Below are positions 1 through 27,305 of a stretch of 27,305 nt of DNA, piece after piece. The stretch is taken from NCBI GenBank assembly GCA_016839945.1, contig JAEOTE010000060.1, forward strand, positions 1 to 27,305, written 5' to 3'. The notes beneath the pieces are model-generated. The model made no database searches, had not been told where the DNA came from, and saw only the letters and a program-made list of their open reading frames with translations. The stretch is from Candidatus Heimdallarchaeota archaeon (GTDB taxonomy: Archaea; Asgardarchaeota; Heimdallarchaeia; Heimdallarchaeales; Heimdallarchaeaceae). A program made the position numbers and the translations under genes. Position 1 is the first letter of the stretch. Each line of letters begins with the position of its first letter.

Positions 1-177
1 AGTGGTTCGGGGAATTATACAATACTAGGTTCTGCAAAAGCTAATGACACTTACCCACTAGGAACTCCTCCTGTTGACATTATTCCAGAATTTCAACAAA
101 ATCTAAATTATGCATTGATTCTATTGTTAATCCCTCTAATCGTTGTTATACCATATATAAGAAAACGAAAGAAATAA
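1..177 (+). CDS. 3' end of a surface protein (probably CASH/NosD beta-helix type) with a PEF-CTERM-like tail; 5'-truncated
   Basis: Frame 1 reads SGSGNYTILGSAKANDTYPLGTPPVDIIPEFQQNLNYALILLLIPLIVVIPYIRKRKK then TAA (175-177). Y-x-I-x-G...D-x-Y-P-L matches the end of the beta-helix protein at 21522-23078 (YAIDG...DKFPL); IPEF is followed by a hydrophobic helix and basic tail. Confidence 0.75.
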   Translation, partial: SGSGNYTILGSAKANDTYPLGTPPVDIIPEFQQNLNYALILLLIPLIVVIPYIRKRKK

Positions 178-187
178 CTTATCTCCC

Positions 188-209
188 TTTTCTTTTTTCT
201 TTTTTCTTT
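188..209 (+). terminator. Oligo-T archaeal-type terminator between convergent genes
   Basis: T-tracts (ttttcttttttcttttttcttt) 10 nt after the stop at 177; an A-run at 210-215 could serve the opposite strand. Confidence 0.55.
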
Positions 210-231
210 AAAAAACAGGGATATTGTGAGT

Positions 232-627
232 TTATTTCCCATCATCTGCAGGTTCCCATAACTCTATCTTATTATCCTCAGGGTCTAAAATCCAAGCAAA
301 TTTCCCTTGCTTGAGTTTTTTTATACCACCTACTACAGTAATGCCTTTAGATTCAAGTTCTTTTAGTAATTTTTCCAAATTCTCAACTCGGAAATTAATC
401 ATAAAGGATTTATCACTTGGTTCAAAGTATCTAGTATCTTCCTTAAATGGTGACCAGACTGTATACCCTTCTTTCTCTTTCTGATGCTTATCCCTCCACC
501 CAAAAAGAACAGCTACATCATCATATTCATGAGAATCGAGTCCAAGATATTTCAAATACCATTTCAATAATTTTTGAGGATCTTCAGCTTTGAAAAATAT
601 TCCACCAATTCCTGTTACTTTTTTCAT
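232..627 (-). CDS. VOC (glyoxalase/bleomycin-resistance) family protein
   Basis: KVTGIGGIFFK..DP..L..WY...LG start, FMINFRV.NL, and GKFAWILDPEDNKIELWEP end. Confidence 0.9.
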   Translation of the reverse strand: MKKVTGIGGIFFKAEDPQKLLKWYLKYLGLDSHEYDDVAVLFGWRDKHQKEKEGYTVWSPFKEDTRYFEPSDKSFMINFRVENLEKLLKELESKGITVVGGIKKLKQGKFAWILDPEDNKIELWEPADDGK

Positions 628-645
628 TATTTACCAACTCGAGAT

Positions 646-1050
646 TTACATGAATTTATCATGTCCTAGTGGTTCTCCTTCTTTGTCGAAAACTTGAATC
701 TCAAGAGTATAACCAGTAGGATCAACATAGAAACCGTTGTATATTTTATATTGAGAAGTATGTTGAGGATCTCTCTTTACTTCTACTTCAGATTTTTCTA
801 AATGTTTATGCCAAGTGTCAACCTGCTCTCTAGAATCTACAACAAGAGTTAAACAGATTTGTTCAGGCTTTTCTATAATTTCTTCAGTTTGGCAAAAACC
901 CCAATAACCATAATTTCCAATCTTATAGATAATACAACTACTTTGCTCTAAAGCTATTGGAAAATTAAGAATATTCTCATAGAAATTTCGGGTTTTTTTC
1001 ATATCACTTGTTCTAAGGAATAGAATCGGATATCTAGGCACTAAATCCAT
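646..1050 (-). CDS. VOC family protein
   Basis: DMKKTRNFYENILNF and FYVDPTGYTLEIQ motifs; paralog of 24374-24766. Confidence 0.85.
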   Translation of the reverse strand: MDLVPRYPILFLRTSDMKKTRNFYENILNFPIALEQSSCIIYKIGNYGYWGFCQTEEIIEKPEQICLTLVVDSREQVDTWHKHLEKSEVEVKRDPQHTSQYKIYNGFYVDPTGYTLEIQVFDKEGEPLGHDKFM

Positions 1051-1097
1051 AAAAAATCATTATTTGATTAGTTTATCAATATTGTCCTTCAGCAGAA

Positions 1098-1682
1098 TTA
1101 ACTTAATGTTTCTTCTATTGCTTCAAAGATACTTTCATCAAAAATGGAAGTTGAAAAGGCATTTACATTATCATACTTATCAATTTCAAAAAATTCTGTG
1201 ATTTTATTAAATGTAAACTCTTTTTTCTCATCTGGAATTAAATCCATTTTATGTGTTAGAACAATAATATGAGCTCCTTTACTATATTCTTCAGCATTCC
1301 TTAAAGCTCTCTTAAAATAATTCTTAGCTTCTTCTAATTGATTAATTTTAGATGAATCAACAACAAAAAAGAGTGTTTTCAGATGTGAAAAAATGCTTTC
1401 TCTGAGAGCTACAAAAGCTTCTTCAAGATAAGTTATTTGTCCCCCTACATCGTATACATTCAATGAATAACCTGAGAAATCTATTAGTTTTCTTTGATAT
1501 CTAACAGTAGCTAAAACCTCTGATGTTTCTTCAGGTTTCAAACCTTCAAATACAACTTTAATGATTGAAGATTTTCCTGTTTGAGCTAATCCGATAAATA
1601 AGAGTTTATGTCCAAAATCTCCTTTATCTAGCTCTTTAGCAACAAATTCTTCTTGTTGCATTTCTTTCTCAAGATAACTCAT
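1098..1682 (-). CDS. Small GTPase, Rag/Gtr1-like, GTPase domain only
   Basis: G1 GLAQTGKSS, G2 ATV, G3 DVGGQ, G4 HKMD, G5 TSIFDESI; HKMD and TSIxDES are characteristic of Gtr1/RagA. No room for a C-terminal roadblock domain. Confidence 0.85.
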   Translation of the reverse strand: MSYLEKEMQQEEFVAKELDKGDFGHKLLFIGLAQTGKSSIIKVVFEGLKPEETSEVLATVRYQRKLIDFSGYSLNVYDVGGQITYLEEAFVALRESIFSHLKTLFFVVDSSKINQLEEAKNYFKRALRNAEEYSKGAHIIVLTHKMDLIPDEKKEFTFNKITEFFEIDKYDNVNAFSTSIFDESIFEAIEETLS

Positions 1683-1704
1683 TAATTATCTAGTCTTGAA
1701 ACTT

Positions 1705-1720
1705 CATAAAAATCTTTTTC
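1705..1720 (-). promoter_or_regulatory. Putative BRE/TATA for a leaderless GTPase transcript
   Basis: Minus strand GAAAAAGA-TTTTTATG, ending 22 nt before the ATG at 1682. Confidence 0.45.
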
Positions 1721-1766
1721 ATACTACCAATCCATCAGCTTTTAATAAGAAAAACTTAGAATCATT

Positions 1767-3017
1767 ATGTCTAATATGACAGAAGCTTCTACTAATTTCG
1801 ATTTGTGTGTTATGTGTAAAACTTCTAGGATGCTATGTGGGAAAAGGAATTGTCCTTTACTACAGAAGTGGTCCAATGAGTATTCTGCAGAAAAACCAGT
1901 TATTACGAAATTAGATGAATCTTTTGCTCCTCCAGCTTTCTTTGTTGGTTGGTCTGGTTATCCAAGCATTAATGCTGGTCCTATGATAACAGCAAATAGG
2001 GTAGCTTCTGATGTTATTGATAATTCTGATAATTGGCTATCAAAACAACAAGAAGATATTGTGAAGATGAGGATTTCTTTATTTAGAACGAGATCGCGTA
2101 TTGATGTAAAAAGACCTTTAGATTCTGATATAATTCAACGTAGTCATGAATTACTCCTTGGGAAAAAACCTGTTGATGTTGAAGTTGATCTGGTTAAAGA
2201 TGTAATTCCTAAGATAGCTTTGGATGAGAGAATGGCTCCTCATGGCCCTATCGCTCCAATAAAGAAATTTAGAATTACTGAAAATCAATCACCCATTAAT
2301 GCAATTGAAAAGTCATATTATGACACCGATTTATTAGCTTCTGATGCAGTTCCTTATTTAGATTCTGAAAAACTAGATGTAAATACAATTACAAGAATTT
2401 TCAGTGCGGGGATGCTAGGCAGAAAAAAGAACAGAAGATTAGTGCCTACTAGATGGTCAATTGCAGCTGTTGATGATATTATTTCCAAAAATAATGTTGA
2501 AAAAATCAAGAAGTTTCAGGAAATTAACGAAATTAGAATTTTCACATATAAATTCTTTGGAAACCAGTTTGTAATAATTCTTCTACCAGATGTTTGGTCA
2601 TATGAAATGATTGAGGTTTGGTTTCAAGGTGCATTCATGAATCCTAGTATGAAAGATATTGGATTAGGAGATTGGGAACCTTATACAGGAAGATCGGAAT
2701 ACGCGTCGAATGTTACAGGGGCATATTATGCAGCTAGATTAGCAGTAACTGAATATTTACTTAAAATTCAGAGACAAGCAAAAGCAATTGTTTTGAGAGA
2801 AATTTCAGATGAATATAGATTTCCACTTGGTGTATGGGTGATTCGTGTTTCTGCAAGAGCAGCTATGCAAGAGAAACACTCTTTGGCTGATAATATTGAT
2901 ACTGCCTTTCAGCATCTAGAAAGATATATGAGATATCCTGTTGAATACTGGAAACATAAATCAAAGCTATATTATCTAACGAAAACACAAAAAAAGTTAG
3001 ATGAATTCTTCTTGTAG
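1767..3017 (+). CDS. nreA: Archaeal DNA repair protein NreA (PCNA-interacting)
   Basis: N-terminal CVMC..SRMLCG..NCP Cys cluster, PPAFFVGWSGYP, RRLVPTRWSIAAVDD, GAYYAARL, PLGVWVIR, and C-terminal PIP box QKKLDEFF. Confidence 0.92.
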   Translation: MSNMTEASTNFDLCVMCKTSRMLCGKRNCPLLQKWSNEYSAEKPVITKLDESFAPPAFFVGWSGYPSINAGPMITANRVASDVIDNSDNWLSKQQEDIVKMRISLFRTRSRIDVKRPLDSDIIQRSHELLLGKKPVDVEVDLVKDVIPKIALDERMAPHGPIAPIKKFRITENQSPINAIEKSYYDTDLLASDAVPYLDSEKLDVNTITRIFSAGMLGRKKNRRLVPTRWSIAAVDDIISKNNVEKIKKFQEINEIRIFTYKFFGNQFVIILLPDVWSYEMIEVWFQGAFMNPSMKDIGLGDWEPYTGRSEYASNVTGAYYAARLAVTEYLLKIQRQAKAIVLREISDEYRFPLGVWVIRVSARAAMQEKHSLADNIDTAFQHLERYMRYPVEYWKHKSKLYYLTKTQKKLDEFFL

Positions 3018-3039
3018 ATTATTAATATAGTGAATACTA

Positions 3040-4266
3040 ATGAGTTACAATATACACGAACTTTCTAAGGAAGAACTTCGGAGAATTGCAATAGTTGGAA
3101 CTCACCTTCACAGATGGCAAGACACAGGAGATAAGAGCGTTCAGAAAGTATTTCAGAAACAAGCTATGGTTCAATTAGATCCTCTTAATCCTGCTGGAAG
3201 AAATCACGATTTATTCTTCTTAGCTAGAATCCCCACTTACAAAGTTCACTCTTTTCAAAATATTATCTATCCCGAAAAACTAGTCTTTGAAGCCTATTTT
3301 CCTAATTTAATGGCAATATCTAAAGAACATCTACCAATCTTCTTACCAAGAATGAAAAGAGAAAACCTACATAAACACTATTTATCAAGAATTGAAAAAC
3401 TGGAAGCAACTAGAGAAGCAATACTTGAAGAAGTAGAACAAATTTTAGCAGAGAGAGGACCTTCTAAATCATCTGATTTCGAAGAATTAGCTGATATTAA
3501 ACCTGATTTTTATTTTTGGAAAGCAAGTAGATTATCAGGGATGGGACTTGAAGTTCTATGGTTATTAGGGAAAGCTGCAATTGTTGAAAGAGATGAGAAT
3601 TGGAGAAAATCTTACAATCTTATGAAGAATCATTTTGAAAGCGAATTACTAAAAGAAAGTGATCTTTCTGAAAAGGAGTTAAATTTCCAGAGATTCCTTA
3701 TCAAGCAAAAATCATATCCTTTGATGAATATGGGAAAAGTTACATTTACTAAATCCAACAAACTCTCAATTGGTAAGAAAGGCTGGCCGCATAGATTTTC
3801 TCCTGATTGGTTTGATACTAATAAAAACGAAAACAATTTGCACATCCTTAAAATAAAAGAGGACATCATTGGATATGCTGCTCCATCAAACTGGGAAGAA
3901 ATGCTCGATTATGAATTTGATGATGAGATGAGAGCTATAGCTCCTTTGGATCCTCTAATATGGGACAGAGAACTTACTTTGCGTATATTTGATTTTGATT
4001 ATGTGTGGGAAGTATACAAAGTTCCTAAAGACAGAAAATGGGGTTATTACGTTTATCCTTTACTATTTAAGGGAGAATTTATAGGAAGGATGGAAGCAAA
4101 ATATGATAAAAAATCACATGAATTATCTGTTTTTAATATTCAATTTGAAGATGGAAAAAAACCAGATTCCGAATTAAGCAAAGCATTCTATGACATGTTA
4201 GATAGATGGAAATCGATGTTAAGTGCAGATACAATTAAACACGATAAAAGTTCTTTAATTAAATAA
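3040..4266 (+). CDS. ycaQ: YcaQ/AlkZ-family (HTH_42) crosslink-repair DNA glycosylase, YcaQ-like QxD subtype
   Basis: VQLDP catalytic motif (Q45-L-D47), APLDPLIWDR, FDFDYVWEVY..P..RKWGYYVYPLL..G.FIGR. Confidence 0.85.
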   Translation: MSYNIHELSKEELRRIAIVGTHLHRWQDTGDKSVQKVFQKQAMVQLDPLNPAGRNHDLFFLARIPTYKVHSFQNIIYPEKLVFEAYFPNLMAISKEHLPIFLPRMKRENLHKHYLSRIEKLEATREAILEEVEQILAERGPSKSSDFEELADIKPDFYFWKASRLSGMGLEVLWLLGKAAIVERDENWRKSYNLMKNHFESELLKESDLSEKELNFQRFLIKQKSYPLMNMGKVTFTKSNKLSIGKKGWPHRFSPDWFDTNKNENNLHILKIKEDIIGYAAPSNWEEMLDYEFDDEMRAIAPLDPLIWDRELTLRIFDFDYVWEVYKVPKDRKWGYYVYPLLFKGEFIGRMEAKYDKKSHELSVFNIQFEDGKKPDSELSKAFYDMLDRWKSMLSADTIKHDKSSLIK

Positions 4267-4372
4267 GGATTTGTTTAATCTACTCTCCTTTTTATTTATA
4301 GATTTTGCTTAGGAATTTAATTAAAAGAACGAAAGATTTGGTTAATATTCTTTTTCTATAAAACAAATAACA

Positions 4373-4380
4373 TTTAAATA
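4373..4380 (+). promoter_or_regulatory. Putative TATA box of the accC-accB operon (leaderless)
   Basis: TTTAAATA ending 22 nt before the ATG at 4403, with A-rich sequence upstream. Confidence 0.55.
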
Positions 4381-4402
4381 AACCCTCACGAAATAATATT
4401 TC

Positions 4403-5905
4403 ATGCTCGAGAGTATCCTTATAGCCAATCGTGGTGAAATTGCTATTAGAATCATTCGAGCTTGTCGTTTATTGAATAAAAGATCAATAGTCTTGTTCTC
4501 AGAAGAAGACTCTTCTTCATTACATATTAAAATGGCAAATGAAGCCCACAATCTAGGTTCAGGATCAATTCAAGAAACTTACTTGAATATTGATAAAATA
4601 TTAGAAATTGCTAATTTCTCTAATGCTGATGCAATTCATCCCGGATATGGATTCCTTAGTGAAAGTGCAACTTTCGCAGAAAGAATTGAAAAGGAAGGTT
4701 TCAAATTCATTGGTCCTACTCCTGATGTACTCAATCAGCTTGGAGATAAAATGCAAGCTAAGAAATTAGCACAAGAAGTAGATATACCAACAGTACCTGG
4801 TTCAGATGGTTATGTGTCTAATGTTGATGAAGCTGAAGAAGTAGCTGAAGAAATAGGTTATCCTATTATCATAAAATCTGGATTCGGTGGGGGAGGAAAG
4901 GGAATGGAAATTGTAAATTCTGCTTCTTCTCTCGAAATAAGCTTATTGGGATGTCAAACAGTTTCTGAACGATTCTTTGGTAGAAAAGAAGTGTTCATTG
5001 AGAAATACATCAAAGCTCCTCGTCATGTAGAAGTTCAATTTCTATCAGATAATTATGGGAACACAATTCATCTAGGAGACAGAGAATGTTCAATTCAGAG
5101 AGCTCATCAGAAAATCATTGAAGAAGCACCATCATTTCTCTCACAAAGACAGAGGAATTCACTGGGAAAGAAAGTTTGTGCATTAGCTGATAATTTATCT
5201 TATAGGAATGCTGGACCAGCTGAATTTCTATGGAAAGATAAGAAATTATATTTTAATGAAGTTAATCCTAGAATACAAGTTGAACATCCTGTAACTGAAA
5301 TGATTACTGGAATAGATCTAATTGTACAGCAACTGAAAATTGCAGATAATGAAAAGTTAGAACTTAAACAAGAGGATATCAAATATAGAGGACATGCAAT
5401 AGAGTTTAGGATTAATGCAGAAGACCCTCTCAAATCATTTTATCCACAATCTGGTACTGTAACTAATTTAACAATTCCTGGTGGAAACAATGTAAGATTT
5501 GATACTTACCTTTACAACTCCTATAAACTACCTAATTGTTTTGATTCTCTAATTGGAAAATTGATAATCTGGGGAGAAAATAGGGAAGAGACTATTGAAA
5601 GATCAAGATTAGCTCTTCAAGAACTAACAATTTCTGGAATAACAACTAATATCCCACTTCATCAAGCTATTTTAGAAAATTATGAATTCCATTCAAGAAG
5701 AATAACTACAGATTTCCTTGAGATGCAAAAAATCCAAGAAATTATCTCACATTATGAAAAAATGAAATTAGCAGCAGCTTACAAGATTCATGATTTGAAT
5801 AAGGAACAAAGGAATCCTCTAATTATGAATAGAGAAAAACGTGCTTTGGAAGCAAATAGATGGAAAGAACAAAGCAAAATAGAGCAACAACGAAAATATC
5901 CTTAA
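4403..5905 (+). CDS. accC: Biotin carboxylase subunit of an acyl-CoA carboxylase
   Basis: LIANRGEIA, AIHPGYGFLSE, GGGGKGM, RECSIQR.HQK, EVNPRIQVEHPVTE, GHAIEFRINAEDP. Confidence 0.96.
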   Translation: MLESILIANRGEIAIRIIRACRLLNKRSIVLFSEEDSSSLHIKMANEAHNLGSGSIQETYLNIDKILEIANFSNADAIHPGYGFLSESATFAERIEKEGFKFIGPTPDVLNQLGDKMQAKKLAQEVDIPTVPGSDGYVSNVDEAEEVAEEIGYPIIIKSGFGGGGKGMEIVNSASSLEISLLGCQTVSERFFGRKEVFIEKYIKAPRHVEVQFLSDNYGNTIHLGDRECSIQRAHQKIIEEAPSFLSQRQRNSLGKKVCALADNLSYRNAGPAEFLWKDKKLYFNEVNPRIQVEHPVTEMITGIDLIVQQLKIADNEKLELKQEDIKYRGHAIEFRINAEDPLKSFYPQSGTVTNLTIPGGNNVRFDTYLYNSYKLPNCFDSLIGKLIIWGENREETIERSRLALQELTISGITTNIPLHQAILENYEFHSRRITTDFLEMQKIQEIISHYEKMKLAAAYKIHDLNKEQRNPLIMNREKRALEANRWKEQSKIEQQRKYP

Positions 5906-5934
5906 ACTTCTCAAAACACTGAGGAGACTGAACA

Positions 5935-6414
5935 ATGAAGAAAAAAGTCAATTTTAAAGGAACAGAATATATTGTTGAAATACTAAAAAATGGTCAAATT
6001 GAAATTGACGGTAAAGTTTTTTCTTCAACTATTTCACAAAAAATAGAGAATGTTTACAAAGTAGATGTAGATGGTCATCCTTTTACTATAGAGATTACTG
6101 GAAATAAGATATTTGTTGACGGAGAAATTTCTTCTTTATCAGTAAGACCTCATATAGAAAAGAAATCAATCACGGATGATAATCATTATAAAAAAGAAAT
6201 AAAAATTCAAGCACCAATTCCAGGAAAAATAAACAAAGTATTAGTCAAAGAGGGTGCATCAGTTAAAAAAAATCAAGAATTAATAATTCTTGAAGCAATG
6301 AAAATGAGAAATAGAATTTTTTCTCCATTTAAAGGAAAAGTGTTGAGAATTTTTGTCAAGGAAGACGAAAATGTCAATCAAGATCAAACATTGCTAGAAC
6401 TAGCTAGAAAGTAG
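5935..6414 (+). CDS. accB: Biotin carboxyl carrier protein
   Basis: IQAPIPGKI and LEAMKM (biotinyl-Lys123, codon 6301-6303); beta-rich N-terminal extension; SD GAGGAG at 5921-5926. Confidence 0.95.
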   Translation: MKKKVNFKGTEYIVEILKNGQIEIDGKVFSSTISQKIENVYKVDVDGHPFTIEITGNKIFVDGEISSLSVRPHIEKKSITDDNHYKKEIKIQAPIPGKINKVLVKEGASVKKNQELIILEAMKMRNRIFSPFKGKVLRIFVKEDENVNQDQTLLELARK

Positions 6415-6415
6415 T

Positions 6416-7171
6416 TTACAACGTTTCACTAAAAAAACTGATTATGTAATTTTTCATATCTTCAAAGTGTTTTTTATTAGAGAAATTATGATTTGCTCCT
6501 TCAATTATTTTAAAGTCTTTATCCAGACTAGAAGGAATTTTATCATACATCCTTTTTATCTGCTTTTCTGGTAATATTTCGTCTTTATCCCCTGTTATAA
6601 CTCGAATTGGAACTGCTAAAGAGGAAGCTTGCTTCATAGGATTATAATGTTGTGATTGAGATTGAAATACCTTTTTATGATTAACTTTCGGTAATCTCAT
6701 CTGATTGTCTCTTTGCCACAACTGTGTTAGTCCTTCAAAGATTTTCATTCTTGGTATTTTCTCAGTGTCATAAACAGGGGAACGTAAAGCAATACAACGA
6801 ATTCTAGTATCTCTTGTTGCATGACATAAAGCCATAGCCCCCCCAAAACTCTCGCCAAATAAACCAATTCTTGAAGAATCAATTTTCGGATGTTTTGCTA
6901 AGAAGGATATAATTTTATTGATATTTTCATGAGAGCTCATATACTCATATAAACCAGTACTTGAACGAACTCCAGTATAATCAAATGCGAAATATGCAAA
7001 ATTATTATTAATGAAATCTTGTGCTATTCGCTCTTTTTCTTTTTTAGGATCTGTTCCGGGCATACCATTTAATCTAATAATTAAAGGAAATTGTTCATCA
7101 GCTTTCGGGAGGTAAAGAAAGCCGTTTATTTTTTCCGATCTGAACTGAATTTCATGATTTTCTACTAACAT
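6416..7171 (-). CDS. Alpha/beta-fold serine hydrolase; candidate stand-alone thioesterase of the megasynthase
   Basis: GESFGG nucleophile elbow (Ser codon 6848-6850), GDKD acid, EGANH His. Start placed at ATG 7171 (SD AGGAG just upstream) instead of 7198; overlaps the megasynthase stop by 20 nt. The thioesterase role is inferred from context. Confidence 0.85.
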   Translation of the reverse strand: MLVENHEIQFRSEKINGFLYLPKADEQFPLIIRLNGMPGTDPKKEKERIAQDFINNNFAYFAFDYTGVRSSTGLYEYMSSHENINKIISFLAKHPKIDSSRIGLFGESFGGAMALCHATRDTRIRCIALRSPVYDTEKIPRMKIFEGLTQLWQRDNQMRLPKVNHKKVFQSQSQHYNPMKQASSLAVPIRVITGDKDEILPEKQIKRMYDKIPSSLDKDFKIIEGANHNFSNKKHFEDMKNYIISFFSETL

Positions 7172-10100
7172 TTTTCTTACTCCTATTTTCGATTTCACAA
7201 TAGCTGATAGAGTAATTCGTTGAAGTTTTATTTTCTAGTTTAAAGGAAGAGGATTCATATGGTATAGTTTCTTTGATAGTCTTTGAGAAATTAACGCGAT
7301 AATTTTCACTTTTCTTTTCTTTGAAGATTTCAACATCATGAAGACTTAAGTGTAATCCTTCACCAAGCGCTTTAGTAATAGCTTCTTTAATTGTCCAATA
7401 AACAGTTCCAAGATTTTCATCATTAGAGATGATTTCTCTTTCCTTTTCAGTAAATGCTTCCTTGTAGAAACCTTCATTCCTGTGTTCTATTCTTTCTATA
7501 TCTATTCCAACAAGTTTTTCACTTAATGTAGAGATTGCAAAGTCCCCTGCATGGGATATTGATAGATGTAAGTCACTTCTTTTTCCTTCCTTTTTATCAA
7601 AGATATATGGTTGACCTTTTGACATTTTTCTGACTTCAATTTCAAGAAGCACATCAGGATTTTCTTTGATTTCAGAATAGAGATCCTTAGTAGCTATAAC
7701 TCCGGATAGATACTCAATCTTTCGTTTTTTGTTTTTAATCTTATCAAATGAGGTTTTTTCAGTTGGTGATAGATATTTTAAAACAACTTCTGGTTCATTT
7801 GACAAATAATTTGAGACTGTTTTAATGGGAACAACTTTCATCTTCTTTTCAATCAAGTTTGAGGAAATCTCCCAATATTCTCTTAACTGATCTTCCTTTT
7901 CAGAGTTTGGTGATTCTTTTTGATAAGCCAATTGTGTATGAATAAGTGCTAATTCCTTAAGTTGAATTATTACATACTTATTCTCATCCAAAACTTCTAC
8001 ATCATAATAGCTATGAGTTTCATCTTTAGATTTGAATTTTGAAACAACATACTTGGGTGAAACTTTGCTTATTATTCTTAATTGTTTAATTTTGGATGGT
8101 AAAGAGGTCTTCTTATTAATAAGGTAATCATATAATCCAGCTGTCTGAAGCGCTGCTTCTATAGTTAGAGGATTAAGACTTTCTTCATAGTTTGGAATTG
8201 AAAATAGTTTTTCTTCAGGGATGTAAACTTTAGCTATAGCTTTCTCTCCAGTAAGCTCAACTAGTTCCTCTAATACTTGAAAGCTCTTTCCATGGAAGAA
8301 AACTGAGTAAATATCTTCCTTTGAAAGTAATTCGATCTTCTTTTCGTTTATCGATATCTTACTTCTTTTTCTACGTAGTTTCTTTGAACTAGCTCTAATT
8401 TCTGTAGTAAAATGCTCTGTTTCTACTTTTCTCTTTTCTTTGATTTTTGGGAAGAAATCAGACTTTAGTTTCATTCTCTCTTGTTTAACATCATATTCAA
8501 CATAAACCTCTTTAGACTGAACTCCTCTCTGTTTTATGGCAGTTTTGAATTCAATGTTTTCAAATGTATCAGGATTCTTTCCATTCACTAAAGAGTACAT
8601 CTCAGCAAACATCTCTAAACCCATCACTCCTGGAAAAATTGGAATTCCTTGTATTTGGTGATCTTTCAGATAGAGATCTATATTAGAATTAATAGCATAA
8701 TCACCACGATATATAGGTTCATGATATTCCATACCATGCATCATTGGATATTTGCTATCGGTTAATTTTGTTTGAGAAGGGATTAATTTATCAAATGGAC
8801 CTAATCCACAAGAAACAACAACTTCATTGTTTTCTTTATTTACAAAGAGTTTAACGAAAGTTTCTATTCCTCTGTTAAGAGGGATTGGTTCTAAACCTTG
8901 AGCTTTAAGAATTTCAAGAATTGATCCACGTGTAGCCATTCCAATTTGTCCCCAAGCTGACCAATCACATGCTATAGATGATATCCCTTGTTGATCAAGC
9001 ATCCAACAAAGTCTTGAGAGATATCCATTAGCATAGGAATAATCAACTTGACCAGGATTGCCAAATCTTCCAGCAATCGAAGTGAAACAAACCAACCTTT
9101 TCAATTTCTTTTGATTTACCGCATTTAGAATATTCCAGATTCCTTCAACTTTAACTGAAACGATAAGTTTAGAGAAATCAAATTTCTTCTTCTTAAATTG
9201 CTTTGATTCTTCTAGTCCAGCTCCATGAACAATGTGAGTAATTTCTGAGTCAAACTTCTTTTCAATTTTCTTGATAGCTTGTTTTACATCATTCTTTTTA
9301 GTAACATCAACTCTATAGTAATCCGCTTGAATACTCATTTTTTCGAGTATTTGGAGATTTTGAAGAACCTCAACACCAAATTGATATTGATTCCAATGTC
9401 TATCAATTAAAACAGGAGTAACTTTCTCTTCACTTTCTTTGAGTTTCTCAATAAGCTTCTGTTTTTTCTCCTTTAAATCATCTTCTGATAAGTTCAAATC
9501 CTCTTTACTAACTTTTGAGACATCTTCTATACCAAGGATAGCAACTTTAGGTTTTGAAATAGAGCATACAGCTTCTAGACATTTGAAGGTAATTCCCCGA
9601 CCTCCACCAGTTACAAGGAGTATATCATCTTTGTCAAGTTTAATTTCTGAAACAGAAGGAATCATATCATAAACAGATGAAAGAGATAAAGTATAACGTA
9701 GAGAGTTTTTGAATGAGATTTCAATGTTTTCATCCCAATATTCTAACTCCTCTAAAACCTCATTGATTTTGTCTGAATATACATGTTTAACCTTAATTTC
9801 AAACTCATGACCTAATGTTTTTATGAATCCAGAAACTCCTCCAGAGAGGGGATAAGAATCTCTTTCGAAACCAAAGAATTTCTCAGTTGAAATTACAAAT
9901 ATTCGTTGACTTGAATTTAGGTTTAGTGATTGAAAGAGTTTAAACAATCTTTCGTAATAGCTTTGATCAACGTATCCTGGATCATTGTTTAAATCTGGTA
10001 AAACTAGAATAAAATTATCATACTCTTTTTTACCAGTTTTATCAAAGGAAATCTCTTCTATATCTATTTTATCAAAATCAATTCCTTTTCTTACAAAGTC

Positions 10101-13100
10101 CTTCATAAGGAACCTAGTGAAGAAGGAATCAAAATTGATAATAGCATTTGAATGAGTGGTTAAATCTATTTTTTCCACATTATCTTTATCTAATGGGACA
10201 AGAGTTGGGACTAGTCTTTCAATTCTCAAAATATCTTCTTCTATTTTGTCCTCAATTACTTTAGGTTTTTCTATTTCTTGTTTTACAGTTTCAGTCTTCT
10301 CTTTTACTGTATTTTTTGAAATATATTCAACTATGTCATTGATTGTTCTAAATTCTGCTAAACTTACTGATTCATCTAAAGGTAAACTAAATTCATCTCT
10401 AATTTCACCAAATATCTCTGCTTGCTTGATTGTATCAATTCCTAGATCTTCTTCAAGATCCATCTCATTATCTATTAATTCAGGCTCGTACCCAGTAGTT
10501 CTTGAGACAACATTTTTTACAACCTCATTAAGTCCTAAACCTGATGGTTTTTCTTCTTTTACTTCAACTTCCTCTACTTTAGATATAATCTGCGTATTTT
10601 GTTGGATATAAGCTGCAATTTTTTCAGGTGTAGTGAAATCAGCTAGACTAACTGTTTCATCAAGTTCCAGATTCCATTTTTCTCTCACAGTCCCAAAGAT
10701 CTCAGCTTGTTTTACAGTATCGATTCCTAGATCTTCTTCAAGGTTCATGTCAGCTTCAATTAAACTTGGTTCATATCCAGTTTTTTCAGCAATCTCTCTT
10801 ATCACAACACTTAGAATATCAGAAGCAGGTTCTGAAGGAACTAATTCTTTTGTGGCTTGAATTTGTTTAATCTCTTCTAAGGAACTTTGTTCTAATTTAA
10901 GGACTCTTCCTTCTGTGAAAATTCCCTCTCTGGTTCCACTTATAGAGTTCAACCATTTTTCATATGAAATATTATCAAAACGATTTTCAAAGGTATTGAG
11001 TCTGAATGCAACAAAAGCTATTTGTGAACCAAATCCAGCAGCTAAACGAATTGCATATTGCATTCTTTGATTAAAACCTCTTGAGAAATTCAAATCAGTA
11101 AATTTAGGATCTATTTCTTTGATATTAGCTATAGGAGGGACTATTCCTTTTTCCATTGATTTTATTGCTAAAACTTCTTCAATTCCAGCCCCCATAGGGT
11201 GTCCAGTATAGCCTTTTGTATTCATAATAATCATTTTTGAAGCATTTGAACCGAAAACTTTTCTGAGTGATTCTATCTCTGCTTCTGCACTTCCTCCTCT
11301 AGCAGGAGTATAAGTTTCATGTGAGACAAACATACCCTCAGTTGCAATACTATCTCTTGAGATACCATGTTGTTTTTCTATGTTCTTTACAAATGTATCA
11401 AAGAGTTTAGCAATATGATTCACATCCAATCTTGAACCATGAAATGCACTATTTGCGAACTGAGTTCCAATAATGTCGACGATTGGTTTAACTCCTCTTT
11501 CCTGATAAGCTTCTTCTTTTTCCAATACTAATCCAGCTGCAGCTGATCCAATTACAAGTCCATGTCTATCTTTGCCAAAGGGAATAGCAGCTTCCTCCAC
11601 ATTTTTCTTTGTAGATACACCTCCAGCAGCTAGGAATCCAGCACCAATCCAAGGGAGTAGGTTTTCACTAGAAGCATCATCAGCTGCAACCACTATTACT
11701 CTCTCACATCTACCTGTTTTTATCCAATCTTCTGCAATCCCAATTGCTTGAGTTGTTGAAGCACAGGCAGCATTTATTTGTGTATTTGGTCCTTTAGCTT
11801 TTATCATCTGAGCAAATTGAGAATGTCCCATAGATAAAATTCTAAATAGGAATTCTCTACTAAATTGTCTTTCTTCTTTTGTTGTTAGACCTTCAGTAAC
11901 CTCTTTAATTAGTTGATCATATCCTGGAAAAGCTGAAGCAAAAACTATACCTGTAGTTTCTTGAAGATTTGCTGGTAACGCCCATTCTCCTTCCAAGATT
12001 TTACCTGTTGATGTTTTTATCTTAGACCTTACTAAGGGAATTCCAGCGTCTTTAAGAGCTTCAAGTCCAGCACAGATTGCAAGTTGAAAAGTTATATCTA
12101 ATGCATTCAAAAATTTAGGATTGATACCATAGTCGTTTATTGGGTCAAACTTTCCAATTTGTCCAGCAATCTGAATTACTTTTGATAAATCATCAATATT
12201 TTCAAATGATGCATTTCCATCTGCAGACTTTACTAATCGAACAATGTTCTTATCTAAAATTTCTTTCTTTAGCTCATCATCAATCTCGTCAATTAGGTTG
12301 ACTCCACTTAACAAGAGACTTATATTTTCATCATCAAAGACATTCCTGTTTTTTCCAGGAATCCCCATTCCCACTCCTGTTACACCTATAGAACTAGACA
12401 CTAATTCAACTGAAGAATAACTTAGGGATTTTTTATCTACACCAGTATAAGTTGAATATAACTCATACCCTTTTCTTAAGAAATCATGAAGTTGATCCCT
12501 ATTACGTAGAATGTATTGGTTGAAGTCCATATCAGCTGCTGGTTTAATAATTTCCTTCCTTGGAATAATTTGTTCTTCAACTTTCTTAGGTTGCATCTTT
12601 CGTTGAACTATCAGCTCTTTTATTTGATCAATAGTTTGAGATAATTTCTCATCTTCTTTTTCTTTAGGAGTTAGCGTATATAATACTTGAATATCTTTTT
12701 CTTGTTTGAGAATATCCTTAGCAAAAGAGAAGAGAGCTTTCTTTGGACCAACTTCTACAAATATCCTTCCACCATCCTTGTATATATTCTCAATTTCCTC
12801 TACCCATTTAACTGAAGAACAAATCTGCTCTATTAACAGATTCTGAATTAACTCTGGTTGAGATGGGTATTCCATTCCAGTTACATTACTATAAACATCA
12901 ATTTTAGGAGGATTGAATGTTAATCCTAGAAGAACTTTCTTCATTTCTTCCTCTACTTGCTTGACAATGCCAGAATGAAAAGCTGTAGAAACACGTAGTT
13001 TTTTAGCAGTTATACCTTGTTTACTAGCTTCTTCAATAAGGGTTTCAATTCCAGAAAGACTTCCAGAAACAACAGTTTGATTTATTGAATTATAATTGGC

Positions 13101-16100
13101 AATTGTTACATATTCTTTTTTAACAGAATCAACAAGTTCCTCAACTTGTTTAATTGGTGCTAATACTGCTGCCATCGCTCCTTCAGCTTCCTTCCCTGCT
13201 TTACTCATTGACCTTCCTCTTTCAATGACTGCTTTTAATCCATCACTAAAAGAAAGTACACCTGCAGCAACAAGAGCTGCATATTCACCTAGACTGTGAC
13301 CAGCAACAATTGAAGGTGAAATGCCATGTTCTCGCAGATATCTGTAAATTGCAATATCAACTACAAACAAAGCTGGTTGTGTAAATTTAGTATCAGTTAA
13401 TCTTTGAGAACTAGCTTCTTGAGTTAAATCTTCAGAACCAAAGATAATCTCCTTTAAACTGAAGGTACAATATTCAAACCATATATTTTCAGCTTCCTCA
13501 AATGTATCTGCAACAATTTTAGATGTTTCACATAAATTCTGAAGCATTCCTAAATATTGACTTCCTTGACCTGTAAACATGAAACATATTGGATTTTCTT
13601 CAGAATCTTCTAGAGTTGCTATGCTCTTTGGTACTGCAGCTGTTTGAACACTTGAGATTTTAGCTTCATGAATGTAATCTGTTTTTTGAGGATCATATTC
13701 TTCAAGAATTGCATGATAATTTGTTCCTCCAAATCCAAATGAAGAGACTCCAGCTCGTCTAATCTCTTGTGAATCAACTTTCCATTCCAAAGGTTCAGTA
13801 TTGACATAAAAAGGAGATTCTTCCCAATTAATTCTTGGATTGAGTTTTTCAACATTAATAGATGGAGGTAGTATTTTATTATGAATAGCTAAAGATGTTT
13901 TGATAAGAGCTGCTACACCTGCTGCACTTTTTAGATGACCAATTTGACTTTTGATTGAACCAATAGCTAATTTTTCTTTTCTTCCTTCATCTTTGAAAAT
14001 TTCTTCTAGAACTTGTAACTCCACTGCATCCCCAACAGTTGTAGATGTCCCATGTGCTTCAATAAGCTGAATATCAGTTGTATCCAACTTAGCTTTATCT
14101 AATGCTCTTAGAACAGACTGTTTTTGTCCATCTGGATTAGGAGCGGTAATTCCTTTCCCTTTTCCATCTGAAGAAGATCCTATAGCTGAGATTATTGAAT
14201 ATATTTTATTCCCATCTCTTATCGCATCTTCTAATCTTTTCAGAACTAGAAAACCACAACCTTCTCCCATAACAAATCCATCTGCTTTCTCATCAAAAGG
14301 TCTTGAACCTTCAGCAGATAAAGCACCAATTTTACTGAATTTTACATATGATGTAACATCCATTGATCTATCTGCTCCTCCAACCAGAACAACATCGAAA
14401 TCATGTGTCTTTAGAGCATTAACAGCTGTATCTAAAGATGCTACACTTGATGCACAAGCTGCATCTGTAGTCATCGACTTCCCTGTAAGATTGTAGATAT
14501 TAGCTATCCGTCCTGCAATTACATTAGATAATTCTCCTGGCATAGAATCTTCTGTTATTGTAGGAAACTTACTCTTGTATGAGGTTCTCAGTTTTTCGAT
14601 AAAAGCATCTTGATCTTCTTTGGATAATTGATCAAATATCTCATTCTGTTTGATTTCTTGAATTATTTCTGGAACGAAAATTCTTCTATTTGTAGAACGT
14701 TGAATTTCACCACCTATTGCATTACCTACAATTACTGCGATTGGTAATCGATTCTTTCCATCAGTTGGAATCCCTGCATCTCTTAAAGCCTGACCTGCAG
14801 CGTCTAGAGACCATTGTTGAACAGCATCCATTTTATTTGCAATAGTTGGTGGAATCCTATATTCAATTGAATTAAATTTGTAGTCTTTTATGAAAGAACC
14901 AATTTTTGAATAAGTTTTATCTTCTGCTTTAGGATCAGCATCATAATAAAGCTCTGGCTCCCATCTTTCATGAGGAATTTCTGTAATGGAATATTTTTTA
15001 TTAACAATATTTTGCCAGTAAGTTTCGATATTTGGAGAATCAGGAAAGATACATCCTAATCCAATAATAGCAACTCGACCTTCAATGATTGTCTGATCAG
15101 CTGTTTCAATTGAAGAATCTCCAATCTCTAGACTTTCGATTAGCTTTCTTAAATCAATGATTGTTTTTGAAAGGTAATTCTTTCCAGCTTCAACTACATC
15201 AAAATGGAGATCATCAATTCTGATAACGTTTCTTTTAATACTTGCTATCTCTCCTGTCATGAAACAACCTAGTGCTTCGTGTTCTTTCTTAGTTACAGGA
15301 ATAAATTGAGTTGTTTCACCACCAGGAACATGATCGTGATTCCATTTTTCACCCTTAGTTGCAATCCTTAATGCTCCAAGATTATCTTTCTCAAATTCCT
15401 TTTTCCTTTTTGAAATTGGTTGTTTATCTCTTAATCTTTCAAATTCCTTTTCATTTGTAGTATCAACAAAAGCAGTTGGTAAAACCCTTGCTCTTGTATT
15501 GACTGTTGTCCCTATAACTTTGGTTTTGAAAGAGTTTAGTATTTTTTCTTGGTATATTAAGGAAAGTGCTTTTGTTCTAACAATTTCTTCTGTGAATAGA
15601 TATGCTGTTCCAATTTGTAGAGCTGGTGTAATGACATCTAAATGAGTTCCTATCATAGCAGCAATCATTGAAGATCCTAATTCATCCCCTATTCCACCTG
15701 CGAAAATAACATTTACTTTTTCCCTTATATCAGCTCTAATACTGTCGGTATATTGCAGTATTCTTTCCCAAAGAGTTAATGATGTCTGAGTACCAATATG
15801 TCCTCCACATTCACTTCCTTCTAAGATTAGGTTATTTATGTTATTCTTAATTGCATCCTTAAATAGCGAGAGTGCTGGAGTATGAAGGAGTGTTTTAAAA
15901 CCAAGCTTCTTTATTCTTGAAGCTAAATTTACAGTTCCAGCTGCAACAAGACATATAGGAGTTTCATATTTCTTAAGTAAAGCAATGTGTTCTTCTCTTC
16001 TATCTTTCATTAAATTTAGTCCAATTATTCCTCCTCCATATGAATAACTTGGAGCAACTGTTTTCTTGATTTCAACAAAAAGCTCTTCAGCTTCTTCTTT

Positions 16101-21521: not shown

Positions 21522-23078
21522 TTAATTTTTCTTTCTTCTTCTTAATTGAGTTTTTACTATGAATATAGTAATCAATGAAAATATGCATACAGGGAAAAGA
21601 ATAGAGGTTCTCTCTAGATTCTCATTTAAAGGAAATTTATCAATAGAATTAGAAAGTCCATCGATTGCATAAGTTTTATTGTCTCCTATATCATTCCAAT
21701 AATTGCCTTCTTTCTTCTTATAATCATACCAGAGATTAACTGAACCTGAATCGCTACATTGAGAAGTTCCTTCTGGGTTATTATCAATAAAACTATTATG
21801 AAATAAAACATTAGCAGAGGATAGTGTATTTATATAGATTGAATAGTTTTCATTTTCTCTAAAGAGATTGTATAGAAATTTACAATTTGATGTAGAATCT
21901 AATGCAATGCCAAAATCACCATTATGTGAAACATTGTTATAAGTAATATTTGAAACTGTAACAGATTTTAGAAGAGCACCTCTATAATCATTTGAACTAC
22001 AATTATTTCTAGTAATTAATGATGATTTAGAATCTTCAATCCATAAACCATTTTGTTCATTTGAATGACAGTAATTATCAGAAATTAAAAGGTAATCAGA
22101 TGATTGAGTAACGATTCCCTTCAAGTTCAAATATAATATATTATATTCAATGATAGTTGAATCAGAAGATTCTATGAATATTCCAATTTGATTTTGGAAA
22201 CAAGTATTTTCTTCTACTTGAGAAGCAGTTGAGGTTTTAACGTGAATTCCGTACTCACTTAAAGAGACTATATTTCTTGAAATAGAAACAGAACCAAAAG
22301 AATATGAATAGATTCCATAATTATCACAATCTGAGCAGATATTACCTTCTATCACTGATCCATCAGAAGTATAAACATTAATGCCTTTACCATAACCATT
22401 GTTAGAAAGATCTGTTAAATGATTGTTAATAATTGATGAGGAGAAGCAATGATCAATGTAGATGCCTTCTCTTATCTTTGTTATGTTATTATATGATATC
22501 ATACTTGATTCAGAATCTACTAGTCTAATTCCAATGTTTGATGCATAACCATTCTCAGGTATTAGAGTGTTATTATCTACATTTGAATTATCTGAACGTT
22601 CTATATTAATGAAAGCTTGTCCACCTGAATAGAATAAGTTATCAACAATATCTATTGAATCAGTGTTTGTAACTACTATGCCGTTACTGATACAGTTCTG
22701 GACAGTTGCTTTATCTTCATAACAATAACTAATTTCAATACCATGCCAATCTGACTCAACATAACAATTCTGAATTATAAAATAAAAAGAGGTTGATGAG
22801 ATGTAAATCCCAACAGTTTCAGCTGTTGTAATATTTAAATTCTCAATACGATAGGGATCGTTCAAAGCTCCAGTTCCAGGAAAACCATAGTCAGAAAAGT
22901 TTCCGTCATTATCTATGTATATTGCTACATGTGGAGTTAGCGAATTTGGATTGAGATTAAGTGATATTATTTTTGATTTTGAATAAACAAATTGTGTTGG
23001 TATTGAATTTATCATAAATAAAGCAGAAACTAGTATTAGTAAACAAATAACATCTGTTTTTATTCTCATTTTACTCAT
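21522..23078 (-). CDS. Cell-surface right-handed parallel beta-helix (CASH/NosD) protein
   Basis: Signal peptide, GTG..NDPYRIENL, many GI.I..S....I..N repeats, GNYW...DKFPL, TM plus RRRKK. Confidence 0.88.
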   Translation of the reverse strand: MSKMRIKTDVICLLILVSALFMINSIPTQFVYSKSKIISLNLNPNSLTPHVAIYIDNDGNFSDYGFPGTGALNDPYRIENLNITTAETVGIYISSTSFYFIIQNCYVESDWHGIEISYCYEDKATVQNCISNGIVVTNTDSIDIVDNLFYSGGQAFINIERSDNSNVDNNTLIPENGYASNIGIRLVDSESSMISYNNITKIREGIYIDHCFSSSIINNHLTDLSNNGYGKGINVYTSDGSVIEGNICSDCDNYGIYSYSFGSVSISRNIVSLSEYGIHVKTSTASQVEENTCFQNQIGIFIESSDSTIIEYNILYLNLKGIVTQSSDYLLISDNYCHSNEQNGLWIEDSKSSLITRNNCSSNDYRGALLKSVTVSNITYNNVSHNGDFGIALDSTSNCKFLYNLFRENENYSIYINTLSSANVLFHNSFIDNNPEGTSQCSDSGSVNLWYDYKKKEGNYWNDIGDNKTYAIDGLSNSIDKFPLNENLERTSILFPVCIFSLITIFIVKTQLRRRKKN

Positions 23079-23153
23079 CTTTTTCTTTGACTATCAACTT
23101 TTATTTTAAGAAATAAAAACTTTAGCTATATTTGAAGGATTTTCTTTTCTTTT

Positions 23154-24059
23154 TCATTTTTGTATCTTCTTTCTAATAATGTAAACTAAAGAAGATGACA
23201 TAGCAACTAGAATGCATAGAGAAGAGAGAATTATATATAATCCATAAAATTCGAAGAATCTAGGATCAGTAGTATAATAAGAAATAGAAGGATTATAAAG
23301 GCTGTTAGTATTTATCCAATCCCATCGATATTTTTTCCCACCATCAATATTCATGATGTGAAAATTTGAATTTTGAGGATCATAATCTTGAACATTGTAA
23401 TCATCAGGTTGTAATCCATAAACATCAAATTCTACTCTTTCAGTTAAATTACCATACCAAATTGCACCAGTCATAACAAGGTAATATATTTTAACATATG
23501 AATTCCTTACATTTCTTCTCAAGGTACTTTCAACAGAATAAGTTATATTAGTACAGCAAAAACCTGTAAAAGAAACATTGAAAGCAATTACTGGCATTTC
23601 ATCTGCTGTGACGCCAGGAATATAGTTTCTGAGATACTCACTTTGTTCTAATGAAAGGTTTAATTCTTGGTATGATATTAGTTGGTTATCTACATTCAAA
23701 ATAATATTCCCGTTATTTGCTCCTTCAAGAAGTTCATCATGCCAAGCAAAATTATCAATTGGAATGACTACTGTAACATTTTCTGTTTGATTATAATTAT
23801 AAAAAGTATAATTACCTGAAGTAACAATATTGAATTTCAAATATTCTTTAGCATCCACATTTATGTTTACTTGAGCATTAATCATACTAATATTAAGATT
23901 ATCATGCAAAGTAAGAATACCAATATGTCTCCAAAATTTTCTATCAGTCGGAGGAACAGGCATAGGATCTGCAAAAACAGTATTATTAACTAAAGAAGAT
24001 GAGATTAAATAAAAAAACATACAGTTTAGCAAGAATAAAGCGTTTAGCTTCCTATTCAT
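23154..24059 (-). CDS. Secreted, C-terminally anchored hypothetical protein
   Basis: N-terminal signal ending VFA-DP, many N-x-S/T sequons, beta-rich body with YLVMTGAIW, terminal TM plus RKK. Confidence 0.75.
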   Translation of the reverse strand: MNRKLNALFLLNCMFFYLISSSLVNNTVFADPMPVPPTDRKFWRHIGILTLHDNLNISMINAQVNINVDAKEYLKFNIVTSGNYTFYNYNQTENVTVVIPIDNFAWHDELLEGANNGNIILNVDNQLISYQELNLSLEQSEYLRNYIPGVTADEMPVIAFNVSFTGFCCTNITYSVESTLRRNVRNSYVKIYYLVMTGAIWYGNLTERVEFDVYGLQPDDYNVQDYDPQNSNFHIMNIDGGKKYRWDWINTNSLYNPSISYYTTDPRFFEFYGLYIILSSLCILVAMSSSLVYIIRKKIQK

Positions 24060-24373
24060 TATGCAAAATTATAATTAGAAATGCATATGAATGTTCTGTT
24101 TATAGAAAAAAACCTTATCGTAAAGGTTATCTTCTTGGTAGGAGACATATCCAAGAAGGAAGGGGGTATAAATGGAAATTGTAATGCAACATATACATTT
24201 TATGAAAATAACCTTTCTACGTTGATTTTTGATGCCTTACTTTGTAATTTGATAAAACACCTTATTAGAAGGATGCAATAAATCGTTTTTGTCAAGATTC
24301 TATACATCTAGATGCAAAAAGAAAGATTAAAATTTGAATTATTAATATAAGGATAAGAAAATAGGAGATGTAA

Positions 24374-24766
24374 ATGATGAAAAGACCAGAACTTAAAGGG
24401 AACAAGGCCGAGAAATTGATTACTTTCATTTACTATAGGGATTTACAGAAAGGAATAGATTTCTATGAGAAATTTCTAGGATTTCCCTTGGAGATTGATC
24501 AAGGATTTTGTAAAATATATCGAATATCAGAATCAGGATATATTGGTATTGTTGATGAAACTAAAGGCATGCATAAATGGAATGAAATTAAACCAGTTCA
24601 AATTTGCCTACGTGTTCCTGATGTACAAGCTTTTTATGAATTTTGTAAAGAAGCAGACGTTGATGAGCTTTCAAAAATGTTTGTAAATGAGGAAATTAAG
24701 ATTAAGGCTTTTGTATTTAATGATCCAGAAGGATACCAAATTGAAATTCAAGAATCAATAGAGTAA
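24374..24766 (+). CDS. VOC family protein
   Basis: ITFIYYRDL....FYE..LG and FNDPEGYQIEIQ; SD AGGAG just upstream. Confidence 0.87.
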   Translation: MMKRPELKGNKAEKLITFIYYRDLQKGIDFYEKFLGFPLEIDQGFCKIYRISESGYIGIVDETKGMHKWNEIKPVQICLRVPDVQAFYEFCKEADVDELSKMFVNEEIKIKAFVFNDPEGYQIEIQESIE

Positions 24767-24773
24767 GAATCTT

Positions 24774-25319
24774 CTAACTTGCATCAGTTGTGGGTTTTCT
24801 TCTTTTTTCTACATCGGAGATGAAATAATCACAAGTTAGTTCTTTAAACATTACTGAGCACTTTTCGCATTCCTTGTAAGGAGAGGATCCTCTTAGAATA
24901 TTGTAGAGATAAACTCCTGGAAAAAGAAGTAGAAATAATAGAATGCTTAACCAGATTTTTGGAACAAGAATAAGAATTCCTGTATAAGCCCCTATGGCAA
25001 CACCTAATAATAATCGAAAGAGAAATTTTAGAAATTTGTTTTCAGGTTTTAATAGAAGCTGAAAAAGAGACATACAGACACCAAAGAGACCAACGGATGC
25101 TAGGATTATTGGGAGAGTTTCGAAGAAAGCTTTGAAGATAAAGAAAAGTATGGAAGAGACGATAAAGCCAAACAAAACACTAAAACATCCAACACAAAAA
25201 TATAAACTTCCAATTTTGAACACATGATTATTAAAATTGTAACAAAGAGGATGATGAGCTAAATATTGCATAGAGAAGTGTCGTAATTTTTGATTAAGGA
25301 TCTCTTTTCTCTTACTCAT
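24774..25319 (-). CDS. Multi-pass membrane protein with Cys/His clusters (DUF2085-like, tentative)
   Basis: HHPLC....H, FCVGC, about 4 hydrophobic segments, C-terminal CEKC...C. Confidence 0.65.
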   Translation of the reverse strand: MSKRKEILNQKLRHFSMQYLAHHPLCYNFNNHVFKIGSLYFCVGCFSVLFGFIVSSILFFIFKAFFETLPIILASVGLFGVCMSLFQLLLKPENKFLKFLFRLLLGVAIGAYTGILILVPKIWLSILLFLLLFPGVYLYNILRGSSPYKECEKCSVMFKELTCDYFISDVEKRRKPTTDAS

Positions 25320-25341
25320 TCCATCACCAGAGTTTCAGTAA

Positions 25342-26088
25342 TTATTCTAGAAAATAATATTGAAGATTTTTAATATCTATTTCAACAATTGAACCATTAG
25401 TTAATAATTCAGTCGGTTCACCCAAATAAGGGAGGTAACTAGAACTAACGATTATGTTCTTACCTGTTCTGTATATTTTCATTGTATAATATTTTGAATC
25501 TTTTCTATAAAATACACCCACCCAAGCTTTGCTAGGAGAAGAAAGAATAAAATTAGCTCCAGTATAATCCCAAGGTTCAATGATATTGTCAACTAGTTCC
25601 TTAGATAAGGTCCATTCATTTTGTCCCATTGCAGTTAACAATGCATAGAAGTACTTCTCTGAATCTGTTGTCCCTCTCAAGAAAAATTTTCTCTGATCGA
25701 AATTTTTTATCTGACTCTTAATAGTTCCATTGTGACCAAATACATATTCATCACCATTATACCAATAGAATGGATGATTGTTTGCTACAGATACTTTGAT
25801 GTTAGGTGAAGCTCTTCTAGCGTGTACAAGTAAAACATCTGTTTCAATTTTTTCCCAATCAGGGATAGGGGGTCGAGAGAAAATCGCTTCATTGAATCTT
25901 CGTACTTCAAAATGATCATCTTTGATGTAAGCATAACCATAACCATCATGATGATCATAAATGCTTAGTTCATTCTTCTCATGAACATCTAGTTTTACTC
26001 TTCCTCTATAGTCAGAACAAGAAGCAATGTACTCATCATAAACATTTGAGGTTACTTGGTCACCAATCTTGAGGAAGAGTCTACACAT
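25342..26088 (-). CDS. Class II (Ntn) glutamine amidotransferase, YafJ/EgtC-like
   Basis: MCRL N-terminal Cys, HHDGYG, HARRAS, NNHPF, HNG, GTTDSE. Confidence 0.9.
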   Translation of the reverse strand: MCRLFLKIGDQVTSNVYDEYIASCSDYRGRVKLDVHEKNELSIYDHHDGYGYAYIKDDHFEVRRFNEAIFSRPPIPDWEKIETDVLLVHARRASPNIKVSVANNHPFYWYNGDEYVFGHNGTIKSQIKNFDQRKFFLRGTTDSEKYFYALLTAMGQNEWTLSKELVDNIIEPWDYTGANFILSSPSKAWVGVFYRKDSKYYTMKIYRTGKNIIVSSSYLPYLGEPTELLTNGSIVEIDIKNLQYYFLE

Positions 26089-26148
26089 AATAGTCTCCTT
26101 ATTAGTAATGTTTGTTTAATCTTTTAATTTTATCTGATAATTAAAAAA

Positions 26149-27305
26149 TTAATCAGCTTCTATAATTGTAGGTACTTTTTCTATTTCTTTAGTACTAACT
26201 GTAATTATCATATCCTTTTTCTTTACAAAGAAGAAAATTATTATTGAGGATAGGATCATTATCAAAGTTGTAATTGCCATTAGTATCTCAATTCCAAAAA
26301 TGTTTACTGAACCTATGGACCACTTTACCCATCTAAACTCACCATAAACAATACCACCAATGATGGGACCTAATACTGCACCTAAATTGTTAAACATTTG
26401 AACATTTCCAAATTCTAAACCTCTTCTCTTTTCTTCTACTAAATCTGCTTGTAATGCTCGGAATGCTGGCATGTTTATTTGTTGTACTAATTGTCTGATA
26501 ATAAATACAGCAATTAAAGCATAGATTACCATTTCAAACCCTAGAAAGAAGAGGAACGTAGCTGAAAGCATTCCAGTTATAACAACTAATCCTTTTTTAC
26601 TAGTCTTATCAGCTAGATATCCACCTAGAGGATTGAAAGTTACACCAGCTATTCCGGATATCCCAAATACAATTCCAATAAATTCAGGAGTTAGAAGATA
26701 TCCATCTTCTAGAAAAAGTGATAATATCGGGAATATCATTGCAAAGTTGAAACCATTTGTAAAACTTAGAACATAAATTGCTTTAAGACTACTATTTCTC
26801 TCTTTCCAAAAGGATGGTCTAAGGAAAGAAGGTATACCTAGTCTTATTCTTCCAGTTGTCTTAAGTACTTCTTTAAGCGCAATCCAGAGTTCTTTAAGAC
26901 TCATTTTTGCTTTACCAGTTTTTGGATCAATGACCAAAAAGTTGAATGCAAGAAATGCGAGAAAAGATAAACCACCAAGTAAGAAGAAAGTTATACGGAA
27001 AGCTGAAACATCAGTATTAACCATGAGTTTTGAGAGAGAGAACAATCCACTTCCCAAAAATGGTCCAATCGCCCAACCTAGAGTTTGTGATAATATAAAC
27101 CAGCCTAGATTTCTTCCTCTATTACCTTCTTCAGAGATATCTACGATTGCTGATTCAGCTACAGGCCATACTAATGCTGATGCAATCCCTTGAAAGAATC
27201 TGACTAAAAACAATGACCAAAAAGCTTGAGCTAATCCAAAACCAAATGTAAGAAAAACATACATTGCTAATCCAACGACTATAACAGGTTTCCTACCTGC
27301 AACAT
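26149..27305 (-). CDS. MFS transporter; 5'-truncated by the window edge
   Basis: The frame stays open to the window end (..VAGRKPVIVVGLAM, MFS motif A); RFFQG, GWAIGPFLG, GYLADKTSKK, GAVLGPIIGG. Confidence 0.9.
   Translation of the reverse strand, partial: VAGRKPVIVVGLAMYVFLTFGFGLAQAFWSLFLVRFFQGIASALVWPVAESAIVDISEEGNRGRNLGWFILSQTLGWAIGPFLGSGLFSLSKLMVNTDVSAFRITFFLLGGLSFLAFLAFNFLVIDPKTGKAKMSLKELWIALKEVLKTTGRIRLGIPSFLRPSFWKERNSSLKAIYVLSFTNGFNFAMIFPILSLFLEDGYLLTPEFIGIVFGISGIAGVTFNPLGGYLADKTSKKGLVVITGMLSATFLFFLGFEMVIYALIAVFIIRQLVQQINMPAFRALQADLVEEKRRGLEFGNVQMFNNLGAVLGPIIGGIVYGEFRWVKWSIGSVNIFGIEILMAITTLIMILSSIIIFFFVKKKDMIITVSTKEIEKVPTIIEAD

What the first reader, a model, noticed from the sequence alone, without database searches (positions are those of the whole stretch)
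10311..10823. Both ACP domains carry Thr instead of the phosphopantetheinylated Ser
Seen: the motifs read DLGIDTVKQAE and DLGIDTIKQAE, with different Thr codons (ACT at 10716-10718, ACA at 10431-10433), which argues against a sequencing error or a single chance mutation. No other ACP is visible in the window. Established: carrier proteins are modified on the Ser of GxDS (PfaA ACPs read LGIDSIKR). Inference: since the catalytic domains and the PPTase look intact, this may be phosphopantetheinylation on threonine, a non-canonical modification. Otherwise the ACPs are inert and another carrier (CoA or a trans ACP) is used.
Basis: partly seen in the sequence, partly recalled or inferred. Interest (0 to 1): 0.88.

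Follow-up and report, generated by a model that had tools for sequence, protein, structure and literature searches.

The report
Threonine-type carrier domains, Asgard synthase
Both carrier domains of a giant fatty-acid/polyketide-type enzyme in an Asgard archaeon have threonine where textbook carrier proteins have the serine that holds their cofactor arm. This is the conserved norm in a large enzyme family that brings its own arm-attaching enzyme, so threonine is probably a natural attachment site that nobody has yet measured.

Summary
Confirmed. Thr2170 and Thr2265 of a 3357-aa ER-KS-AT-KS-ACP2-KR-DH-PPTase synthase sit exactly at the phosphopantetheine (Ppant) serine position, by alignment and by model. 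This is not a local mutation. Among homologues picked by the KS2 domain, 345 of 356 intact ACP sites are Thr, 11 are Ser and none is anything else. All four Thr codons occur, and the Ser forms are several independent reversions nested among Thr lineages. AT, both KS, KR, DH and PPTase catalytic residues are conserved family-wide. This genome (88% complete) and a single-contig all-Thr Asgard genome hold no Ser-type carrier and only the fused PPTase. Best reading (0.75): the cognate Sfp-type PPTase loads Ppant on threonine. That is inferred, not shown; E. coli ACP S36T is non-functional in vivo. The enzyme is a fused archaeal form of the 'Type R' lipid synthases (Shulse & Allen 2011), whose Thr I found described nowhere in the papers searched. 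It occurs in 51 of 301 Asgard genomes. The scan noted the same feature before on other genomes (8 notes). One intact-mass experiment would decide it.

The parts
10596..10823 (-). ACP domain 1 (aa 2135-2210), Thr2170 at the Ppant site
10716..10718 (-). Thr2170 codon ACT
10311..10529 (-). ACP domain 2 (aa 2233-2305), Thr2265 at the start of helix II
10431..10433 (-). Thr2265 codon ACA
7152..17225 (-). 3357-aa iterative type I FAS/PKS: ER'-ER-KS1-AT-KS2-ACP-ACP-KR-DH-PPTase
7191..7829 (-). Fused Sfp-type PPTase (H3225, D3242, E3244, W3277, K3280, E3281); the only PPTase found in the genome
13665..15077 (-). KS1 (C924, H1058, H1097)
12642..13589 (-). Acyltransferase (S1311, R1336, H1417), malonyl-type AFH motif
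10992..12404 (-). KS2, family-specific; keeps C1821, H1969, H2009 (the 'CLF' of Type R)
8856..9653 (-). KR (K2692, S2716, Y2729, N2733)
7941..8753 (-). Double-hotdog DH (H2856, E3023)
15129..17168 (-). Two FabK/NMO-like ER barrels; the first lacks the catalytic His, the second has H476
6416..7171 (-). Alpha/beta serine hydrolase overlapping the synthase end by 20 nt; candidate release enzyme
   Evidence: same position in a Lokiarchaeota cluster
17228..18805 (-). Carboxyltransferase subunit, 2 nt upstream of the synthase
4403..5905 (+). Biotin carboxylase
5935..6414 (+). Biotin carboxyl carrier protein
18878..19669 (+). Biotin-protein ligase

Best explanation
The two domains are working acyl carriers whose 4'-phosphopantetheine arm is attached through a phosphodiester to the Thr hydroxyl. 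Proposed cycle: (1) the flanking BirA, BC, BCCP and CT genes make malonyl-CoA (gene identities shown, substrate inferred); (2) the fused Mg-dependent Sfp-type PPTase transfers Ppant from CoA to Thr2170 and Thr2265 (inferred); (3) AT loads malonyl on the arm's thiol; (4) KS1/KS2, KR, DH and the FabK-type ER run iterative reductive elongation (active sites shown intact, product inferred to be a fatty acyl or lipid chain); (5) the coupled hydrolase releases the chain (inferred). Thr is ancestral in the family and has reverted to Ser several times. A possible reason for keeping Thr is that it makes the ACP/PPTase pair orthogonal to host AcpS (speculative).
For: Position identical to the Ppant Ser. 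Thr fixed across phyla in ACP-independent samples: 241 T and 3 S in KS2-selected genome loci with all four codons; 345 T, 11 S, 0 other in 50%-cluster representatives. Decayed ACP copies in the same proteins lose the whole motif instead (9 cases). Ser variants use both TCN and AGY codons and fall in at least four separate, nested places on a KS1 tree rooted on a PfaA-type protein; parsimony on KS2 gives up to 7 changes. Some synthases mix Ser and Thr copies (S-T-S), and their PPTase is identical to this one at all 24 conserved positions checked, so one enzyme faces both residues. No other Ser or Cys is conserved in the domain, and 149 of 526 distinct domains contain no Ser at all. The AT, whose role is transfer from CoA to a Ppant thiol, keeps Ser/Arg/His in 115-116 of 117 homologues. 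PPTase catalytic residues are 98-100% conserved over 97 domains. A PPTase is fused or nearby in 29 of 36 loci with at least 8.5 kb of downstream DNA. No Ser-type carrier and no second PPTase were found in this genome or in single-contig G213, so the PPTase has no other visible substrate.
Against: No biochemical demonstration was found. E. coli ACP S36T is described as not modifiable and cannot replace acpP (PMC3340395), so Thr is a poor acceptor for at least AcpS. The Thr/Ser-only pattern is not unique to this site: another conserved Thr of the domain (TGY, -22) also changes mostly to Ser (T331, S7, M2, A1). I found no PPTase residue that tracks Thr versus Ser and would explain how the extra methyl is accommodated. 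The genome is 88% complete, so a missing gene is possible here (less so for G213).
Confidence: 0.75

Rival explanations
1. The Thr domains are apo, non-covalent modules (scaffold, docking or acyl-CoA holders), and the catalytic domains work on CoA thioesters.
For: S36T blocks E. coli ACP. An ACP-independent, CoA-based fatty acid pathway is reported in archaea (10.1101/2024.07.05.601840). Thr at a helix start can be structural (control).
Against: It leaves the conserved AT and PPTase active sites without a job, and the PPTase has no other carrier in G000 or G213. Ser-only members with the same architecture and a fused PPTase exist (P0160).
Confidence: 0.08
2. The Thr carries a different covalent group, or is acylated directly as an oxygen ester, or the PPTase transfers something other than Ppant.
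For: Only hydroxyl residues occur at the site. KS2 has an unusual, invariant HE-T motif, so the family chemistry is not standard.
Against: The PPTase is a regular Sfp homologue (E 1e-21) with the CoA-binding His and Mg ligands. Established knowledge: decarboxylative condensation needs a thioester on a long arm to reach the KS site.
Confidence: 0.07
3. A separate Ser-type ACP acting in trans is the real carrier and the PPTase's substrate.
For: A free ACP-like gene exists in this genome and genus. Bacterial hosts have many Ser carriers. Some other Asgard genomes have an AcpS-FkbH-like-Ser-ACP cluster.
Against: The free ACP-like protein has Glu or Lys at the site and no conserved hydroxyl. G213, G054 and G207 show no carrier outside the synthase with two models for G213 and G054 and one or two for G207. 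The Ser-ACP cluster was not found in this genome.
Confidence: 0.05
4. Degenerate gene, sequencing error, or recoding of Thr codons to Ser.
For: Single MAG; raw reads could not be examined.
Against: Intact 3357-aa frame, two different codons, Thr in hundreds of genomes across many phyla with all four codons.
Confidence: 0.01

Closest known systems
'Type R' secondary-lipid synthase cluster (Shulse & Allen 2011, PMC3098273)
   Same: Core order KS-MAT-second KS-like domain-tandem ACP-KR, a downstream PPTase with the hShxH motif, and a link to carboxylase genes. Two closed Roseiflexaceae genomes (contigs of 5,723,298 and 5,801,598 bp; from memory these are the paper's R. castenholzii and RS-1) carry the orthologue: KS1 50% and KS2 49-50% identical, with 5 and 6 ACPs, all Thr, and a PPTase gene next door.
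   Different: Archaeal host; ER barrels and PPTase fused into one chain; 2 ACPs rather than 3-6. The 'CLF' is a KS with a full Cys-His-His triad, and a DH follows the KR. The paper never mentions threonine, serine or archaea, and the product is uncharacterised.
PfaA of PUFA synthases (TIGR02813)
   Same: Related KS1 (42% to a PfaA-type protein), tandem ACPs with the same surrounding motif, FabK/PfaD-type ER.
   Different: Score 884.9 is below the cut-off of 1010.1. PfaA-type ACPs have Ser, and there is no KS2 counterpart. A PKS-type DH replaces the FabA-type DHs.
Canonical ACP/PCP with Sfp- or AcpS-type PPTase
   Same: Four-helix ACP fold with Gly-x-Asp and a hydrophobic +1 residue at the start of helix II; Sfp-type PPTase with intact catalytic residues.
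   Different: Acceptor is Thr; E. coli S36T is non-functional.
Sulfolobus ACP-independent fatty acid synthase complex (10.1101/2024.07.05.601840)
   Same: Archaeal route to acyl chains.
   Different: That system is CoA-based with separate enzymes. The preprint states that archaea seem to lack FAS I and nearly all lack ACP and ACP synthase; this cluster is a counter-example in 51 of 301 Asgard genomes.

Membership tests
Acyl carrier protein (PF00550) | Helical-bundle ACP fold and profile match | tested here: met
   Above the Pfam cut-off; model pLDDT 90.7, TM about 0.8 to solved ACPs
Acyl carrier protein (PF00550) | Serine at the start of helix II (G-x-D-S) | tested here: not met
   Thr in both domains
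Acyl carrier protein (PF00550) | Covalent 4'-phosphopantetheine (holo form) | not testable with these tools
   Needs mass spectrometry
Type R secondary-lipid synthase | KS-MAT-CLF-ACP(n)-KR order in one gene | tested here: met
   Same order, with 2 ACPs; the 'CLF' slot is KS2
Type R secondary-lipid synthase | KS groups with Type R exemplars rather than PfaA | tested here: met
   KS1 50% and KS2 49-50% to the two closed Roseiflexaceae genomes against 42% and no match to a PfaA-type protein; same side of a tree with one outgroup.
Type R secondary-lipid synthase | Downstream PPTase with the hShxH motif | tested here: met
   Present but fused; LSISH at aa 3221-3225
Type R secondary-lipid synthase | 3-6 ACP domains and a separate PPTase gene | tested here: not met
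   2 ACPs and a fused PPTase; hence a variant of the type
PfaA / PUFA synthase | TIGR02813 above cut-off | tested here: not met
   884.9 against 1010.1
PfaA / PUFA synthase | Ser-type ACPs and pfaB/C/D partner genes | tested here: not met
   Thr ACPs; no further KS in the genome
Sfp-type PPTase | Pseudo-dimeric domain of about 220 aa with G-x-D-x-E, W-x-x-K-E and the CoA-binding His | tested here: met
   best solved match Sfp, E 1e-21
Sfp-type PPTase | Transfers Ppant to a carrier protein | not testable with these tools
   Needs an enzyme assay
Fungal or mycobacterial FAS I | Domain order and AcpS-type PPTase of FAS I | tested here: not met
   Different order, Sfp-type PPTase, PfaA-like KS; no tree with FAS I was built

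The most novel reading that the evidence does not exclude
A natural threonine-linked phosphopantetheine, written by a dedicated PPTase clade that forms an ACP/PPTase pair orthogonal to AcpS, in a self-contained ACP-dependent type I synthase that gives many Asgard archaea their own route to fatty acyl chains.
Probability: 0.35. Interest if true: 0.88.

Novelty: new variant of a known kind. Interest (0 to 1): 0.74.

Why it matters
Serine is treated as the invariant Ppant acceptor in FAS, PKS and NRPS carriers, and by that rule Thr domains would be scored as inactive. A large family (798 representatives of 50% clusters match KS2 at E 1e-30 or better; more than 600 pattern hits in species genomes) that uses Thr would change that rule. 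It could also supply an orthogonal carrier/PPTase pair for protein labelling and pathway insulation. The natural Ser revertants and mixed S-T-S synthases are ready-made controls. The host adds weight: archaea are said to lack ACP-dependent type I synthases, yet this one is in 22 of 28 relatives in the window's family and in other Asgard classes, which bears on the lipid-divide question. The test is cheap and decisive.

Tried and rejected
Ten literature searches found no description of Thr-linked Ppant or of this motif; most subscription papers are not held, so this is not proof of novelty. A PPTase review could not be opened. From memory, unverified: E. coli AcpS was reported to modify S36T in vitro at a few percent of the wild-type rate; I could not confirm this and did not use it. 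The first homologue set was selected on the ACP itself and is biased, so I repeated the count with KS2-selected sets. No PPTase residue tracked Thr versus Ser (few independent Ser lineages). Gln at +3 seemed to follow Thr, but one genome has Thr with Ile at +3, so strict coupling was rejected. Ser reversions look enriched in archaea (2 of 10 against 0 of 65 loci, Fisher p 0.016), but kin are not independent and one Ser form is bacterial-looking, so this is only a hint. The complex prediction of ACP with PPTase was not run: it would probably pass by likeness to solved pairs and cannot tell Ser from Thr. No PlsC-type acyltransferase was found in the genome, so use of the product in phospholipids is unsupported.

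Full report
OBSERVATION. The finding lies in a 10,074-nt ORF (7152-17225, minus strand; 3357 aa). Pfam and motif analysis give the order ER'-ER-KS1-AT-KS2-ACP-ACP-KR-DH-PPTase. The Thr aligns without gaps with the Ppant serine of solved ACPs. An AlphaFold model of ACP2 (pLDDT 90.7) puts it at the first position of helix II and matches solved ACPs at TM about 0.8. It is therefore the true homologous position.

HOST AND NEIGHBOURHOOD. The nearest named KS2 relatives are Heimdallarchaeota (75%) and Ca. Heimdallarchaeum aukensis (62%). A genome listed as 'same family' has the contig length of H. aukensis, so the window comes from a Heimdallarchaeaceae-type Asgard archaeon (inference). GC of the gene (33%) matches the genome (32%). 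The synthase is flanked by biotin ligase, carboxyltransferase, a serine hydrolase, BCCP and biotin carboxylase. The same gene set in nearly the same order surrounds the homologue in a Lokiarchaeota genome. The synthase was found in 51 of 301 genomes of the phylum and in 22 of 28 family relatives.

THR IS A FAMILY TRAIT. Of the best 120 homologues of the ACP region, 119 are Thr-type (600 of 615 domains); the exception is a PfaA-type protein with eight Ser ACPs. That set was selected on the ACP, so I resampled with the family-specific KS2 domain. Genome loci from Acidobacteriota, Actinomycetota, Chloroflexota, Myxococcota, Thermoplasmatota, Asgard and others gave 241 Thr and 3 Ser, with codons ACG 119, ACC 107, ACA 9 and ACT 6. 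Representatives of 50%-identity clusters gave 345 Thr, 11 Ser and no other residue among 356 domains that keep Asp at -1 and Lys/Arg at +2; nine decayed copies had lost the whole motif. All eight same-genus synthases examined are Thr/Thr. Thr-type ACPs also appear at other positions of the chain (before KS1, after KS1, after AT) and keep Thr.

SER REVERTANTS. Ser forms use both codon boxes (AGT, AGC, TCA, TCT, TCG). On a KS1 tree rooted on the PfaA-type protein they sit in at least four separate places inside Thr lineages (one outgroup, a long branch). Parsimony on a KS2 tree gives up to 7 changes, some poorly supported. Ca. Heimdallarchaeum synthases are mixed (Ser-Thr-Ser), and their fused PPTase matches this one at all 24 conserved positions checked. 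The simplest reading is that the site needs a hydroxyl and that one PPTase type serves both residues. Caveat: another conserved Thr of the domain also changes mostly to Ser (T331, S7, M2, A1), so this pattern supports but does not prove a nucleophile role.

THE CARRIER-DEPENDENT MACHINERY IS KEPT. Among about 115 homologues, KS1 and KS2 keep Cys-His-His, AT keeps Ser-Arg-His, KR keeps its Lys-Ser-Tyr-Asn set and DH its His and acidic residue. PPTase Mg ligands, catalytic Glu, Lys and the CoA-binding His are 98-100% conserved over 97 domains, and Sfp is the best solved match. A PPTase is fused or nearby in 29 of 36 loci with at least 8.5 kb of downstream DNA; several lie at the edge of the fetched DNA, so this may be an undercount. 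No alternative Ser or Cys is conserved in the ACP, and 149 of 526 distinct domains have no Ser at all.

NO TRANS CARRIER. In this genome (88% complete) the fused domain is the only PPTase found, and the only other ACP-like protein (C119) has Glu at the site. Its relatives in the genus have Glu or Lys there. In single-contig G213 (five ACPs, all Thr) two ACP models find nothing outside the synthase and the fused PPTase is the only one. A PPTase kept intact with no Ser substrate is the strongest argument here. Other Asgard genomes hold an unrelated AcpS, FkbH-like and Ser-ACP cluster, not found in this genome.

MECHANISM. Shown: position, conservation, intact active sites, gene context, absence of other carriers in the genomes searched. 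Inferred: the fused PPTase attaches Ppant to the Thr hydroxyl; AT loads malonyl made by the neighbouring carboxylase; KS1/KS2, KR, DH and ER elongate iteratively; the hydrolase releases a fatty acyl or lipid product. Against: E. coli ACP S36T is described as not modified and cannot support growth (PMC3340395), and I found no PPTase residue that explains Thr tolerance. The same fact suggests a purpose, insulation from host AcpS, which is speculative. Confidence 0.75.

COMPARISON. The enzyme works like a tandem-ACP iterative lipid synthase and belongs with 'Type R' of Shulse and Allen 2011 (PMC3098273). Two closed Roseiflexaceae genomes, whose lengths match the paper's exemplars from memory, carry all-Thr orthologues with an adjacent PPTase. 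It differs from the described type by the fused ER and PPTase, two ACPs, a catalytically complete second KS and an archaeal host. It is not PfaA (below cut-off). The paper does not mention threonine, and my searches found no report of Thr-linked Ppant. A 2024 preprint states that archaea seem to lack FAS I and that nearly all lack ACP.

EARLIER NOTES. The scan has reported the same trait on other genomes (unchecked AI notes). I took the 'Type R' label from them as a lead and tested it. My counts, trees and genome searches were made here.

VERDICT. Real and conserved, probably an undescribed acceptor residue for a textbook modification; a new variant of a known kind. Interest 0.74.

Noticed in passing
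L002:788-1078 (+) = G000:C119: Free-standing ACP-like protein (TIGR00517 E 2e-15, below cut-off) with no acceptor hydroxyl (Glu at the site). Common in the genus with a variable site, so probably a non-covalent adaptor.
   Followed up: partly
window 10992-12404 (-): The second KS, called a chain-length factor in Type R, keeps Cys-His-His in all homologues and has a near-invariant Glu right after the first His. Stand-alone 500-560-aa homologues occur in several Asgard genomes.
   Followed up: partly
L140, L141, L143: Other Asgard genomes carry a separate cluster of AcpS, an FkbH-like protein (judged by eye from its sequence) and a Ser-type ACP, next to a putative deacetylase and an acyltransferase-like gene.
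   Followed up: partly
L179 (G026, H. aukensis) 2394-6379 and 11993-17001: Two near-exact tandem duplications (1993 bp at 100%, 2314 bp at 99.9%) split the synthase frame and duplicate the PPTase end, hydrolase and BCCP; probably assembly artefacts.
   Followed up: partly
P0001, P0026, P0075, P0104, P0132, P0146, P0147: Some synthases carry extra decayed ACP copies without the motif beside intact Thr copies.
   Followed up: partly
L195 (P0224) and L197 (P0209): Two Ser-type family members have no PPTase gene in the DNA fetched around them; P0209 is a truncated KS2-ACP protein of 697 aa kept in 7 cluster members.
   Followed up: partly
window 15129-17168 (-): Two tandem FabK-like barrels; the first lacks the catalytic His, suggesting an internal pseudo-dimer. 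Most bacterial members lack a fused ER.
   Followed up: partly
window 1098-1682 (-) and 1767-3017 (+): Small Ras/Rag-like GTPase and an Nre-like DNA repair gene flank the cluster (judged by eye from the translation).
   Followed up: no
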